Shown here: piece after piece, positions 1 through 40,135 of the stretch | Position numbering within the stretch: the first letter of the stretch is position 1 | How the letters are laid out: each line of letters begins with the position of its first letter | From: a virus | Taxonomy: Duplodnaviria > Heunggongvirae > Uroviricota > Caudoviricetes | Direction: 5' to 3' (one strand) | Length of the DNA stretch: 40,135 bases | IMG/VR virus record: IMGVR_UViG_2547132278_000018 | Notes under the pieces: model-generated | Seen by the model: the letters and a program-made list of their open reading frames with translations, nothing else | What the model was told of the DNA's origin: nothing | Database searches by the model: none | Position numbers and translations under genes: made by a program

Positions 1-353
<353 letters not shown>

Positions 354-442
354 TCTATCGCTGATACCCACTATTAGTATCGAGTTGACCGACTGATATG
401 AGAGTTTTTTGTTCATTGAACGCCATCAGAGCGAGTATTACG

Positions 443-1765
443 TTATCTGCCGCCAAACTTAACCTGAACAACATTATCCGTCACCTCATGGCTGGCAGAC
501 TGCGCTACATACCGCTCCACAAAATCCCCCCAGCTCAAAAACAAACTACGCAATTTTTCCGCCTGCTGCCCGACCTGATAGGTTCTGATCAGGCGGTCTT
601 TAGGAATGTGGTTTAACAATCGCTCAATCAGGCGCTCCGGGGCATCCAGATATTCAGCGCAACCAGTAGCGACACTGCGGCGTAAATCATGGGGAGAAAA
701 TGGCTCCAGCTCTGCCAGATATTTTTTACGCAGGCGCTCCAGTGCTCGTGTGACAGCGTCTCCGGTTATAGGGAATCCCTGGTTGCTGGTGGACTCAAAG
801 ACAAATGCGCCTTCGGAGATAATTCGCTGTTTCTTCAGGATAGACAGTGCCAGCGGATGCAGTGTTACTACATGACTTTTACCATTCTTTGTTTCCGGTA
901 TTGTCCAGCGATCGCCGTTGATTTGATCCCAGCGCATTTTAACCGCTTCAGAGCGGCGAACGCCGGTCAGAATAATCAGCTTCAGTGTGTTAGCTATCGC
1001 ATGGGATAAAACGACACTGGAAGCGATACCTTTTCCACCGGTGCTAACTGAACCGCCACCAGCAGTAGCTTCTTCTAGTGTTTTCCAGAGCCGTTGAAGC
1101 TCATCCTGCGATAACCAGCGCTCACGCGGTTTAGCCATGGAAGCACCAAACATCGCCGGTTTTAACAGACGGGCAGGGTTGAGCTCGATTAATCCCTGAA
1201 GTGTGGCATGGTCAAGTGTCATATTCAGGATGATAAGCCCTTTGCGCACACCTTCAGCGCTGGATTGTCGGACTTTGCTCAGGTGTGCAAACAAATATGA
1301 ACGCGATAAATCGCACACTCTCACGGAGCCTAGCCCCTGCTCAAGATGGCGACGATACGTTCCCTTATAATCAGCCAGTGTACGAGCCCCTATTGGCTTG
1401 CTGGTTTCTCTGAATGACAACCAGTTTTCCCACAATTCAGAAAATATGGGCATCTGCTCATTATTCGATTTTTCAGTTTTACGAACGTATCTGGGGTCAA
1501 TTCCCTGCTTCACTAACTCAATGGCTTCAGCATGTGCTTCACGAGCCTGGGCCAGCGTCATTGCAGGATAAGCTCCCAGGGTAATTTTTATCTGCTTGCC
1601 GTTGAGGTAGGGACGGTAGAGCCAACTCTTTGTTTGGCTCCCTGATCGGGATTCGATATACAACCCCGCACCTGCTTTTGATTTGACGCTGACGACAATC
1701 CGGTTTTTTCCTACAGGGGGAACAAGGCTTGCTATCTGTCGATCCTGAGTTATCACTGTTGCCAT
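443..1765 (-). CDS. Tyrosine recombinase/integrase, P4/CP4-type with N-terminal arm-binding domain
   Basis: 440-aa ORF; C-terminal catalytic region with HDLRRS and conserved R/H/Y context; family assignment from recall. Confidence 0.8.
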   Translation of the reverse strand: MATVITQDRQIASLVPPVGKNRIVVSVKSKAGAGLYIESRSGSQTKSWLYRPYLNGKQIKITLGAYPAMTLAQAREAHAEAIELVKQGIDPRYVRKTEKSNNEQMPIFSELWENWLSFRETSKPIGARTLADYKGTYRRHLEQGLGSVRVCDLSRSYLFAHLSKVRQSSAEGVRKGLIILNMTLDHATLQGLIELNPARLLKPAMFGASMAKPRERWLSQDELQRLWKTLEEATAGGGSVSTGGKGIASSVVLSHAIANTLKLIILTGVRRSEAVKMRWDQINGDRWTIPETKNGKSHVVTLHPLALSILKKQRIISEGAFVFESTSNQGFPITGDAVTRALERLRKKYLAELEPFSPHDLRRSVATGCAEYLDAPERLIERLLNHIPKDRLIRTYQVGQQAEKLRSLFLSWGDFVERYVAQSASHEVTDNVVQVKFGGR

Positions 1766-1929
1766 TTTTTCTCATCCCGCGTACTTTTTGGCGTACTTGT
1801 TTAGCATTGTATAAGGCGAAATGGCATGAAACAACGTGAAAGGTGTTTTTGTCTTAATTTATTGATATATATTGTTTTTATGTGATGAAATGGAAGTCGA
1901 TGAAACATTGTGGAAAGTGATATTTTTGG

Positions 1930-1975
1930 ATTCGTAATGCGAAGGTCGTAGGTTCGACTCCTATTATCGGCACCA
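1930..1975 (+). other. tRNA-Thr (thrW) 3' fragment, 46 nt, ending CCA - phage att core, not an intact tRNA
   Basis: ATTCGTAATGCGAAGGTCGTAGGTTCGACTCCTATTATCGGCACCA matches the anticodon-loop-to-CCA portion of E. coli thrW from memory; upstream 30 nt do not match the tRNA 5' half. Confidence 0.8.
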
Positions 1976-1989
1976 TTTAAATCAATAAG

Positions 1990-3153
1990 TTACACATCAT
2001 TAGTACCTTCCTTATTTTTTGACTGGGACAAATTTGGGACCGATGGGTTCAGGATCGAGTCTATTTGCCGTGCGTGTTCGGTAAGGTGATTAGGTGCAAG
2101 GTGAGCATATCGACGAACCATTTCGATAGACTCCCAACCTCCCATTTCCTGTAACACTGACAACGGGACTCCGGCTTGAACCAGCCAACTTGCCCAGGTG
2201 TGTCTCAAGTCGTGAAATCTGAAATCATCAATATCAGCCCGTCTCAGCGCCGCTTTCCAGGCTGTGTTTGCGTCATACCGCATCTTCCTTACTGTTGGCG
2301 CTTTCGTTCCGTCTGGTTTGGTACAGCTTTCCTTGTACACAAATACCCAACGGTGATGATTCCCGATTTGTTTTTTCAATACGCGACATGCAGTATCATT
2401 CAGCGCAACGCCAATTGCGCGGTTTGATTTACTCTCTTCCGGGTTTATCCATGCCACCCGGCGCTGCATATCTATTTGTTGCCATTCAAGGTTGATGATG
2501 TTCGAGCGTCTTAAGCCTGTTGCCAGTGCAAATTCAACAACAGACTTTAATGGCTCCGGACATTCATCAATCAGCCTTTGTGCTTCATGGGGCTCCAGCC
2601 AGCGGATCCGTTTATTCTTTGGTTGAGGCACTTTAATAATTGGTGCCTTATCCAGCATTTTCCATTCACGCTCTGCGGCTCTTAGTAGGGCCTTTATAAA
2701 TGAAAGATGCGTAGCCTTCGTTGCAACGGACGCTGGTTTTGGCGTGTATTCTGGAACAGGTTTCCCTTTTTTTCTGCATGCTTCTGCCCTGAGTTTCCAG
2801 TTTTCCTCATGACGCCGGTTTGTCATTTTCTGCATTGCTGAATAAATTTTTGATTCAGTAATGTCTCTTAGTTGCATTCCTGCGAAATGTTGAAGCCAGA
2901 ATCCGATCCGGCTTTTGTCATCGTCCAGTGATTTTTTATGTGCTTTCTCTTCAAGCCACCTGACACACGCTTCCTCGAACGTTATATCAGGTATTTCACC
3001 AAGTTTGCTGACCCGCCATGCTTCAGCCTTTAGCTTGTCATGGAGTTCTGTCGCCTGCCTTTTGTCCTTTGTTCCAAGAGACTGTTTAAATCTTTTACCG
3101 TTCGGCAATGTGAAACTGGCGTACCATATTTCACCTCTGCGGAAGAGTGACAT
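1990..3153 (-). CDS. int: P22-type phage integrase
   Basis: 387 aa starting [31 protein letters not shown]...; closely resembles phage P22 Int as recalled; C-terminus abuts the thrW core. Confidence 0.93.
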
Positions 3154-3380
3154 TTTCTTTCCTCTGTTATGCCATCACCCGCGCTCACCTGGACAGTATG
3201 CAGCGGAGACTGAAGAGCCGCAATGCAGGCTTGTCGTGTTGTGAGGTAAGGAGATTTATTCTTAGTGGGATCTTTGCGTGTTGCCTGAAGACGCCCCGTG
3301 CGTATCCAGTTAATGGCAGTCGGTCTGGATATCTTGAGAAAATGACAGGCCTCATCGAGTGTGAGGCTGTATGGCTCCAT
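3030..3380 (-). CDS. xis: Excisionase (P22 Xis-like)
   Basis: Start taken at internal Met [38 protein letters not shown] (116 aa); the track's upstream extension is probably not translated. 3' end overlaps int in another frame. Confidence 0.8.
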
Positions 3381-3685
3381 TATTTCACCTCTTGTTGTGA
3401 CATTGTTGAAAAATGGATACCTGCTCGTTGCTGCCAGACGATCCAACCGAGAGTCATATCCCATGCCATGTATTCGTTATCGCCGTTTTTTGCTCTCCGA
3501 CGATCTACTAAGTCACCGAAACGCTTTTCCATGAATAATTCATAAGCTTCGCGTTCATCTGGTTCTACTTCCAGAGATAGGAGTGCGATTTCATAAGTAC
3601 GGCGCTCAATATCGTCTCGCACGTCAAGGCTGCTGATACGCTCTTTAATTTCTTTAATCAGTTCTTTGTCGGTAAAAGTGGTCAT
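3380..3685 (-). CDS. Hypothetical early-left (ea-type) protein
   Basis: 101-aa acidic ORF, GGAGG about 10 nt upstream, start/stop overlap with neighbours (operon packing). Confidence 0.6.
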   Translation of the reverse strand: MTTFTDKELIKEIKERISSLDVRDDIERRTYEIALLSLEVEPDEREAYELFMEKRFGDLVDRRRAKNGDNEYMAWDMTLGWIVWQQRAGIHFSTMSQQEVK

Positions 3686-4047
3686 TATGCTCCAGCCTCC
3701 GGTGCTTTTGGCATTACTGCCCAGTGAGTGATATTGACGTTTTCAAGGTCCCCTACCTGAAATGTCCACTGCCATTCTCCGGTTTCTTTTTGTCCCCAGG
3801 TGTACCAGAGAGAACGCCAGCCAATTAGCCAGCCTTCTCCGTTAGCATCGAATAACAAAACACTTTCATTTGCTGGTGGCAGTTCAGTTGACACTGGTAT
3901 TACTTTGTTTTCCTGTGCTGCACATTTAGCTTCAAGCGCATCGAATTTACGCACCAGGTATTCAGCATCTGTTTCATTCACTTTCAGATCTCGCGGTACA
4001 CATCTCCCACGAAGAAACCCTTCCATTTCGAAAACATTCATGCGCAT
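3685..4047 (-). CDS. Hypothetical early-left protein
   Basis: 120-aa ORF with RBS; W-rich; tightly coupled to flanking genes. Confidence 0.6.
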   Translation of the reverse strand: MRMNVFEMEGFLRGRCVPRDLKVNETDAEYLVRKFDALEAKCAAQENKVIPVSTELPPANESVLLFDANGEGWLIGWRSLWYTWGQKETGEWQWTFQVGDLENVNITHWAVMPKAPEAGA

Positions 4048-4574
4048 TTGCGTAACTCCGATAACTCGTTAAAGCGTTCCATAAACATCCCGTAGGCATG
4101 GCCCGGTGCCAGTGGAATCACGTTGAACATCTCTGTTGCCGGGATACCTTCCAGTACAGGCCAGAAAGAGCCATCATCAAGCCCGAGATCGCGGCGTTCG
4201 GTTGCCAGCATGATGAGATCGGCATATTTCACGGGCGTACTCATAACTGGGGGTAACCTGTATTTCTCACGGATTACGGCGTCTATTTTTTCTTCCATTT
4301 GTTTATAGTCAGGAAGAAGGCGTTTCAGTGGTGCGGGAATGTCCTGACAATACGCTTCTGTTGCATCATGCATTAACGCTTCGAAAGCAAACTCCTGCGG
4401 TACCAGCTGGCTGCAAAGCACCGCATGTTGGGCGACGCTGTAGAAGTGTGAAAGATGCCCTGCAAAGCGACAGATATTTGAGAGGGAAACTGCGATATCG
4501 TTAATCACGATGTCGTCTTTATTTATCCTGTCATAATAAAAATGCTTCCCGGAAAAAGTTTTAATAAATGACAT
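4038..4574 (-). CDS. HD-domain phosphohydrolase (YfdR-like 5'-deoxynucleotidase)
   Basis: Start chosen at MSFIKTF with GGAGA RBS; H..H and HD motifs (SVAQHAVLCSQ, LMHDATEAY). Family from recall. Confidence 0.7.
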   Translation of the reverse strand: MSFIKTFSGKHFYYDRINKDDIVINDIAVSLSNICRFAGHLSHFYSVAQHAVLCSQLVPQEFAFEALMHDATEAYCQDIPAPLKRLLPDYKQMEEKIDAVIREKYRLPPVMSTPVKYADLIMLATERRDLGLDDGSFWPVLEGIPATEMFNVIPLAPGHAYGMFMERFNELSELRKCA

Positions 4575-4701
4575 TTTGTTCTCCACGTATATGCGCTGCA
4601 CCGCGCTGAATTCTGGTAAAAGGAAGCCCTCACCATCCGGTGATTATTGAGTTAATTACGTTTCCATAAATGCCCCCGCAGGGGCATTTGCAGTAATGAA
4701 A

Positions 4702-5526
4702 TCAGGCGGTGAAAGTACCAATAAAGGTTTCGACTTTGCTGTCTTTGAATTTCTCAACAAGCAGATCACGAAATTCGTTAGCCATTTCTTCCTGCACTGC
4801 TTCCAGCTGAATAATGCGCAGAACCAGTACAGGGCGATCACCAGTGATAATGCTGAGTCGTAATTTAAATGGACGTTCTTTCAGGCCTTCAAACGGAACG
4901 CATTTAAATTCAAATGCCACTGGCATAATGTCTTTGGTCTTCGCTTCGACAGACTCCATCAGGGAGCGTTTGCCGCTGAAGTCATTGTCTTCAAAATCAG
5001 CAGTCTGGTTCGCTTCAATTGTGATTTTACGGACTGCCGCAGCCGCTTTTGTTGCCTGAATGGCGTCACCATTAGCATCAAAGCCCACAAGGTAGTCGGC
5101 CCAGTCTTCAATCCATTCTGCCAGTGACTTCTGGGAGTTACGCTCGCCGTTAACAGACAACAGAGCAGAGAACGGTGCTGTCTTTTTCAGTTTGAGAGTG
5201 GCGGTGTTATCTGCGTGACCTGGTTCATCAATAGTACCCAGGTTAAGCACACTGACGGCACGTATATTATCAGCATCGATAAAGCAGCGGGTGCCTTCAT
5301 CTGCAAGATCTTTAGAATAACGGGTAAAGTCATCGATGCTGGCAGTGGAAAGCGCACCACGGAAACGGAAGCGATTTAAATTAAATTTTTCCAGATCATG
5401 AATGCGGAAATTCTCAGGCAATGCCACAGCATCGGCACCAATCTTACTGATAATTTCATTAACACCCTGAGCAGAAATAAGGGCATGGATTTGATTAATT
5501 GCGGTTGCGTCTAAGTTCTGAGACAT
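4702..5526 (-). CDS. YfdQ-like (DUF2303) prophage protein
   Basis: 274 aa, [17 protein letters not shown]...; GAGGAC RBS; recalled as the CPS-53 YfdQ family. Confidence 0.65.
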
Positions 5527-5591
5527 AATAAGTCCTCACTATATAAAGATATTCAGTGATGAGATAAATAATCAGTTAATTAAAAACGATA

Positions 5592-5954
5592 TTAACGACC
5601 TGCTGCGCGGAGTTTTCCGTCAGGTTTACCGGCAAGAGTCAGTAACTGTCCCTGGTCTTCCTGCAGAATAGTCAGGCGACCACCGCGATTGACATACATC
5701 GGCGTTTCGGTGGTGTCTTCTTCGGAAATTTTCCCGCGGTTAGTCGGGCGAACATATGAGAGTTTGTGTTTGATTTTCACACGGTTCTCATCAAATGGTT
5801 CGATTTCCAGGTTGAGTGAGACCTTACCTTTGGTTTTCGTGTTCATCACACCGGAAGCGACTTCACTGAGAACTGCGCCGATTTTGGTTTCAAATACGCC
5901 GCCGTCCAGCTCCCCGATAAATGCCTGCACATCAGTACTGCGTTCGCTAGCCAT
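5592..5954 (-). CDS. YfdP-like prophage protein
   Basis: Start taken at MASERSTDV (GAGGAG RBS 9 nt upstream); the longer track ORF (to 6272) has an Arg-rich non-protein-like extension. Confidence 0.6.
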   Translation of the reverse strand: MASERSTDVQAFIGELDGGVFETKIGAVLSEVASGVMNTKTKGKVSLNLEIEPFDENRVKIKHKLSYVRPTNRGKISEEDTTETPMYVNRGGRLTILQEDQGQLLTLAGKPDGKLRAAGR

Positions 5955-6002
5955 TTTGCTGCTCCTCATCATATCGACCCTGCAAGGACGATTAGTTTCT
6001 CC

Positions 6003-6091
6003 ACAAAACAGAGAAGAACACCTGCGGTGGCAGCCGCCCGGATGGATTGGGTTATGAGCCCGTCGTCCGGTGATGCTCTTCTCTGTTTTGT
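6003..6091. repeat. Perfect 15-bp inverted repeat (ACAAAACAGAGAAGA / TCTTCTCTGTTTTGT) enclosing 59 bp, in the leader of the early-left operon
   Basis: Read directly: arm 1 at 6003-6017, arm 2 at 6077-6091, exact reverse complements. Confidence 0.7.
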
Positions 6092-6392
6092 AAAAAGGAC
6101 GGTACCAGCCGGAAGCAAGGGTACAAACTGGTACCGCCAAGACTACATACAGCATAAAGTTGTGGTGCCGGGTGCCTCCCGGTGCCTGGCGAAGGTTGCA
6201 CACCAGACGGGTGGGTATCCACAGAAGGTCGACTGTCAGCCTCAACCTTAACCCGCGTGCGCTGAGCCGCATTCACCACAACGCTAAGGATTCTCTTTGG
6301 TTGAAAATACTTAGCTGTTATGTGCCTGTCTTTTCACCACTTCAGGCTCGGTGGTATCTTGGTGTTTTCATATAGCCAAGAAGGAAATAGTT

Positions 6393-6584
6393 ATGACCAA
6401 AGAAGAAAAAATTCTTTATTTATTCCAACTATCGGTTAAGACTCACACTGCATATCAGACTGCTGCCATGACATCAGATAAAAATTACAGTACGTCAGAA
6501 AACCCGATAGACGACATAAGCAAGCTTTACGATAAGTTCGAAGCACTACTCGATAAAAAGTTTGCTGAGGCTGGGCTTGAGTGA
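6393..6584 (+). CDS. Small hypothetical protein (63 aa), AT-rich
   Basis: ATG preceded by AAGGA at about 9 nt; MTKEEKILYLFQLSVKTHTAYQ...; converges on and overlaps the 3' end of the 6546-6722 ORF. Confidence 0.35.
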   Translation: MTKEEKILYLFQLSVKTHTAYQTAAMTSDKNYSTSENPIDDISKLYDKFEALLDKKFAEAGLE

Positions 6585-6722
6585 TTGTTGAATAATCGAC
6601 AAAACCCAACTTAAATTTTCGTCAGTGGGCTCGATGCCATGTGCGGTGAGCTCACTTTTCAAAACTCCAAGTAATTCAGAGCTGATTTTCAATATATCTG
6701 CTTGATTTCTAACTATTCCCAC
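6546..6722 (-). CDS. Small hypothetical protein (58 aa from GTG; 68 aa if ATG at 6752), first gene downstream of putative pL
   Basis: GGGAGG then GTG 6 nt downstream; the longer form has an Arg-rich N-terminus (MTARRPREEK). Confidence 0.35.
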   Translation of the reverse strand: MGIVRNQADILKISSELLGVLKSELTAHGIEPTDENLSWVLSIIQQSLKPSLSKLFIE

Positions 6723-6924
6723 TTTTTCCTCCCTTGGTCTACGCGCGGTCATGTTTTACGCCCAAACGACTTCACAGTTATTGTTTAAAATCTGGACTTT
6801 CATTTCATACACCTGCTTTAACATGAGTGCCTGGTGGCACAACATGACTCAACGAATCATCCTGGACTTCATATGCCCCAGGCGGCTACTTCGTGGGCGT
6901 CCTGCCTGTTCGTTATCTTTGATA

Positions 6925-6960
6925 TAAAATCTAACTTAACTTAGTTATTATGGCAAGAGA
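6925..6960 (-). promoter_or_regulatory. Putative pL promoter with overlapping operator (OL)
   Basis: Minus strand: TTGCCA, 17-nt spacer, TAGATT; operator-like CTAACTTAACTTAG (6931-6944) and further CTTAG half-sites at 6971-6997. Confidence 0.4.
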
Positions 6961-7009
6961 AAACACCAAACTTTTCTTAGTTCGGTGCCTTAGTTAGAGA
7001 AGAGAGGTC

Positions 7010-7636
7010 TTAGAGTTCGTATTGAACTCCTTTGACTACACCAATGATAAGGCAATTACCATTGATAGGGATGTTGGGATACCGAGGATTTAATGGCACT
7101 AAAAACTTTTGAGGGCCATCGATGACTAATTTTTTTACTGTAGCTTCGTTTGTTCCATCAAGTCGAGCGATGACTATTTTTCCATGACGAGGTTCTGCAT
7201 CTGGATCTACAATCACTGTTGCGCCTTCTGGTATTGTTGGGAGGCCATTAGGGTTAGTCATGGAGTCACCTTTAACCTCTAATGCAAATGAGTTATCACC
7301 AATCTTTAATGATGTATCTACCCACTTGTCCACTTCACTAAACACTTCTGCTGCCCTGCACTCAGTAAACTGCCCAGCCTGAACCCACGATATTACAGGA
7401 ACTCTGCGCATGTTTGTGACGAGTTTGCCTTCAAACTCAGCACCATAAAGAATGTAATCTATTGACGTATTGAAGAACTTCGCTAATTTCGAAAGCGCCT
7501 CCCCACCAGGGGTATTGATGTCTTTCTCCCAGTACCCCACAGCAACGTCGCTTACTCCACAAAATTTACCCAATTCTTTCTGGGACGTTCCGGTAACTCT
7601 TCTCAGAGCTTTTATACGCTGACCAACCGTTTCCAT
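7010..7636 (-). CDS. CI-type phage repressor (HTH plus S24 LexA-like peptidase domain)
   Basis: 208 aa; N-terminal HTH (QKELGKFCGVSDVAVGYWE), C-terminal autocleavage-type domain (GDSM...K); divergent from the cro-like gene. Confidence 0.9.
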   Translation of the reverse strand: METVGQRIKALRRVTGTSQKELGKFCGVSDVAVGYWEKDINTPGGEALSKLAKFFNTSIDYILYGAEFEGKLVTNMRRVPVISWVQAGQFTECRAAEVFSEVDKWVDTSLKIGDNSFALEVKGDSMTNPNGLPTIPEGATVIVDPDAEPRHGKIVIARLDGTNEATVKKLVIDGPQKFLVPLNPRYPNIPINGNCLIIGVVKGVQYEL

Positions 7637-7658
7637 AGGAGCACCATTTCTTGAATTG

Positions 7659-7721
7659 CTAAGTAATCTTAGTTTTTATTGACCAAAGATAGATTTGTAA
7701 TTAGCATCTAATAAAACTTAG
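7659..7721 (+). promoter_or_regulatory. Putative pR promoter and OR operators
   Basis: TTGACC (7679-7684), 17 nt, TAGCAT (7702-7707); flanking palindromic sites CTAAGTAATCTTAG (7659-7672) and CTAATAAAACTTAG (7708-7721); GGAGGG RBS before cro ATG at 7734. Confidence 0.5.
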
Positions 7722-7733
7722 TTTGGAGGGCGT

Positions 7734-7934
7734 ATGACAACTGACGATATCGAAAGCTACTTCGGCAGTATTGAGAAAGTTGCTGCTTTTTTCGGCATAA
7801 CAACTGAAGCCGTTTATCAGTGGCGAAACCGTCCGGGCCAGTTAATTCCAAAAGGACGTGCAGCAGAAGCTGCATATAGAACTTGCGGACGGTTGCCATT
7901 TAAACCTGAGCTTTATGAAAAATCTAATGGATAA
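7734..7934 (+). CDS. Cro/YdaS-like small HTH regulator
   Basis: 66 aa; first gene of the rightward operon, divergent from cI. Confidence 0.75.
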   Translation: MTTDDIESYFGSIEKVAAFFGITTEAVYQWRNRPGQLIPKGRAAEAAYRTCGRLPFKPELYEKSNG

Positions 7935-8523
7935 ATCGATTAACAGAAACCACAGAACGATGAGGCTAACCGTGGGTAAGCATCACTGGAAAGTAGAAAA
8001 ACAGCCTGAGTGGTACGTGAAAGCTGTCAGAAAAACTATCGCAGCGTTGCCGGGTGGTTACGCTGAAGCAGCTGACTGGCTGGATGTAACAGAAAACGCA
8101 TTATTTAACCGCCTTCGTGCCGATGGCGATCAGATTTTCCCGCTGGGATGGGCAATGATTTTGCAACGTGCTGGTGGAACTCACTTCATTGCTGACGCTG
8201 TGGCGCAGTCTGCAAATGGCGTCTTTGTGTCTCTTCCTGACGTCGAGGATGTGGACAACGCCGATATTAACCAGCGCCTGCTGGAAGTCATTGAACAGAT
8301 TGGCAGTTATTCCAGACAGATTCGTTCGGCAATCGAAGACGGTGTGGTGGAACCGCATGAGAAGACAGCAATTAACGACGAGCTGTATCTCTCAATTTCG
8401 AAGCTGCAGGAGCATGCAGCACTGGTCTACAAAATCTTTTGCATTTCAGAAAGTAATGACGCCCGCGAGTGTGCAGCTCCGGGCGCCGTGGCGTGTCGTG
8501 ACTGTGGAGAAACTAACGCATGA
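7915..8523 (+). CDS. YdaT-like / CII-position regulatory protein
   Basis: About 200 aa from [13 protein letters not shown]; overlaps the cro stop; family from recall of rac ydaS-ydaT. Confidence 0.6.
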
Positions 8524-8698
8524 ACAGTTTAACAACACACTACCGTCGCTCGCAACTGATTGCGCTTCCTGTACCGGGTGGAAAAGCGAAGGTGGAGTAT
8601 TGCTATGCAGTTAATGTACCAGGTGACAGGGAAATTGTAACCCACAGCTTTGCAGAGTGGGCTGTGGGTGATTTCAACCGGCAGAAGGAGACAGTCCT

Positions 8699-8878
8699 TT
8701 GCGACAAGTTAACCGCTGGTTCAAAGATCACTACGGAGTGCCCGTCAGAGTCATTCGTTGGGAGCCGGAAACACAACGGGTTATCTACCTCCGCGAAGGT
8801 TATGAGCATGAATGCTTCAGTCCGCTCGAACAGTTTCGTCGTAAATTCAGGGAAATAGAGGTCGGTCATGAGCACTAA
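8699..8878 (+). CDS. Small protein (59 aa), TTG start, not in ORF track; possibly the 3' part of a frameshifted gene starting at 8520
   Basis: AAGGAG (8685-8690), 8 nt, TTG; translation [59 protein letters not shown]; stop overlaps the start of the replication gene. Confidence 0.35.
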
Positions 8879-9809
8879 ATTAACCGGCTATGTATGGGAT
8901 GGTTGCGCTGCATCAGGCATGAAGTTATCCAGCGTGGCAATTATGGCCCGCCTGGCTGATTTCAGTAATGACGAAGGTGTGTGCTGGCCATCAATTGAAA
9001 CCATTGCCCGTCAGATTGGCGCGGGGATGAGTACCGTCAGAACGGCTATCGCACGGCTGGAAGCAGAAGGCTGGTTAACGCGTAAGGCGCGTCGCCAGGG
9101 TAACCGCAATGCGTCGAATGTTTATCAGCTTAACGTTGCGAAGCTTCAGGCAGCGGCATTTTCTCAACTGTCAGATTCTGACCCGTCAAAATCTGACGCA
9201 TCAAAATCTGACCCGTCAAAATTTGATGCGTCGAAATCTGGCAAAAAAGCGGGTTTTCACCCGTCAGAATCTGGCGGGGATCCGTCAGTAAAATCAAAAC
9301 ATGATCCGTCAGATAAAAAACCTTCTCGTCCGGACGCTTCGCAACCGGACACGCAGACGGCTGAACAGGATTTTTTAACTCGCCATCCTGATGCGGTTGT
9401 ATTCAGCCCTAAAAAGCGCCAGTGGGGGACGCAGGATGATTTGACCTGCGCACAGTGGCTCTGGAAAAAAATCATCGCCCTGTACGAGCAGGCTGCCGAA
9501 TGTGACGGCGAGGTGGTTCGTCCCAAAGAACCGAACTGGACAGCTTGGGCAAACGAAATTCGCCTGATGTGTGTACAGGATGGGCGTACTCACAAACAAA
9601 TCTGCGAGATGTACAGCCGCGTCAGCCGCGATCCGTTCTGGTGCCGTAACGTGCTCAGCCCGTCGAAGCTGCGGGAAAAATGGGATGAGCTTTCCCTGCG
9701 CTTATCGCCGTCCGTCAGCACGTACACCGAAAAACGCGAGGACCCGTACTTCAAAGCCAGTTACGACAACGTGGACTACAGCCAGATCCCGGCAGGATTC
9801 AGAGGGTGA
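8868..9809 (+). CDS. Replication initiator (lambda O-like, HTH N-terminus) containing in-gene iterons
   Basis: 313 aa; N-terminal winged-helix-like region; central low-complexity linker SDPSKSDASKSDPSKFDASKS encoded by DNA iterons. Confidence 0.75.
   Translation: MSTKLTGYVWDGCAASGMKLSSVAIMARLADFSNDEGVCWPSIETIARQIGAGMSTVRTAIARLEAEGWLTRKARRQGNRNASNVYQLNVAKLQAAAFSQLSDSDPSKSDASKSDPSKFDASKSGKKAGFHPSESGGDPSVKSKHDPSDKKPSRPDASQPDTQTAEQDFLTRHPDAVVFSPKKRQWGTQDDLTCAQWLWKKIIALYEQAAECDGEVVRPKEPNWTAWANEIRLMCVQDGRTHKQICEMYSRVSRDPFWCRNVLSPSKLREKWDELSLRLSPSVSTYTEKREDPYFKASYDNVDYSQIPAGFRG
9169..9320 (+). repeat. Iteron array (about 15-bp units CCGTCAAAATCTGAC / GCATCAAAATCTGAC and degenerate copies) - candidate phage origin
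   Basis: Four tandem 15-bp units at 9181-9240 plus degenerate copies on both sides, inside the initiator ORF as in lambda ori. Confidence 0.6.
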
Positions 9810-10300
9810 TCATGAGTCTGTTAAATGACGTTCAGAAATTCATTGAAGCCCATCCGGGGTGTACTTCCGGAGACATTGCGGATGCTTTTGCAGGTTACTC
9901 ACGGCAGCGCGTTCTGCAGTCTGCAAGCAAGTTACGTCAGAGTGGGCGTGTGGCTCACCGTTGTGAAGGAGATACACGCAGACATTTCCCGCGCCTGACT
10001 GAGAGAGCGCAGGCACCGGAACCACAACCAGTTCGAGAAACCAGACCTGTGCGCAATTTCTATGTCGGCACTAACGATCCACGGGTGATTTTGTGCCTGA
10101 CCCGCCAGGCTGAAGAACTGGAGTCCAGGGGCTTATACCGTCGTGCTGCAACCGTGTGGATGGCGGCATTCCGTGAAAGCCACTCCCAGCCAGAACGAAA
10201 CAATTTTCTGGCGCGTCGTGAGCTGTGTTTACGAAAAAGCAGCAAGCGCGCTGTATCGAGTGATGAGTGGTATCTGTCAGGGAATTACGTGGGGGCTTAA
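9806..10300 (+). CDS. Hypothetical protein in the helicase-loader position (not recognisably P or DnaC-like)
   Basis: 164 aa; start overlaps upstream stop (ATGA); Arg-rich C-terminal half. Confidence 0.55.
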   Translation: MIMSLLNDVQKFIEAHPGCTSGDIADAFAGYSRQRVLQSASKLRQSGRVAHRCEGDTRRHFPRLTERAQAPEPQPVRETRPVRNFYVGTNDPRVILCLTRQAEELESRGLYRRAATVWMAAFRESHSQPERNNFLARRELCLRKSSKRAVSSDEWYLSGNYVGA

Positions 10301-10626
10301 TGACGACGTTAACTCAATGCCAACAGCAGGTGCTGGATATGCTGATTTCTTATCAGAAAGAGCGTGGCTTTCCGCCAACCAATCAGGAGGTGGCAACCAT
10401 GCTGGGATACCGTTCAGTGAATGCAGCGGTAGAGCATCTTCGTGCACTGGAGAAAAAAGGCGTCATCACGATAAAGCGTGGCGTGGCCCGGGGGATAACG
10501 CTTCATACCGCGGTGAAGGACGACGACAGCGAGGCGGTCGGGATTATCCGCGCACTGCTTGCCGGTGAGGAAAACGCAAAGCTGCGTGCAACCCACTGGT
10601 TACATGAGAGGGGCCTGAAAGTATGA
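10300..10626 (+). CDS. LexA-N-terminal-like DNA-binding protein
   Basis: Start at MTTLTQCQQQVLDML (TAATG overlap); resembles the LexA DNA-binding domain (GFPPTNQEVATMLGYRS...). Confidence 0.55.
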   Translation: MTTLTQCQQQVLDMLISYQKERGFPPTNQEVATMLGYRSVNAAVEHLRALEKKGVITIKRGVARGITLHTAVKDDDSEAVGIIRALLAGEENAKLRATHWLHERGLKV

Positions 10627-11012
10627 AGCTGATCCTGCCTTTTCCGCCCAGCGTGAACACGTACTGGCGACACCCCAACAAAGGGGCGTTTGCTGGTAAG
10701 AGCCTGATAAGCGCGGCGGGGCGAAAATTCCAGAGCGCAGCGTGCGCAGCAATAGTTGAGCAGTTACGTCGTCTGCCGAAACCAACGTCGGCACCTGCTT
10801 CAGTGGAGATCTTGTTGTTTCCTCCGGATAACCGGATCCGCGATCTGGACAACTATAACAAGGCGCTGTTTGACGCCCTGACCCACGCGGGTGTGTGGGA
10901 AGACGACAGCCAAGTGAAAAGAATGTTGGTGGAGTGGGGACCGGTTATCCCGGAAGGGAAGGTCGAGATCACTATCAGTAAGTACGAGAAACCGGCGGGT
11001 GCAGCCGCCTGA
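10623..11012 (+). CDS. rusA: Holliday-junction resolvase RusA
   Basis: 129 aa, MKLILPFPPSVNTYWR...; characteristic RusA N-terminal motif. Confidence 0.9.
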   Translation: MKLILPFPPSVNTYWRHPNKGAFAGKSLISAAGRKFQSAACAAIVEQLRRLPKPTSAPASVEILLFPPDNRIRDLDNYNKALFDALTHAGVWEDDSQVKRMLVEWGPVIPEGKVEITISKYEKPAGAAA

Positions 11013-11031
11013 TTAAGAGGAGAAACGAAGT

Positions 11032-11841
11032 ATGAATAATCTGATGGTCATTGATGGTATTGAAGTTCGTCGTGATGCTTATGGGCGTTACAGCCTGAAC
11101 GATCTGCATCGCGCAGCAGTAGCATCTGGTGCAAATGCCAGAACCAAGGAGCCGGGAAAGTTTCTTTCCAGCCAACAAACTGTTGAACTTGTTCATGAAT
11201 TGACCAACACCCAGAATTTGGGTGTTGACCCGGTGAGTGTGATTCATGGGGGAAATGAACGGGGAACTTATGTCTGCAAGGAACTGGTGTATGCCTATGC
11301 AATGTGGATCAGCCCGTCATTCCATCTGAAGGTGATCCGTACTTTCGACATGGTAACCAGCGCACCGGAAAAATTATCCGGACAGGCTGCTGACAAGATG
11401 AAGGCTGGTGTGATTCTGCTGGACTTTATGCGTCGGGAGTTAAACCTGTCTAACTCATCTGTGCTTGGTGCCTGTCAGAAACTCCAGGAGGCTGTTGGCT
11501 TACCGAATCTGGCACCGCGCTATGCCATTGATGCTCCTGCTGATGCACACGATGGCTCAAGTCGCCCGACACTGTCACTGAGTGCACTGCTGAAACAGTA
11601 TGGTATCCGCCTGACGGCTAATCAGGCATATCACCAGATGGTGAAGCTGGGGATCGTCGAGCAGCGCGAACGATACAGCCGTACCGCGATTAACAACATC
11701 AAAAAATTCTGGTCGCTGACAGCGAAAGGCTGCATGTTCGGCAAGAACATCACCAGTCCCGCAAATCCGCGCGAGACGCAGCCGCACTTCTTCGAATCCC
11801 GATTCCCTGAGCTGTTAAAGCTGCTCGATACCGTTCATTGA
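11032..11841 (+). CDS. KilA-N domain protein (antirepressor-like)
   Basis: 269 aa; N-terminal KilA-N-like region (IDGIEVRRDAYGRYSLNDLHRA). Confidence 0.7.
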   Translation: MNNLMVIDGIEVRRDAYGRYSLNDLHRAAVASGANARTKEPGKFLSSQQTVELVHELTNTQNLGVDPVSVIHGGNERGTYVCKELVYAYAMWISPSFHLKVIRTFDMVTSAPEKLSGQAADKMKAGVILLDFMRRELNLSNSSVLGACQKLQEAVGLPNLAPRYAIDAPADAHDGSSRPTLSLSALLKQYGIRLTANQAYHQMVKLGIVEQRERYSRTAINNIKKFWSLTAKGCMFGKNITSPANPRETQPHFFESRFPELLKLLDTVH

Positions 11842-11842
11842 G

Positions 11843-12838
11843 GTGACCGTGAGAGCACTACTGACCCCTGAAATTGCCCCGCGTATGGGGATCGTATTGT
11901 TCAGGCCAGGTTCAGAGCTGATGCCCCTGTTTATGCAGGGGCGTGTCCTGCTGGAGCCTGAGCCGGAACGTTATTCATCTTTTGCCAGTGGTGCCGTTCC
12001 GGCGGCATCACAACCGCTGGCGGATGATCCTGCCGTTCGGGCCGTGTTCCGCAATGAGGCAGTGATCCGTCGTGCTGGTGGCGTGGAATGTCTTGAAAGC
12101 TGGTTACTTCGTGAAAAAGGCTGCCAGTGGCCTCATTCCGACTGGCACAGCGAGAACATGACCACAATGCGACACGCTCCGGGCGCAATCCGTCTGTGCT
12201 GGCACTGCGATAACCAGCTGCGCGATCAGTTCACGGAACGGCTGGAATCAATGGCAACGGATAACTGTGCTCGCTGGGTGTTGTCTGTCGTGCGTCGGGA
12301 TCTCGGTTTTGATGATAGTCACGTTATGACAATGCCGGAACTGTGCTGGTGGCTGGTTCGTAATGACCTGGCGGATGCCTTACCGGAAAGTGCAGCCCGT
12401 AAGGCTCTGAGATTACCGAAGCCTGTTGTGCCGTCTGTCACCCGGGAAAGTGACCTTGTGCCTTTGGTTCCTGCCACCAGCATCATCCAGGATAAAGCGA
12501 AAAAGGTGCTGGCGCTGAAAGTGGATCCGGAGTCGCCGGAGTCTTTTATGTTACGCCCGAAACGTCGCCGCTGGGTTAATGAAAAGTACACGCGCTGGGT
12601 TAAGACACAGCCGTGTGCATGTTGTGGAAAGCCTGCTGATGATCCCCACCACCTGATAGGCCACGGTCAGGGTGGAATGGGTACAAAAGCGCATGACCTC
12701 TTTGTGTTGCCTTTGTGCAGAAAGCATCACGACGAGCTGCATGCGGATACCGTGGCATTTGAAGAGAAGTATGGCTCCCAGCTGGAGCTGATATTTCGTT
12801 TTATCGATCGTGCGCTGGCAATAGGCGTACTGGCGTAA
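11843..12838 (+). CDS. DUF968-family protein with C-terminal HNH-like Cys/His cluster
   Basis: 331 aa; C-terminus CACCGKPADDPHHLIGHGQGGMGTKAHDLFVLPLCRKHHDELH. Confidence 0.7.
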   Translation: MTVRALLTPEIAPRMGIVLFRPGSELMPLFMQGRVLLEPEPERYSSFASGAVPAASQPLADDPAVRAVFRNEAVIRRAGGVECLESWLLREKGCQWPHSDWHSENMTTMRHAPGAIRLCWHCDNQLRDQFTERLESMATDNCARWVLSVVRRDLGFDDSHVMTMPELCWWLVRNDLADALPESAARKALRLPKPVVPSVTRESDLVPLVPATSIIQDKAKKVLALKVDPESPESFMLRPKRRRWVNEKYTRWVKTQPCACCGKPADDPHHLIGHGQGGMGTKAHDLFVLPLCRKHHDELHADTVAFEEKYGSQLELIFRFIDRALAIGVLA

Positions 12839-12852
12839 GTGGAGAATGCTAA

Positions 12853-13431
12853 ATGATTAATCCTTCTGAAGTTGGCAAATCAGGTGAAATGGTTCGCCTT
12901 CGTACTCTGGAAAGTATCTGGATACAAGGCAAGTTGCGCATGTGGGGCCGCTGGTCTTATATCGGCGGTGGTAGTGGTGGAAACATGTTTAACCAGCTTC
13001 TGGCATCCGGGAAAATCACCAAGACAGCTATCAATGAAGCGCTACGCCGGATGAAGATAGCGGGTATCACCAAGCCTGAACTTGAAGCGTACCTGCGTGA
13101 AATTCTCAACAGCAAAAATAAAAGCGGCCTGGCGTTCTGTTCAGATGAAGAAGGGTTGTTAGTGGACGGTGTCATTGCTTCAGTACTGATGAATGATGAC
13201 TACCGATCGCTCTATAGCGTGATTGTTGACCGGTATCGTCTTCGTAAGAGCAAGTTGCAGATGGCCAATGAACTGCAGGCTAAACATCCTGACTGGCCGC
13301 TGATCACCTGTCGTCGACGCATTGACACTTGGCTAAGTCTTGCAGAATCGATCCTGTACGCTCCAGTTTGTGACGCATTCGGCACAAATAGCGACAGATT
13401 TAAGTTGCAGAGTGAGCAAGAAAGTGCTTAA
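12853..13431 (+). CDS. Putative late-gene antiterminator (Q-like), by position
   Basis: 192 aa immediately upstream of a promoter/short leader/terminator unit and the lysis genes; no confident family recall. Confidence 0.45.
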   Translation: MINPSEVGKSGEMVRLRTLESIWIQGKLRMWGRWSYIGGGSGGNMFNQLLASGKITKTAINEALRRMKIAGITKPELEAYLREILNSKNKSGLAFCSDEEGLLVDGVIASVLMNDDYRSLYSVIVDRYRLRKSKLQMANELQAKHPDWPLITCRRRIDTWLSLAESILYAPVCDAFGTNSDRFKLQSEQESA

Positions 13432-13432
13432 A
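13404..13432 (+). promoter_or_regulatory. Putative late promoter pR'
   Basis: TTGCAG, 17 nt, TTAAAT overlapping the Q stop codon. Confidence 0.45.
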
Positions 13433-13482
13433 TTGTGGTAGGCTCGGGACGTTAAAGCGAACTGAGCAACACAACATTAATA

Positions 13483-13507
13483 GCCCGCCATTGAGCGGGT
13501 TTTTTTG
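13483..13507 (+). terminator. Rho-independent terminator (tR'-like)
   Basis: GCCCGC-CATTGA-GCGGGT followed by TTTTTTT. Confidence 0.7.
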
Positions 13508-13537
13508 TTATGATTCCTCTGAAACTCAGGAGGCTTC

Positions 13538-14134
13538 ATGACTTGGCAAAACGTACCGTACGCTTTCGAAAAAACTACTGGCGAGTTGACCTTGGTAATA
13601 GAAAAATTACCGCCAATTGAAATCAGTTCTTCCTTTCCTTTTGAAACACTCATTACTGCTCTTGCAGGCGTTATTGCCGCAGGAATAACTGGTTGGGTTG
13701 CATACAGGGCAATCAAAGAAAATTTTGCCTTAGCCACATTACAGGCTCACTTGAATACTAATAAAGAATTGGCGCAACAAATACGTTTTGCTGGCGCTGA
13801 GCATGTGACAGACGTAATTATGTTGGCCAGCACATTTGAGCAATGGCATCTGGTCGGAAATAAGAATATGGATATATTGGCTAAGGGTGTTTTCCCTGAG
13901 GAGATTCAAGTTCCAATAAAGGCCGCTGAAATAAGTAAAAATAAATTACTTCTATTAATAAGGCCTGATGAGGAAGGTTGTAAGTTGATAACCCTGACGG
14001 CAGATCTTCAAAAAGCGCTAAAAGTATGTTTTACAAAAGGGTATTTTACTCCGGAAGAAAAAAAGTCATTTATTGATGCACAAAACGCCTTTATTTTTGG
14101 GTGTCATGAGTATATCAATCAAAGTTTATCTTAA
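13538..14134 (+). CDS. Moron: 198-aa single-pass membrane protein of unknown function
   Basis: AGGAGG RBS; one hydrophobic helix (LITALAGVIAAGITGWVAY); AT-rich; bracketed by terminators. Confidence 0.65.
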   Translation: MTWQNVPYAFEKTTGELTLVIEKLPPIEISSSFPFETLITALAGVIAAGITGWVAYRAIKENFALATLQAHLNTNKELAQQIRFAGAEHVTDVIMLASTFEQWHLVGNKNMDILAKGVFPEEIQVPIKAAEISKNKLLLLIRPDEEGCKLITLTADLQKALKVCFTKGYFTPEEKKSFIDAQNAFIFGCHEYINQSLS

Positions 14135-14151
14135 AAAAACTATACCTTACC

Positions 14152-14178
14152 AAGGCCGCCTTAATGCGGCCTTTTTTG
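14152..14178 (+). terminator. Rho-independent terminator
   Basis: AAGGCCGCC-TTAAT-GCGGCCTT followed by TTTTTT. Confidence 0.7.
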
Positions 14179-14224
14179 TTTCCCCTCGTTCTGAGAGGAC
14201 CAACAGCAATTAAGAGGGGGCTAA

Positions 14225-14611
14225 ATGTCCGATCCGATTTCCGGTACTGGGCTGGCTGGTGGTGCCCTGACGGGTGCCAGTGTTTATGGACTGCTGACCG
14301 GAACTGATTACGGCGTTGTATTTGGCGCATTTGCAGGGGCTGTATTCTACATAGCAACAGCTGCAGATCTGAGTGCATCGCGCCGACTGGCATATTTTAT
14401 CGTGTCATATATTGCCGGGATTCTTTGCTCTGGGTTGGTTGGCTCCAAGCTGGCGAACTTGACCGGATACAGTGATAAACCTCTGGATGCTATTGGTGCC
14501 GTAATCGTCTCTGCTTTAGCCGTTAAAATCCTGACGTTCCTGAATAATCAGGATATCGGCTCGCTGGTGGCGCTCATAACGCGCCGGGGAGGTTCAGGTG
14601 GAGCTAAATGA
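14225..14611 (+). CDS. Putative holin (multi-TM small membrane protein)
   Basis: 128 aa, strongly hydrophobic, AGAGGGGG RBS, first gene of lysis cassette. Confidence 0.55.
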   Translation: MSDPISGTGLAGGALTGASVYGLLTGTDYGVVFGAFAGAVFYIATAADLSASRRLAYFIVSYIAGILCSGLVGSKLANLTGYSDKPLDAIGAVIVSALAVKILTFLNNQDIGSLVALITRRGGSGGAK

Positions 14612-14879
14612 CCCGACAGCAACTATAAATGCGCTGTTATGTGCTTGTGTTGTTATTACTCTGATGTTTTATCGTCGTGGTGATTCGCGGCATCGTCCTT
14701 GGGTTTCACGTTTAGCCTGGCTGATTACTGTTACATACAGTGCTGTTCCGTTGGCCTATCTCTGTGGGATTTATCCCCATTCCTCATGGCCCATTATCGT
14801 GGCGAACACTATTTTTCTTTCCGTGCTGGTGGCTGTCAGAGGCAACGTTGCACGTCTGGTTGATCATCTGAGGCACTAA
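14598..14879 (+). CDS. Putative second holin/antiholin-like membrane protein
   Basis: 93 aa, two to three hydrophobic segments, overlaps neighbours. Confidence 0.5.
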   Translation: MELNDPTATINALLCACVVITLMFYRRGDSRHRPWVSRLAWLITVTYSAVPLAYLCGIYPHSSWPIIVANTIFLSVLVAVRGNVARLVDHLRH

Positions 14880-15493
14880 TGAACCAACAATTATTTCAAA
14901 AGGCGGCTGGTATTAGCGCCGGGCTGGCTGCGCGCTGGTTTCCGCACATTGATGCGGCGATGAAGGAATTCGGCATTACAGCACCAGCGGATCAGGCAAT
15001 GTTTATCGCTCAGGTAGGCCATGAGTCGATGGGGTTTAGCGCCGTAGTTGAAAATCTTAACTACACACCATCTGCGCTTGTGGCGACGTTCGGAAAGAGG
15101 ATCACACAGCAGCAGGCTGATGCCCTTGGCAGAACATCCGGACATGCAGCTCGTCAGGATGCTATTGCCAATCTGGTGTATAGCAACCGACTGGGTAACA
15201 AAGCACCAGGTGATGGCTGGAAATATCGTGGTAGAGGATTAATTCAAATCACTGGCCTCCATAATTATCGCATCTGTGGCGCGGCGCTGAAGTTAGATCT
15301 GGTGACTTCACCTGAACAACTGGAACAGGAACTACAGGCTGCGCGCTCAGCTGCATGGTTCTACACCTCTAAAGGTTGCATGATCTACGGTGCCGATATT
15401 AACCGTGTTACGCGCATCATTAACGGCGGTTTGAACGGTATTGAGGATCGTAAGGTCCGATACAACAAGGCGCGGGCGGCGCTGCTGGTATGA
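14879..15493 (+). CDS. Endolysin, glycoside hydrolase family 19 (chitinase-like lysozyme)
   Basis: 204 aa; GH19-type motifs recalled (FIAQVGHES, GRGLIQITG). Confidence 0.8.
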   Translation: MNQQLFQKAAGISAGLAARWFPHIDAAMKEFGITAPADQAMFIAQVGHESMGFSAVVENLNYTPSALVATFGKRITQQQADALGRTSGHAARQDAIANLVYSNRLGNKAPGDGWKYRGRGLIQITGLHNYRICGAALKLDLVTSPEQLEQELQAARSAAWFYTSKGCMIYGADINRVTRIINGGLNGIEDRKVRYNKARAALLV

Positions 15494-15882
15494 AGATGAG
15501 TTATTGGGCGCTCATTTTAACGTTTATTGCTTGTGTCGCTGGTGGTCTTGTCTGGTCAGCGAATCACTATCATGGAAAGTTTCTGGAGGAGCAGAAGCGT
15601 GCTGATGCTGCGGAACAGCGAGCTGATTCTACTGAGGCTATCACCGCGAATGTTCTGCGTACTATGGCAATAACGAACATCATTCAGGAGGCGAATCAAC
15701 ATGCAAAACAGCAGATCGCACTGGAGTCACAGAGAACCCAGGAAGATATCAAAGTGGCTGTTGCGGATGATGATTGTGCTTCACGTCCTGTGCCTGCTGC
15801 CGCTGCTGACCGGTTGCGGAAGTACGCGAACAGTTTACGTCCAGGTTCCGGTAGTTCCGTTACCAGCCAGCCTGACGGCTGA
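15490..15882 (+). CDS. i-spanin (Rz-like)
   Basis: 130 aa; N-terminal TM helix then coiled-coil-like Q/A/E-rich region. Confidence 0.7.
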   Translation: MKMSYWALILTFIACVAGGLVWSANHYHGKFLEEQKRADAAEQRADSTEAITANVLRTMAITNIIQEANQHAKQQIALESQRTQEDIKVAVADDDCASRPVPAAAADRLRKYANSLRPGSGSSVTSQPDG

Positions 15883-16036
15883 AACCCCTCAGCCTGATTT
15901 ACCTGATCATTTTACGTGGGGCTCGAGCTTAGATCTGAATGTCGCCTTGTTGTCTGCATTGGCGCAGTGTAATACCGATAAAGCTGACATCAGAAGGATT
16001 GAAGTTGAGCGTGGTCACATCATGCAAAAAAAATGA
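15767..16036 (+). CDS. o-spanin (Rz1-like lipoprotein), overlapping the 3' end of the i-spanin gene
   Basis: Start taken at MMIVLHVLCLLPLLTGCGS; lipobox LTGC; +1 frame relative to Rz. Confidence 0.65.
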   Translation: MMIVLHVLCLLPLLTGCGSTRTVYVQVPVVPLPASLTAETPQPDLPDHFTWGSSLDLNVALLSALAQCNTDKADIRRIEVERGHIMQKK

Positions 16037-16128
16037 TGTTAACTTTGTTTTGTTCCTTGATTTGATATGTGATGGCCCAATAGATACAAAGCACCTGATT
16101 TTGGTGACTCTTTTAAAGGGCTTTACAC

Positions 16129-16449
16129 ATGAAAGATGGTATCTATTTTGTTGTTTTCAGAAGCAATCAACGTGATTTTGGTAATGGTACCGTAGTTGTC
16201 AAAAACAATGCAGTAAACGGCGGAGATTTTGGTTTTACGTATCAGGGAAAAATTGACGGTAGCCAACTTATTCTGCGCGTATCGCAGCATGATTTAAATG
16301 TCACCTCGGTTTTCCCTGGGGTAAAGAACTTTGAATTGAGTCTTTCTTTGCAGGAACGAGGACGTGATTACCTGTTAAATGGATCTGTGGTCGGAATGCC
16401 TCAGATGCAAATTTCAATTAGTGCAAAATACATTGGTGATCTGATTTAG
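16129..16449 (+). CDS. GrlR-like protein (moron downstream of lysis cassette)
   Basis: 106 aa beginning MKDGIYFVVF...; recalled as matching the GrlR family; AT-rich, own promoter-like sequence and terminator. Confidence 0.5.
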   Translation: MKDGIYFVVFRSNQRDFGNGTVVVKNNAVNGGDFGFTYQGKIDGSQLILRVSQHDLNVTSVFPGVKNFELSLSLQERGRDYLLNGSVVGMPQMQISISAKYIGDLI

Positions 16450-16467
16450 TTTATCGAGATGATAATT

Positions 16468-16492
16468 GAACCGCCTCCGGGCGGTTTTTTAT
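16468..16492 (+). terminator. Rho-independent terminator
   Basis: AACCGCC-TCCG-GGCGGTT followed by TTTTTTATT. Confidence 0.75.
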
Positions 16493-16541
16493 TGCCATTT
16501 CTATGGTCTGTTCCATCGTAATAACTTAAAGGGAAGCATTA

Positions 16542-16892
16542 ATGCCGCCACGAACCCCGAAAGCCTGCCGTGTTCGCGGCTGCCGCCATACCACTACTGA
16601 CCCTTCAGGCTACTGCGAAAGCCACAAAAGCGAAGGCTGGAAGCAATACAAACCTGGACAATCCCGTCATCAGCGCGGCTACGGTTCGAAGTGGGACAGT
16701 ATCCGCGCGCGTGTTCTGAAGCGTGACAAAGGCCTGTGTCAATTATGTCTGCGTGCTGGTGTGGTGCGTGAGGCGAAAACTGTTGACCACATCATCCCTA
16801 AAGCGCATGGCGGCACTGATGCTGACAGTAATCTGCAGAGTCTGTGCTGGCCGTGTCATAAGGCGAAGACGGCCCGTGAACGGTTAAAGTGA
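16542..16892 (+). CDS. HNH endonuclease (terminase-associated)
   Basis: 116 aa; Cys pairs and HNH core (VDHIIPKAHGGTDADSNLQSLCWPCH). Confidence 0.88.
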   Translation: MPPRTPKACRVRGCRHTTTDPSGYCESHKSEGWKQYKPGQSRHQRGYGSKWDSIRARVLKRDKGLCQLCLRAGVVREAKTVDHIIPKAHGGTDADSNLQSLCWPCHKAKTARERLK

Positions 16893-17017
16893 TAATAATT
16901 CTCAACTGTCTGAGGGGAGGGGCGGGTCAAATCCCTGCAGCCTGACGTCTTCCGGACTGCCCGCCCCATCGTTTTTTTATACCCGCGAAAAATGAAATTT
17001 AACCAGGAGTGCCGCAT

Positions 17018-17512
17018 ATGGCTGGAACGGCGGGGCGTTCCGGGCGTCGCCCCAAGCCAACGGCGCGCAAGGCGCTGGCCGGAAACCCCGGCAAGCGAGC
17101 CCTGAATAAAGGTGAACCTGTTTTTACGCCCATCAAAGGTGTTGAGCCACCGGAGTGGTTCGCTGAAGAAGATCTCCCTCTCGCTACGATCATGTGGCAA
17201 CTGACAACTAAAGAACTCTGCGGTCAGGGCCTGCTGTGCGTGACTGACCTTGCGGTGCTTGAGCGGTGGTGCGTGGCCTACGAGTTCTGGCGACGTGCCG
17301 TGAAAAATATTGCCAGACAGGGCAACACCATCACCGGTGCAATGGGCGGTATGGTCAAAAATCCGGAGCTGACTGCCAAAAAAGAACAGGAGTCCGAGAT
17401 GAGCAGTACGGGGGCAATGCTCGGACTCGACCCCAGCAGCCGCCAGCGTCTGATTGGCCTGGCGGGGAAGAAGAAAGCCACTAACCCGTTTCTGAAAATC
17501 ATCGAATCATGA
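17018..17512 (+). CDS. Terminase small subunit
   Basis: AGGAG 8 nt upstream of ATG; basic N-terminus; immediately precedes and overlaps TerL. Confidence 0.75.
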
Positions 17513-19242
17513 GCCGGAAATCTTACCCCAACGTAAATGCTGCAAATCAGTATGCCCGGGATGTCGTGCGCGGAAAGATTGTTGCCTGCCAGTTTGTGAT
17601 TCAGGCCTGCCAGCGCCATCTTGATGACCTGATGGCGGAAAAAAGTAAGTCGTTTCGTTACCGCTTCGACAAGGACCTGGCTGAACGGGCCGCGAAATTT
17701 ATTCAGCTGTTGCCGCACACCAAGGGGGAGTGGGCATTCAAACGGATGCCCATCACGCTGGAGCCGTGGCAGCTATTTGTGATCTGCTGTGCGTTTGGCT
17801 GGGTCAATAAAGGCACCCGGTTGCGCCGCTTCCGGGAGGTGTACACCGAAATCCCCCGTAAGAACGGCAAATCAGCAATCTCTGCCGGTGTTGCCCTGTA
17901 TTGTTTTGCCTGTGATAACGAGTTTGGCGCGGAAGTGTATTCCGGTGCCACGACAGAGAAACAGGCGTGGGAAGTCTTTCGCCCGGCGCGACTGATGTGT
18001 AAACGCACACCCATGCTGACGGAAGCGTTCGGGATTGAGGTTAACGCCTCAAACATGAACCGTCCGGAGGATGGCGCGCGGTTTGAACCGCTGATCGGCA
18101 ACCCAGGTGATGGTTCATCACCCCACTGTGCCGTGGTTGATGAATATCACGAGCATGCCACCGATGCGCTTTATACCACAATGCTTACCGGGATGGGGGC
18201 GCGACGTCAGCCACTGATGTGGGCCATCACCACCGCCGGGTACAACATTGAGGGGCCGTGCTACGACAAGCGGCGGGAAGTCATCGAGATGCTCAACGGC
18301 TCGGTGCCTAACGATGAACTGTTCGGGATCATCTATACCGTTGATGAAGGTGACGACTGGACCGACCCGCAGGTGCTGGAAAAAGCCAATCCAAATATTG
18401 GCGTGTCGGTTTATCGCGAATTTTTGTTAAGTCAGCAGCAGCGTGCGAAAAATAACGCCCGTCTGGCAAACGTCTTTAAAACAAAACACCTCAATATCTG
18501 GGTGTCGGCGCGTTCGGCGTATTTCAACCTGGTGAGCTGGCAGAGCTGCGAGGATAAATCACTGACTCTTGAGCAGTTCGAGGGGCAGCCGTGCATTCTG
18601 GCCTTTGACCTGGCGCGTAAGCTGGATATGAACAGCATGGCGCGACTTTATACCCGCGAGATTGACGGTAAAACGCATTACTACAGTGTGGCCCCGCGTT
18701 TCTGGGTACCGTATGACACGGTGTACAGCGTCGAGAAAAATGAAGATCGCCGGACAGCCGAACGCTTTCAGAAATGGGTGGAAATGGGCGTTCTGACCGT
18801 TACCGATGGTGCAGAGGTGGATTATCGCTACATCCTCGAAGAGGCCAAAGCGGCGAACAAAATCAGCCCGGTCAGTGAGTCACCCATCGACCCTTTCGGA
18901 GCGACCGGGCTGTCACATGACCTTGCTGATGAAGACCTGAATCCCGTTACTATCGTCCAGAACTTCGCCAATATGTCCGACCCGATGAAAGAGCTGGAGG
19001 CAGCGATTGAATCGGGACGCTTTCATCATGACGGCAATCCCATCATGACCTGGTGTATCGGCAATGTGGTCGGCAAAAACATGCCAGGTAACGATGATTT
19101 AGTGAAGCCCGTCAAAGAGCAGGCGGAAAACAAAATCGATGGTGCAGTTGCGCTGATTATGGCGGTTGGCAGAGCCATGCTGTACGAGAAAGAAGACACG
19201 CTGTCTGACCACATTGAGTCCTATGGGATCCGCTCGCTTTAA
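17509..19242 (+). CDS. Terminase large subunit
   Basis: 577 aa; ATPase P-loop-like (EIPRKNGKS) and nuclease acidic residues. Confidence 0.93.
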
Positions 19243-19253
19243 CTGAGGTAATT

Positions 19254-19436
19254 ATGATCATGCTGATTCTCGCGCCTCTGGTGGGCGTGCTGGGGGCGCT
19301 TTTGCTGGCGTATGGTGCCTGGCTGATTTATCCCCCGGCGGGGTTTGTTGTTGCCGGGGCGTTGTGTCTGTTCTGGTCGTGGCTGGTGGCGCGATATCTC
19401 GACCGTACACAGTCGTCTGTCGGCGGAGGTAAATAG
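19254..19436 (+). CDS. Small hydrophobic protein between terminase and portal
   Basis: 60 aa, two hydrophobic stretches; tightly packed. Confidence 0.4.
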
Positions 19437-20677
19437 TGTTCTTTTCGGGATTATTTCAACGAAAAAGTGACGCACCGGTGACCACGCCAGCAGAGCTGGC
19501 GGATGTTATCGGGTTGTCCTACGACACCTATACCGGAAAGCAGATCAGCAGCCAGCGGGCCATGCGACTGACGGCGGTTTTTTCCTGTGTCAGGGTGCTG
19601 GCGGAGTCGGTCGGGATGTTGCCCTGCAACCTGTATCACCTGAACGGCAGTCTGAAGCAGAGAGCCGCTGGCGAACGTCTGCATAAGCTGATCTCCACGC
19701 ATCCCAATGGCTATATGACGCCGCAGGAGTTCTGGGAGCTGGTGGTCACCTGTCTGTGCCTGCGGGGAAACTTTTACGCCTACAAAGTGAAAGCATTTGG
19801 CGAAGTGGCTGAACTGCTGCCCGTCGATCCCGGCTGTGTGGTACCGAAGCTTAACAGTAGCTGGGAGCCGGTCTATCAGGTCACATTCCCGGATGGCTCC
19901 ACGGATGTACTGAGCCAGGAGGATATCTGGCATGTGCGCACGCTGACGCTGGACGGACTGGTGGGGCTGAATCCCATCGCCTATGCCCGCGAGGCAATAT
20001 CGCTGGCGGCAGCGACCGAAGAGCACGGGGCCAGACTGTTCAGCAATGGCGCGGTGACGTCGGGTGTGTTGCGTACAGAGCAGACGCTGTCAGATCAGGC
20101 TTATGAGCGCCTGAAGAAAGATTTTGAGGAGCGTCACACCGGGCTTGGCAATGCTCACCGCCCGATGATCCTTGAGATGGGGCTGGACTGGAAGTCGATG
20201 GCGCTGAACGCCGAGGACAGCCAGTTCCTGGAAACCCGCAAGTTTCAGCTTGAAGAAATCTGTCGTCTGTTCCGGGTGCCGTTGCACATGGTGCAGAACA
20301 CCGATCGCGCCACCTTCAACAATATCGAAGAGCTGGGGCTGGGATTTATCAACTATTCACTGGTGCCGTATCTGACCCGCATCGAACAGCGGATCAACAC
20401 CGGACTGGTACGAAAAAGTAAGCAGGGCGTTTATTACGCCAAATTTAACGCCGGGGCGTTACTGCGCGGGGATATGAAGTCCCGTTTTGAAGCCTACGCC
20501 ACCGGGATCAACTGGGGAATTTACTCTCCCAATGACTGCCGCGACCTGGAAGATATGAATCCACGACCCGGTGGTGATGTCTATCTCACACCGATGAACA
20601 TGACCACGAAACCCTCCGATGGCAGTAAAGCCGGTAAGCAGAAGGATAACGCCAATGCAGACGAAACAACGTCTTGA
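19436..20677 (+). CDS. Portal protein (HK97 family)
   Basis: 413 aa, position after TerL, portal-type composition. Confidence 0.88.
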   Translation: MFFSGLFQRKSDAPVTTPAELADVIGLSYDTYTGKQISSQRAMRLTAVFSCVRVLAESVGMLPCNLYHLNGSLKQRAAGERLHKLISTHPNGYMTPQEFWELVVTCLCLRGNFYAYKVKAFGEVAELLPVDPGCVVPKLNSSWEPVYQVTFPDGSTDVLSQEDIWHVRTLTLDGLVGLNPIAYAREAISLAAATEEHGARLFSNGAVTSGVLRTEQTLSDQAYERLKKDFEERHTGLGNAHRPMILEMGLDWKSMALNAEDSQFLETRKFQLEEICRLFRVPLHMVQNTDRATFNNIEELGLGFINYSLVPYLTRIEQRINTGLVRKSKQGVYYAKFNAGALLRGDMKSRFEAYATGINWGIYSPNDCRDLEDMNPRPGGDVYLTPMNMTTKPSDGSKAGKQKDNANADETTS

Positions 20678-21305
20678 TGTACCGCTGAGTCTGAAATCTG
20701 TCAGTGACTCCGGTGAGTTTGAAGGGTATGGCTCCGTCTTTGGTGTAAAGGACAGCCACGATGATGTGGTGATGTCCGGGGCATTTGCTGCTTCCCTGCG
20801 GGCGTGGAGTGACAGAAAAGCGTTACCTGCGCTGCTCTGGCAGCACCGCATGGATGAACCCATCGGTGTTTACACCGAAATGAAGGAAGACGATGTCGGG
20901 CTTTACGTCAGGGGACGGTTGCTTATTGATGATGATCCCCTCGCAAAACGCGCACATGCACACATGAAGGCCGGTTCGTTAACCGGCCTTTCTATTGGGT
21001 ACGTCCTGAAAGACTGGGAATACGACCGGAGCAAAGAAGCCTTTCTGCTGAAAGAAATCGACCTCTGGGAAGTCAGCCTGGTGACGTTCCCGTCTAACGA
21101 CGAGGCGCGGATCAGCGACGTCAAGAACGCACTGGCCCGCGGGGAAATCCCCGAACAGAAAAAAATCGAAAGAGTCCTGCGTGATGTCGGACTCTCCCGT
21201 ACCCAGGCCAAAGCATTCATGGCCGGGGGCTATGGCGCACTGTCCCTGCGCGACGCTGAGGATGTGGGCTCTGCACTGAATGCACTGAAAAATCTGAACT
21301 TCTAA
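20655..21305 (+). CDS. Prohead protease (HK97 family)
   Basis: Start at MQTKQRL with AAGGA RBS; GSVFGVKDSHDDVV motif region. Confidence 0.8.
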   Translation: MQTKQRLDVPLSLKSVSDSGEFEGYGSVFGVKDSHDDVVMSGAFAASLRAWSDRKALPALLWQHRMDEPIGVYTEMKEDDVGLYVRGRLLIDDDPLAKRAHAHMKAGSLTGLSIGYVLKDWEYDRSKEAFLLKEIDLWEVSLVTFPSNDEARISDVKNALARGEIPEQKKIERVLRDVGLSRTQAKAFMAGGYGALSLRDAEDVGSALNALKNLNF

Positions 21306-21319
21306 TCAGGAGAAATACG

Positions 21320-22525
21320 ATGGCGGTTGATATTAAAGATGTCGAACAGGTCGCGCAGGAGCTGCAGCAGAAGTTTGACGACTTCAAAGCAAAGAACGAC
21401 AAGCGCGTGGATGCGATTGAGCAGGAAAAAGGCAAGCTTGCCGGGCAGGTGGAAACCCTGAACGGGAAACTCAGCGAGCTGGAAAATCTCAAAAGCGACC
21501 TTGAAAAAGAACTGCTTGAGCTGAAACGTCCGGCAGGTGGAGCGCAAAATAAACTGGCCACCGAGCATAAAGAGGCGTTTGTGGGCTTCCTGCGTAAAGG
21601 CCGTGAAGACGGTCTGCGCGATCTGGAGCGTAAGGCATTGCAGGTGGGTACCGATGAAGACGGTGGCTACGCCGTGCCGGAAGAACTGGATCGCAACATT
21701 CTTAACCTGCTGAAAGATGAAGTGGTGATGCGTCAGGAAGCCACGGTGATCACCGTTGGCGGTTCCGACTACAAAAAACTGGTGAATCTGGGCGGTACGG
21801 CTTCCGGATGGGTGGGGGAAACGGATACGCGATCCCAGACTGCCACCTCCAGACTGGAGCTGATTGAACCTCTCATGGGGGAAATCTACGGCAACCCGCA
21901 GGCTACCCAGAAAATGCTGGACGATGCCTTCTTCAACGTGGAGGCCTGGATCAACAGCGAGCTGGCAACCGAATTTGCCGAACAGGAAGAAATTGCCTTT
22001 ACCTCAGGCAATGGCACCAAGAAGCCGAAAGGGTTCCTGGCGTATGAATCCACTGATGAAACCGACAAGGTCCGGGCGTTCGGCAAACTTCAGCATATTG
22101 TATCCGGCGAAGCGACCGCGGTGACCGCAGACGCCATTATCAAACTGATTTACACGCTGCGTAAGGCACACCGCACTGGCGCGAAGTTCATGATGAACAA
22201 CAACAGCCTGTTTGCCATACGTCTGCTGAAAGACACCGAGGGTAACTATCTGTGGCGTCCGGGGCTGGAACTGGGGCAGCCGTCCTCTCTGGCGGGTTAC
22301 GGTATCGCTGAAAACGAACAGATGCCGGATATCGCCGCTGATGCGAAAGCCATTGCATTTGGTAACTTCAAACGGGGTTACACCATCGTTGACCGTATCG
22401 GCACCCGCATTCTGCGTGACCCGTACACCAATAAACCGTTTGTCGGTTTTTATACCACCAAGCGCACCGGCGGGATGCTGGTCGATTCGCAGGCCATCAA
22501 ACTGCTGAAGATTGCAGCGGCGTAA
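21320..22525 (+). CDS. Major capsid protein (HK97 fold) with N-terminal coiled-coil delta/scaffold domain
   Basis: 401 aa; N-terminal about 100 aa heptad-like, K/E/L-rich. Confidence 0.88.
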   Translation: MAVDIKDVEQVAQELQQKFDDFKAKNDKRVDAIEQEKGKLAGQVETLNGKLSELENLKSDLEKELLELKRPAGGAQNKLATEHKEAFVGFLRKGREDGLRDLERKALQVGTDEDGGYAVPEELDRNILNLLKDEVVMRQEATVITVGGSDYKKLVNLGGTASGWVGETDTRSQTATSRLELIEPLMGEIYGNPQATQKMLDDAFFNVEAWINSELATEFAEQEEIAFTSGNGTKKPKGFLAYESTDETDKVRAFGKLQHIVSGEATAVTADAIIKLIYTLRKAHRTGAKFMMNNNSLFAIRLLKDTEGNYLWRPGLELGQPSSLAGYGIAENEQMPDIAADAKAIAFGNFKRGYTIVDRIGTRILRDPYTNKPFVGFYTTKRTGGMLVDSQAIKLLKIAAA

Positions 22526-22574
22526 TCACTCAGGGGCGCGGAACCGCGCCCCCTGTTCTGACGGGTGAAGAATC

Positions 22575-22775
22575 ATGATCCTGAAACAAGATCTGAAATG
22601 GTCACCGGACGGTATGCGTGTTGAGGTCATTCGGGCCGGTGAGTATGACGACGGGGCGCTTCCTGCCCGGGTGCAGGAGATTGCACTTCAGGCCGGGTTA
22701 GCAGAGCGCGGAATCAGTGCAAAAAGCAGTAAAGCGGCAAAAGAGAAAAAAGCCACGACCAGTAAAGAGGGCTGA
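22575..22775 (+). CDS. Small hypothetical head-region protein
   Basis: 66 aa, Lys-rich tail. Confidence 0.4.
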   Translation: MILKQDLKWSPDGMRVEVIRAGEYDDGALPARVQEIALQAGLAERGISAKSSKAAKEKKATTSKEG

Positions 22776-22777
22776 GT

Positions 22778-23101
22778 ATGCTTCTGACAATGGAAGAGAT
22801 TAAAGCCCAACTCCGGCTGGATGAGGATTTCGATGCTGATGACCGCCATCTGCAACTGCTGGCCTGTGCGGCACAAAAGCGGACGGAAACGTATCTGAAC
22901 CGGAAGCTCTATGCACCGGATGAAACCATTCCGGACAGCGATCCGGACGGGCTGCACCTGCCGGATGATATTCGTCTGGGGATGCTGATGCTTATCAGCC
23001 ATTTTTACGAAAACCGCTCGTCGGTTACGGAAGTGGAGAAACTCGACATGCCGCAGAGTTTTGGCTGGCTTGTCGGCCCGTACAGGTACTTTCCGCAATG
23101 A
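22778..23101 (+). CDS. Head-tail connector (gp6-like)
   Basis: 107 aa, position and size. Confidence 0.7.
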   Translation: MLLTMEEIKAQLRLDEDFDADDRHLQLLACAAQKRTETYLNRKLYAPDETIPDSDPDGLHLPDDIRLGMLMLISHFYENRSSVTEVEKLDMPQSFGWLVGPYRYFPQ

Positions 23102-23508
23102 AAATTCGTCAGGCGCAGACCAGCGCAACCTACATTCTGCCGGACCCCGGTGAACTGAATAAACGCGTCCTGATCCGCCAGCGGGTGGATATGCCCGCGG
23201 ATAACTTTGGCGTGGAGCCTCAATACCCGGTTACGTTCCGGACATGGGCGAAGGTTATCCAGACCAGTGCCACCACCTGGCAGGAAACCGCGCAGACCGG
23301 GGACGCCATCACCCATTACATCACCATTCGTTACCGCCGGGGGATCACTGCTGATTATGAGGTGGTCTGTGATGACAGTGTGTACCGGGTGAAACGTCAG
23401 CGTGATCTGAACGGGGCGCGGCGCTTTCTGCTGCTGGAGTGTACGGAGCTGGGCGAATGTAGGCAGAGTCACGGAGGCAGCAATGGCGACTCCCTTTTTT
23501 CACGTTGA
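23098..23508 (+). CDS. Head closure / head-tail adaptor protein
   Basis: 136 aa, overlapping start. Confidence 0.65.
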   Translation: MKIRQAQTSATYILPDPGELNKRVLIRQRVDMPADNFGVEPQYPVTFRTWAKVIQTSATTWQETAQTGDAITHYITIRYRRGITADYEVVCDDSVYRVKRQRDLNGARRFLLLECTELGECRQSHGGSNGDSLFSR

Positions 23509-23989
23509 TGTTCAGCAGCCCGCCGAGATGCGCTTTAACCGCGCCCGTGTCCGGAGGGCGTTTGTCACGATTGGGCAGCGTCATATGCGTGATGCCCGTC
23601 GGCTGGTGATGCGCCGTGCGCGGTCGGCACCGGGTGAAAACCCCGGTTATCAGACCGGACGCCTGGCTCGTTCGATTGGTTATATGGTGCCGAGAGCCAG
23701 TAAAAAGCGAGCCGGTTTTATGACACGCATTGCCCCTAACCAGCGCAACGGGAAGGGGAACCGGATGATCTCTGGTGACTTCTATCCGGCGTTTCTGTTT
23801 TTTGGTGTCCGGGGAGGAGCAAAACGTCGTCGTAGTCATCATCGTGGTGCATCCGGTGGCAGCGGCTGGCGACTGGCTCCACGTAATAACTTCATGGTGG
23901 AAACTCTTGAAAAGAACCGCAGCTGGACACGCTATTTTCTGGCGCGGGAATTGCGTAAATCACTGAAGCCGGAGAGACGACACAGATGA
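23483..23989 (+). CDS. Virion morphogenesis protein (tail-joining region)
   Basis: 168 aa, basic. Confidence 0.55.
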   Translation: MATPFFHVDVQQPAEMRFNRARVRRAFVTIGQRHMRDARRLVMRRARSAPGENPGYQTGRLARSIGYMVPRASKKRAGFMTRIAPNQRNGKGNRMISGDFYPAFLFFGVRGGAKRRRSHHRGASGGSGWRLAPRNNFMVETLEKNRSWTRYFLARELRKSLKPERRHR

Positions 23990-24546
23990 AACTGACGCCT
24001 GTTATTGCTGCGCTGCGTGCCCGCTGCCCGTATTTTGAAAACCGGGTGGCAGGCGCGGCACAGTTCAAAAATCTGCCGGAGGTCGGAAAGCTGAGACTCC
24101 CGGCGGCGTATGTGGTACCGGGTGATGACTCTCCGGGAGAAAACAAAAGCCAGACCGACTACTGGCAGGAGCTGAAAGAGGGCTTCTCCGTGGTTGTCAT
24201 ACTGAGTAACGGGCGTGATGAGCGCGGTCAGTTTGCCTCGTATGATGTGGTGGACGATGTCCGGCAGATGCTCTTTAAGGCCCTGCTGGGCTGGAACCCG
24301 GAAGCGTGCGGTAACCCGATTACCTATGACGGCGGCACGCTGCTGGATCTGAATCGTCATGAGCTGATTTATCAGTTCGATTTTTCGGTCATCAGCGAGC
24401 TGACTGAAGACGATACCCGCCAGCAGGATGATCTGAACAGTCTGGATGAACTGCAAACGCTGGCGATTGATGTTGATTATCTCGAGCCCGGTAACGGGCC
24501 TGACGGCGATATCGAACATCACACCGAAATAACCCTTCCTTCCTGA
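23986..24546 (+). CDS. Tail-associated protein (tail terminator/completion candidate)
   Basis: 186 aa, acidic C-terminus. Confidence 0.55.
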   Translation: MKLTPVIAALRARCPYFENRVAGAAQFKNLPEVGKLRLPAAYVVPGDDSPGENKSQTDYWQELKEGFSVVVILSNGRDERGQFASYDVVDDVRQMLFKALLGWNPEACGNPITYDGGTLLDLNRHELIYQFDFSVISELTEDDTRQQDDLNSLDELQTLAIDVDYLEPGNGPDGDIEHHTEITLPS

Positions 24547-24554
24547 GAATCTTC

Positions 24555-24725
24555 ATGTTTGTGAAACCTGTTAAAGGGCGGTCAGTGCCTGACCCTGCCC
24601 GCGGTGACCTTTTGCCCGTCGAAGGGCGAAATGTTGACGAGAACAACTACTGGCTGCGCCGTGAAGCAGCGGGTGATATCCGGCGCGTGAATAAAAAGGT
24701 GAACACCGATGACGATAAGCTTTAA
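24555..24725 (+). CDS. Small conserved protein upstream of tail sheath (DUF2635-like), missed by the ORF track
   Basis: ATG at 24555, 56 aa: MFVKPVKGRSVPDPARGDLLPVEGRNVDENNYWLRREAAGDIRRVNKKVNTDDDKL. Confidence 0.45.
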   Translation: MFVKPVKGRSVPDPARGDLLPVEGRNVDENNYWLRREAAGDIRRVNKKVNTDDDKL

Positions 24726-26205
24726 CACCATTCCGTCGAATACGCTGGTTCCGCTGTTTTATGCGGAAATGGATAACCAGGCGGCGAATACTGCACAGGA
24801 CAGCGGAGCATCGCTGCTGATTGGTCATGCCAATAACGGTGCAGAGATTGTTGCCAACAGTCTGGTACTGATGTCGTCGGCAGACTATGCACGCCAGATT
24901 TGTGGTGCGGGAAGTCAGCTGGCGCGTATGGTCGAGGCTTATCGCCAGACTGACCCGTTTGGCGAGCTGTATGTGATTGCCGTTCCTGAATCCACAGGCG
25001 CGGCGGCAACGGTTACGCTGACGGTGACCGGGGCGGCAACCGAAACCGGCACGGTGAATGTGTATGTGGGACGTACCCGCGTGCAGGCACCGGTGACTAA
25101 CGGCGATAACGTCACGATGATTGCCAGCAGTATCCAGGATGCCATCAATGCCGTTCCGACCCTGCCGTTTACGGCTTCATCTTCGGCAGGCGTGGTCACA
25201 CTGACCGCGCGTCATAAGGGGCTTTGCGGGAATGAAATTCCTGTCAGCCTCAATTACTACGGCTTTGGTGGGGGCGAAGTGCTGCCAGCGGGCGTACAGA
25301 TTGCCGTGGCGACGGGTACCGCCGGAACGGGTGCTCCGGTTCTCACCGGCGCGGTGGCTGCAATGGCGGATGAGCCGTTTGATTATATCGGCCTGCCGTT
25401 CAACGACACGGCCTCCGTTAACACGCTGGTGACCGAGATGAACGATACCAGCGGTCGCTGGAGCTATGCGCGTCAGCTGTACGGTCATGTGTATACGGCA
25501 AAGATCGGCACGCTGTCAGAACTGGTGACCGCTGGTGACCAGTTTAACCAGCAGCACATTACCCTGGCGGGGTACGAAAAAGAGACCCAGACGCCTGCCG
25601 ACGAGCTGGCGGCAAGCCGTACCGCCCGCGCAGCGGTGTTTATCCGCAACGATCCGGCACGTCCCACGCAGACCGGTGAGCTGGTGGGTATGCTGCCTGC
25701 GCCGAAGGGGAAACGGTTCACGATGACCGAGCAGCAGACCCTGTTGTCTCATGGCGTGGCAACGGCGTATGTCGAAAGCGGGGTGCTGCGCATTCAGCGT
25801 GATGTCACCACGTACAGGAAAAATTCTTACGGGGTTGCGGATAACAGCTACCTCGACAGCGAGACGCTGCATACCAGTGCGTATGTACTGCGCAAACTGA
25901 AATCCGTCATTACCAGTAAGTACGGGCGTCACAAGCTTGCCAGCGACGGTACCCGCTTTGGTCCCGGTCAGGCGATTGTCACCCCGGCGGTAATCAAAGG
26001 GGAACTGCTGGCAACCTACCGTCAGCTTGAGCGTGCGGGGATCGTGGAAAACTACGAACTGTTTAAGCAGTACTTGGTTGTGGAGCGTGATGCCAGCGAT
26101 CCGAACCGCCTGAACACGCTGTTCCCGCCTGACTATGTTAACCAGTTGCGTGTTTTTGCCGTGGTTAACCAGTTCCGTCTTCAGTATTCAGAGGAGTCTG
26201 CATAA
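24709..26205 (+). CDS. Tail sheath protein (Mu-like contractile tail)
   Basis: 498 aa, followed by tube gene. Confidence 0.85.
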   Translation: MTISFNTIPSNTLVPLFYAEMDNQAANTAQDSGASLLIGHANNGAEIVANSLVLMSSADYARQICGAGSQLARMVEAYRQTDPFGELYVIAVPESTGAAATVTLTVTGAATETGTVNVYVGRTRVQAPVTNGDNVTMIASSIQDAINAVPTLPFTASSSAGVVTLTARHKGLCGNEIPVSLNYYGFGGGEVLPAGVQIAVATGTAGTGAPVLTGAVAAMADEPFDYIGLPFNDTASVNTLVTEMNDTSGRWSYARQLYGHVYTAKIGTLSELVTAGDQFNQQHITLAGYEKETQTPADELAASRTARAAVFIRNDPARPTQTGELVGMLPAPKGKRFTMTEQQTLLSHGVATAYVESGVLRIQRDVTTYRKNSYGVADNSYLDSETLHTSAYVLRKLKSVITSKYGRHKLASDGTRFGPGQAIVTPAVIKGELLATYRQLERAGIVENYELFKQYLVVERDASDPNRLNTLFPPDYVNQLRVFAVVNQFRLQYSEESA

Positions 26206-26561
26206 TGGCCCGTATCGGGGGAACCTGTTATTTCAAAATTGACGGTCAGCAGCTATCGCTGACCGGCGGCATTGAGGTGCCCATGAACAGGACGGTCAAT
26301 GATGACATCATCGGCCTGGACGGTTCAGTGGACCGCAAGGAAACTCACCGTGCGCCTTATGTCAAAGGGACCTTCAAGGTGCCGAAGAATTTTCCGGTGA
26401 GCAAAATCACCTCGTCTGATGAGATGACCATCACTGCTGAGCTGGCGAACGGTCAGGTCTATGTATTGTCGTCAGCCTGGCTGCACGGCGAAGCGAACCA
26501 TAATGCCGAAGAAGGCACGGTTGATCTTGAGTTCCACGGTGAAGAAGGGGATTACCAGTAA
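26205..26561 (+). CDS. Tail tube protein
   Basis: 118 aa, start overlaps sheath stop. Confidence 0.8.
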   Translation: MARIGGTCYFKIDGQQLSLTGGIEVPMNRTVNDDIIGLDGSVDRKETHRAPYVKGTFKVPKNFPVSKITSSDEMTITAELANGQVYVLSSAWLHGEANHNAEEGTVDLEFHGEEGDYQ

Positions 26562-26830
26562 TGAAAGAGCTTGAGTTAAAGAAACCGATTACCGCTCATG
26601 GCGAGACACTCTCCGTACTGGAGTTTGATGAGCCCACCGGGAAAGATGTCCGCGAGCTGGGGTATCCCTACCAGATGAATCAGGATGAGTCCGTCAGACT
26701 TCTGGCGCATGTTGTATCGAAATACATTGTGCGGCTGGCGAAAGTGCCGCAAAGCTCTGTCGACCAGATGTCTCCGGCAGACCTGAATGCAGCGGCGTGG
26801 CTTGTGGCTGGTTTTTTCCTCCAGGCCTGA
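26561..26830 (+). CDS. Tail assembly chaperone (G); -1 frameshift extension to 26985 (GT-like)
   Basis: 89 aa; slippery T-TTT-TTC at 26812-26818 in the zero frame; -1 frame continues FFPPGLTAEYLTDRFF... to 26985. Confidence 0.7.
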   Translation: MKELELKKPITAHGETLSVLEFDEPTGKDVRELGYPYQMNQDESVRLLAHVVSKYIVRLAKVPQSSVDQMSPADLNAAAWLVAGFFLQA

Positions 26831-26971
26831 CGGCTGAATACCTCACTGATCGCTTCTTTGACTGCGCCAGCTACTGGCGCATTAATCCCTTCGAATTGCT
26901 GAATATGCCGATCAGTGAAATTCCCTTGCTGGTCAGTCAGGCAAACAGGATAGAGCAGGAGAAACGCGCAC

Positions 26972-28804
26972 ATGGCGGAATTTGAGCTTAAGGCGTTGAT
27001 CACCGGTGTCGACAGGCTTTCTCCCGCGCTGTCGAAAATGCAAAAGAAAATCCGGGGATTTAAACGCCAGGCGGAAGAAGCGTCACAGGGTGGGCTGGCG
27101 CTTGGAGGCGGACTGGCAGCGGGTCTGACGCTTTCCCTGAAATCTTATGCCGATCAGGAAAACGCCGCCACCGGGCTGAAAGTCGCCATGATGGATGCGA
27201 ACGGCGAGGTTGGAAAGAGCTTTCAGGACATCAATAAACTGGCTATTGGCCTGGGTAATCAGCTACCCGGTACAACGGCTGATTTCCAGAACATGATGCA
27301 GATGCTGGTGCGTCAGGGGATCCCGGCAGAAAACATTCTTGGCGGTGTGGGTAAAGCGACAGCTTATCTTGCGGTACAACTGAAAAAAACACCGGAAGCG
27401 GCTGCCGAGTTTGCCGCAAAGATGCAGGATGCTACCGGAACGGCGTCAAAAGACATGATGGGGCTGTTCGACACTATCCAGAAGGCGTTTTATCTGGGCG
27501 TTGACGATACCAACATGTTGTCCTTCTTCACTAAAACCAGCTCTGTTCTGAAGATGGTGAACAAGGACGGTCTTCAGGCTGCACAGAGCCTTGCCCCCAT
27601 CAGCGTCATGATGGATCAGATGGGGATGAACGGGGAGTCGGCAGGTAACGCCCTGCGAAAAGTTATCCAGTCCGGATTAAGCGTTAAGAAAATCAGGGAC
27701 GTCAATAAAATCATGGCCCGCCAGAAACTCGGGGTACAGCTCGATTTTACTGACGGCAAAGGGAGTTTTGGCGGTCTTGATAACATGTTCAGGCAACTGG
27801 CAAAGCTGCGAAAACTGACCGACGTTAAGCGAACAGGCGTACTTAAGGCAATATTTGGTGATGATGCCGAAACCCTTCAGGTGGTCAATGCACTAATCGA
27901 TAAAGGAAAGGATGGCTACGATCAGATCCAGCAGAAGATGAATAAACAGGCCAGCCTGAATAAACGTGTTCAGGCTCAGCTTGGTACGCTGTCCAACCTG
28001 TGGGAGGCAATGACGGGGACCGCAACTAACGGTCTTGCAGCTATTGGCGGCGCATTTTCTGGTGACGCCAAAAATATCACGCAGTGGCTGGGGGAGTTGG
28101 GGGAGAAATTCACGAAGTTTGCGGATGAAAACCCCCGGGTTATTCGCGGCGTCGTCGGGCTTGCTGCCGGTCTTGCGATTCTGAAACTGGGATTGATGGG
28201 CGTGGGCAGTGCCATCAGTATTGTCAGCAGGATTATGTCGATGACGCCGATTGGCATGATTGCGACGGCGATTGCTCTGGCTGCGGGATTAATTATCACT
28301 AACTGGGATGTTGTCGGACCTTATTTTAAGAAGCTCTGGGAAACCATTGGTCCTTATTTTGAGGCTGGCTGGGAACTTCTGAAGAAGGTTTTTGCCTGGT
28401 CGCCGCTGGGGATGGTGATCAAAAACTGGGGACCGGTTGTTAAGTGGTTTCAGGATATGTGGGATAAGCTGAAGCCAATTATTGAGTGGTTTACCGACAG
28501 TTCCGGTGACACGGTCGATGCCATTAACTCTGCGCAGTGGGGCGCGGGTGCTTATGATGCTTATGGGACGGGAATACCGGCGCGGGGATACACACCTTAT
28601 CCGGCGGTAGATCTGGCTCAGTCAAACAACGCCTCCGATGCCACAGGCCCGAATCCCTTCATGATTAACAAAGCTTCTGCGCCAAAAGTTGATGGTGAGA
28701 TCAAGGTATCATTTATAAATATGCCACCAGGTATGCGGGTTACGGAAACACGCTCCAGTGGCATTGATATAAATCACGATGTTGGCTATACCCGATTTTG
28801 GTAG
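26972..28804 (+). CDS. Tape measure protein
   Basis: 610 aa, Ala/Gly-rich with hydrophobic segment. Confidence 0.9.
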   Translation: MAEFELKALITGVDRLSPALSKMQKKIRGFKRQAEEASQGGLALGGGLAAGLTLSLKSYADQENAATGLKVAMMDANGEVGKSFQDINKLAIGLGNQLPGTTADFQNMMQMLVRQGIPAENILGGVGKATAYLAVQLKKTPEAAAEFAAKMQDATGTASKDMMGLFDTIQKAFYLGVDDTNMLSFFTKTSSVLKMVNKDGLQAAQSLAPISVMMDQMGMNGESAGNALRKVIQSGLSVKKIRDVNKIMARQKLGVQLDFTDGKGSFGGLDNMFRQLAKLRKLTDVKRTGVLKAIFGDDAETLQVVNALIDKGKDGYDQIQQKMNKQASLNKRVQAQLGTLSNLWEAMTGTATNGLAAIGGAFSGDAKNITQWLGELGEKFTKFADENPRVIRGVVGLAAGLAILKLGLMGVGSAISIVSRIMSMTPIGMIATAIALAAGLIITNWDVVGPYFKKLWETIGPYFEAGWELLKKVFAWSPLGMVIKNWGPVVKWFQDMWDKLKPIIEWFTDSSGDTVDAINSAQWGAGAYDAYGTGIPARGYTPYPAVDLAQSNNASDATGPNPFMINKASAPKVDGEIKVSFINMPPGMRVTETRSSGIDINHDVGYTRFW

Positions 28805-28895
28805 CCAGAATTCCCCTCACAGGTATTGCTGGTTGTAAGTCATAAATAGAGTGATAGAATTAATGCACATTTAGAAAAATGTTAATAGGCGAAAA

Positions 28896-29426
28896 ATGAA
28901 AGGCTATATCACAGCAAGTGTAATTCTTGGAGCAGCGGCTGTTTTTTCATCTCTCATAATCTCTGGCAACATCTCCTTTAAAGATGAACATATTATTCAG
29001 TTATCTGGAGGAGCCATAAAACTTGGTGATGTTTATAAAGAAAATAAATTGATAAGTGCAAAGATTATTTTTCCAGATAATCAGGGTGAACAGATTCTTG
29101 TTGTCGACGGCAATCCTGAAAACTTTAAGGAGGATTTTCAGGAGAAATTAAATAAAGTAATAAAAACTTTAAATGCGTCAAAGAAAAAAGATGAAGAGAA
29201 AGTTAGCCTGGATAATTTAAGTGTTATTGAAGAGTCTAAACTAGAGCTCGTTTCTGCGGTGCGTTACTCTGCTCAGTATGTTCCTATGTTTACTCTGACG
29301 CTGGACAAAAAAGAAATTACCATGCCTAAAAATACGGTAATATTTCCATTTGCCAGCGATGAAACAGCTAAGTATTTAAATGAACAACAGCAAAAGTATA
29401 AAGATTCGTTGTTTCTGACTCGCTAA
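28896..29426 (+). CDS. Moron: AT-rich 176-aa membrane-anchored/secreted protein of unknown function
   Basis: N-terminal hydrophobic segment (YITASVILGAAAVFSSLIISG), Lys/Glu-rich remainder; much lower GC than flanking tail genes (by eye); own terminator. Confidence 0.65.
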   Translation: MKGYITASVILGAAAVFSSLIISGNISFKDEHIIQLSGGAIKLGDVYKENKLISAKIIFPDNQGEQILVVDGNPENFKEDFQEKLNKVIKTLNASKKKDEEKVSLDNLSVIEESKLELVSAVRYSAQYVPMFTLTLDKKEITMPKNTVIFPFASDETAKYLNEQQQKYKDSLFLTR

Positions 29427-29445
29427 TTAATAAAATTCATTACAA

Positions 29446-29476
29446 GGCCACTTTCTAATAGGTGGCTTTTTTATTT
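29446..29476 (+). terminator. Rho-independent terminator
   Basis: GGCCAC-TTTCTAATAG-GTGGC followed by TTTTTTATTTT. Confidence 0.65.
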
Positions 29477-29481
29477 TCGGA

Positions 29482-30816
29482 GTGTATATGACGTGGAAAG
29501 ACAGGCTTCAGGATGCGTCATTTCGAGGTGTGCCGTTTAAGGTTGAAGAAGAAAGTGCGGGAACCGGCCGTCGTGTGGAAACACACGAATATCCGAACCG
29601 CGACAAACCCTATACCGAAGATCTGGGAAAAGTCACTTTCCGCCCGTCCATCACGGCTTATGTGGTGGGAGATGACTGCTTTGACCAGCGCGATCGCCTG
29701 ATTGAAGCGCTGAATAAACCCGGTCCCGGCACGCTTGTCCACCCGACATATGGTGAGCTGAAAGTCTGTGTTGACGGGGAAGTTCGGGTCAGCACATCGA
29801 AAAGTGAAGGGCGTATTGTCCGCTTTGACCTGAAGTTTGTCGAAGCAGGAGAACTCTCTTACCCCACATCAGGTGCGGCGACGGCGCAGACGCTGATGTC
29901 ATCCTGTTCTGCACTGGATGACTGCATCAGTGACAGCTTCAGCGGTTTCAGTATCGATGGTGTGGCGGATTTCGTGCAGAACGACGTTATCGGTAATGCC
30001 AGCATAATGCTGGGGTATGTTTCTGATGCCATGAAAGTGGTGGATTCTGCCGTATCGGATGCCGCCAGGCTGTTGCAGGGGGATATCTCGGTACTTCTGC
30101 CGCCGCCATCGTCAGGCAAAAATTTCGTTGAGCAGGTGCAGAAAATGTGGCGTACCGGGAAACGCCTTTATGGTAACGCCAGCGACCTGGTCACCATGAT
30201 CAAAACGCTTTCCGGTGTCAGCCTCGGCAGCGATCTGCAACCGCGCGGCGTCTGGAAAACGGACAGTAAAACCACCGCCACGGCGACGCAGCAGCGTAAC
30301 GTGGTTGCCAGCACCCTTCGTACGACCGCAATCAGCGAAGCGGCGTATGCCGTCACCCGATTGCCTGCGCCAACAACTTCCGCGGTGATGCAGAATTCCG
30401 CAGTGGGGCAGGCAACAACAACCGCGCAGAGCACTGGCTGGCCTTCCGTCACGCATCCGGCACTAAACAATGCATCGGCGGTGAAAAACACGGTTGACCT
30501 GCCGACGTGGGAAGAACTGACTGACATTCGCGACACACTGAATACGGCAATTGATAAGGAGTTGTCCCGTACAACCAGTGATGCGCTGTTTCTGGCGCTG
30601 CGCCGGGTGAAAGCAGATCTGAATGCGGATATCAACACGCGCCTTGAACAGTCTGCACGGATCATTCAGCGCACACCGGATGAGGTTTTACCCGCGCTGG
30701 TGCTGGCGGCTACCTGGTTTGATAACGCGGCGCGTGACGCGGACATTATCCGGCGTAATGCCATTACGCATCCCGGCTTTGTGCCGGTGATCCCTCTGAA
30801 GGTGCCAGTGCAATGA
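29482..30816 (+). CDS. DNA circularisation protein (Mu gpN-like)
   Basis: 444 aa, MTWKDRLQDASFRGVPFKVEEES... N-terminus. Confidence 0.8.
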   Translation: MYMTWKDRLQDASFRGVPFKVEEESAGTGRRVETHEYPNRDKPYTEDLGKVTFRPSITAYVVGDDCFDQRDRLIEALNKPGPGTLVHPTYGELKVCVDGEVRVSTSKSEGRIVRFDLKFVEAGELSYPTSGAATAQTLMSSCSALDDCISDSFSGFSIDGVADFVQNDVIGNASIMLGYVSDAMKVVDSAVSDAARLLQGDISVLLPPPSSGKNFVEQVQKMWRTGKRLYGNASDLVTMIKTLSGVSLGSDLQPRGVWKTDSKTTATATQQRNVVASTLRTTAISEAAYAVTRLPAPTTSAVMQNSAVGQATTTAQSTGWPSVTHPALNNASAVKNTVDLPTWEELTDIRDTLNTAIDKELSRTTSDALFLALRRVKADLNADINTRLEQSARIIQRTPDEVLPALVLAATWFDNAARDADIIRRNAITHPGFVPVIPLKVPVQ

Positions 30817-31892
30817 ACGACAATGTCACGCTACGGGTAAATGGCCGGGAGTGGAATGGCTGGACATCGGTGCGCATCGGTGCCGGTATTGAACGGCTGG
30901 CGCGGGATTTCAGTGTGGAGATCACTCGCCAGTGGCCGGGAGATGAGGGTATCACCACGCTTCAGCCGCGCATTAAAAACGGTTCAAAAGTGAAAGTGCT
31001 GATTGGTGATGAGCTGGTGATCACCGGCTGGGTGGAGGCGACTCCCGTTCGTTACGATGCCCGTTCGGTCAGCACCGGTATTGCCGGACGTAGTCTGACG
31101 GCTGACCTGATTGACTGTGCAGCCGAACCGACACAGTTTAACGGACGCTCGCTGGTGCAGATTGCGCAGGCGCTTGCTGCGCCTTTCGGCATTGAGGTGG
31201 TGAACAGCGGTGCGCCGTCGGGTGTTATTCCTGATGTTCAGCCTGATCACGGCGAAACGGTGATCGAGGTGATCAACAAAATACTCGGTCAGCAGCAGGC
31301 ACTGGCTTACGACGACCCGCATGGCAGGCTGGTGATTGGCGGTATTGGCTCAACGCGGGCACATACCGCGCTGGTACTTGGGGAAAACATCCTTTCCTGT
31401 GATACGGAGAAGAGTATCCGGGAGCGGTTTTCAGTTTACCAGGTGGCGGGGCAGCGTGCCGGAAATGACGATGATTTCGGTGAGGCCACCACCACCGCGC
31501 TGCGGGCCCGCACAGAAGACGCATTTATTGCCCGTTACCGTCCGATGTATATCAGGCAGACAGGGCAGGCTACGGGGGCAGGCTGTATTGCCCGTGCGGA
31601 CTTTGAAGCCCGGCAACGGGCGGCGCGGACGGATGAAACCACCTATGTGGTGCAGGGCTGGCGACAGGGTAACGGTACGCTGTGGCAACCCAACCAGCGG
31701 GTGATTGTCTTCGATCCGGTCTGTGGTTTCGACAATACCGAACTGCTTGTCTCGGAAGTCACGTTTACTCAGGACCAGAACGGCACCCTGACGGAAATCC
31801 GTGTCGGCCCACCTGATGCTTATCTGCCTGAACCCGAAGCCCCCGGCGCGCGGAAAAAGAAAAAAGCCAGAGTACAGGAGGACCCGTTCTGA
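30813..31892 (+). CDS. Baseplate hub protein (Mu gpP-like)
   Basis: 359 aa, position. Confidence 0.75.
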   Translation: MNDNVTLRVNGREWNGWTSVRIGAGIERLARDFSVEITRQWPGDEGITTLQPRIKNGSKVKVLIGDELVITGWVEATPVRYDARSVSTGIAGRSLTADLIDCAAEPTQFNGRSLVQIAQALAAPFGIEVVNSGAPSGVIPDVQPDHGETVIEVINKILGQQQALAYDDPHGRLVIGGIGSTRAHTALVLGENILSCDTEKSIRERFSVYQVAGQRAGNDDDFGEATTTALRARTEDAFIARYRPMYIRQTGQATGAGCIARADFEARQRAARTDETTYVVQGWRQGNGTLWQPNQRVIVFDPVCGFDNTELLVSEVTFTQDQNGTLTEIRVGPPDAYLPEPEAPGARKKKKARVQEDPF

Positions 31893-32440
31893 TGAGGACG
31901 ATTGAAGCCATGCAGCGACAACTCCTCGGCCTGATTGGGCGGGCAGTGGTGAAAAGCATCAGTGCCGCCACGAAATGTCAGACCGTGGATGTGTCCCTGA
32001 TTGCCGGTGAACCCAAAGCCGGGGTTGAACATCTTGAACCCTACGGTTTTACCGCAAGGGCAAACAGCGGTGCGGAAGCGGTGGTGTTGTTTCCGGATGG
32101 CGACCGTTCTCATGCGGTGGTTGTTACGGTGTCGGACCGGCGCTACCGCCTGAAAGGGCTGCAGACGGGTGAGGTGGCGGTCTATGACGATCAGGGGCAG
32201 TCCGTGACGCTGACCCGGGAGGGGATCGTGGTGGACGGTGCAGGTAAAACGATCACGTTTCGCAATTCACCTAAAGCACGTTTTGAAATGGACCTGGAAG
32301 TGACAGGACAGGTGAAAGACCTGTGCGACTCCAGCGGCACCACCATGTCAGCGATGCGGCTTGCCTATAACGGGCATCGTCACAGAGAGAACGGTCAGGG
32401 CAGTAACACCGACAAACCTGATAAAGCGATGGAGGCATGA
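31892..32440 (+). CDS. Baseplate spike/assembly protein V
   Basis: 182 aa. Confidence 0.75.
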   Translation: MRTIEAMQRQLLGLIGRAVVKSISAATKCQTVDVSLIAGEPKAGVEHLEPYGFTARANSGAEAVVLFPDGDRSHAVVVTVSDRRYRLKGLQTGEVAVYDDQGQSVTLTREGIVVDGAGKTITFRNSPKARFEMDLEVTGQVKDLCDSSGTTMSAMRLAYNGHRHRENGQGSNTDKPDKAMEA

Positions 32441-32862
32441 TGGAACTGTGGCTGACGGTGAACGGTAAACGCACCTGCGCCAGCGCACCGCTGGATCCGC
32501 TGACCCGCGCCGTGGTGATTTCCCTGTTTACCTGGCGGCGGGCGGAGCCTGATGACAATGCCGACGTCCCGATGGGATGGTGGGGGGATACCTGGCCTAC
32601 GGTACAGAATGACCGTTACGGCTCCCGACTGTGGCTGCTTCAGCGCAGCAAACTGACCAATCAACTGGTGCAGACGGTAAGGGGGTATATCCGCGAATGC
32701 CTGCAATGGATGATTGATGACGGCGTGGTGTCCCGCATTGATCTGGATATCCGCCGCACTGGGATTAATGAACTGGGTAACAGTATCACTCTCTGGCGTC
32801 GTGACGGACCGGTAATGATTTCTTTTGATGATCTGTGGAGTGCGATAACGCATGGCGGATAG
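32437..32862 (+). CDS. Baseplate protein (Mu gp46 family)
   Basis: 141 aa. Confidence 0.7.
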   Translation: MMELWLTVNGKRTCASAPLDPLTRAVVISLFTWRRAEPDDNADVPMGWWGDTWPTVQNDRYGSRLWLLQRSKLTNQLVQTVRGYIRECLQWMIDDGVVSRIDLDIRRTGINELGNSITLWRRDGPVMISFDDLWSAITHGG

Positions 32863-33910
32863 TGAATTTCAGCGCCCGACGCTGGCAGAAAATATCAGTA
32901 TGCTCCGTAACGATTTATTCGCCAGGCTGGACGTCAGCGACACGCTCCGGCGCATGGATGAAGACGTGCGGGCAAAGGTGTATGCGGCGGCGCTGCATAC
33001 GGTTTATGGTTACATCGATTATCTGGCAATGAACATGCTGCCTGACCTGTGCGATGAGTCCTGGCTGGCGCGACATGCTGCGATGAAACGGTGTCCGCGC
33101 AAGGGAGCCACGGTTGCCAGCGGGTATATGCGCTGGGAAGGTGTCAGCGATGGCCTGAAGGTGACCGCCGGGAGTGTTATTCAGCGCGATGACCTGGTTC
33201 AGTACACGGCAACTGCCGATGCAACCAGCGCCGGTGGTGTCCTGCGCGTGCCGATCGCCTGCTCAACTGCAGGCGCGGTCGGTAACGCTGACGACGGTAC
33301 GGCATTAATCCTGGTCACGCCGGTGAATGGTCTGCCGTCTTCCGGTGTGGCAGATACCCTGACTGGCGGATTCGATACTGAAGATCTGGAAACGTGGCGC
33401 GCCCGCGTCATTGAGCGGTATTACTGGACGCCGCAGGGCGGGGCTGACGGGGACTATGTTGTCTGGGCTAAAGAAGTGCCCGGCATTACCCGCGCATGGA
33501 CATACCGACACTGGATGGGAACGGGGACTGTCGGTGTGATGATTGCCAGCAGTGACCTGATTAATCCCATTCCGGAAGAATCAACGGAAACGGCGGCAAG
33601 ACAACATATCGAGCCACTGGCCCCGGTGGCAGGCTCTGATTTGTATGTATTCAGGCCGGTGGCACATACGGTGGATTTTCATATCCGCGTGACGCCGGAC
33701 ACACCAGAAATACGGGCTGCCATTACCGCGGAGTTGCATTCGTTCCTGCTGCGTGATGGTTATCCGCAGGGAGAACTGAAGGTATCGCGTATCAGTGAGG
33801 CGATTTCCGGTGCGAACGGGGAATACAGCCATCAGTTGCTTGCACCGGCAGACAATATCTCCATTGCAAAAAATGAACTGGCGGTACTGGGGACGATTTC
33901 ATGGACGTGA
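32852..33910 (+). CDS. Baseplate J-like protein (Mu gp47 family)
   Basis: 352 aa. Confidence 0.8.
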
Positions 33911-34485
33911 CAAACGATGATTACATCCGTCTGTTGTCGGCACTGTTGCCCCCCGGTCCGGCGTGGTCAGCCAGCGATCCGGCGATTGCCGGTGCGGCAC
34001 CGTCATTAACCCGCGTTCATCAGCTTGCGGATGCCCTGATGCGGGAGCTGGATCCGCGCACCACCACTGAACTGATAAACCGCTGGGAGCGTCTGTGCGG
34101 TCTGCCGGATGAATGTATTCCCGCAGGGACACAGACCCTTCGCCAGCGTCAGCAACGGCTGGATGCGAAGGTTAACCTGGCGGGCGGCATCAACGAGGAT
34201 TTTTATCTTGCACAGCTTGCTGCCCTGGGCAGACCAGATGCCACCATCGCGCGATACGACAAAAGCACGTTCACCTGCTCATCGGCCTGTACTGACGCTG
34301 TGAACGCGCCTGAATGGCGGTATTACTGGCAGGTCAACATGCCAGCCGCCACCAACACCACCTGGATGACATGTGGCGATCCCTGTGATTCCGCACTGCG
34401 TATCTGGGGCGACACAGTTGTCGAATGTGTGCTTAACAAACTCTGCCCGTCGCATACCTACGTAATTTTTAAATATCCGGAGTAA
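33901..34485 (+). CDS. Tail protein (Mu gp48 / YmfQ-like)
   Basis: 194 aa; recalled as the e14 YmfQ family. Confidence 0.7.
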
Positions 34486-34488
34486 TCC

Positions 34489-35244
34489 ATGCATCGTATA
34501 GACACGAAAACCGCGCAGAAGGATAAGTTCGGCGCGGGTAAGAACGGTTTTACCCGTGGTAACCCCCAGACCGGCACGCCTGCCACCGATCTGGATGATG
34601 ACTACTTTGACATGTTGCAGGAGGAGCTTTGCAGCGTTGTGGAGGCGTCCGGTGCCAGCCTGGAGAAGGGGCGGCACGACCAGCTACTTACCGCGCTTCG
34701 CGCGCTGCTGTTAAGCCGCAAGAATCCGTTTGGCGATATCAAATCGGATGGCACGGTGAAAACGGCTCTCGAAAACCTTGGTTTGGGAGAAGGCTCTGCA
34801 TTACCTGTTGGTGTCCCTGTTCCGTGGCCTTCAGCCACTCCGCCAACAGGCTGGCTGAAATGCAATGGTGCCGCTTTTTCTGCTGAAGAATACCCGGAAC
34901 TGGCAAAGGCTTATCCGACAAATAAATTGCCTGATTTACGTGGTGAGTTTATTCGCGGCTGGGATGACGGGCGCGGGGTTGACTCTGGACGAGGTTTGTT
35001 GACGGCGCAGGCGGAAACAAAGATAACTAACCACCACGGCAATGGCGGTAACGCTGATGATATTTCGGCTGGTGTCTCCGGTTCACCTCCCAAAAACTTT
35101 GTCAGAAACGCGGATTCGGCAGTTAATGCTGGTTCTGGTTTTACCGCTTTTGGCTCTGGAAATTTGACAATGAATGGTGTTACTTCTTATTTCGGTGTCC
35201 GTCCACGCAACATCGCATTTAACTACATTGTGAGGGCTGCATAA
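34489..35244 (+). CDS. Tail fibre protein (constant N-terminus plus currently expressed variable C-terminus)
   Basis: 251 aa; recombination site inside the gene at 34767-34792. Confidence 0.85.
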
Positions 35245-35846
35245 TGGATAGCGCTGTATTAAATAGCGAGTTTATTGCCACGAAGGCGGGGGATATTACT
35301 GTCTATAATTATGATGGTGAAACACGGGAATATATTTCCATATCAACTGAATATCTTGCCGTTGGTGTCGGCATTCCGGCATGTTCCTGTTTAGATGCTC
35401 CAGGCGCATACAAAGCTGGTTATGCAATCTGCCGTTCTGCAGATTTTAAGTCATGGGAATATGTGCCAGACCATCGCGGTGAAATCGTCTTTAGCACCGA
35501 AACAGGAGAATCAAAAGAAATCACAGCTCCGGGTGATTACCCTAATAATACAACCACTATCGCCCCATTAACGCCATACGATAAATGGGATGGTGAGAAA
35601 TGGGTGACGGATACTGAGGCACAGCATAGCGCCGCAGTAGACGCGGCAGAAGCACAGCGCCAGTCACTGATTGATGCTGCAATGGCTTCCATTAGTCTGA
35701 TTCAGCTGAAATTACAGGCCGGACGGAAACTGACGCAGGCAGAAACAACCCGGCTTAACGCTGTGCTGGATTACATTGACGCGGTGACGGCAACAGATAC
35801 CAGCACCGCGCCGAATGTCATCTGGCCTGAACTGCCGGAGGCGTAG
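35244..35846 (+). CDS. Tail fibre assembly protein (Tfa)
   Basis: 200 aa; C-terminal NVIWPELPEA-type ending. Confidence 0.85.
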   Translation: MDSAVLNSEFIATKAGDITVYNYDGETREYISISTEYLAVGVGIPACSCLDAPGAYKAGYAICRSADFKSWEYVPDHRGEIVFSTETGESKEITAPGDYPNNTTTIAPLTPYDKWDGEKWVTDTEAQHSAAVDAAEAQRQSLIDAAMASISLIQLKLQAGRKLTQAETTRLNAVLDYIDAVTATDTSTAPNVIWPELPEA

Positions 35847-36261
35847 GCCATTCAATATCTGGAGCACTGGAGGGATCAACCAGTTCCAGTGCGTCCAGAT
35901 AATCCAGCCATAAATTATATTGCTCCAGCTCGTTACCTTTCAGACGACCAATAGCAGCTTTGCCAGGCCACTGATGGGTGTTGATGTAGGTATTGGCTTC
36001 TGAAACCAAAGATATTTTTTTCATTTCAGCCATCAACACCTCATCCTCTTTTGAAGGCGGTGGGGAATTAATCCATATTGGCCGTCCTGAACTGTCAGCG
36101 CCAATTTCTTTCCCTTCTGGATGCAGCCCAAGAAATTGCTCATATGTTTCTCGGGTAATTTCAATAACATCATCTGGAAGCGTTCCCGCATCCTCATATT
36201 CTGGAAACAATTCTTGTAGATAAAAACTTTTACTTCCGGGTGAAAAGAATACTGAGTTCAT
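35818..36261 (-). CDS. Alternative tail fibre assembly protein (Tfa'), inverted orientation
   Basis: 147 aa; 3' ends of the two tfa genes overlap convergently. Confidence 0.8.
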   Translation of the reverse strand: MNSVFFSPGSKSFYLQELFPEYEDAGTLPDDVIEITRETYEQFLGLHPEGKEIGADSSGRPIWINSPPPSKEDEVLMAEMKKISLVSEANTYINTHQWPGKAAIGRLKGNELEQYNLWLDYLDALELVDPSSAPDIEWPTPPAVQAR

Positions 36262-36263
36262 TC

Positions 36264-36713
36264 TTACCGTCCAATGATTAACGCTGAGACGCTGGTATCT
36301 GAAGGAAAGGCTGCATTCAGTGGTTTGTCGACTTTGAATACAATCGTATTATTCCCCCGGACAGCGGCAAAAGAACAAACCGCCGTCGCGTATGAACCTG
36401 TAATATTACTGGATACACCGCCATAAGCTGTTGTTGATACCAGAGGGATAACGCCCAGCACCTTATTAGGAAATACAAAGGGCAATGTGGCTGTGGCAAT
36501 ATAAGACTTATTAGAACCTGTAATGGCATAAGCATTATCAGTCATTCCATTCATCGCCACTGGACCGCTTATACTTACAGTAACCATCTGAGTGATTAGC
36601 CCGTCAGGTTGACGAATCACAAAATTTCCATTGCCACCAGTAACCGTCCAGAAAGACATATCAGGGATTTGGTTTTCCCCGTTGCCCACATTCCGTTTTG
36701 CCGCTTCTCCCAA
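36264..36713 (-). CDS. Alternative tail-fibre C-terminal cassette (promoterless, in frame with right inversion site)
   Basis: Reading frame runs into the right hix-like site (..LGEAAKRNVGNGEN..); no independent RBS. Confidence 0.7.
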   Translation of the reverse strand: MGEAAKRNVGNGENQIPDMSFWTVTGGNGNFVIRQPDGLITQMVTVSISGPVAMNGMTDNAYAITGSNKSYIATATLPFVFPNKVLGVIPLVSTTAYGGVSSNITGSYATAVCSFAAVRGNNTIVFKVDKPLNAAFPSDTSVSALIIGR

Positions 36714-36784
36714 ACCAACCTTTTAGAAAATGCAGTTATTCGGCTCAGATGGCATGATCCCGGATTTTTACAGGGTTATTTCTC

Positions 36785-37339
36785 ATGCTTATTGGCTATG
36801 TACGTGTGTCAACAAATTACCAGAACACAGATCTACAACGTAATGCGCTGAACTGTGCAGGATGTGAGCTGATTTTTGAAGACAAGATAAGCGGTACAAA
36901 GTCCGACAGACCAGGACTGAAAAAGCTGCTCAGGACATTATCGGCAGGTGACACGCTGGTGGTCTGGAAACTGGACCGACTGGGGCGCAGTATGCGGCAT
37001 CTTGTCGTGCTGGTGGAGGAGTTGCGCGAACGAGGCATCAACTTTCGTAGTCTGACGGATTCAATTGATACCAGTACCCCAATGGGGCGCTTTTTCTTTC
37101 ATGTGATGGGTGCCCTGGCTGAAATGGAGCGTGAACTGATTGTTGAACGAACAAAAGCTGGACTGGAAGCAGCTCGCGCACAGGGACGAATTGGTGGACG
37201 TCGCCCCAAACTTACACCAGAACAATGGGAGCAGGCCGGACGATTAATTGCATCAGGCGTTCCTCGCCAGAAGGTGGCGATCATCTATGATGTTGGTATA
37301 TCGACACTGTATAAGAAGTTTCCGGTCGGAGATAAATGA
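36785..37339 (+). CDS. Serine DNA invertase (Pin/Gin/Hin family)
   Basis: 184 aa; MLIGYVRVSTNYQNTDLQ catalytic Ser region and C-terminal HTH. Confidence 0.93.
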   Translation: MLIGYVRVSTNYQNTDLQRNALNCAGCELIFEDKISGTKSDRPGLKKLLRTLSAGDTLVVWKLDRLGRSMRHLVVLVEELRERGINFRSLTDSIDTSTPMGRFFFHVMGALAEMERELIVERTKAGLEAARAQGRIGGRRPKLTPEQWEQAGRLIASGVPRQKVAIIYDVGISTLYKKFPVGDK

Positions 37340-37340
37340 A

Positions 37341-37382
37341 ACCGTAGCACGTCGTATGCAAGAAGATCGTGCTGCGGTTTAT
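37341..37382. terminator. Putative bidirectional terminator between convergent invertase and GIY-YIG genes
   Basis: Imperfect 11-bp inverted repeat ACCGTAGCACG / CGTGCTGCGGT; weak U-tracts. Confidence 0.35.
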
Positions 37383-37399
37383 GCTTATCACTTAAAGAC

Positions 37400-38269
<870 letters not shown>

Positions 38270-38352
38270 CTAACCCTTTGAATTTACATAGCGCAAAAAG
38301 ATACCTTTCCTCATAATGTGAGCTAATTTTATGTTTCGTTTGATGATCGGGT

Positions 38353-38413
38353 CGGTCTCGAAAACCGGAGTAGGGGCAACTCTACCGGGGGTTCAAATCC
38401 CCCTCTCTCCGCC
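38353..38413 (+). other. tRNA-Ser (serU-type) 3' fragment, about 61 nt, ending CCA - att-core-like repeat, not an intact tRNA
   Basis: GGTCTCGAAAACCGGAGTAGGGGCAACTCTACCGGGGGTTCAAATCCCCCTCTCTCCGCCA matches the serU 3' portion from memory; upstream does not match the tRNA 5' half. Confidence 0.8.
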
Positions 38414-38987
38414 ACTTTATCAATGACTTATCTCCCGACTTCCCGTCTTGCTTTTCCTAAACAGAACAATCGTAGAATATTCTTGAAGGGTTAGATCGTC
38501 ACTGTTTTCTGTTCGATACTGTGACATTCAGCACTTGATTCGCTATGGATCTGACAGGAAGGTTTTGAGCGAAAATCTGCAGTTATTCAGTCGTTTTCTT
38601 ATCGGTCACCATTATTCTTTTAGACATTGATCCTACAAAGCTGCCGCAAAGTTGGTGGTGGGAACTGAAGTTGCGTAGAGAAGGGGTCAATACCCGGAGG
38701 CAAACATGGGCTGGCAAAAGTGTAGCGGCATTAGGCGCAGCTATTTAGCCTAGTTATGTTTTATGAAAACTTGATATCATATAAGTGTCTTACTTATTGG
38801 CTGTAAATAAGTTTTTCCTAAGGAATTGTTTCTTGAGTATCATTTGTAACTGTAACGGAATTTATAATCCTTTGCTTTATTGTTACGGTATTTTTTATCA
38901 CACCCTATTTTTAGTGGTTTTTTATACTGAAGTTTGGCAAAGTGAACTTTATATACATATACTTCATCCTGGTTTCAGTTAAATTGG

Positions 38988-39740
38988 GTGGATGATATGG
39001 CAACTACATGTTCAGTTATATTGATTTTGGAGTCCTTTGATGTTTATTTCGGAAAAGAGAGTGTGTTTCTGGAGAGAGGTTCATCTGTACTTGTCGACTC
39101 TAGCTCTAGAGATTTTTTCCTGACATATCCTGAAAGAGTGATAGTGGCGGATTTTGGCGCTGAGTTTATTAGTCGCTATTTGAAAGCTAATAACTTAAGG
39201 GATATTTCTGATTGTAGGGAATATCCATCTTATTTAAAAATAAACTTTGCTGACTTCAGTTTAATTAAAGGATTAATTAGTTGGGCTAATCACTGTGCTG
39301 AATACATAGAAATTTTTGATGAGTCTATTGCTTTTACATGTCTCTCTGCATTTTCTTCTGAAAAACAATTTGGAGTATTTCTGTTTGGATGTTTGAAAAG
39401 CACAGGGGCTAAAGTTAAAACGATTATTCATACGGATTTATCTGCACCATGGCGTCTTAAGGATATATCATCAAGATTATATCTCAGCGAAAGTTTACTA
39501 AAGAGGAAATTGAAAGAAGAGGGGGTATCATTCAGTAAGATCATACTTGATGAGAGGATGCAAATGGCTGAATATTTACTCAGCACTCGTTGTTATCCTA
39601 TTAGTAAAGTAGCTAAGGTCTGTGGTTATGCCAGTGTCTCATACTTTACTTATGTATTTAGACGTTATTTTGGTGTTTCTCCAAGTCAATACTCTCAGAG
39701 GAGTTCAGAAAGTAAAATTCTTACTCACCAGGGAATCTGA
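38988..39740 (+). CDS. AraC/XylS-family transcriptional regulator (AppY/GadX-like group)
   Basis: 250 aa; C-terminal double-HTH region (WRLKDISSRLYLSESLLKRKLKEEG ... GYASVSYFTYVFRRYFGVSP); very AT-rich gene and about 570-bp upstream region. Confidence 0.85.
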   Translation: MDDMATTCSVILILESFDVYFGKESVFLERGSSVLVDSSSRDFFLTYPERVIVADFGAEFISRYLKANNLRDISDCREYPSYLKINFADFSLIKGLISWANHCAEYIEIFDESIAFTCLSAFSSEKQFGVFLFGCLKSTGAKVKTIIHTDLSAPWRLKDISSRLYLSESLLKRKLKEEGVSFSKIILDERMQMAEYLLSTRCYPISKVAKVCGYASVSYFTYVFRRYFGVSPSQYSQRSSESKILTHQGI

Positions 39741-39745
39741 TCATT

Positions 39746-40135
39746 GTTCTTGCCCCCTTATTTCCAGACAGGGGGTGTATCTTAAGTTAACGTTACCCGC
39801 TGACGTCGATATTCTCGCGGAGAGCGATAACCCAACGCACTGTGCGGATGGTTTTCATTGTAATGTTCGATCGCCACTGCAAGATTATGCAATGCCGTTC
39901 TTACATTCGGTTTCGGCATGAACGCGATGTAGTCTTCCTTCATCGTTTTCACGAACCTTTCTGCAATTCCATTACTCTGAGGACTGCTGATTGCCGTTGT
40001 GCAGGGCTCCAGATTCAACTCTCTGGCGAACTGCCGTGTTTCATGCGCTCTATACGCTGAACCGTTATCTGTCAGCCACTGGATGGACTGTTCCGGTACT
40101 TTATCGCCGAAGCGTTTTTCTATCGCTCCTAACAT
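39746..40135 (-). mobile_element. IS3-family (IS2-like) insertion sequence, end fragment running off the window
   Basis: Terminal sequence TTGCCCCCTTATTTCCAGACA resembles the IS2 end; contains the transposase C-terminus. Confidence 0.8.
39782..40135 (-). CDS. IS2-like transposase OrfB (InsD-like), C-terminal part (partial)
   Basis: ...[27 protein letters not shown]...[14 protein letters not shown], characteristic of the IS2 InsD C-terminus. Confidence 0.85.

Follow-up and report, generated by a model that had tools for sequence, protein, structure and literature searches.

Genes and features at the locus

At the left end of the window, by which we mean the entire 40,135-nt stretch of DNA analyzed, a short segment derived from a tRNA-Thr gene lies between two integrase genes of the minus strand. 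The N-terminus of the open reading frame at 443-1765 and the C-terminus of that at 1990-3153 both face the segment, with the start of the former located 164 bp to its left and the stop of the latter 14 bp to its right. A tRNA-Thr 3' fragment of 46 nt between two integrases had been proposed from the DNA letters, and both its coordinates and the gene orientations hold. The features of the locus are as follows:

1-353, minus strand: IS100 (IS21 family), left end; strain ET210 has an IS100 annotated with istA/istB that is 100% identical over this interval
354-442: stretch past the 3' end of the island integrase gene, belonging to the island and, by local BLAST, collinear with its intact form in E24377A
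443-1765, minus strand: island integrase, a tyrosine recombinase of 440 aa with the Pfam domains Arm-DNA-bind_3 (N-terminal) and Phage_integrase
1766-1929: island P arm and region upstream of the island integrase gene, identical in E24377A, where the fragment and yagP follow
1779-1789/1791-1801 (GCGTACTT(T/G)TT) and 1826-1850/1900-1924: repeats, candidate integrase arm-type or regulatory sites
1896-1929, plus strand: pseudo 5' half of a tRNA, which drives an ARAGORN call; D arm and anticodon stem defective
1930-1975, plus strand: thrW 3' segment, putatively island attR and prophage attL in one; exact thrW match (PMC3636060)
1931-1937, plus strand: anticodon loop TTCGTAA, putative strand-exchange (overlap) region for both integrases
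1976-1992, plus strand: TTTAAATCAATAAGTTA, the 17 nt past the tRNA end, as delimited by the att contexts compared; ends at the phage integrase stop codon
1990-3153, minus strand: prophage integrase of the SfIV/P22 type, 387 aa (Pfam Phage_integrase, 9.6e-48)
3030-3380, minus strand: excisionase-like HTH open reading frame, 116 aa as annotated in relatives, overlapping the start of the integrase gene
1930 to beyond 40135: prophage, whose far end lies past the right edge of the window

The thrW-derived core

The 46-nt segment (ATTCGTAATGCGAAGGTCGTAGGTTCGACTCCTATTATCGGCACCA, window 1930-1975, plus strand) occurs a single time in the window and was matched in 0 of 100 dinucleotide-preserving shuffles. 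On alignment with the thrW loci of other strains, it is identical at 46 of 46 positions to thrW positions 31-76, as annotated in K-12, E24377A, and ETEC L5_E1779. The thrW gene encodes a tRNA-Thr with the anticodon CGU, and the segment extends from the final 5'-strand base of the anticodon stem to the CCA end. The same 46 nt constitute the printed attP/attL/attR core of phage SfI and recur in SfII, SfV, SfX, and P22 (PMC3636060), and SfIV has the same 46-bp att site as well (PMC3851460). Past the tRNA end, positions 1976-1992 are common to the P' arms of phage and island except for base 1978, which is a T/A polymorphism among the copies compared (the window, E24377A, 2024CK-00535, ETEC L5_E1779, and ET210). 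A consensus scan yielded neither a promoter nor a terminator near the fragment.

The fragment was also described as lacking the tRNA 5' half, which is right in substance: the 30 nt located 5' of position 1930 have no match to the thrW 5' half, despite the fact that ARAGORN calls an 80-nt tRNA-Thr(cgt) at 1896-1975. The call arises because GTCGATG (1896-1902) pairs 7/7 with the acceptor 3' strand, two G-U pairs among them. Taken at face value, the call would make 1896-1975 a functional 80-nt tRNA-Thr(CGU) gene rebuilt by the island, and the pairing is indeed uncommon, as shuffling the upstream 164 nt returned a tRNA-Thr(cgt) call in only 3/2000 cases and any tRNA call in 16/2000. The tRNA-like complementarity of the upstream sequence does exceed chance. 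However, the proposed structure has a D arm of three weak pairs and an anticodon stem with one mismatch, its score with the Rfam tRNA model is 16.7 bits vs. a gathering score of 29, and no part of the whole window reaches an Rfam gathering score. Furthermore, no sigma-70-like promoter was found in 1650-2150, annotated records of identical sequence carry no tRNA feature at the fragment, and the 5' part is unconserved in the related ST131 island. We consider a functional gene here extremely improbable; 1896-1975 is a pseudo-tRNA and the ARAGORN call is spurious. A conserved pseudo-tRNA was likewise rejected as an explanation, as the alignment revealed that the 5' part is not kept in the ST131 homologue, and neither the homologous ST131 junction nor the CP4-6 attR of K-12 elicits an ARAGORN call. 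The pseudo 5' half may have decayed from a more complete thrW copy that the island att region once contained.

The left element is a defense island

The integrase encoded at 443-1765 was originally predicted to be of the P4 type. Its domain architecture supports this assignment, since it matches both PF13356 (Arm-DNA-bind_3, DUF4102; 9e-17) and PF00589 (Phage_integrase; 6.7e-18), but the assignment goes no further than the architecture. The protein scores 80.9 bits with NCBIfam PRK09692, the curated model for P4/CP4-57-like integrases, vs. a cut-off of 434, and its identity to phage integrases stays below 30% (about 28% to the best of them). The gene layout differs as well. In P4, CP4-57, and KpLE2, the integrase gene lies directly downstream of the intact tRNA gene and in the same orientation. 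In the intact island, the integrase gene is instead found at the thrW-distal end and diverges from the partial tRNA copy, a layout like that of intF in CP4-6. We also considered whether the protein might be the orthologue of K-12 IntF, which is ruled out by an identity of 23%.

The element to which this integrase belongs can be read from ETEC E24377A, where it is present alone and whole between proA-thrW and yagP and measures ~25 kb. Starting from the thrW-proximal side, the order is proA, thrW, a hypothetical gene, an AlpA-like HTH gene, a YagK/YfjJ gene ("inovirus-type Gp2"), a further hypothetical gene, and zorDCBA, which encodes a type I Zorya system. The distal half continues with a type I restriction-modification (R-M) system including a DUF4268 gene, a UvrD-like helicase gene, a hypothetical gene, the integrase gene on the minus strand, the 46-nt fragment, a yagP remnant, and paoD. 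The integrase gene is thus thrW-distal and transcribed into the island. E24377A is also the source strain of the experimentally tested type I Zorya system. The integrase gene, P arm, and fragment of the window (349-1975) are 99.9% identical in E24377A, and the same interval is 99.8-99.9% identical to at least 32 complete E. coli records among the matches listed.

The exact 440-aa integrase of the island is found in 1406 blocks of public assemblies, and in 10/10 of the places among the matches listed it adjoins the hypothetical-UvrD-HsdR genes of the island. A homologue with 75% identity at the DNA level is present in ~520 further complete E. coli genomes, and the integrase-proximal half of 1766-1929 is conserved in this related ST131 island. 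The neighbors distal to the island fragment are diverse and include yagP/pao, phages with SfIV-type integrases, a DUF3987/AlpA satellite-like element, a Hachiman/AbiJ island, and IS elements. Identical island ends can be observed in two backgrounds: in E24377A the flank is yagP, and in SK1144 it is an int remnant with yagU. Because these identical ends occur in different chromosomal contexts, the comparison suggests that the island is itself mobile by means of its own site-specific recombination.

IS100 at the left end of the window

The predicted IS21-family insertion proved to be IS100. The istA start codon is located at 267 and the gene reads towards position 1, while the outer terminus of the element (...GTGACA) ends at 353. 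The same IS100 end is also present in strain C11. Relative to the intact island, IS100 interrupts the spacer that separates the hypothetical gene from the integrase stop codon, 89 bp from that codon and between bases 319153 and 319154 of E24377A. The junction between IS100 and the island was not found in 5426 complete E. coli genomes, GTDB species representatives, or JGI metagenome contigs, and an exact look-up of the integrase protein returned only contigs without an adjoining IS100. Because no searched public sequence has this junction, the island could be truncated or rearranged beyond IS100.

The right element is an SfI/SfIV-like prophage

The prediction of a P22-type integrase at 1990-3153 is borne out by a protein that is 99.7% identical to the Int of Shigella phage SfIV over 387 aa and by the published 46-bp core adjoining its gene. 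Among phages, 78 records share 80-90% identity, and Salmonella phages account for 79 of the matching records as a whole. The overlapping open reading frame at 3030-3380 matches the NCBIfam "excise" domain at 1e-5 (25.8 bits, under the cut-off of 28.8), and is annotated as an HTH protein in relatives and as "excisionase" in the SfIV record.

The prophage has a close counterpart in ETEC L5_E1779 (NZ_LR883006.1), which is 100% identical over 1930-9600 and 99.993% identical over 9501-40135. There, the prophage resides alone and directly at an intact thrW, and its far end carries a copy of the 46-nt core by yagP/pao, 355 bp past the equivalent of the window end. By analogy, the attR core of the window prophage should lie ~355-400 bp beyond 40135. 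No second core copy was found within the window, even when 3 mismatches were allowed in the last 25 nt; the single copy is explained by the window stopping just short of the phage attR.

Tandem arrays in other genomes

Of the tDNAs of E. coli, thrW is listed as one of those targeted most often (PMC7545054), and the combination found in the window can be observed elsewhere. Five complete records (2024CK-00535, two records of strain 167, strain 148, and SL124) have the same junction of island, fragment, and phage integrase, and are 99.5-99.7% identical to the window from position 349 on. In the records with this junction, the island separates the fragment from proA and an intact thrW that are situated ~25 kb upstream, as is the case in 2024CK-00535, and each element also occurs alone at thrW with precise boundaries (the island in E24377A and the phage in L5_E1779). 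The original prediction of two elements integrated in tandem downstream of an intact thrW is therefore supported by comparison. The upstream structure in the source strain would presumably be the same as in these relatives. In the window itself, thrW, the remainder of the island, and the phage attR are all outside the sequence, and the array was reconstructed from relatives.

The phage of 2024CK-00535 shares only the int-to-early region with that of the window (~97-99%). Since the two phages differ outside of this region, the island-phage arrangement arose more than once. A phage attR is absent from 2024CK-00535, where the phage end is disrupted by IS903B/ISKpn26.

A variety of other combinations exist as well. 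At its left end, the island is preceded by an intact thrW in 37 records. In a further 7 records, the match begins exactly at thrW position 31, i.e. a fragment precedes the island, and in strain H1 the match begins at thrW position 28, behind a different integrase element. The reverse order is found in 101EVA, where proA and thrW are followed by a prophage with an SfIV-type integrase, a fragment, the Zorya island with its integrase gene, another fragment, and yagP. In TST3, phage tail genes and a retron precede the fragment and island, while SK1144 has an E24377A-type island followed by a short P22-type int remnant.

How the junction could have formed

Based upon these comparisons, we interpret the fragment as a hybrid att site where two elements lie in tandem at the thrW hotspot of E. 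coli, with a defense island followed by an SfI/SfIV-like prophage and a later insertion of IS100; we would put the probability of this reading at roughly 85%. Several steps can be envisioned. Firstly, both integrases would recombine at thrW, with strand exchange probably taking place in the anticodon loop. Each integration should then rebuild an intact thrW at its proximal end and leave a 5'-truncated copy at its distal end, such that two integrations would yield a middle copy flanked by the island on one side and the phage on the other. For the tRNA to be restored at attL, agreement with thrW would be required to the right of the loop but not to the left of it. Secondly, the middle junction is expected to be bordered by the proximal element's P arm to the left and by the distal element's P' arm to the right, and the observed arrangement agrees with this. 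Lastly, IS100 would have entered the island, 89 bp past the integrase stop codon.

The position of the exchange is suggested by the edges of thrW identity. The first thrW position matched is 31 for the Sf/P22-type phages as well as for the E24377A-type island, 32 for the ST131 island, and 28 for both K-12 CP4-6 and the further element in strain H1. Among these five junction types, which carry at least three integrases unrelated on comparison plus that of strain H1, the left identity edge lies 0-4 nt from the 5' edge of the anticodon loop. Presumably, all five exchange strands within the 7-nt loop (1931-1937). Exchange in the anticodon loop agrees with published classifications of tRNA integration sites. 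Past the tRNA, positions +3, +11, and +12 vary between lineages, which a simple single-crossover model does not fully explain.

An array of this kind could also have been imported or reshuffled by homologous recombination, through flanking DNA or the 46-63-bp core following transduction or conjugation, rather than assembled within the lineage. The thrW region is certainly highly mosaic, with many element combinations distal to the same island, and the phage bodies of the tandem genomes differ from that of the window, with only the int-early region in common (~97-99%), which points to module exchange. However, every genome examined has junctions that fall precisely at the att core, as would be expected for site-specific events. 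Moreover, nothing in the window requires import, and the identity of the junction would be unchanged by it. We consider such an import unlikely, and return to site-specific tandem integration as the preferred reading.

Because several integrase lineages appear to use the same 7-nt loop (that of the Sf/P22 phages, that of the E24377A island together with its ST131 relative of 75% identity, IntF of CP4-6, and the integrase of strain H1), hybrid junctions might serve as substrates for either integrase. It is conceivable, albeit quite improbable, that a Zorya/R-M island could in this way target the attL of a resident prophage and that the two could excise or move jointly, in which case the tRNA-like complement in the P arm might be a relic or an aid.

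Order of arrival

The structure of the junction is identical whichever element came first, and both orders can be found in nature. Consequently, the description of the island as the older element is unsupported, as is the general premise that tandem integration reuses the distal copy. When SfX lysogens were superinfected with SfI, the latter entered the SfX attL, i.e. the intact thrW, immediately upstream of SfX, and SfI had likewise occupied this site in the 24 clinical serotype X isolates that it converted (PMC3306764). If the SfI/SfX rule is general, then the newcomer uses attL and the thrW-proximal island would be the later arrival. By this analogy, we lean slightly towards the island as the second arrival, inserted into the intact thrW that the prophage had restored at its attL. 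An identical prophage located at an intact thrW in L5_E1779 fits this order.

The converse, in which the island came first and the phage later entered the distal 46-nt copy (the island attR) as a secondary attB, is in our estimation the less probable order, although it is to be taken seriously. It would yield exactly the observed junction, island-only genomes such as E24377A exist as possible precursors, and many different elements are found distal to the island fragment. Phage lysogenization is also probably far more frequent than island transfer, which favors a phage entering the island attR. On the other hand, the island attR is without the native left half-site, as the island P arm occupies the place of the thrW 5' half; the SfI newcomer used attL both in the SfX lysogens and in the converted clinical isolates; a phage arriving second by the attL rule would create the order seen in 101EVA, not that of the window; and the L5_E1779 prophage is at home at an intact thrW. 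We also considered whether the polymorphisms 3' of the tRNA (+3 T/A and +11/12 TA vs. AG) record the order, but they vary both between lineages and between phage copies and are uninformative in this respect. With a K-12-type attB, no single-crossover model fits the E24377A attL and attR together.

Implications

The feature is real and ordinary, and belongs to a known kind, in which integrative elements accumulate in tandem at the thrW hotspot. Public genomes already contain each of the two partners as well as their combination. For annotation, the locus should be entered as an att junction (island attR/prophage attL) and not as a tRNA-Thr gene, and the left integrase as a gene of a defense island and not of a P4 prophage. 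When reading tandem arrays at tRNA hotspots, it should not be assumed that the proximal element is the older one, given that experiment indicates the opposite and both orders exist in E. coli. The locus also adds one more documented example of an accretion site, with anti-phage islands and prophages stacked at thrW.

Comparison with known systems

When examining related systems, the SfI-SfX tandem of Shigella flexneri likewise consists of two elements downstream of proA-thrW with a copy of the 46-bp core between them (PMC3306764), and its integrase belongs to the same family as the phage Int of the window. In SfI-SfX, however, both partners are phages with related integrases and a known order of arrival, whereas the window pairs a phage with an island that is not a phage and whose integrase is unrelated. 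The individual partners each have a nearly identical counterpart. The thrW island of E24377A is the same element as that of the window (99.9% over 349-1975), except that it is there alone, is followed by yagP after the fragment, and is free of IS100. Similarly, the L5_E1779 prophage is 99.99-100% identical and the C-terminus of its integrase abuts the tRNA 3' end, but its core is preceded by the intact thrW 5' half, whereas that of the window is preceded by the island P arm.

Among elements with other integrases, CP4-6 of K-12 shares the layout of the island, with intF on the minus strand at the end distal to thrW, transcribed inward and followed by a 5'-truncated thrW copy and yagP/pao. It differs in its integrase (IntF, 23% identical), in the length of the duplicated block (49 nt vs. 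46 nt), and in its entirely different cargo. The GI-thrW island of ST131 has a homologous island integrase gene (75% DNA identity), followed by the fragment and then by P22-type int sequence. Its P22-type int is a remnant of 144-204 nt, however, and in the example examined the island integrase gene is present as a pseudogene. The match to thrW starts at position 32, and the cargo is a different one, with type I R-M and AbiE. Junctions of this type, which are 86% identical to that of the window, are present in ~520/5426 complete genomes, ST131 among them.

Sequence shared by the island and phage attachment regions

Remnants of phage int genes outside the window hint that the island and phage attachment regions have swapped sequence. 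The locus from ST131 strain 18044 (L010) contains two C-terminal remnants of a P22-type int, located at 7369-7572 and 20211-20354. As one remnant follows the intact thrW of this thrW island and another follows the distal fragment, the P' side of the ST131 island itself seems to carry a piece of a phage int gene, and it is this piece that hints at such an exchange. In the window, the 17 nt past the tRNA end (1976-1992) occur, except for base 1978, in the P' arms of both the phage and the island (E24377A attL for the latter), and the stop codon of the phage int marks precisely where this shared stretch ends. At base 1978 the window, ETEC L5_E1779 and the attR of E24377A all have T, against A in 2024CK-00535, ET210 and K-12; AGTTAC is found in the native B' flank too. 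A single simple crossover model does not account for the pattern of polymorphisms.

Repeats and a tRNA-like sequence in the island P arm

Two sets of direct repeats lie between the start of the island int and the core (the 46-nt thrW 3' segment):

1779-1801, direct repeats, GCGTACTT(T/G)TT, two copies
1826-1850 and 1900-1924, two copies of a 25-nt repeat, 76% identity

Both sets are candidate arm-type Int sites or regulatory sites, and the pair at 1779-1801 is kept in the 75%-identical ST131 island. At 1896-1929 the same arm includes a stretch that is complementary, 7/7, to the 3' strand of the thrW acceptor and lies roughly as far from it as it should, which gives rise to the ARAGORN call of an 80-nt tRNA-Thr. 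This tRNA-Thr(cgt) call was reproduced in only 3 of 2000 shuffles, and the complementary stretch, which is not present in the ST131 homologue of the island, may be the decayed remains of a complete copy of thrW in the island attachment region.

Junctions in other strains

In strain H1 (NZ_CP010160.1), a 112-nt "tRNA-Ser" is annotated across a thrW fragment (L014 5938-6049). The fragment is flanked by a different 357-aa integrase and the left end of the Zorya island, and its thrW identity begins at position 28, the same as in CP4-6; the "tRNA-Ser" is probably a pseudo-tRNA too, again located at an att junction.

No attR core copy was found past the prophage in NZ_CP157243.1 (strain 2024CK-00535; L001/L003/L004). 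IS903B/ISKpn26 are encountered there, followed by a third, CP4-6/CP4-44-like block carrying type I R-M, GTPase, Ag43, DUF932 and antirestriction genes. The locus looks like an array of three elements, one junction of which is IS-damaged.

Directly outside the IS100 end, window 354-374 (TCTATCGCTGATACCCACTAT) is similar to the sequence (CATTCCCTGATTACCACTAT) that flanks an independent copy of IS100 in strain C11. The C11 copy, too, adjoins an island in which an "inovirus-type Gp2" gene is present. The likeness could reflect target preference or homologous island sequence.

Att-proximal cargo of the prophage

The cargo near the prophage att (window ~36785-40135), with names taken from the annotation of the identical ETEC L5_E1779 sequence, consists of:

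pinE invertase
LEM-3-like GIY-YIG protein
AraC-family regulator
truncated "integrase core domain" (transposase-like) gene

The Shigella relatives carry gtr/oac serotype-conversion genes, whereas the att-proximal cargo of the window prophage is without them.

Follow-up and report, generated by a model that had tools for sequence, protein, structure and literature searches.

In this prophage, the kilobase that separates the cI-type repressor gene from the early-left genes consists of conserved folded RNAs in series. Mostly untranslated, it forms the promoter-proximal part of the pL operon, and the RNA at its head, directly behind pL, appears to represent an undescribed RNA family. We tentatively read this leader RNA as a cis-acting, N-independent element of the nut/put kind that would make pL transcription resistant to termination. 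This reading is the best explanation we have for the region as a whole, and we hold it at somewhat less than even probability. The window, that is, the whole 40,135-nt stretch of viral DNA analysed here, is a lambdoid prophage of the SfV/SfII/ST64B type in which pL is directed along the minus strand. Read in that direction, the order is pL and its operator, the leader RNA, a slot of variable ORFs, an STnc100/PasD-like sRNA with its terminator, a long-stem junction, and yfdP (Table 1); after yfdP and the early-left genes that follow it come an excisionase-type gene (xis by name in SfV and SfII) and then int.

Three non-coding segments of the region are conserved far past the close relatives, and two of these carry compensatory base changes. 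The region is rich in conserved RNA structure, in partial support of an earlier note, made from the sequence alone, which had suggested that an RNA-based antitermination element may lie here. The region is a string of modules exchangeable one by one; in E. coli K-12 CPS-53 all of it is deleted, and only the final ~40 nt before yfdP can be aligned. The whole window was scanned against Rfam at gathering thresholds without a match, and permissive scans returned a sub-threshold STnc100 match and chance matches, nothing else. No member of the N family turned up in Pfam and PHROGs scans of the ORFs between cI and yfdP. The other early-left genes were judged by the PGAP names of an ETEC genome that is 100% identical across query 5900-7050 (YfdP/Q/R/T, 'phage protein', HTH protein and integrase), and N is missing from these as well, so that the lack of a recognisable N gene claimed earlier is upheld by all three sources.

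Table 1 Features of the region between cI and the early-left genes (positions in the window; a point marks a feature without strand).
Feature	Position	Strand	Basis or detail
cI-type repressor gene	7010..7636	-	HTH_3 and Peptidase_S24 domains; PGAP 'LexA family protein'; upstream limit of the region
pL promoter	6928..6956	-	-35 TTGCCA 6956-6951, 17-nt spacer, -10 TAGATT 6933-6928 (consensus scan)
Operator palindrome CTAACTTAACTTAG (CTAA-N5-CTTAG)	6931..6944	.	Overlaps the pL -10
pL leader three-way-junction RNA, ~62 nt	6849..6916	-	Covariation; starts ~7 nt past the predicted pL start
First pL ORF, 68 aa, moron-type	6546..6752	-	phrog_15476, a family without assigned function
63-aa ORF directed against pL, variable-slot cargo	6393..6584	+	phrog_2605 (no assigned function); SfII_36; WP_000159356.1
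Conserved hairpin and 40-nt block	6315..6381	- (tentative)	Adjoins the ribosome-binding site of the plus-strand ORF
STnc100/PasD-like sRNA body	6089..6304	-	RF02076 match, model 1-206, full length
Intrinsic terminator	6092..6138	-	13-bp stem 6138-6126 / 6110-6098, then CUUUUU 6097-6092
Long-stem three-way-junction RNA	5998..6096	-	20-bp stem closing two inner hairpins
yfdP, first early-left gene past the RNA modules	5592..5954	-	PGAP 'protein YfdP'; phrog_204

The pL promoter and its overlapping operator, both proposed in the earlier note, were found where it had placed them, and the consensus scan predicts a start of transcription at ~6921. A further copy of the operator palindrome with one mismatch lies at 6967-6980, and exact copies are present at 7659-7672 and 7708-7721, around pR/pRM. 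Allowing up to one mismatch, the window holds 11 matches to the palindrome against 4.9 expected.

Covariation analysis of 6753-6920, which the earlier note had suggested, revealed a strongly covarying promoter-proximal RNA at 6916..6849. Helix P1 pairs 6914-6909 with 6856-6851 and closes the junction. P2 pairs 6906-6904 with 6898-6896 and carries GGA in its loop in every member (loop variants AGGAC, AGGAU, AGGAA, AAGGAAA and AUGGA), and P3 pairs 6882-6878 with 6865-6861 around a 12-nt loop. The joining strands are J2/3, CACGAAGUAGCCG at 6895-6883, and J3/1, AUGA. In the alignment of 42 distinct sequences (A3), 94.6% of cells are paired and 10 of 14 pairs show a compensatory change; the covariation score was 0.543, compared with at most 0.10 for slid controls, in which pairing did not exceed 42%. 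RNAalifold was consistent with P1 to P3. While the helices covary, the junction nucleotides are invariant among the collected members, which were gathered with a 17-nt seed spanning J2/3. The fold of the single sequence is not unusually stable (z = -1.0) and differs from the consensus inside P1, and therefore the case for the structure rests on covariation. Wobble cells in A3 (5 G-U and 7 A-C) are too even to set the strand, and the minus-strand orientation is taken from the adjacent promoters. Covariance model R1 scored 90.6 bits at the leader; with filters off, the 40-kb window contained no second match. Against Rfam 15 the leader gave no match even at E <= 10, and 6820-6940 was likewise empty.

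The leader motif is widespread: 1483 of the 5426 complete genomes of E. coli (27%) carry it, and its 17-mer occurs in at least 120 IMG/VR contigs, with one match per viral contig. A 17-mer scan of genome contigs returned many chance matches in GC-rich genomes; when 100 loci were re-scored with the model, the 18 that passed were all from Enterobacterales, and the motif was found in phages of this order only. Bearers include prophages of Escherichia, Salmonella, Klebsiella, Yersinia, Pantoea, Pectobacterium, Xenorhabdus, Photorhabdus and Serratia, as well as T5-like Providencia phages. The motif directly follows cI and pL in SfV, SfII, ST64B, SPN3UB and ZF40, has its own promoter immediately before it in mEp237, and in the T5-like phage PR1 stands first in the operon of the DNA-transfer genes A2 and A1. 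Where a good sigma-70 promoter is present (69 loci), a distance of 14-17 nt separates the end of the -10 from P1 in 46 cases.

In 10 of 59 distinct leader types the motif is followed by a boxA (CGCUCUUUA, allowing one mismatch), where 0.4 were expected and 200 shuffles gave 4 at most. This boxA is usually ~30 nt past the motif (9 nt in the T5-like phage); the leader of the window has no boxA match within two mismatches. A protein resembling N or Nun is recognisable nearby in only about 7-8 of 110 motif-bearing loci, and at least one bearer (L048) encodes an N-like protein directly downstream. An intrinsic terminator on the sense strand is predicted within 2 kb downstream in 72 of 109 loci and in none of the other 37, PR1 and SPN3UB among them; the antisense strand has more predicted terminators (0.99 per kb, versus 0.54 on the sense strand). 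The downstream genes are unrelated from locus to locus while the junction and loop nucleotides stay constant, which points to the host as the source of its partner, rather than to a protein specific to the phage.

Two convergent small ORFs follow the leader in the window, placed as in the earlier note and with the 3' end of the first overlapped by 39 bp (6546-6584). The first could also be read as a 58-aa version from GTG 6722, behind GGGAGG at 6733-6728; it carries no PGAP annotation. On the far side of the plus-strand ORF lies the conserved hairpin and 40-nt block. The hairpin arms, 6380-6376 and 6363-6359 (CUUGG/CCAAG in the window), covary through CUGG/CCAG, CCUUU/AAAGG and CCUUA/UAAGG, and the block at 6357-6315, which is 90-98% identical in Klebsiella phages and in Rac-SA53, can fold as an H-type pseudoknot (CCAC..GCCUG..GUGG..CAGGC). 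We considered the block as a sigma-70 promoter of the plus-strand gene and rejected this, as the putative -10 is not kept in the variants. At the same distance from this element, other phages have the start of unrelated ORFs (63-84 aa).

The stretch 5955-6400, also suggested earlier for covariation analysis, holds the STnc100-like sRNA with its terminator and the covarying long-stem junction. The sRNA scored 40.6 bits against RF02076 (E = 1.7e-7), below the gathering score of 47, and a 96% identical relative (L049) scored 49.1 bits, above it. Sub-threshold STnc100-like copies are also found in the pL operons of Rac-SA53 (43.8 bits), a Klebsiella phage (35 bits) and another relative (L017, 34.9 bits). 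The terminator, which lies between pL and yfdP, has a folding energy of -20.5 kcal/mol (z = -3.4), and the homologous site of SfV is annotated as a putative rho-independent terminator. As to a promoter of the sRNA's own, the scan reported no minus-strand site in that stretch; AAGACA-17-TATTTT, considered by eye, is weak (8/12), absent from the scan output, and was set aside.

The perfect 15-bp inverted repeat enclosing 59 nt to which the earlier note drew attention (6003-6017 and 6077-6091) is present, extends to 25-nt arms that are 84% complementary, and belongs to a 20-bp stem, 6091-6072 paired with 6022-6003. The fold of this long-stem junction reaches -51.9 kcal/mol (z = -5.4), and none of 200 shuffles was as stable. 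Its alignment (A4, 18 sequences) is 93.6% paired, with 9 pairs showing compensatory change and at most 51% pairing when slid, and its G-U pairs agree clearly with a minus-strand RNA. The junction always stands directly behind the terminator U-tract, which pairs with its GGAGAAA. It was also considered as a leader specific to yfdP, and this was rejected: yfdP follows ~38 nt past it in 39 of 59 loci, and other genes do so in at least 18.

The above features can be joined in the mechanism that we favour. The leader junction RNA would act in cis on the very polymerase that transcribed it, either by itself or together with host Nus factors, and in this way could do the job of nut or put without N protein. 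The modified elongation complex would withstand Rho across ~600 nt of untranslated RNA and would pass the terminator, so that the genes from yfdP to xis would be expressed after induction. Termination or processing might free the STnc100-like RNA, much as DicF is released in the Qin dicB operon; the stem past the terminator, long and perfectly paired, is likely an RNase III-type processing or stabilising element. We see a need for read-through in view of the absence of an N gene and the presence of so strong a terminator between pL and yfdP. The earlier suggestion of an RNA-based antitermination element thus stands as to a covarying RNA at the start of pL in a region without N, for which antitermination is a candidate function, and falls as to kinship with an HK022-type put. 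Several observations count against the proposal, among them the missing boxA of the window, the 37 loci without a predicted terminator, the higher antisense density of predicted terminators and the want of kinship with put, and, as to the structure itself, the unremarkable stability of the single-sequence fold and the wobble cells that leave the strand to be set by the promoters. Each phage has a single copy of the leader, with none in the pR operon, unlike putL/putR and nutL/nutR; and if the motif were sufficient alone, the boxA that about a fifth of the bearers have would be redundant. Bearers with boxA, or with an N-like gene as in L048, indicate that the motif is no simple substitute for the N or boxA systems.

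Of the other functions that the leader might have, one that we regard as unlikely, though with appreciable probability, is that of an RNA made early and in abundance by cleavage at the 5' end of the pL transcript, which would bind and titrate or recruit a conserved host protein (such as CsrA, Hfq, ProQ or an RNase) or serve as an anti-defence decoy. A short hairpin presents the constant GGA of P2, and CAGGACG and CAGGAUG occur in the window; together with the GGA loop we take these to match CsrB-type repeats. The leader heads early operons in temperate lambdoid and virulent T5-like phages alike, early phage operons being rich in host-takeover and anti-defence functions, and its junction nucleotides are the same whatever the neighbouring phage proteins. 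A dual-GGA CsrA site was nonetheless rejected, since the second GGA is base-paired and covaries (AGA in the ZF40 type and GAA in mEp237, with compensation on the opposite strand), and the CsrA idea leaves the invariant J2/3 and the P3 loop unexplained. The leader is also without a known processing site, and its fixed distance from the promoter and the boxA enrichment just downstream favour a co-transcriptional role. It is distinctly improbable that the leader is a new early RNA class, common to lambdoid and T5-like phages, that acts in the first minutes of infection or induction as an aptamer or decoy sensing or neutralising a conserved component of the host, be it a small molecule, a global RNA-binding protein or a defence system; antitermination would then not be its primary role, and boxA and the terminators would be secondary. 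A ligand-sensing, riboswitch-like aptamer that gates early-left expression by host state is very improbable. Covarying helices and invariant unpaired nucleotides in a compact three-way junction, as found here, are what usually marks an aptamer, and in many phages P1 is followed at 20-35 nt by the first ribosome-binding site; but no expression platform recurs, whether as a terminator or as a hairpin sequestering the ribosome-binding site, the downstream genes are unrelated, and no Rfam riboswitch matches. A riboswitch or attenuator design was rejected for want of a consistent terminator right after the motif.

The remaining alternatives concern the proteins and the DNA itself. That the functional content of the region is the 63-aa gene, and perhaps the 68-aa gene, as an exclusion or host-modifying gene in a sieB-like slot is a rather improbable reading, whose stronger form is the toxin-antitoxin-like pair of the earlier note. 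The fixed distance at which unrelated small ORFs start from the hairpin and 40-nt element in many phages speaks for it, as do the BssS-family protein that is one slot cargo and the PHROG families to which both window ORFs belong. In lambda and Rac, sieB occupies an analogous position in reverse orientation, which the variable slot of the plus-strand ORF presumably resembles. However, neither ORF has a Pfam or PADLOC match, and the cargo proteins of the slot gave no similarity to SieB and no defence-family match, so that of the exclusion-gene idea what holds is a plus-strand ORF in a slot with differing small genes. Both products, from a reading of the translations by eye, are hydrophilic and without a membrane segment, unlike type I toxins. 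The 68-aa ORF is found in just 5 of 110 motif-bearing loci, and in SfV it is replaced by the unrelated orf33; the two are not conserved together, and the notion of a toxin-antitoxin-like pair fails on these points. The covarying RNAs, which are most of the region, would be left unexplained, and a role for the proteins is compatible with our reading without replacing it. We infer that the small ORFs are cargo outside the pL control circuit. Scarcely any probability attaches to the view that the conserved blocks are recombination 'boundary' sequences, or that 5969-6279 is a frameshifted gene, without function at the RNA level in either case. Breakpoints do fall at module edges (similarity to SfII spans 5986-6914, the break in mEp460 and Stx2c phages is at 6140, and 6360-6745 is swapped in SfV), but the helices are kept by compensatory changes in two modules, and this largely refutes it. 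PGAP calls a frameshifted hypothetical protein at 5969-6279; indels of 1, 4, 5 and 27 nt in the long-stem junction rule out a reading frame there, and part of the stretch matches RF02076, below threshold here and above it in the close relative. A stretch annotated as a frameshifted pseudogene is thus structured RNA.

Comparison with known systems sets each module in context. The canonical STnc100/PasD copies lie in the late operon, between Q/stx (stx2B) and the lysis genes (10.64898/2026.05.13.724894). The copy in the window shares with them the identical core strings UGGUGAAU and CACCGGGAGGCACCCGGCACCA and a 3' terminator, and differs in lying in the early-left operon between cI and yfdP, which places an sRNA of this type in that operon. 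In this respect it is like DicF of the Qin dicB operon, where an sRNA and a terminator also sit inside a repressor-controlled leftward operon upstream of early genes, be they of the kil/dicB type or other. DicF, as Faubladier and colleagues are said to have reported in 1990, is freed by termination plus RNase III/E processing. In Rac-SA53 a DicF-like match (41.1 bits) directly precedes the STnc100-like match, between the repressor and kilR, whereas the window has no DicF homologue; its RF00039 score is 17.7 bits against a threshold of 48 and reflects the terminator hairpin only.

The sieB slot of lambda, P22 and Rac is likewise bounded by the immunity region and the early-left genes and holds a small gene directed against pL, with cargo that varies; cargo of the kind seen in the window differs in lacking similarity to SieB or a defence family. 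A variable small-gene slot with a conserved leader may be a source of prophage host-modifying or exclusion genes. With the nut sites of lambda and P22 and the rrn leaders, systems of boxA and boxB that involve NusB/NusE, NusA, NusG and SuhB, the leader motif shares its position in an early leader and, in the 10 of 59 leader types mentioned above, a consensus boxA (GCUCUUUAACAAU or CGCUCUUUAAAAAU) behind it, sometimes preceded by a hairpin as in rrn leaders. Unlike nut, the window has no boxB-type hairpin with a GNRA-like pentaloop, no N protein and no boxA, and neither nut nor rrn leaders have a counterpart of the leader motif.

The put RNAs of HK022 bring about protein-independent antitermination via the zinc-binding domain of the RNA polymerase beta' subunit and are, to our knowledge, the only worked-out RNA solution. 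They are encoded in cis, measure ~60-70 nt and begin no more than ~10 nt from the pL start in a phage without functional N (PMC9378689). The leader is also a cis-encoded RNA of similar size and position past the pL start with conserved unpaired nucleotides, and shares the strings ACGAAC and CAGGAUGA with put at similar spacing, which is a lead only. However, put consists of two adjacent stem-loops, whereas in the leader P1 closes a three-way junction; CAGGAUGA forms a hairpin loop in the former and a helix strand plus junction in the latter; HK022 has two copies, putL and putR, compared to one leader, at pL only; and some leader bearers also have boxA or an N-like gene. With putL placed by the residue numbering of PMC9378689, model R1 gave no match to HK022 at putL (L008, ~4243-4316) or in the 24000-31000 stretch, down to E = 10, and MAFFT produced no convincing alignment of the leader with put. 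The differing fold, the model and the poor alignment rule out the leader as a homologue of the HK022 put. Phage LLS, which shares 62 nt of the long-stem junction with the window, lacks N, and put-like RNA antitermination has been suggested for it (PMC12315714). Many lambdoid phages lack an N gene, including the Shigella serotype-converting phages SfV, SfII and SfIV and Salmonella ST64B, and the literature that we searched held no worked-out account of how early-left terminators are read through in them. The leader RNA, which is covarying, fixed after pL, linked to boxA and widespread, is a concrete, previously unannotated candidate for this function and offers a testable answer to how N-less lambdoid phages may express their early-left genes.

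The window carries a lambdoid prophage of the SfV/SfII/SfIV/ST64B type that adjoins a tRNA-Thr gene, and positions 5900-7050 are 100% identical to one E. coli (ETEC) genome. In the pL direction, which is the minus strand, cI is followed by the region under study and then by yfdP, yfdQ, yfdR, a gene annotated as "phage protein", yfdT, an HTH (excisionase-type) gene, and int; a CII-like gene lies with cro on the plus strand. A strong terminator and ~600 nt of untranslated RNA separate pL from the early-left genes. Every feature named by the earlier note was present: a pL with overlapping operator, whose palindrome recurs exactly at 7659-7672 and 7708-7721 around pR/pRM; two convergent small ORFs, overlapping by 39 bp; and a perfect 15-bp inverted repeat (6003-6017/6077-6091). 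As it had stated, no N-like protein was found via Pfam, PHROGs, or PGAP names. Its observations are thus confirmed, and its interpretation is supported in part.

Features of the region and its surroundings
Feature	Position	Strand	Remarks
cro	7734-7934	plus	
cI	7636..7010	minus	HTH and S24 peptidase domains
pL	6956-6928	minus	TTGCCA-17-TAGATT
Palindrome CTAA-N5-CTTAG	6931-6944		overlaps pL -10
Leader RNA motif	6916..6849	minus	covariation-backed three-way junction
Minus-strand ORF	6752..6546	minus	68 aa; 58 aa from GTG 6722 after GGGAGG; phrog_15476
Plus-strand ORF	6393..6584	plus	63 aa; phrog_2605
Variable slot	about 6393-6752		conserved neighbour 6315-6381
STnc100-like sRNA and terminator	6304..6089	minus	RF02076
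Long-stem junction	6096..5998	minus	20-bp stem closing two inner hairpins

Toward the window's ends, a 440-aa integrase-like ORF (443-1765, minus) lies beyond the tRNA-Thr (1896-1975) and the prophage int (1990-3153). The region-matching ETEC genome has proA/proB in place of this second integrase-like ORF, which points to a further integrative element beside the prophage in the window's host. Near the right end of the prophage, 38333-38411 gave weak overlapping Rfam matches on both strands (tRNA-Sec-like, 27.5 bits; a plastid 3'UTR family, 40.9 bits) and no tRNA by ARAGORN; it may represent what is left of an attachment site, or a hairpin resembling a tRNA.

The ~60-nt core just after pL was conserved well outside close relatives. 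BLAST with 6745-6930 as query returned Salmonella SPN3UB, SEN34, and ST64B, Klebsiella, Yersinia YeP1-3, Pantoea AH07, Citrobacter, Pectobacterium ZF40, mEp237, and T5-like Providencia phages, and aligning a few of these already revealed compensatory changes. Members were gathered with the core 17-mer GCCCACGAAGTAGCCGC from at least 120 viral contigs, and 42 distinct leader sequences (alignment A3) were used to test a three-way junction. Helix P1 has 6 bp, P2 is GGC/GCC with GGA in its loop, junction J2/3 is an invariant 13 nt (CACGAAGUAGCCG), P3 has 5 bp and a 12-nt loop, and J3/1 is AUGA. In A3, 94.6% of cells were paired, with both-side changes in 10 of the 14 pairs; the covariation score was 0.543, compared to 0.10 or less for all slid controls, and was reached by none of 500 shuffles. 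RNAalifold independently gave the same helices. The covariance model of the motif, R1, scored the window copy at 90.6 bits and detected no second copy in the 40-kb window, including the pR operon. Rfam 15 returned no match to the leader, not even when the 121-nt stretch was scanned by itself at E <= 10.

On re-scoring with R1, 18 of 100 genome-collection loci were true matches, all from Enterobacterales (Phytobacter, Xenorhabdus, Photorhabdus, Enterobacter, Serratia, Leclercia, Pantoea, Kosakonia, Rouxiella, and E. coli), and the others were chance 17-mer matches. The motif occurs in 1483 of 5426 complete E. coli genomes, and no annotated feature lay beneath it in 11 of 12 sampled E. coli rows. 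Rfam 15 and the searchable literature, whose coverage is incomplete, yielded no account of the leader motif or the long-stem junction; the leader RNA family is widespread and apparently undescribed.

The motif immediately follows a cI-type repressor gene and is oriented into the early-left genes in SfV, SfII, ST64B, SPN3UB, and ZF40; in PR1, which is T5-like, it stands at the head of the operon with the A2 and A1 DNA-transfer genes, inside the terminal repeat. A sigma-70 promoter (at least 9/12 matches, no more than 100 nt upstream) was present in 69 of 125 distinct loci. The -10 element ended 14-17 nt before P1 in 46 of these 69, so that the leader RNA begins ~7-10 nt into the transcript. The phage mEp237 is no exception, having its own TTGACT-17-TTTACT promoter immediately before the motif. 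Downstream genes vary widely among loci, and the motif is therefore not tied to any single gene as its leader.

Ten of the 59 distinct leader types have a consensus boxA after the motif (expected 0.4; maximum 4 in 200 shuffles), and boxA is statistically associated with the motif in relatives. The distance is usually ~30 nt, with a small hairpin between, and is 9 nt in the T5-like phage; in the window's leader, no boxA was found when up to two mismatches were allowed. The forms CGCUCUUUAAAAAU or GCUCUUUAACAAU were seen in Providencia phage PR1 (L011 2570-2600) and in loci L016, L051, L063, L084, L118, L174, L207, and L227, and the hairpin AAGCGCCCUACAGGACGCUU separates motif from boxA in the SfV-like group. 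The boxA in these phages, including the virulent T5-like phage, suggests Nus-factor antitermination without N. An N/Nun-like protein was recognizable downstream of the motif in only ~7-8 of 110 loci. In L054 (first ORFs after the motif), L048, L149, and L152, a Nun-like or N-like (phrog_271) protein lies directly downstream, the Nun-like C-terminus being ...DAMHKVVNHAHQ, as in HK022 Nun; the motif and N-family proteins can therefore coexist. Among 109 motif loci, 72 had a predicted sense-strand intrinsic terminator, often of -17 to -23 kcal/mol, in the first 2 kb after the motif, and none was predicted over that distance in SPN3UB/mEp237-type and PR1 loci; predicted terminators were commoner on the antisense strand.

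Other sequence is conserved beside the motif in some groups. ST64B-type leaders (L007 2230-2500; L018, L022, L061, L095, L105) carry ~250 nt of extra conserved sequence after it, with long-range complementarity (GGUGUCUUCGGGAGGGG ... CCCCGCCCGAAGAUACC), which may form a further large RNA structure; in ST64B, the ~450 nt from cI to the STnc100-like element contain no annotated ORF. A small hairpin, AACGUUCCGC-loop-GCGAUAAGG, follows the motif in L009, L035, L074, L117, L252, and L253 and precedes it in L020, L034, and L041. The corresponding hairpin of ZF40-type leaders (L010, L025, L104) is boxB-like, with a GAAAGA loop and a covarying stem (GCCG/CGGC versus GCGG/CUGC).

The leader RNA is accompanied by two more modules of structured RNA and by a small-gene slot of variable content. 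The first module matched RF02076 over its full length at 40.6 bits (E = 1.7e-7; gathering score 47), with identical core strings and the 3' terminator, and a 96%-identical relative scored 49.1 bits. It is a borderline STnc100 member in an unusual operon. Weaker copies occupy the same pL-operon place in Rac-SA53 (43.8 bits), a Klebsiella phage (35), and L017 (34.9), the last also having two canonical copies elsewhere. The terminator has a 13-bp stem (-20.5 kcal/mol) followed by CUUUUU, and the SfV authors marked a terminator at the corresponding position. In a genome identical over the query region, PGAP calls a "frameshifted hypothetical protein" pseudogene at window 5969-6279; since STnc100-like RNA, terminator, and long-stem junction cover this interval, the call is probably an artifact of earlier ORF calls on structured RNA. 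In Rac-SA53 (L006 2637-2870), a DicF-like match (41.1 bits; Rfam threshold 48) directly precedes the STnc100-like match, upstream of kilR, which suggests that Rac, Qin, and SfV-type prophages share an "sRNA zone" in their leftward operons.

The second module, the long-stem junction, has the inverted repeat as the core of its stem, and one of its inner hairpins carries the invariant GACGGGCUCAUAACCCAAUCC. In 18 diverse sequences (alignment A4), 93.6% of cells were paired, with compensatory change in nine pairs, compared to no more than 51% in slid controls. Its G-U pairs fit the minus-strand RNA, one position being U-G in 17 of the 18, and its indels of 1, 4, 5, and 27 nt exclude coding. It always lies immediately 3' of a terminator U-tract, and the U-tract of the window's terminator pairs with a downstream GGAGAAA. 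The next gene is yfdP in 39 of 59 loci and another in at least 18, and a yfdP-specific leader was rejected on that ground. The mEp460, Stx2c, and cdtI phages, which we take to encode N, share the junction with the window, and homology ends at 6140, inside the terminator loop. The perfect 20-bp duplex is a plausible RNase III substrate.

Both small ORFs belong to PHROG families of unknown function and gave no Pfam or PADLOC match; in SfV, the unrelated orf33 replaces them. A 40-nt block (6357..6315), preceded by a hairpin with covarying arms, adjoins the start of the plus-strand ORF and recurs in Klebsiella phages and Rac-SA53 at 90-98% identity; it can be drawn as a candidate H-type pseudoknot on the minus strand, whose stems show no variation. 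The 6315-6381 element also occurs in L005, L006, L026, L061, L090, L098, and L219. In 17 sequence contexts, a different ORF of 63-84 aa, one encoding a BssS-family protein, starts 82-84 nt from the conserved element on the strand opposite pL. A putative -10 for the plus-strand gene was not conserved. The initiation regions of the 63-aa ORF (6383-6406, plus; GGAAAUAGUUAUGACCAAAGAAGA) and the 58-aa ORF (6697-6720, minus; GGGAAUAGUUAGAAAUCAAGCAGA) are 71% alike over 24 nt, which could reflect chance or a common control site.

The analysis shows that the structures are real and occur in a fixed order, that the leader motif and an early promoter are tightly linked, and that N is absent. The most likely role of the leader RNA family would be N-independent antitermination. 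Tentatively, and at somewhat less than an even chance, we propose that the junction RNA is a functional put/nut analogue that would act in cis, with or without Nus factors, on the polymerase transcribing it; transcription from pL would then survive Rho and the terminator and cover the genes from yfdP to the excisionase-type gene. A role in transcription is favored by the nearness of the promoter and the association with boxA, and a host partner is favored by junction nucleotides that stay constant while neighboring phage proteins change. Antitermination is weakened by the single leader copy, by phages carrying the motif plus N-like genes and boxA, and by motif bearers without predicted terminators. 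Rival explanations would make the motif a titrating or decoy RNA, or a riboswitch; others would see the small proteins as the main content of the region, or the conserved blocks as recombination linkers.

The leader motif may work like HK022 put, yet it lies outside that family, as fold and model tests failed and R1 scores neither putL nor putR. It occupies the position of nut, but without N, boxB, and, in the window, boxA; the boxA form GCUCUUUAACAAU is common to rrn leaders and some motif-bearing relatives, not the window. The slot at about 6393-6752 looks like a cargo slot of the sieB kind, variable in its genes but preceded by a conserved leader. Canonical STnc100 and its relative PasD belong to the late operon (PMC12370729; 10.64898/2026.05.13.724894), so the early-left copy, below the gathering score, is a variant location. 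DicF in Qin offers a parallel layout, an sRNA and a terminator within a repressor-controlled leftward operon.

Follow-up and report, generated by a model that had tools for sequence, protein, structure and literature searches.

Overlapping genes are a known kind of arrangement in phages. In the Rz/Rz1 spanin gene pair of phage lambda, Rz1 is embedded in the +1 frame of Rz, and both of the overlapping sequences are functional parts of proteins. Phage operons also make use of termination–reinitiation, meaning translational coupling where a stop codon overlaps or abuts the next start codon.

RgdR (ECs1581), a protein of 99 aa, is the one characterised member of the DUF4222 family; encoded in a prophage of EHEC O157:H7, it regulates motility and LEE/type III secretion (Flockhart et al. 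2012, PMC3378721; PMC10877973). LEE1 and type III secretion are activated and motility is repressed by RgdR, and an RGD motif at residues 20–22 was reported to be functionally important (PMC3378721). In vitro, the protein binds DNA non-specifically (PMC3378721, PMC10877973). YmfM (b1148), encoded in the e14 prophage of E. coli K-12, was reported as the SOS-inducible cell division inhibitor SfiC: expression of the ymfM "open reading frame" from pBAD24 led to filamentation and loss of the Z-ring, and a ΔsulA ΔymfM strain was used to show that ymfM contributes to SOS filamentation (Ansari et al., bioRxiv 10.1101/2020.11.19.390815).

In the prophage described here, ORFs of these two families, both of which are individually known, overlap in different frames. 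The region most likely comprises two genuine protein-coding genes of an e14-like lambdoid prophage that overlap out of frame, and no frameshifted gene. What appears to be new is that the ORF of a conserved module of approximately 59 residues runs out of frame through an RgdR-family gene and is kept free of stops up to the start of the replication gene. A literature search of incomplete coverage yielded no publication in which ymfM and DUF4222 are connected or their overlap is described.

Architecture of the locus

The window—meaning the whole stretch of 40,135 nt from the virus IMGVR_UViG_2547132278_000018 that was analysed—is an e14-like lambdoid prophage with the order cI-like repressor, cro, ymfL in the cII position, the two-gene region, and the replication initiator. 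The features of the region are as follows.

7972–8523, + strand: ymfL-like gene in the cII position (Pfam Phage_CP76; NCBIfam phage_reg_YmfL, E 1.9e-49; RefSeq CDS L001 2573-3124)
8506–8509, + strand: GGAG, Shine-Dalgarno motif of ymfM, 10 nt 5' of its ATG (sequence inspection)
8520–8523, + strand: ATGA shared by the ymfM ATG (8520) and the ymfL stop TGA (8521–8523)
8520–8858, + strand: ymfM ORF, ATG start, 112 aa, stop TAG at 8856–8858
8520–8698, + strand: conserved N-terminal module of YmfM, approximately 59 codons, under purifying selection
8669–8671, + strand: TGA, the last upstream stop in the DUF4222 frame
8685–8690, + strand: AAGGAG, Shine-Dalgarno motif of the DUF4222 gene, 8 nt before its TTG
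8699–8878, + strand: DUF4222 (RgdR-family) gene, TTG start, 59 aa, stop TAA at 8876–8878
8699–8855, + strand: Ser/Thr-rich YmfM tail, which is the +1 frame of the DUF4222 gene
8856–8870, + strand: junction with the replication gene, consisting of TAG 8856–8858, GAGG 8858–8861, and ATG 8868–8870
8868–9809, + strand: replication initiator, HTH_36/DnaD_N-like, in the position of the O protein (Pfam; RefSeq "helix-turn-helix domain-containing protein")

The preliminary description of this DNA had already delineated most of this layout, namely an ORF at 8520–8858, a second ORF from the TTG at 8699 behind AAGGAG and an 8-nt spacer, a stop of the latter that overlaps the start of the replication gene, and two plausible halves in different frames. 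All of these hold, with lengths of 112 aa and 59 aa. It had also described the first ORF as protein-like for about 60 codons and Ser/Thr-rich thereafter, and indeed Ser and Thr together account for 12% of residues 1–60 and 29% of residues 61–112. The DUF4222 gene lies in the −1 frame relative to ymfM (8699 − 8520 = 179) and overlaps it by 160 nt. Because of the TGA at 8669–8671, a longer N-terminal extension of DUF4222 is ruled out in the window.

On its upstream side, ymfM starts within the stop of ymfL, and the GGAGAA..ATGAA context of this start recurs in divergent loci. On the downstream side, the TAG of ymfM abuts the GAGG of the replication gene, which is followed by 6 nt and the ATG at 8868; the stop of the DUF4222 gene overlaps the replication gene by 11 nt. 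Rfam gave no match in the window, and a promoter and terminator scan of 8200–9000 gave nothing above chance.

The arrangement is similar to Rz/Rz1 in being a lambdoid pair in which a small gene overlaps another one in a different frame, each with a start of its own. It differs in that, within the overlapping part of the outer gene, stop codons are avoided but the amino-acid sequence is not constrained. In addition, the inner gene runs 20 nt past the outer stop at 8858 and, hence, is not fully nested. In lineages of the L169 type, the outer ORF ends after the inner DUF4222 gene.

Gene identity and conflicting annotations

The ymfM ORF differs by 3 nt from K-12 b1148, annotated as "cell division inhibitor YmfM". 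It is the same gene of 112 codons, and the e14 prophage of K-12 shares its neighbours with the window—ymfL upstream and the replication gene downstream. Over its full length (residues 1–112 of 112), the ORF matches phrog_1170 with E 7.6e-70, and the 63-aa family phrog_20047 corresponds to the N-terminal part of YmfM alone and matches the module in the window. Both of these PHROGs families (phrog_1170 being of 112 aa), as well as phrog_1343 (DUF4222), are of unknown function. Neither Pfam nor NCBIfam contains a family matching the 112-aa ORF.

The TTG ORF is not a chance ORF, since its match to Pfam DUF4222 (PF13973) scores 67.3 bits at E 8.6e-19, where 27 bits is the cut-off; herein, residues 2–53 align with model positions 3–52 of 53. 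RgdR matches the same model with E 2.1e-23 over residues 17–68, and the protein of the window shares 41% identity over 49 residues with the conserved core of RgdR, residues 20–68 (BLASTP E 3e-11). Both proteins are small and prophage-borne, and both genes are located immediately upstream of a replication gene, which they overlap. RgdR, in contrast, has 99 aa, with N- and C-terminal extensions, compared with 59 aa in the window. The window protein lacks RGD anywhere; by ungapped extension of an alignment that starts at RgdR residue 24, V-N-R (residues 4–6) lies opposite RgdR residues 20–22. Furthermore, rgdR resides in a P4-like element and, with five stops in its +1 frame, has no overlapping read-through ORF.

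Annotation of the region follows two opposite schemes. In the RefSeq/PGAP record of a genome identical to the window, the CDS WP_001250269.1, "DUF4222 domain-containing protein", covers exactly 8699–8878, and 8524–8698 is left without any annotated feature. The same feature set, DUF4222 without ymfM, recurs among the 30 RefSeq matches listed. The K-12 record is the opposite, with ymfM annotated and DUF4222 not. Each scheme examined thus omits one of the two genes, and the apparent ambiguity of the region corresponds to this conflict. The TTG ORF had initially been taken to be unannotated, which is correct for the K-12 record and incorrect for RefSeq. The region is widespread: of 5,426 complete E. 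coli genomes, 2,700 contain a match, in most cases with an identity of ≥95%.

A third kind of annotation is found in SfV, ST64B, and PhiR40_1, where the read-through is annotated as the N terminus of Rha-type proteins and the DUF4222 gene is missed.

Selection by frame and predicted structures

The opposite annotations raise the question of whether only one of the two ORFs is a gene. Selection was analysed by frame from nine representatives of divergent lineages (36 pairs), resulting in the following pN/pS values.

First ~59 codons, ymfM frame: 0.53
First ~59 codons, other two frames: 0.95 and 1.01
DUF4222 segment, DUF4222 frame: 0.38
DUF4222 segment, ymfM-tail frame: 1.31

Among 103 close variants, polymorphic columns are distributed over the three codon positions as 6/6/17 in the N-terminal module and as 10/5/17 in DUF4222. 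Together, pN/pS and codon-position polymorphism identify both modules as real coding sequence, each in its own frame. The amino-acid sequence of the YmfM tail is unconstrained. As for a continuation of the 8520 frame as real protein through 8858, which the preliminary description named as counter-evidence to its reading, the picture is mixed: no lineage has a stop in this frame, yet the encoded sequence is not preserved at the protein level.

If only DUF4222 were real, 8524–8698 would be a non-coding leader and ymfM a spurious long ORF, in agreement with the empty stretch in PGAP, the lack of a ymfM feature among the 30 matches listed, and the missing Pfam or NCBIfam match for YmfM. This is very improbable given that the first segment is constrained in the ymfM frame only and is enriched in third-position polymorphism. 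Homologues of YmfM reach down to ~38% identity at the protein level and include stand-alone genes of 59–68 aa in other genera, and the ymfM ATG overlaps the ymfL stop with a GGAG 10 nt upstream. Conversely, the K-12 record, which annotates ymfM alone and under an experimentally based name, would be complete if the DUF4222 match were an accident of the overlapping frame. It is extremely improbable that this is the case: the Pfam score exceeds its cut-off by 40 bits, the strongest purifying selection of the region is found in the DUF4222 frame (0.38 vs 1.31), the start position is conserved as ATG, GTG, or TTG, and a characterised homologue exists in RgdR.

The predicted structures of the two proteins differ in confidence. 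For the DUF4222 protein, AF2 predicts a small SH3/KOW/Tudor-like β-barrel with a mean pLDDT of 83, and this confident fold is a further argument against an accidental match. A Foldseek search of the model against the PDB gave generic SH3/KOW/Tudor small-barrel matches only (best E 0.03), from which no specific function of DUF4222 can be inferred. For YmfM, the mean pLDDT is 50, with 51–66 for residues 6–66 and 31–39 for the tail; herein, the N-terminal module is predicted with low confidence as β–β–β–α–α.

Two separable modules

Full-length relatives of YmfM found by protein search comprise 111–117 aa and share 46–67% identity. Residues 1–58 are well conserved, with a consensus that includes Y.YAV.VPG, and beyond residue 58 the relatives are Ser/Thr-rich and poorly conserved. 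The N-terminal module also occurs alone: among 56 representatives from a search of 1.84 billion proteins, proteins of 59–68 aa consist of this module. In Providencia phage PSTRCR_117lys, it forms a 63-aa gene directly 5' of rep. In Citrobacter phage phiNP, it forms a 65-aa ORF, and a rha gene is located between module and DUF4222. In Entomohabitans and Atlantibacter (two genomes), DUF4222 is mostly deleted, and the N-terminal ORF still ends at the rep start. The opposite case, DUF4222 without the N-terminal module, is found in Serratia BZS1, Elizabethkingia EKP1, and the EHEC prophage Sp7, which encodes RgdR.

Matches of the N-terminal module also extend to large repeat proteins (DUF7507, Listeria-Bacteroides repeat), which looks like a shared β-hairpin motif.

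DUF4222 relatives of 59–70 aa all start at the residue encoded by the TTG of the window (MRQVNRWF, MRELNRWF, MAEVNRRF). Over 220 distinct loci, the codon at this position is TTG in 115, ATG in 70, and GTG in 35. A purine-rich, GGAG-like motif precedes the start in 17 of 17 divergent representatives. The upstream ORFs belong to three divergent N-terminal types, of which A and B prove homologous by profile comparison (hhalign: probability 96%, E 2.8e-9), and all three types read through DUF4222.

The preliminary description had offered, as one of two options, a single ancestral gene disrupted by an indel near 8670–8700. Two protein-like halves in different frames, together with in-frame versions in a few sequences, are what such a pseudogene would leave behind. 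This origin is highly improbable, however, as 221 of the 223 distinct loci in which an N-terminal module adjoins DUF4222 show the same −1 offset, including lineages of only ~46–64% protein identity. Both halves are under purifying selection and occur elsewhere as separate genes, and the region persists in about half of the complete E. coli genomes at the high identity given above. Same-frame fusions at >90% identity are singletons, found on a single contig each. The other option of the preliminary description, two small genes, is right, with the twist that the first gene lacks a stop of its own and reads through the second out of frame.

Of the individual fusions, four (P0031, P0053, P0060, and P0065; one contig each, >90% identity) were attributed to indels or to errors in sequencing. 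P0152 (L188), an in-frame fusion, was set aside because the replication gene on its contig is fragmented, which is typical of an error-rich assembly. Module and DUF4222 also share one frame in the type-C lineages L189/L190 (114 aa) and L209, which means that some phages tolerate or use a fusion protein.

A programmed −1 ribosomal frameshift could produce such a fusion from a single gene by starting at 8520 and slipping after 8671. The −1 relation of the frames, the natural fusions of the type-C lineages, and the rare fusion ORFs in e14-type sequences (P0060, P0065) would be in line with it, although the latter are single-contig variants at >90% identity. Visual inspection of 8672–8720 and of the aligned junctions revealed no X XXY YYZ heptamer, and conservation of the junction is lacking among 17 representatives. 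Some lineages (L175, L184) carry a stop in the DUF4222 frame two codons before the DUF4222 start. In addition, the start codon and Shine-Dalgarno motif belonging to DUF4222 itself are conserved, and a frameshift gives no reason for the zero frame being open for 52 further codons. A frameshift is, thus, very unlikely, and the reading as two genes is retained in the following.

The tail frame is kept open

Earlier scans of genomes, viral sequences, and metagenome contigs by YmfM alignment had returned almost only loci of 96–100% identity and were biased toward intact ORFs. Because of this bias and the little divergence covered, they were replaced by loci found through DUF4222 and by look-ups of divergent proteins. 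Loci were gathered through DUF4222 alone, avoiding a bias toward intact ymfM ORFs, and then combined with the rest.

The upstream ORF reads into the +1 frame of DUF4222 in 276 of 284 distinct DNA contexts. In all 276 read-in loci, the first +1 stop is located at least 157 nt past the DUF4222 start. The +2 frame of the same set always closes within 5–128 nt. In a randomisation that kept the DUF4222 protein fixed and drew synonymous codons from the usage of the window itself, the probability of an open +1 frame was 0.04–0.18 in each of 16 lineages. Mean synonymous differences are near saturation among nine of these (pS 0.73). As the loci are related by descent, their counts overstate independence, and the randomisation argument rests on about 9–16 near-saturated lineages.

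The choice of Val codons shows how the frame is kept free of stops. Before a codon starting with A or G, Val is encoded by GTT (365), GTC (238), and GTG (34), and never by GTA (0); before C or T, the counts are GTC 149, GTG 64, GTT 16, and GTA 12. Stop-making Val codons, meaning GTA or GTG before A, are absent at prone sites, whereas GTG and GTA together make up 32% of Val at non-prone sites of the same genes. At two conserved Val-Ile sites, all unique genes (186 of 186 and 185 of 185, respectively) encode Val by GTC or GTT. The controls phiNP, BZS1, and EKP1 instead carry GTG-AT at a Val-Ile pair, which creates a TGA. More generally, of six DUF4222 genes into which no upstream ORF reads, five have two to six +1 stops (phiNP 6, BZS1 and its relative L347 3, EKP1 2, RgdR 5). 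The exception is Yersinia phage YeP3: its upstream module terminates at an ATGA shared with the start of DUF4222, yet its DUF4222 core is free of +1 stops; hence, an open +1 frame can persist without a read-in ORF.

Synonymous-codon selection in DUF4222 keeps the tail frame stop-free, and the sequence of the tail itself is not selected. It could be objected that both genes are real and the open tail is an unselected by-product of the amino-acid and codon composition of DUF4222, with YmfM ending functionally at about residue 60. The unconstrained and predicted disordered tail, the YeP3 core, and a per-lineage probability of openness that is not tiny would all be expected in this case. Nevertheless, a by-product is unlikely in view of the 276 open read-in loci without exception, the lack of stop-making Val codons at prone sites only, the invariant GTC or GTT at the two Val-Ile sites where controls use GTG, and the stops in five of the six controls. 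With selection on openness as the preferred reading, the locus is a natural example of selection on the openness of a frame and not on the sequence encoded by it. This bears on the origin of overlapping genes and on the handling by gene finders of long ORFs that cover conserved small genes.

A possible reason for the open frame

The read-through ends at a defined place. Among 264 distinct loci with an identifiable downstream long ORF, its stop lies near the ATG of this ORF in 260, either 3–9 nt 5' of it (204 loci) or overlapping by 11–14 nt (56 loci). Together with the ATGA at ymfL/ymfM and the ymfM stop abutting the GAGG and ATG of the replication gene, this conserved geometry resembles termination–reinitiation. 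Compared with ordinary coupling, the putative coupling ORF of the window has to cross a whole second gene out of frame in order to reach the coupled start.

A mechanism can be proposed on this basis. YmfM would be translated from the ATG overlapping the ymfL stop, its functional part probably being the conserved module of ~59 residues. The DUF4222 gene would be expressed from its own AAGGAG and TTG as an independent 59-aa RgdR-family protein with a predicted SH3-like β-barrel. As no stop follows the module, ribosomes on ymfM would continue through the DUF4222 gene in its +1 frame, adding a Ser/Thr-rich tail of ~52 residues whose sequence would be dictated by the DUF4222 codons. They would then terminate at TAG 8856–8858, adjacent to the GAGG and the ATG from which the replication gene is translated. 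In this way, the read-through could carry ribosomes from ymfL/ymfM to the replication-gene start by termination–reinitiation coupling. It would also cross the start of DUF4222 and might modulate initiation there.

Ribosome delivery to rep and modulation of DUF4222 initiation are the reason that we tentatively put forward for the selection against stops. The ATGA at ymfL/ymfM and the stop-to-ATG geometry at rep are what such coupling would need. The replication gene has a GAGG of its own, so that it might do without coupling. It may instead be the disordered tail that matters, with turnover or localisation of YmfM as examples of its role. A search for ribosome-profiling or peptide data on translation of either frame, including literature on ymfM and ribosome profiling, found none.

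Consequences for the assignment of SfiC

As a practical consequence of the overlap, the clone and the deletion on which the published functional name SfiC rests also take in nearly all of the RgdR-family gene. Mutants specific to one frame are not described in the preprint (bioRxiv 10.1101/2020.11.19.390815), and since both clone and deletion span the two genes, the published assignment does not discriminate between the two proteins. A bolder, rather doubtful proposal is that SfiC might be, or require, the nested 59-aa DUF4222 protein, and that hundreds of lambdoid prophages might keep a "sequence-free" ORF, selected only against stops, that carries early-gene ribosomes to rep. By coordinates, the "ymfM ORF" in pBAD24 carries the Shine-Dalgarno motif, the TTG, and 53 of the 59 codons of the DUF4222 gene, which is the whole Pfam domain. 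The ΔymfM deletion, likewise by coordinates, removes most of the DUF4222 gene as well.

N-terminal module and DUF4222 in one frame and in composite coding sequences

Two lineages of type C, one of three divergent types of the YmfM N-terminal module, carry this module and DUF4222 in the same frame with no stop separating them:

L189/L190, 1501-1845: module and DUF4222 in one frame, 114 aa
L209, 1036-1407: module and DUF4222 in one frame, 123 aa

Herein, the +1 frame over DUF4222 remains open in both lineages. In three further loci, the DUF4222 gene is read through out of frame (+1) within a long annotated CDS, each being a composite of a type-C N-terminal module, the DUF4222 read-through, and a Rha-type protein:

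L429, 1052-1888: SfV orf37
L430, 1058-2215: ST64B sb41
L435, 1052-2203: PhiR40_1 "Rha protein"

Each of these loci contains an unannotated DUF4222 gene at about 1201-1380, which is missing from the respective record.

In HMMER searches, YmfM residues about 19-50 (window 8574-8669) repeatedly hit large repeat proteins that contain DUF7507 or Listeria-Bacteroides repeat domains; one of these is P0157, with 13 stretches. These matches probably reflect a common β-hairpin motif as opposed to homology.

Antisense RNA at the ymfL/ymfM junction

In K-12, the small RNA ECS003 is reported from deep sequencing to be abundant and cis-antisense, lying opposite the ribosome-binding site of ymfM, with a size of 116 nt by sequencing and about 70 nt on Northern blots (PMC3175480). 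The matching site in the window lies at the ymfL/ymfM junction:

about 8500-8530, minus strand: site matching ECS003

A simple promoter scan detected no sigma-70-like site at this position.

DUF4222 and the replication gene

Ahead of the replication initiator, the series of small genes ends with the DUF4222 gene in the window, Serratia phage BZS1, and Elizabethkingia phage EKP1. The EHEC prophage regulator RgdR shares this placement, being located directly upstream of a replication gene, the P4-type primase gene, with an overlap of 4 nt:

L436, 3720-4019: RgdR (ECs_1581)
L436, 4016-6148: P4-type primase ECs_1582

The replication gene of the window (8868-9809) itself contains direct repeats:

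9171-9245, plus strand: 15-bp direct repeats

These comprise five to six copies of the unit TCAAAATCTGAC(C/G)C(G/A), which shows internal dyad symmetry, and encode the low-complexity stretch DPSKSDASKSD of the replication protein. They look like origin iterons within the initiator gene, an arrangement that would resemble lambda O, where the origin iterons likewise lie inside the initiator gene.

Follow-up and report, generated by a model that had tools for sequence, protein, structure and literature searches.

The window analysed here, a stretch of 40,135 nt, corresponds over its whole length to a complete SfV/e14-like prophage (Table 1). Between its Q-type late antiterminator gene and the first gene of its lysis cassette lies, on the same strand, a gene for a protein of 198 aa, which is the subject of this analysis. 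The Q protein matches the Pfam families DUF1133 and Phage_antitermQ (E-values of 3.4e-92 and 1.8e-08) as well as PHROG 753, 'anti-termination protein Q-like', and the Phage_holin_8 gene on the other side is followed by genes for Phage_holin_3_7, a GH19 endolysin and spanins. Across 13432-14224 the window shares 100% identity with a prophage of E. coli SW07091 that adjoins tRNA-Thr/proA. An earlier note, drawn up from the sequence, had described the open reading frame as AT-rich, preceded by AGGAGG and encoding a hydrophobic helix near the N-terminus. All of these features are present, with a GC content of 0.386 for the ORF, similar values in its orthologues, and a single hydrophobic segment at residues 37-55.

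Table 1. Features of the prophage and of its Q-to-holin interval, with positions in the 40,135-nt window.
Feature	Position	Strand	Details
Integrase gene	1990-3153		Further prophage genes: CI-type repressor, Q, lysis cassette, HK97-type head, contractile tail, invertase
Q-type late antiterminator gene	12853..13431	+	192 aa; flanks the cassette, outside it
Putative late promoter (pR' equivalent)	13405..13433	+	TTGCAG (13405-13410), 17-nt gap, TTAAAT (13428-13433) with TGc extended -10; overlaps the Q stop codon
Late-transcript leader	13440..13481	+	Conserved hairpin 13442-13467; conserved alignment block
tR'-equivalent intrinsic terminator of the Q module	about 13482..13509	+	Hairpin 13482-13501 and T7 run
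Inserted cassette	about 13507..14179	+	30-nt spacer with RBS, ORF, own terminator; delimited by homology breakpoints and GC drop
Shine-Dalgarno sequence	13528..13533	+	AGGAGG, 4 nt 5' of the ATG
Bitopic inner-membrane protein gene (predicted)	13538..14134	+	198 aa, ATG start; acidic N-tail 1-35, TM 37-55, four-helix bundle 59-196
A7 homopolymer within the ORF	14058..14064	+	A6 variant (P0002) gives a 224-aa frameshifted product
Intrinsic terminator of the cassette	14152..14179	+	Hairpin 14152-14173 and T6 run
Holin leader and RBS, part of the lysis module	14180..14224	+	TTCCCCTC..GAGAGGAC..AAGAGGGGGC; kept in 8/8 aligned loci
Holin gene, first in the lysis cassette	14225..14611	+	Phage_holin_8, 1.2e-34

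Two hairpin terminators, reported earlier near 13483-13507 and 14152-14178, were both recovered by a terminator scan and fold beyond shuffled controls, with values of -11.1 kcal/mol (z = -3.1) for the first hairpin and -14.3 kcal/mol (z = -4.75) for the second; the leader and the first terminator together reach -26.6 kcal/mol (z = -4.8). Rfam returned only sub-threshold amino-acid-leader matches, which reflect the terminators. We aligned the 3' end of the Q gene of the window with those of seven other prophages carrying the same Q family, six of which do not have the 198-aa gene. The promoter hexamers, the leader hairpin and the terminator are all conserved in this alignment, the leader is conserved above the level of the Q coding sequence, and the stem of tR' shows compensating changes among the DUF1133-Q prophages. 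In the prophages without the gene, homology stops exactly past the T-run of tR'. Since the upstream promoter and terminator are present in prophages that do not carry the gene, we assign both to the Q module; judged from these alignments, the promoter, the leader and the first terminator most probably form the pR'/tR' unit of that module and lie outside the cassette. The pR'-like promoter that the earlier note had placed over the Q stop codon is thus present as a sequence and conserved in relatives, but it matches the consensus at only 7/12 positions, falls below the promoter-scan threshold and was not called. Together with the leader it is almost invariant among DUF1133-Q prophages, although their Q genes are only ~76% identical, and this near-invariance despite a weak consensus match makes it a plausible, if unproven, promoter.

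The limits of the inserted DNA are defined by homology on both sides. Similarity to the Q module of Klebsiella phages (~76% identity) spans the promoter, the leader and the first terminator and ends at 13506, and similarity to the lysis modules of SKA5 and 118970_sal3 (99%) begins at 14180. When the regions upstream of holin were aligned for eight loci, the shared holin leader was found to start with TTTCCCCTC at about 14180, and the second terminator was not found in those of the loci that do not have the gene. From these observations we delimit the cassette as given in Table 1. Its composition sets it apart as well, with a GC content of 0.34-0.41 over 13500-14200 compared with 0.47-0.55 in the flanks. 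Spacer and ribosome-binding site are homologous among orthologous cassettes that follow three different Q families, and in strain ARL09/232 identity is 99% for the cassette and only 94% for Q, which indicates that the cassette moves as a unit. Held against the definition of a moron (Hendrix/Juhala), the cassette is an insertion between otherwise adjacent genes, has a deviant composition and brings its own downstream terminator, and it lacks the promoter of its own that would give autonomous expression. The earlier description of a terminator-bracketed moron therefore applies to the downstream terminator, which is that of the cassette, but not to the upstream terminator and promoter, which are those of the Q module.

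The 198-aa protein belongs to a rare, uncharacterised family that carries no name. It matches PHROG 18859, a family without assigned function, over its full length (E 7.3e-91; residues 1-198/198), and gave no match in Pfam, NCBIfam or PADLOC (PADLOC-DB v2), in keeping with the earlier statement that no family could be recognised. Pfam and PADLOC searches with 33 family members likewise returned no family; stray PADLOC matches stayed at chance level (1-2 members each, E >= 5e-4). A match of the 198-aa protein to a housekeeping lysis or structural family, which the earlier note had named as evidence against a cargo gene, was not found, and no lysis family was matched in Pfam, PHROG or NCBIfam. 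Database names, including that of WP_000220228.1, all read 'hypothetical protein', and literature searches by accession, PHROG id or DUF1133 gave nothing on the protein.

WP_000220228.1 is identical to the protein of the window and is found on at least 1000 E. coli contigs. A word-indexed search returned 11 close clusters with identities of 70-99%, for which E. coli and Enterobacter are named, and a cluster look-up added members from Citrobacter, Salmonella and Shigella. An exhaustive HMM search extended the family to ~36 representatives (50% clustering) across Enterobacterales, most of them 190-232 aa long, with a few shorter fragments. Among 50,697 phage records searched by tblastn, the query and the family member P0015 were without a match and the member P0039 gave one weak match, to phage LLS. 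The N-terminal ~100 residues are conserved throughout the family (W3, P7, P25, F33, A55, N62, Q69, R83) and the C-terminal part is unalignable. Pairs of orthologues have pN values of 0.12-0.17 against a saturated pS of 0.71-0.88, which shows that the gene is real and under strong purifying selection. Disrupted alleles also occur in lysogens, namely an A7-to-A6 frameshift allele on 31 contigs and one copy with a nonsense codon at position 28. A candidate metal site of conserved Cys and His residues (H104, C164, C189, H190) proved to be confined to the closest subfamilies and was dropped.

The most informative result of the analysis, and the feature worth following up, is the unusually strict conservation of the family's genomic position. 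The 20 loci examined were drawn from metagenomic, genomic and IMG/VR contigs, together with one phage isolate and the window itself. A Q homologue upstream and a holin or endolysin gene downstream, all on the same strand, were found in 19 of them, and only in L016, a decayed element adjoining an integrase, is the Q context missing. The gene starts 110-184 nt past Q in 11/20 loci, a gap that leaves room for pR', leader and tR' only. This position is kept while the neighbours change: the upstream Q proteins come from four unrelated Pfam families (DUF1133, PF06323, PF06530 and PF03589), and the downstream lysis cassettes range from holin_8/3_7 with GH19 to a P21-type pinholin with SAR lysozyme and others. 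Orthologues that are 70-75% identical sit behind three of the Q families with a common 30-nt spacer and RBS, and the junction is the T-run of the terminator. In Escherichia phage LLS, which was isolated on K-12, a member directly follows tR' and is annotated as two split ORFs. Terminator-like hairpins lie within 120 nt upstream of the gene in 12/17 loci and within 250 nt downstream in 14/17, against a background of 0.92 per kb, the loci not all being independent. An intact copy is also found inside a decayed prophage remnant (L029/L030).

The gene is accessory, not core. The earlier note had named conservation in all related phages as a second finding that would argue against cargo, and the distribution is the opposite: the cassette occurs in 31/5426 complete E. 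coli genomes and is missing from close relatives. The interval from Q to holin is, as proposed there, a cargo slot of variable content, with an 85-aa ORF in SKA5 and 118970_sal3 and, in other relatives sharing the same Q or lysis genes, 'TciA', a 198-aa gene on the minus strand, a gene disrupted by an IS, or nothing recognisable as a gene. Two of these occupants were considered as possible relatives and rejected: the minus-strand gene of strain 5CRE51 has the same length yet is unrelated, and 'TciA', which fills the slot in Klebsiella phage 1, is likewise unrelated (hhalign probability 0.1). The lysis module of SKA5, which is without the gene, is 99.3% identical in the aligned stretch from holin to endolysin, and orthologues with 70-99% identity adjoin at least three holin types (holin_8/3_7, P21-type pinholin and other holins). 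Often 1-2 kb of other cargo, opposite-strand genes included, separate the gene from holin. A holin-specific antiholin role is unlikely, because the same subfamily occurs with different holins and the SKA5 module does without the gene; we found neither membership in a lysis family nor an obligate pairing with one lysis cassette.

A structure of the protein was modelled with AF2 from an alignment of 46 sequences (mean pLDDT 81.5); an earlier model built from 11 close sequences (mean pLDDT 41) was discarded. In the model, residues 1-28 are disordered, and a continuous helix of residues 35-106 contains the TM segment and joins three more long helices, and a short one at 111-115, in a four-helix bundle. 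In the 46 sequences, the 15 residues flanking the TM segment hold 132 Lys/Arg on the C-terminal side compared with 40 on the N-terminal side, and nearly every member has an N-tail of net acidic charge. Applied to these charges, the positive-inside rule, which is the one basis of the prediction, suggests an N-out/C-in topology with a periplasmic N-tail and a cytoplasmic bundle. The TM segment is rich in Gly, Ala and Thr and weakly hydrophobic in the subfamily of the query; because this composition is limited to that subfamily, a SAR-like TM was dropped as a feature of the family.

Searches with the model and with sequence profiles suggested a generic fold. Foldseek gave no match with E < 0.02 in the PDB, where identities were 4-14%, and none with E < 0.005 among the viral structures of BFVD; profiles of 11 and 46 sequences run against PDB sequences yielded only coiled-coil or helical noise (E >= 0.05). 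The nearest folds are the four-helix-bundle sensors of methyl-accepting chemotaxis proteins (MCP) and histidine kinases, which are periplasmic, counter to the C-in orientation predicted here. The likeness to the sensor domains of TorS (3i9w), McpN (6gcv), NarQ (5iji) and Tar (1lih) is that of a generic fold, at 4-13% identity, and similar scores are reached by talin, catenin and de novo bundles, which marks the domain as a generic four-helix bundle. In contrast to those sensors, the 198-aa protein has no Pfam match, no second TM, no HAMP and no kinase or signalling module, and its bundle is predicted to be cytoplasmic. The arrangement that characterises 4HB_MCP and histidine-kinase sensors, a periplasmic bundle between TM1 and TM2 joined to a cytoplasmic signalling module, is thus absent.

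The gene lies 3' of Q, pR' and tR', 5' of the lysis genes and on their strand, which is an stx-like placement in the late operon. In lambdoid phages, late transcription is controlled by Q-modified polymerase, which starts at pR' and reads through tR'. Autonomous expression, as the earlier note had proposed, finds no support, because only 30 nt, which hold the RBS, lie between the T-run of tR' and the ATG, the promoter scan detected no plus-strand promoter-like site within 12500-15500, and the promoter further upstream is that of the Q module. From the sequence we infer that transcription must start at pR' and pass tR', either in a Q-dependent manner or by leak. Orientation bears on this choice. 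Cargo on the opposite strand within the Q-to-lysis slot includes HicAB (L033) and unrelated genes (L007, L009, L013), and in phi80 a divergent immunity gene is expressed in the lysogen and the co-oriented genes are Q-dependent (PMC11364771). Q-dependent expression is favoured here, since the gene shares the direction of the late operon, lysogen cargo of the HicAB type is divergent and the logic is like that of phi80. Under pure Q control, however, the first position after tR' and the downstream terminator are superfluous; they would be easier to understand if polymerase leaking past tR' kept the lysogen at a low level of expression. The Morganellaceae loci (L021-L027) are arranged differently: a divergent gene precedes the family member, and there is no terminator upstream of it. 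These copies could own a promoter, with promoter-like sites there at chance level.

Taken together, these results identify a genuine accessory cargo gene of the late operon, to which no family match assigns a function. We propose that a promoterless cassette of RBS, ORF and terminator recombined into a lambdoid/SfV-like prophage, with the insertion exactly at the T-run of tR' and the end of the cassette just before the conserved holin leader. With pR' at the 3' end of Q as the only evident source of transcription, the ORF would be transcribed by Q-modified RNA polymerase that passes over tR', with leakage at tR' as the only other supply, and the terminator of the cassette would stop unmodified polymerases short of holin. 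The product would be a bitopic inner-membrane protein with an acidic, presumably periplasmic N-tail of ~35 residues carrying the conserved W3, P7, P25 and F33, one TM helix, and a putatively cytoplasmic four-helix bundle that diverges fast between subfamilies. With moderate confidence, we thus favour promoterless late cargo that encodes a putative non-essential inner-membrane factor acting mainly in the lytic phase, for which interference with rival or superinfecting phages, or envelope conditioning, would be the likeliest roles. A holin-specific lysis component is less likely than these.

An unlikely alternative, and the one that fares best against this account, is a defence gene of benefit to the lysogen, acting by superinfection exclusion or abortive infection and expressed from the prophage either by its own promoter that escaped detection or, with greater plausibility, by constitutive leak from pR' past tR'. 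As such a gene might be, the cassette is mobile, occurs sporadically and has a foreign composition, and a membrane protein with a conserved N-terminal part and a fast-diverging C-terminal domain has the typical pattern of a sensor in an arms race. Leak would also explain the constant first position after tR' and the cassette's own terminator, which is the stronger of the two hairpins (-14.3 vs -11.1 kcal/mol); on this reading it would shield the cell from holin expression. The intact copy kept in the decayed remnant agrees with a benefit to the lysogen. Against it, no promoter was found, no PADLOC or Pfam defence family was recovered among the 33 members, the gene runs with the late operon where lysogen-type cargo of the slot is divergent, and both the nonsense allele and the frameshift allele occur in lysogens. 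A further reading, which we consider rather doubtful, sees in the family a dedicated 'first late gene' module, promoterless and set between two terminators, whose dose would be fixed by read-through of tR' as a trace in the lysogen and a burst after Q, and which lambdoid phages with any of the four Q families would share as the source of a putative new membrane effector. Candidate roles for such a module include a sensor-effector directed against competing phages and a late counter-defence that precedes immunity-triggering structural proteins.

A lysis-timing accessory, antiholin-like or modulating pmf, that is co-transcribed with the lysis cassette and acts on it, is similarly doubtful. Late accessory genes are known to include non-essential ones for lysis timing, such as P2 lysA, T4 rI and P1 lydB, and a membrane protein encoded just 5' of holin in the late transcript, with a weakly hydrophobic Gly/Ala/Thr-rich TM in the query's subfamily, would fit among them. 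The comparative data point the other way: no lysis family is matched, near-identical lysis modules work without the gene in SKA5 and 118970_sal3, one subfamily is paired with at least three holin types, holin often lies 1-2 kb away past other cargo that includes opposite-strand genes, and the Gly/Ala-rich TM is not shared across the family. Very improbable is a host-directed conversion factor for envelope, signalling or virulence, in which the bundle would serve as a decoy or sensor akin to the sensor domains of chemoreceptors and histidine kinases; four-helix bundles are generic, Foldseek gave no match below E 0.02 at identities of 4-14%, and the protein has neither a second TM nor an output domain on its predicted cytoplasmic bundle. 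A spurious or non-functional ORF in an AT-rich spacer, as the bare 'hypothetical protein' annotation and the truncation of some copies might suggest, is effectively refuted by 36 relatives (50% clustering) with a common architecture, the confident AF2 model, the strong conserved RBS and the low pN against saturated pS between orthologues.

The occupant of the Q-to-lysis slot and its expression matter for prophage biology, because this interval carries Shiga toxin and other conversion genes in lambdoid phages. The analysis turns an anonymous ORF into a defined family with a fixed address after tR', a cassette structure, a fold and a predicted topology, and these make it a tractable target. If phage exclusion, lysis tuning or counter-defence proves true, the family would represent a new accessory function of the late operon and would illustrate how terminators, instead of a promoter, can fix the dose of a gene; if no phenotype emerges, it would be an ordinary hypothetical cargo gene.

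Among known systems, the closest in placement are the Stx phages, in which stx2AB lies between pR'/tR' and the lysis genes and is Q-dependent. Here, too, a foreign gene follows Q, pR' and tR' and precedes holin in the same orientation, and its expression would likewise ride on Q antitermination. It differs in that the protein is unrelated, being predicted as a membrane-anchored four-helix bundle instead of an AB5 toxin, and in that the cassette starts at the T-run of tR' and carries a terminator of its own. The classical lambdoid morons, HK97 gp15 and lambda bor/lom, likewise separate genes that relatives have side by side, deviate in GC content and are followed by a terminator, and HK97 gp15, which PMC11364771 cites, is also a small inner-membrane protein. 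In contrast to these morons, the defining promoter is missing, the insertion lies in the Q-lysis slot and not in the tail region, and there is no sequence similarity. Finally, taiEcA/atiEcA of phi80 are also accessory cargo within a Q-controlled late operon (PMC11364771). Their proteins are unrelated to the 198-aa protein, no partner gene is evident here, and most Tai homologues are encoded upstream of the packaging module, not directly after tR' (PMC11364771). The gene belongs to no characterised protein family and, without the promoter that defines a moron, combines moron-like composition and a moron-like terminator with a placement and presumed control of the stx type.

Two lines of observation concern damage to, and movement of, the cassette that carries the gene for the 198-aa predicted inner-membrane protein. 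The ORF contains an A7 homopolymer (window 14058-14064), and an A6 variant of this tract defines the 224-aa protein cluster P0002 (16 member sequences from 31 contigs), in which the reading frame shifts after EEK and continues across the cassette terminator to a TAA at 14211-14213. This stop codon lies a short distance ahead of the holin RBS. The loss of one A could reflect slippage, decay or sequencing error. In E. coli ARL09/232 (L005, 3148-3880), the cassette is 99% identical to that of the window, but the flanking Q gene is only 94% identical, which shows that the cassette was transferred between backbones. Codon 28 of this copy is changed from GAA to TAA, and RefSeq therefore annotates only a 127-aa C-terminal fragment.

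In Escherichia phage LLS (L028, PQ299149.1), the annotated genes 49 and 50 (3441-4103) appear to be a single family member that was wrongly split. Its true start is likely the ATG at position 3498 (MWQGIPF...), which lies 28 nt downstream of a tR'-like terminator.

Five Proteus/Morganellaceae-type prophages (L021, L022, L024, L025 and L027) carry an ORF of about 900 nt on the minus strand, immediately upstream of the family gene and divergent from it. It encodes a conserved protein of 300-311 aa, for which no Pfam match was found, and which may be a functional partner or separate cargo.

Between the putative pR' and tR' lies a leader hairpin that is nearly invariant among prophages with a DUF1133-type Q, although their Q genes are only ~76% identical. 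This hairpin is a candidate Q-loading or pause region for DUF1133-type Q, an uncharacterised family.

Other genes in or near the Q-holin slot of related elements are listed in the table, together with further features of the window. The window's second low-GC patch (0.36-0.43) houses a GrlR-like ORF, whose product matched the Pfam GrlR model at 6.6e-06, slightly below the gathering cut-off, scored far under the cut-off of the NCBIfam GrlR model, matched PHROG 2483 and is named “GrlR family regulatory protein” in RefSeq. A GrlR-like homologue is found within the Q-holin slot of L025 (5649-5969), where it adjoins the family member. The window's left end carries a tandem pair of tyrosine-integrase genes, the outer of which presumably belongs to an adjacent element.

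Cargo genes of comparison loci (L numbers) and additional features of the window
Feature	Location	Strand	Context
Tyrosine-integrase gene, outer, 439 aa	window 443-1765	-	Arm-DNA-bind_3 + Phage_integrase
Tyrosine-integrase gene, second of tandem pair	window 1990-3153	-	
Leader hairpin GCUCGGGACGUUAAAGCGAACUGAGC	window 13442-13467		between putative pR' and tR'
GrlR-like ORF, 106 aa	window 16129-16449	+	between spanin genes and HNH/terS
Unrelated 198-aa protein gene	L007 3155-3751	-	in/near Q-holin slot
Unrelated 198-aa protein gene, split by ISKpn26 in strain TST3	L009 3159-4954		in/near Q-holin slot
“TciA” of Klebsiella phage 1 LV-2017	L003 3799-4224		in/near Q-holin slot
HicAB toxin-antitoxin pair	L033 4734-6274	-	in/near Q-holin slot
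Pycsar-like PycTM + cyclase pair	L031 1-833	-	Enterobacter prophage, immediately upstream of late region

What the first reader, a model, noticed from the sequence alone, without database searches (positions are those of the whole stretch)
28805..29481. AT-rich membrane-anchored moron inserted between tape measure and DNA-circularisation genes
Seen: a 176-aa ORF with an N-terminal signal-anchor-like helix and Lys/Glu-rich body, markedly lower GC than the flanking tail genes (by eye), its own intergenic spacer upstream and a hairpin terminator downstream (29446-29476). Established: phage HK97 carries a superinfection-exclusion membrane protein (gp15) as a moron inside its tail gene cluster. Inference: this is an analogous lysogen-expressed gene, possibly blocking DNA entry of incoming phage.
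Basis: partly seen in the sequence, partly recalled or inferred. Interest (0 to 1): 0.55.

Follow-up and report, generated by a model that had tools for sequence, protein, structure and literature searches.

The report
Membrane-anchored accessory gene in prophage tail cluster
A small AT-rich gene sits between two tail genes of an SfV-like E. coli prophage and encodes an uncharacterised protein anchored in the inner membrane. It looks like a self-contained add-on that benefits the host cell, plausibly by blocking other phages, but no experiment has tested its function.

Summary
A 176-aa ORF (28896-29426, +) with GC 0.345 lies between the tape measure gene and the Mu-N-type "DNA circularisation" gene, whose GC is 0.52-0.56. 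It has a 91-bp upstream spacer with a promoter-like site and a hairpin terminator downstream.

The window is a complete SfV-like, Q-antiterminated prophage at thrW. The tape-measure|N junction is a cargo hotspot. In 76 close relatives it is empty (23), holds this gene (23), or holds one of three unrelated AT-rich single genes.

The protein belongs to PHROG 5485 (unknown function). It has no Pfam, NCBIfam or PADLOC match, and a confident AlphaFold model finds no PDB neighbour. The predicted layout is an N-in signal anchor plus a periplasmic alpha/beta domain.

Homologues at 34-59% identity occupy the same slot in prophages of Leclercia, Citrobacter and Cronobacter. Two orphan copies, in Lelliottia and Erwinia, survive next to icd with a tape-measure scar. 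The gene is under purifying selection.

So it is a genuine moron-type accessory gene that hosts retain. The superinfection-exclusion reading is plausible (about 0.45) but untested, and the gene is not homologous to HK97 gp15. It is an old resident of the slot rather than a recent insertion. The terminator looks like part of the slot backbone rather than the cargo.

The parts
26972..28804 (+). Tail tape measure protein gene (left flank of the slot)
   Evidence: Pfam PhageMin_Tail at 1.6e-26 and tape-measure PHROGs. PGAP name 'phage tail tape measure protein'. GC 0.516.
28805..28895 (+). 91-bp AT-rich spacer upstream of the ORF, left part of the cassette
   Evidence: GC 0.34. Absent from the 64-bp empty junction of SfII, SfI and SfV. 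About 190 bp upstream of the ORF is retained in the Lelliottia orphan.
28833..28860 (+). Promoter-like site: TTGTAA, 16 nt, TG-extended TAGAAT
   Evidence: Consensus scan gives 9 of 12 matches plus TG. The scan also found TTGTCA-type sites just upstream of the ORF in L177 (11/12) and L010 (9/12). A weaker TTGCAA in L005 is seen only by eye in the alignment. Function is not shown.
28896..29426 (+). 176-aa ORF (RefSeq WP_000679481.1, 'hypothetical protein'), member of PHROG 5485
   Evidence: GC 0.345, GC3 0.30. Purifying selection.
28899..28964 (+). Codons 2-23: predicted N-in signal-anchor transmembrane helix
   Evidence: Kyte-Doolittle 2.09 over residues 5-23. AlphaFold helix 2-23. Positive-inside rule holds in 46 of 49 relatives. 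Cleavage by signal peptidase is not excluded.
28992..29045 (+). Codons 33-50: membrane-proximal beta-hairpin carrying the family's most conserved motif (G39, L43, G44, Y47, E49)
   Evidence: Alignments A1 and A2. Model strands 33-36, 39-42 and 46-58.
29046..29423 (+). Codons 51-176: remainder of the periplasmic alpha/beta domain (strands 46-58 and 67-72, helix 74-93, Lys/Glu-rich loop 94-113, strands 114-126 and 132-143, helix 149-171)
   Evidence: AlphaFold model ma7c863832a6b, pLDDT 90.3, pTM 0.75. Conserved Y124 and L134.
29444..29479 (+). Hairpin (29444-29469) plus T-run: intrinsic-terminator-like element at the right edge of the slot
   Evidence: A hairpin followed by the same T-tract and ribosome-binding site also precedes the N gene in the empty SfII junction and after other cargos. 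By eye the stems in the window, SfII and L077 are related, so it is probably backbone.
29488..30816 (+). Mu N/gp43-type 'DNA circularisation'/baseplate hub gene (right flank of the slot)
   Evidence: Pfam DNA_circ_N at 3.7e-34 and PHROG 184 baseplate hub. PGAP start at 29488.

Best explanation
The element is a moron-type accessory cassette, meaning a promoter plus one gene. It occupies a dedicated cargo slot between the tape measure gene and the N (gp43-like) gene of an SfV-like temperate myovirus.

Its product is anchored in the inner membrane by an N-terminal helix, with the N-terminus in the cytoplasm. It displays a roughly 150-residue alpha/beta domain in the periplasm, close to the membrane surface.

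I infer that it is transcribed from its own promoter in the lysogen and stops at the slot's terminator. During lytic growth the Q-modified late transcription reads through that terminator.

The most likely function is protection of the lysogen from incoming phages at the periplasm/inner-membrane step. The protein would bind a component of the DNA-delivery machinery, such as a tape measure or tail-tip protein or a host inner-membrane factor it uses, so that genome entry fails.

What is shown: optional presence, foreign composition, conserved slot, purifying selection, retention as an orphan, and predicted topology and fold. What is inferred: expression in the lysogen, the anti-phage role and the target.

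My confidence that it is a host-retained accessory gene is about 0.85. My confidence in the exclusion mechanism specifically is about 0.45, and that is the figure given below.
For: 1. Optional cargo. SfII, SfI and SfV join the same genes across 64 bp. Of 76 scorable IMG/VR relatives with an N protein at least 98% identical, 23 are empty and 23 carry this gene. Another 23 carry a signal-peptide protein, 6 an oppositely oriented TM+OB-fold protein and 1 a PH-domain protein. All cargos have GC 0.31-0.38.

2. Foreign composition, maintained. GC is 0.345 against 0.52-0.58 in the flanks. Homologues stay at 0.35-0.41 in every enterobacterial context.

3. Old and conserved placement. Homologues 34-59% identical sit in the same slot in prophages assigned to Leclercia, Citrobacter and Cronobacter, and a second E. 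coli allele does too. Where compared (three loci), the tail proteins other than the tape measure and the assembly chaperone are 68-90% identical.

4. Selection. pN/pS is 0.12/0.74 between the Leclercia phage copy and the Lelliottia orphan. Among 26 E. coli alleles, 12 variable codons are synonymous only and 8 are mostly conservative replacements.

5. Retention without the phage. In Lelliottia and Erwinia an intact copy sits just downstream of icd. Each has a remnant of the tape measure C-terminus directly upstream (tblastn 2e-7 and 2e-5). The Lelliottia copy keeps a terminator-like hairpin. The two copies belong to different subclades, which suggests two independent survivals of prophage decay.

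6. Distant relatives (about 25% identity) lie in accessory regions of roughly 10-kb integrative elements in Pseudomonas and others. One of these regions also holds an Mrr-like nuclease.

7. Envelope location. Hydrophobic helix 2-23, positive-inside rule in 46 of 49 members, and a model with pLDDT 90. The only structural neighbour is a phage protein named lipoprotein (Pseudomonas phage ventosus; Foldseek E 2e-6).

8. Precedent. HK97 gp15, beside the tape measure gene, and P22 SieA are prophage-expressed inner-membrane proteins that block DNA entry (PMC3594210; PMC10883804).

9. The window encodes a Q antiterminator (PF06530). Q-dependent late expression is described for the related phage SfIV (PMC3851460).
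Against: - There are no expression data and no phenotype.
- The promoter is only a consensus match, no more frequent than in shuffled sequence.
- The protein shows no similarity to any known exclusion or defence protein.
- The terminator is probably shared with the empty slot, so it is weak evidence for autonomy.
- In a small sample, genomes carrying the gene have a second SfV-like junction at least as often as those that lack it: about 8 of 40 listed carrier records against 5 of 50. This gives no sign of exclusion of its own kind, although the order of acquisition is unknown.
- No family member occurs in 50,697 cultured phage records, so no isolated phage is available that carries it.
- An envelope protein retained by hosts could just as well serve a role unrelated to phages.
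Confidence: 0.45

Rival explanations
1. It is a lysogenic-conversion envelope factor unrelated to blocking DNA entry. The periplasmic domain would alter an envelope process at the outer face of the inner membrane, for example O-antigen polymerisation or modification, peptidoglycan or lipoprotein handling, or tolerance of colicins, bile or serum. The result would be a change in host fitness or surface properties, which could include indirect loss of phage adsorption.
For: - The evidence for host retention and envelope location fits this reading equally well.
- SfV-family phages are known for O-antigen conversion genes (PMC3851460). This prophage has none at its right end, which carries a GIY-YIG protein and an AraC-type regulator instead.
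- Orphan copies in Kosakonia sit among ordinary chromosomal genes.
- Carriers are not depleted of second SfV-like prophages.
Against: - No similarity to any enzyme or known envelope factor, and no catalytic-looking conserved residues. The invariant positions are mostly Gly, Leu and Tyr plus one Glu.
- The distant relatives sit in small mobile elements, one next to an Mrr-like nuclease. Accessory genes of such elements are often anti-phage; that general point is from my own knowledge.
Confidence: 0.3
2. It is a lytic-cycle accessory protein, made only from the Q-dependent late transcript. It would act in the infected cell's envelope, for example by preventing progeny or secondary phages from injecting into the dying cell, or by modulating the timing of lysis.
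For: - The gene is co-oriented with the late operon and lies inside it.
- The promoter is unproven.
- The terminator looks like backbone and would be read through under Q antitermination.
Against: - Two orphan copies persist intact and under purifying selection with no phage late promoter or tail genes nearby.
- One alternative cargo of the same slot is transcribed against the late operon.
- The phage has a complete lysis cassette elsewhere: two holins, an endolysin and an Rz1-like LysC.
- The gene is dispensable in SfII, SfI and SfV.
Confidence: 0.12
3. It is a structural or assembly component of the tail that some SfV-like phages need.
For: It is located between two tail genes and keeps that position across genera.
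Against: - The plaque-forming, sequenced phages SfII, SfI, SfV and SfIV lack it and join the same genes directly.
- It has a transmembrane anchor and a predicted periplasmic topology.
- Its composition is foreign.
- It has no PHROG structural annotation.
- It persists as an orphan without any tail genes.
Confidence: 0.03

Closest known systems
HK97 gp15 (the first described moron; superinfection exclusion protein)
   Same: Both are single small genes inside the tail operon beside the tape measure gene. Both have deviant GC and are described as having their own promoter and terminator. Both products are inner-membrane proteins. gp15 is expressed from the prophage and blocks genome entry in a way that depends on the incoming phage's tail region (PMC3594210).
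   Different: There is no detectable sequence relationship: the Pfam scan at E<=1 returned nothing. gp15 lies upstream of the tape measure gene in a siphovirus, whereas this gene lies downstream of it in a contractile-tailed phage. gp15 is called a small protein and resembles the host YebO family. This protein has a roughly 150-residue periplasmic domain and no relative of known function outside mobile elements or their remnants. Its function has not been tested.
P22 SieA
   Same: Both are prophage-encoded inner-membrane proteins of about 160-175 aa. SieA blocks DNA delivery by interfering with ejected phage proteins. SieA types are very divergent (under 30% identity), like this family (PMC10883804).
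   Different: SieA has three predicted transmembrane segments and no large periplasmic domain. It is encoded elsewhere in a podovirus genome. No sequence similarity was found.
Gram-positive membrane-anchored exclusion proteins (lactococcal Tuc2009 Sie2009 type; S. thermophilus TP-J34 Ltp lipoprotein)
   Same: A surface-exposed domain is tethered to the cytoplasmic membrane, by an N-terminal helix or a lipid, and blocks DNA injection. These proteins are cited as analogues in PMC10883804 and PMC3952083. The only structural neighbour of the present protein is likewise a lipid-anchored phage protein by name.
   Different: The hosts and phages are different. No PHROG annotated as superinfection exclusion matched.
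PHROG 5485 / PHROG 34391 (unknown function)
   Same: The ORF matches phrog_5485 end to end (E 4e-108, 1-176 of 176). Its N-terminal 106 residues match phrog_34391.
   Different: These families carry no functional annotation, so membership names the protein but does not explain it.
Lambda Bor and Lom (envelope morons affecting host phenotype)
   Same: Lom is cited as a prophage-expressed protein that improves the interaction of E. coli with human cells (PMC3594210). That Bor and Lom are envelope proteins encoded in or beside the late/tail region is from my own knowledge.
   Different: Bor is an outer-membrane lipoprotein and Lom an outer-membrane beta-barrel (my own knowledge). The present protein has neither a lipobox nor barrel features, and no homology to them was detected.

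Membership tests
Moron (Juhala/Hendrix sense) | Extra DNA present at a site where close relatives join the flanking genes directly | tested here: met
   SfII, SfI and SfV, plus 23 of 76 IMG/VR relatives, have a 64-bp junction. The window has 681 bp there.
Moron (Juhala/Hendrix sense) | Base composition different from the surrounding genes | tested here: met
   GC 0.345 and GC3 0.30, against 0.52-0.58 and 0.57-0.65.
Moron (Juhala/Hendrix sense) | Own promoter | tested here: inconclusive
   One consensus-like site at 28833-28860, no more than chance gives. TTGTCA-type sites lie just upstream of the ORF in L177 and L010. The upstream region is kept in the orphan copies. No transcript data exist.
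Moron (Juhala/Hendrix sense) | Own terminator | tested here: inconclusive
   A good hairpin plus T-run follows the ORF. However, a related hairpin and the same T-tract are present in the empty SfII junction and after other cargos, so it probably belongs to the slot.
Moron (Juhala/Hendrix sense) | Expressed from the repressed prophage | not testable with these tools
   This needs RNA-seq, 5'-RACE or a reporter fusion in an uninduced lysogen. The only indirect support is that the gene persists as an intact orphan.
HK97 gp15 / YebO family | Sequence homology to gp15/YebO | tested here: not met
   The Pfam-A scan at E<=1 returned no family for the ORF, and none was shared by the 49 relatives. That Pfam-A contains a YebO model is from my memory. 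No direct pairwise comparison with gp15 was run.
Known superinfection-exclusion or defence proteins (PHROGs annotated as such; PADLOC-DB 2.0) | Profile match to a described exclusion or defence family | tested here: not met
   PHROGs gave only unknown-function families plus a chance-level endonuclease hit at E 0.014. PADLOC returned 0 families at E<=10. NCBIfam returned 0.
Superinfection exclusion (functional class) | Expression in a cell reduces infection by a phage after normal adsorption | not testable with these tools
   This needs a phage challenge. The genome sample shows no depletion of second SfV-like prophages in carriers, which is weak and indirect.
i-spanin (Rz-type) | Type II membrane protein with a coiled-coil periplasmic domain, paired with an o-spanin lipoprotein in the lysis cassette | tested here: not met
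   The topology is similar, but the periplasmic domain is a beta-sheet/helix sandwich. There is no spanin PHROG match and no adjacent lipoprotein gene. The phage has its own lysis cassette with an Rz1-like LysC.
PHROG 5485 | Full-length profile match | tested here: met
   E 4.3e-108, residues 1-176 on profile positions 1-176 of 176.
Tail structural/assembly protein | Required in all members of the tail type; soluble or virion-associated | tested here: not met
   Absent from SfII, SfI, SfV and SfIV. Predicted to be membrane-anchored. Virion content could not be tested.

The most novel reading that the evidence does not exclude
The family would be a previously unrecognised class of inner-membrane-anchored periplasmic proteins with a fold that has no solved relative. 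It would block genome delivery by contractile-tailed (Mu/SfV-type) or other phages through binding the tape measure or tail-tip complex as it reaches the inner membrane. The tape-measure|N junction of SfV-like phages would then be a dedicated hotspot for interchangeable envelope-acting immunity genes. Bacteria would have domesticated this gene at least twice from decayed prophages.
Probability: 0.25. Interest if true: 0.65.

Novelty: new member of a known kind. Interest (0 to 1): 0.45.

Why it matters
The gene is common. It occurs in 174 of 5,426 complete E. coli genomes, and a second E. coli allele and homologues in other genera also exist. Even so, it is entirely unannotated, and no literature hit was found for its RefSeq accession.

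The comparative pattern marks it as a good candidate for a prophage-encoded host-protective function:
- a fixed slot with interchangeable, mostly envelope-targeted cargos;
- purifying selection;
- two orphan survivors of prophage decay.

If it blocks DNA entry, it would be an exclusion protein encoded by, and perhaps aimed at, Mu-type-tailed temperate phages of enterobacteria. It would also provide a handle on how those phages cross the inner membrane.

The slot itself offers a ready list of further candidates: a signal-peptide protein, a TM+OB-fold protein and a PH-domain protein. If the gene instead does something else in the envelope, it is still a widespread lysogenic-conversion factor worth a phenotype screen.

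Tried and rejected
- **Family libraries.** Pfam, NCBIfam and PADLOC gave nothing for the ORF. Pfam on 49 relatives gave no shared family. PADLOC on the four alternative cargos gave nothing.
- **PDB by sequence profile.** No hits.
- **Cultured phages.** tblastn of four family members against 50,697 records gave no match.
- **Species-representative genomes.** One scan found nothing and the second found one Citrobacter MAG. The alignment A2 was too divergent to make search patterns.
- **IMG/VR scans with three mid-distance relatives.** Nothing found.
- **Invertible-promoter idea.** This was raised by the resolvase gene next to the distant homologues. No convincing inverted repeats were found, so it was dropped.
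- **Tandem paralogy.** The 180-aa gene upstream of the Pseudomonas homologue shows none.
- **Rfam on the cassette.** Only a sub-threshold chance hit.
- **Plasmid records carrying the cassette.** The one inspected is a 35-kb IS26-containing circle lacking the integrase and immunity region. It was not used as evidence of induction.
- **Literature.** Nothing on WP_000679481 or on a cargo slot at this junction.
- A PHROG scan of the alternative cargos failed on coordinates.
Full report
**1. What is in the sequence**

The window holds an ORF at 28896-29426 on the + strand: 176 codons with an ATG start. Its GC content is 0.345 and GC3 is 0.30. The eleven surrounding tail genes have GC 0.52-0.58 and GC3 0.57-0.65 (profiles).

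A 91-bp spacer of GC 0.34 separates the ORF from the stop codon of the upstream gene. This spacer contains one sigma-70-like site, TTGTAA-16 nt-TAGAAT with a TG extension, at 28833-28860. One such site is no more than shuffled sequence gives, so on its own it proves nothing.

Downstream, a 10-pair hairpin at 29444-29469 is followed by a T-run. The 71-nt stretch around it folds with z = -3.1 against shuffles.

Residues 5-23 form a 19-residue hydrophobic stretch (Kyte-Doolittle mean 2.09), and the protein is rich in Lys (11.9%) and Glu (8.0%). The only adjustment is that the next gene probably starts at ATG 29488 rather than GTG 29482.

**2. Genomic setting**

The window matches an E. coli chromosome at 100% identity over the 901-bp stretch tested (28700-29600). 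It is a complete temperate phage inserted at a tRNA-Thr gene beside proA. PGAP annotates an integrase, CI/Cro-type regulators, replication genes, a lysis cassette, terminase, HK97-type head genes and a Mu-type contractile tail. It also carries a Q-type antiterminator (PF06530).

The closest cultured phages are the Shigella and E. coli phages SfII, SfI, SfV, SfIV, SKA5, vB_EcoM-689R6 and vB_EcoM-720R4.

The flanking genes are the tape measure gene (26972-28804; Pfam PhageMin_Tail) and the Mu N/gp43-type gene (Pfam DNA_circ_N; PHROG baseplate hub).

**3. The junction is a cargo slot**

In SfII, SfI and SfV the two flanking genes are 64 bp apart. SKA5 and 720R4 each carry a different AT-rich gene there, and both encode proteins with an N-terminal signal sequence.

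I surveyed 80 IMG/VR contigs whose N protein is at least 98% identical to the window's, and 76 could be scored:

| Slot content | Contigs |
|---|---|
| Empty | 23 |
| This ORF | 23 |
| SKA5-type signal-peptide protein | 23 |
| 148-aa protein with an N-terminal TM helix and a tRNA_anti-like OB fold, on the opposite strand | 6 |
| 125-aa bacterial PH-domain protein | 1 |

All cargos have GC 0.31-0.38. These 80 were the best matches out of 577, so the proportions are not an unbiased census.

In complete E. coli genomes, 1,067 of 5,426 match the query's flanking sequence and 174 carry this ORF.

The right edge of the slot is conserved: a hairpin, then TTTTTTAT, a few bases, and the GGAG ribosome-binding site of N. 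The empty SfII junction has this too, and its depositors annotated it as a terminator. By eye, the stems in SfII (CCCAC..GTGGG), L077 (GCCCAC..GTGGGC) and the window (GGCCAC..GTGGC) are related. I therefore read the terminator as part of the slot backbone. The cargo proper is the upstream spacer plus the ORF.

**4. The protein**

It matches PHROG 5485 (unknown function) end to end at E 4e-108. It has no Pfam, NCBIfam or PADLOC match even at permissive thresholds.

A word-indexed search found only close relatives. An exhaustive HMMER scan of 1.84 billion representatives found 63 clusters at E<=0.001, and the full-length ones are 166-203 residues long with the same layout. The layout is:
- a short positively charged N-terminus;
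- a hydrophobic helix;
- a conserved motif immediately after the helix (G39, L43, G44, Y47, E49);
- a second conserved patch (Y124, L134).

The positive-inside rule favours an N-in, C-out orientation in 46 of 49 members. The family's one lipobox-like pattern (P0050) lies at residue 6, before the helix, and Cys is rare in the family.

With a 16-sequence alignment AlphaFold gave a weak model (pLDDT 62). With the 49-sequence alignment it gave a confident one (pLDDT 90.3, pTM 0.75). That model has helix 2-23, a linker, strands 33-36, 39-42, 46-58 and 67-72, helix 74-93, a Lys/Glu-rich loop, strands 114-126 and 132-143, and helix 149-171.

The conserved residues do not look catalytic, so I infer a binding role. 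Whether the helix stays as an anchor or is cleaved as a signal peptide is unresolved. Its conservation (0.75 mean column identity, about the same as the whole protein) leans towards an anchor. Either way, the body of the protein is predicted to be periplasmic.

**5. Evolutionary pattern**

Homologues 51-59% identical sit in the same slot in SfV-like prophages of Leclercia adecarboxylata and L. pneumoniae, a Citrobacter MAG, an IMG/VR contig and a metagenome contig of unknown host. A second E. coli allele does the same. A Cronobacter copy at 35% identity does too.

In the three loci compared, the tail proteins other than the tape measure and the assembly chaperone are 68-90% identical. The cargo therefore diverges faster than its neighbours. 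All copies keep low GC (0.35-0.41). So this is an old resident of the slot, not a recent insertion.

The gene is under purifying selection. pN/pS is 0.12/0.74 between the Leclercia phage copy and the Lelliottia orphan. Among 26 E. coli alleles, 12 variable codons are synonymous only and 8 carry mostly conservative replacements.

The most telling result concerns orphan copies. In Lelliottia amnigena and in Erwinia rhapontici an intact copy lies alone just downstream of icd. Directly upstream of each is a remnant of the tape measure C-terminus (tblastn E 2e-7 and 2e-5). No other phage genes are called in the flanks, and no N-gene remnant was found. The Lelliottia copy keeps about 190 bp of upstream sequence and a terminator-like hairpin. 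The two orphans belong to different subclades, at 54% and 34% identity to the window protein. I therefore read them as two independent cases in which a decaying prophage lost everything except this cassette.

Kosakonia has orphans without a detectable scar. Distant relatives (about 25% identity) in Pseudomonas and unidentified bacteria lie in accessory parts of integrative elements of roughly 10 kb. These elements carry serine or tyrosine recombinases and, in one type, a DUF5906/VapE-like primase. In one type the homologue is near an Mrr-like nuclease.

**6. Interpretation**

These results fit the classical moron concept: optional, compositionally foreign DNA at a permissive site (PMC3594210). 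They add evidence that bacterial hosts keep the gene for its own sake.

Two experimentally studied precedents give the closest mechanism.
- HK97 gp15 is encoded beside the tape measure gene. It inserts into the inner membrane and blocks genome entry in a way that depends on the incoming phage's tail region.

More recent work shows that tape measure proteins are recurrent targets of prophage and host defences (Tab, PMC10884400; SNIPE, PMC13190303).

On that basis my best explanation is a prophage-expressed, membrane-tethered periplasmic protein that interferes with genome delivery by incoming phages. I rate it at about 0.45 because nothing here tests it. The promoter is only a consensus match. 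No known exclusion family matches.

In addition, a small sample shows no depletion of second SfV-like junctions in carrier genomes. About 8 of 40 listed carrier records have one, against 5 of 50 non-carrier records. This argues weakly against exclusion of its own kind.

The main rival, at 0.30, is an envelope factor with a host-fitness role unrelated to DNA entry. A late-only lytic role (0.12) fits poorly with the orphan copies and with the oppositely oriented cargo found in the same slot. A structural tail role (0.03) is contradicted by the gene's absence from viable relatives and by the membrane anchor.

**7. Comparison with the known and verdict**

The element works like a moron and meets two defining features, extra DNA and deviant composition. 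The promoter and terminator criteria are inconclusive, and expression could not be tested. The gene is not a member of the gp15/YebO or SieA families or of any catalogued defence family. It is a member of PHROG 5485, which has no function assigned.

I class it as a new member of a known kind: an ordinary type of element carrying an uncharacterised, fairly widespread protein family with no solved structural relative. Interest is moderate. The slot polymorphism and the twice-retained orphan make a clear, testable case, but the biology proposed would not surprise a phage specialist.

Noticed in passing
window 28805-29481; L001 2306-2989; L004 2317-2925; L066 ~3409-4000; L077 ~3505-4000: The tape-measure|N junction of SfV-like phages is a polymorphic single-gene cargo slot with at least six states: empty, this ORF, two different signal-peptide proteins, a TM+OB-fold (tRNA_anti-like) protein on the opposite strand, and a bPH_1 PH-domain protein. 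Four of the five cargos are predicted envelope proteins. None matches PADLOC.
   Followed up: partly
L002 2321-2359 (SfII); window 29444-29479: Even the empty junction carries a terminator-like hairpin plus T-run immediately before the N gene's ribosome-binding site, in the middle of the late tail operon. Its role there (attenuation, mRNA stabilisation or a relic of lost cargo) is unexplained.
   Followed up: partly
L010 7810-8568 (Lelliottia); L187 ~5780-6525 (Erwinia): Orphan copies of the cassette lie just downstream of icd in two genera, each with a scar of the tape measure C-terminus. Both look like the last surviving piece of a decayed prophage integrated at icd.
   Followed up: partly
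L005 10013-11808 (also L006-L009, L182): Leclercia-type relatives have two extra genes (about 503 aa and 94 aa, no Pfam hit) between N and the gp44-like baseplate gene. The window and the E. coli and Shigella phages examined lack them, so this may be a second variable position in the tail module.
   Followed up: no
window 13538-14134: A 198-aa ORF with no Pfam match lies in a low-GC stretch (about 0.39) between the Q antiterminator (12853-13431) and the holin genes. The SfIV paper describes this position as a moron site.
   Followed up: partly
window 16129-16449: A 106-aa ORF in a low-GC stretch (about 0.41) between the lysis genes and the HNH/terminase genes. It resembles GrlR, a negative regulator of type III secretion. 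Its Pfam score (26.7) is just under the 26.8 cut-off, and PGAP names it a GrlR family regulator.
   Followed up: partly
window 37400-38224 (-) and 38988-39740 (+): The right end of the prophage carries a LEM-3-like GIY-YIG domain protein and an AraC-family regulator in the most AT-rich part of the window (GC 0.33-0.44). No O-antigen (gtr) conversion genes, for which the SfV family is known, were seen there.
   Followed up: partly
window 34489-37339: Tail fibre and fibre-assembly genes in opposite orientations (35244-35846 on +, 35818-36713 on -) lie next to a pinE-type invertase gene (36785-37339). This suggests an invertible host-range segment as in e14 and Mu.
   Followed up: no
window 26561-26985: The tail assembly chaperone ORF (26561-26830) is overlapped by a 62-aa ORF in another frame (26797-26985) that ends inside the start of the tape measure gene. 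This arrangement is expected for a programmed frameshift product.
   Followed up: no
L011 3100-14400; L014 3900-14500; L015 5200-15400: Distant homologues sit on small integrative elements. Two in Pseudomonas are bounded by the two halves of an FKBP-type gene and carry a large serine recombinase, a small resolvase and, in one type, an Mrr-like nuclease. A third type has a tyrosine integrase and a DUF5906/VapE-like primase, which resembles a phage satellite.
   Followed up: partly
NZ_CP101274.1 871499-873271 (hit H54); CP088862.1 (L193): In one E. coli genome an IS5-family element is annotated within the matched cassette region. Several records labelled as plasmids carry the cassette; the one inspected is a 35-kb IS26-containing circle made of the phage's late region without integrase or repressor.
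   Followed up: no

Follow-up and report, generated by a model that had tools for sequence, protein, structure and literature searches.

Gene order and crossover sites

In the window, which here denotes the whole stretch of 40,135 nucleotides of viral DNA under analysis, two tail-fibre cassettes and a serine DNA invertase gene are arranged around a pair of inverted repeats (Table 1), and the ORF list agrees with the initial annotation on the positions of the reading frames. The fibre now expressed joins a short constant N-terminus, 97% identical to K-12 StfP over fibre residues 1–105, to a first cassette that is homologous to the silent stfE' of K-12 (56% amino acid identity; 97.6% DNA identity over 34773–34982, on the opposite strand). 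The two cassettes are convergent, and each consists of a fibre C-terminus and its own Caudo_TAP tail-fibre assembly gene, with the 3' end of tfa2 overlapping tfa1 by 29 bp; the tfa1 product is 91% identical to K-12 TfaE and the tfa2 product 56% identical to K-12 TfaP. The fibre part of the second cassette gave a weak Gp53-like_C match (E = 3e-4, under the Pfam cut-off) and no BLASTP match to the C-terminus of K-12 StfP. Its one start codon is a TTG within the repeat, and an in-frame TAA stands four codons upstream of the repeat, so that the silent cassette is without an evident start.

Table 1. Features of the fibre locus, in coordinates of the window
Feature	Position	Strand	Description	Basis
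Fibre ORF, present orientation	34489-35244	+	251-aa product	
Constant fibre N-terminus	34489..34777	+	~97 aa; ends ...ENLGLGE across site	ORF list
Left crossover site	34766-34791		26 bp; CTCTCGAAAACC-TT-GGTTTGGGAGAA	core TT at 34778-34779
Invertible segment	34779..36717		1,939 bp, core to core	in-silico flip; contig L007 is the exact flip, 0 extra mismatches
Cassette 1, fibre C-terminus now expressed	34780..35244	+	phage tail collar domain	PF07484 Collar, E = 1.7e-15
tfa1, cassette 1 tail-fibre assembly gene	35244..35846	+	200 aa	PF02413 Caudo_TAP, E = 2.2e-32
tfa2, cassette 2 tail-fibre assembly gene	35818..36261	-	147 aa	PF02413, E = 3.6e-27
Cassette 2, silent alternative fibre C-terminus	36264..36716 (ORF 36264-36713)	-	149 codons	
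Right crossover site	36705-36730		26 bp; TTCTCCCAAACC-AA-CCTTTTAGAAAA	core AA at 36717-36718
pin, serine DNA invertase gene	36785..37339	+	184 aa; outside the segment	68 bp between right-site centre and ATG
Candidate recombinational enhancer	36806..36869		two G-N13-C Fis-like cores, 36806-36820 and 36855-36869	inferred from motif positions
G->T substitution (GAC->TAC), Pin D12Y	36818	+	falls on +5 of the first candidate Fis core	

The repeats themselves are far beyond chance. A repeat finder returns 24-nt arms at 34769–34792 and 36704–36727 that are 88% complementary, and the window has exactly two copies of the 14-mer TTCTCCCAAACCAA, one on each strand, where 0.04 copies are expected; none of 100 shuffles produced a pair of matches. 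The inverted repeats that had been proposed at 34767–34792 and 36704–36728 thus resolve into two 26-bp sites in inverted orientation, which have imperfect dyad half-sites and the same 2-bp core. The left site is identical, with no differences, to the left site of the K-12 element e14 and to the repeat published for it (PMC12529663), and the right site is likewise identical to that of the JE86 pair, which inverts in nature. The e14 crossover core TTGGTTTGGGAGAAG is present in the window sites, which moreover have the half-site pattern TTnTCnnAAACC in common with Mu gix (sequence taken from the Mu genome, NC_000929); judged by sequence, they are of the hix/gix type.

As had been predicted, the GLGE motif is encoded at both repeats (...LGLGE... 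is read across the repeat in both frames), and inversion in silico between the two cores yields an uninterrupted 247-aa fibre followed directly by tfa2. Both the in-frame fusion of the constant N-terminus to the alternative cassette and the movement of the alternative tfa gene into register therefore hold.

Both orientations in related prophages

Among complete genomes that match at a coverage of at least 80%, 53 have the native arrangement and 20 the flipped one. In two pairs of relatives, Cn5/IrN and JE86-ST02/ST05, an exact inversion is the sole difference, with zero other mismatches over 7.3–7.4 kb and with breakpoints that fall inside the 16-bp core. The same holds for the allele of the window itself: the 24 contigs read, out of 121 that encode the exact invertase protein with tyrosine at residue 12 (Y12), include 12 in flipped and five in native orientation; with the window's own allele, L007 is identical to the window as flipped in silico, and L009 is the native form. 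A further contig, L011, starts at 36720, right at the core. Exact inversions of this kind, seen independently in several lineages between sequences with no other difference, refute the idea that the inverted repeat is a chance occurrence, or a historical relic of cassette exchange without any inversion, and that idea deserves practically no credence.

The prophage that carries the segment is not e14 but an apparently intact SfV-like E. coli prophage of ~36 kb with an HK97-type head and a Mu-type contractile tail, which adjoins a partial copy of thrW and lies downstream of a Zorya/type I restriction-modification island. A near-identical prophage in NZ_LR883006.1 has the full phage gene set, with structural and tail genes annotated as intact, and isolated phages have the same backbone together with the invertase. 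Within the stretch compared, NZ_LR883006.1 matches the window only at 1930–38201, and it was accordingly rejected as the source of the whole window. At the right end of the prophage, a search for a thrW-derived attR repeat returned no repeat of at least 12 nt, which leaves the ability of the prophage to excise uncertain; Rfam matches to a tRNA-like stretch near 38.35 kb were all below threshold.

Taken together, the locus is very probably a Gin/Pin-type fibre inversion switch, homologous to the e14 P segment, in an apparently intact SfV-like prophage. In the proposed mechanism, Pin would be made from the gene just outside the segment, bind both 26-bp sites and exchange strands at the central AA/TT dinucleotide, and, to judge from Gin and Hin, inversion would probably depend on Fis bound to an enhancer at the 5' end of the pin gene. 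Behind the same constant N-terminus of 97 aa, each flip would replace the collar-domain cassette and its 200-aa chaperone by the second cassette with its chaperone of 147 aa. Since the fibre C-terminus is what inversion replaces, a lysogen population would release virions of two receptor specificities, the two fibres presumably differing in host range.

The invertase and its D12Y substitution

The gene that follows the segment, expected to encode a serine invertase of the Pin type, does so: its product has a Resolvase domain (PF00239, E = 1e-50) and an HTH_7 domain (PF02796, E = 3.9e-13), is a close relative of Gin that matches the Gin structure 3UJ3 with E = 1.8e-94, and has 95.1% identity to K-12 PinE; in RefSeq the gene already bears the name pinE. 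The gene is intact, and the active-site residues known from gamma-delta resolvase are kept (Y5, R7, S9, Q13, Q18, the D of EDK and the DRLGR motif); the conserved active-site residues of resolvases include Y6, R8, S10, Q14, Q19, D36, R68 and R71 in Tn3 numbering (PMC2794168). In the interval from the right site to pin, a scan for promoter-like sites returned four matches against 4.3 expected, none above chance.

The 5' end of pin contains a candidate recombinational enhancer with two putative Fis sites, as suggested by its sequence. The candidate cores lie at nt 22–36 and 71–85 of the gene, 49 bp apart; the first 130 nt of pin are identical to gin at 101 positions, and the first 180 nt are those of the naturally flipping JE86 allele with the single difference G34T. 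For comparison, the hin enhancer lies ~100 bp from its hix site and has AT-rich ATTTA/TAATG between the Fis sites (PMC3798978). As the exact sequences of the hin and gin Fis sites were not found in the open-text literature, the enhancer assignment is made at the level of motifs.

Pin D12Y is a rare, non-conservative change three residues from the catalytic Ser9; its 61-mer occurs in one of 1,099 complete genomes, and of 24 related invertases, 23 have Asp at residue 12. By alignment it does not fall on a catalytic residue, and the equivalent position 13 of Tn3 resolvase is Gln and stands outside the list of conserved residues (PMC2794168). Reduced or altered Pin activity is nonetheless possible, because the substitution is near Ser9, at a residue that is mostly Asp, and inside a candidate Fis site. 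These same features, the prevalence of Asp and the rarity of the Y12 allele, would fit a reading in which the switch of the family is genuine while this copy is locked, D12Y having killed either Pin or the enhancer, and in which another serine invertase of the same genomes catalyses in trans the flips and the deletion seen in Y12 carriers. Such catalysis has parallels, since PinQ inverts the e14 P segment in trans (PMC12529663) and P2-like prophages still flip the same segment with no adjoining invertase; flips in the Y12 lineage could, by analogy with PinQ on e14, have come about in this way. Against a locked copy stand the intact state of every aligned catalytic residue, the Gln at the Tn3 position and the absence of a second megablast-level pin copy from NZ_LR883006.1. 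Moreover, because contigs with Y12 Pin are found in both orientations, flipping has occurred at least once since D12Y arose, and at least one site-specific deletion has likewise taken place in the Y12 background. The outcome that would have spoken against a working switch, a single orientation together with an inactivated invertase, is not what is observed, with both orientations present and the one unusual substitution off the catalytic residues, and a locked copy is unlikely; the functional switch, with the Y12 Pin of this copy as its probable catalyst, is the preferred reading. Natural isolates here test the tolerance of a non-conservative substitution near the catalytic serine, and it is apparently tolerated.

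Some isolates have a ~45-kb deletion in which the right crossover site is fused to a quasi-site within hsdS of a type I system. A large inversion was considered for this hsdS–pin junction and rejected: at the left end of the window and in complete genomes, the island and the prophage form a tandem in which hsdS and pin share a strand, so that the event is a deletion. No hybrid hsdS–pin junction was found in the complete genomes searched, and the contexts of the exact Tfa2 protein, followed as a route to the reciprocal junction, were uninformative, because exact Tfa2 occurs too widely (3,344 blocks). The fusion would show an invertase at work in nature on a secondary site of the chromosome. Wild-type invertases rarely delete DNA between direct repeats of their sites. 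There is a slim chance that D12Y is not neutral but relaxes the site or topological selectivity of Pin, similarly to enhancer-independent mutants of Gin, Cin and Hin; if so, a relaxed Pin would explain a ~45-kb deletion between direct repeats of which one is a poor hsdS quasi-site, and a phage host-range invertase would reshape the chromosome of its host, removing its own prophage and disabling type I restriction.

Comparison with known inversion systems

The mechanism is ordinary, being the textbook biology of Mu G, P1 C and e14 P, and the present follow-up mainly confirms the accuracy of a call made earlier from the DNA alone. That call had cited all three segments as established switches of host range, which stands for Mu and P1; for e14 inversion alone has been shown, because e14 is defective.

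One of the closest relatives is the P segment of e14, which with its published inverted-repeat core has been inverted experimentally by PinE and by PinQ (PMC12529663). The gene order is the same (ymfQ, the stf constant region, a site, a cassette with tfa, an opposite-strand tfa with its cassette, a site and pin), as are the left site and the 15–16-bp core of the inverted repeat, published as TTGGTTTGGGAGAAGG (PMC12529663). The module in the window is nevertheless a homologue that sits in another prophage, and is not e14 itself: its element is a ~36-kb prophage at a thrW copy and is not located in icd, where e14 is a 15-kb remnant. Further differences are a segment of 1,939 bp against 1,797 bp in e14, a StfE/TfaE-type cassette that is expressed here and silent in the K-12 reference, a downstream GIY-YIG gene in place of mcrA, and Pin D12Y. 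In its outer half the right site reads CCTTTTAGAAAA, against CGTTTATGAAAA in e14, a difference that introduces the in-frame TAA. An e14-type module in an intact SfV-like prophage suggests what the ancestor of e14 looked like.

In e14, inversion driven by PinQ is reported to produce StfE2, a product that blocks adsorption of T2 (PMC12529663), and the window sites have the same core; the main role of the segment might hence lie in defence of the host and not in the host range of the phage, with inversion giving a chimeric fibre fragment that blocks the adsorption of phages such as T2. In K-12, however, a leader with an ATG precedes the repeat at the pin-proximal cassette, where the window has the TAA, and the window cassette differs from the C-terminus of K-12 StfP. 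A main role in defence is very unlikely; as the prophage seems to be complete and has intact tail genes, a role in the virion is the simpler reading.

The resemblance to the G segment of Mu extends to an invertase gene outside the segment (with the ATG of gin as far from the right-site centre as that of pin), 26-bp sites with common half-sites, a constant N-terminus before two convergent cassettes of fibre C-terminus and assembly gene, and Mu-type baseplate genes (gp46-48) upstream in the window. The core dinucleotide, in contrast, is AA in the window against GA in the Mu sites, the perfect repeat measures 15–16 bp against 34 bp, and a segment of 1.9 kb follows a constant fibre part of just ~97 aa, where the Mu segment has ~3 kb. 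The C segment of P1 with Cin is a system of the same kind as Mu G with Gin.

The serotype-converting Shigella flexneri phages SfI, SfII, SfIV and SfV have ~97% DNA identity to the baseplate genes and the constant fibre N-terminus at 30800–34792, and the window prophage resembles them also in its thrW-derived attachment copy. Their DNA similarity to the window ends at the left crossover site (34792), past which the C-terminus of their fibre is presumably fixed and genes for O-antigen modification occur; none of these phages is known to have an invertible segment there. From 34767 through the invertase, by contrast, ~87% DNA identity is found to P2-like prophages with an invertible fibre segment (such as the phage P2 record from E. 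coli O157:H43 T22), and some P2-like prophages have an identical Tfa2 and an identical right site, although their baseplate is of the P2 type and their fibre N-terminus is longer. In the P2-like L014 and L015, the segment is present without an adjoining invertase gene. The crossover site doubles as the boundary at which SfV-like and P2-like phages exchange fibre modules.

Crossover sites, cassettes and the fibre fusion

The initial annotation had placed an inverted repeat around the alternative fibre cassettes, and a repeat finder recovers it there as two arms of 24 nt that are 88% complementary (34769-34792 and 36704-36727). The 14-mer TTCTCCCAAACCAA is present in exactly two copies in the 40 kb, one per strand, where 0.04 would be expected, and two matches arose in 0 of 100 shuffles. 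Read in register, the arms extend to the two 26-bp sites listed in the table; the left site is identical to the left site of e14 in K-12, and the repeat core of 15–16 bp is that published for the 1,797-bp e14 P segment (PMC12529663). The flanking reading frames were likewise found as described, and the predicted in-frame fusion is borne out by an in-silico flip from core to core, which yields an uninterrupted fibre of 247 aa (...ENLGLGEAAKRNVG...) with the 147-aa assembly gene directly 3' of it.

Coordinates of the invertible segment, its recombinase gene and the left end of the window
Feature	Position	Strand	Basis or sequence
IS-like sequence	1-348		
Tyrosine integrase of island	443-1765	-	
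Partial thrW copy, 63 nt	1930-1992		
Fibre gene, 251 aa	34489-35244	+	ORF
Left site, 26 bp in register	34766-34791		CTCTCGAAAACC-TT-GGTTTGGGAGAA
Assembly gene Tfa1, 200 aa	35244-35846	+	ORF; Caudo_TAP (Pfam)
Assembly gene Tfa2, 147 aa	35818-36261	-	ORF; Caudo_TAP (Pfam)
Silent cassette, 149 codons	36264-36713	-	ORF
Right site, 26 bp in register	36705-36730		TTCTCCCAAACC-AA-CCTTTTAGAAAA
Recombinase gene pin, 184 aa	36785-37339	+	ORF; Resolvase + HTH_7 (Pfam)

In Pfam searches, the expressed fibre C-terminus matches the phage tail collar domain, the gene preceding the fibre resembles Mu gp48, and the silent cassette gives a weak, sub-threshold match to a gp53-like C-terminus. An in-frame TAA, formed by the outer half of the right site four codons before the repeat, leaves this cassette without an evident translation start (minus strand, 36714-36784); RefSeq labels it a hypothetical protein with a TTG start. 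A defence product resembling the StfE2 of PMC12529663 would therefore be unlikely to arise from it. For the recombinase, Gin (solved structure 3UJ3) is a match at E = 1.8e-94, and in an alignment to gamma-delta resolvase its catalytic Ser is in position, as are the remaining conserved residues of the active site (listed in PMC2794168).

In the mechanism proposed, Pin would be made in both orientations, because pin lies outside the segment; it would bind both sites and exchange strands at the AA/TT core, with Fis on a putative enhancer activating the tetramer by analogy with Hin and Gin. In the Hin/Gin model, the Fis-bound enhancer lies about 100 bp from one site (PMC3798978); for the window, we infer a candidate enhancer from homology and a motif only. 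Either orientation would then supply a complete fibre together with its cognate chaperone.

Both orientations and the D12Y allele of Pin

Using 33900-38300 as the query, either native or flipped in silico, and counting complete genomes at a coverage of at least 80%, the native arrangement was found in 53 complete genomes and the flipped one in 20, with O157:H7 strains numerous in both lists. Base-by-base comparison revealed 0 differences besides an exact inversion between Cn5 and IrN (over 7,395 bp) and between JE86-ST02 and JE86-ST05 (over 7,312 bp). In both pairs the breakpoints can be placed anywhere in the shared 16-bp core, central dinucleotide included; this is the signature of a site-specific and very recent inversion. 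Both orientations are seen among complete genomes and in otherwise identical pairs, contrary to the single orientation that the initial annotation had named as part of its refuting condition, and the reading of the region as an invertible tail-fibre switch is supported by the fusion, the invertase and the two orientations.

The Pin of the window differs from that of the JE86 pair solely by Asp12 to Tyr (GAC to TAC at 36818). This Y12 allele is real, since the exact protein is on record in 121 contigs; it occurs in 1 of the 1,099 complete genomes having that stretch of pin, and Asp occupies position 12 in 23 of 24 related invertases. Residue 12 lies three residues from the catalytic Ser9; its equivalent in Tn3 and gamma-delta is Gln13, which is absent from the conserved residues tested in PMC2794168, and the neighbouring Q14 equivalent is intact in the window's Pin. 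The G-to-T base is position +5 of the candidate Fis core, GTGTCAACAAAT[G>T]AC, whose boundary G and C are unaltered; otherwise, the 5' 180 nt of pin and the 80 nt upstream are the same as in the JE86 allele.

Among the 24 longest contigs encoding exactly the Y12 protein, the segment is flipped in 12 and native in 5, pin is joined to hsdS in 6, and one contig starts at 36720, right at the core. A contig equal to the in-silico flip of the window (L007) and one in the native form (L009) each differ from the window by one SNP, common to both, at 32586. The Y12 allele is rare and derived, yet found with both orientations; at least one inversion therefore postdates it, catalyzed either by Y12 Pin itself or by another invertase in trans.

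Prophage context and the hsdS junction

NZ_LR883006.1, from the E. coli ETEC isolate L5_E1779, matches the region at 100% identity, and its annotated order there is ymfQ, phage tail protein, tfaE, tail fibre assembly protein, hypothetical protein and pinE. The prophage gene set comprises an integrase, CI/Cro and lysis genes, a terminase, portal, HK97-type protease and capsid, and a sheath, tube, tape measure and Mu-type baseplate; the element thus looks complete, unlike e14. At its left end the window departs from the order of NZ_LR883006.1 and is without the proA-thrW found there; positions 349-1993 belong to a Zorya and type I R-M island, of which they form the right end, arranged in tandem with the prophage. 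There are complete genomes with this tandem, laid out as zorDCBA(-), hsdM(+), hsdS(+), DUF4268, hsdR, UvrD, int(-), thrW' and prophage. A tRNA-Thr called by ARAGORN at 1896-1975 was rejected as a full gene, being the partial thrW copy fused to unrelated sequence, and a search of the prophage right end for a thrW-derived repeat of at least 12 nt found none.

Downstream of pin, a gene for a LEM-3-like GIY-YIG domain (37400-38224, minus strand) occupies the position of mcrA in e14 and accompanies pin in many genomes, deletion derivatives included. Further on, a tRNA-like fragment (38333-38411) resembles the 3' part of tRNA-Ser and has sub-threshold matches only in Rfam (tRNA-Sec family, 27.5 bits vs a cut-off of 47).

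To the left of window position 36715, two of the contigs with pin joined to hsdS (L008 and L010) match the island at 100% identity up to mid-hsdS; to the right of the junction they match the window, again at 100%. The junction, AAAGATTTATCC-AA-CCTTTTAGAAAA (L008:4400-4470, mapping to 36715-36718), joins the right crossover site at its AA core to a quasi-site in hsdS, as in all six such Y12 contigs. In the intact hsdS site, AAAGATTTATCC-AA-CGTTAAAGACAA, the AA core is the same and one half-site is good (reverse complement TTGTCTTTAACG). Both sites have the same strand orientation, so the simplest explanation would be a deletion of about 45 kb, starting within hsdS, whose 3' part would be lost, and running through hsdR, the island integrase and the prophage as far as cassette 2, the silent alternative. 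Its right endpoint falls within the 5-bp overlap at the crossover core, a position that makes catalysis by the invertase more likely than random illegitimate recombination; none of the collection's complete genomes carries the junction.

Related segments and known systems

Two P2-like prophages from two genomes (L014 and L015), with flanks 100% identical, carry a two-cassette segment whose Tfa2 is identical to the window's, and what separates them is an exact inversion of 1,941 bp (5544-7484 in each) between sites of the same kind, the outer of which matches the right site of the window exactly. Between this segment and the sheath gene there is no invertase gene; an exact inversion without an adjacent invertase gene suggests that the segment is inverted in trans by an invertase encoded elsewhere. 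In another relative (L019:5400-9900), whose sequence includes a run of N, the stretch upstream of pin has duplicated cassettes, with six crossover-type sites, four tfa genes and several fragments of collar sequence, an arrangement that resembles a multiple-inversion array.

The e14 P segment of K-12, which has been inverted experimentally by PinE and, in trans, by PinQ (PMC12529663), has the same gene order as the window, with PinE 95.1% identical to Pin and TfaE 91% identical to Tfa1. The silent stfE'/tfaE cassette of e14 is the homologue of the window's expressed cassette, and the K-12 StfP C-terminus gave no match to the silent one of the window; in e14, moreover, an ATG leader reads into the pin-proximal cassette, whereas the window has the in-frame TAA instead. 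Mu gix, read from the Mu sequence as TTCCTGTAAACC-GA-GGTTTTGGATAA, has the half-site pattern TTnTCnnAAACC in common with the window's sites; the distance from right-site centre to invertase ATG is 68 bp in both, and gin and pin are identical at 101 of their first 130 nt.

The isolated phages SfI, SfII, SfIV and SfV are about 97% identical to the window over the baseplate and constant fibre region, until identity stops at 34792, within the left site; P2-like phages are about 87% identical over the segment and invertase from 34767 onward. The crossover site therefore doubles as a module boundary of the mosaic. The isolated phage vB_EcoM-689R6 has the tail region in common and an invertase 94% identical. 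The window holds a Pin switch of the well-known e14/Mu type in an apparently intact SfV-like prophage, for which only the D12Y allele and the apparent deletion at a quasi-site are unusual.
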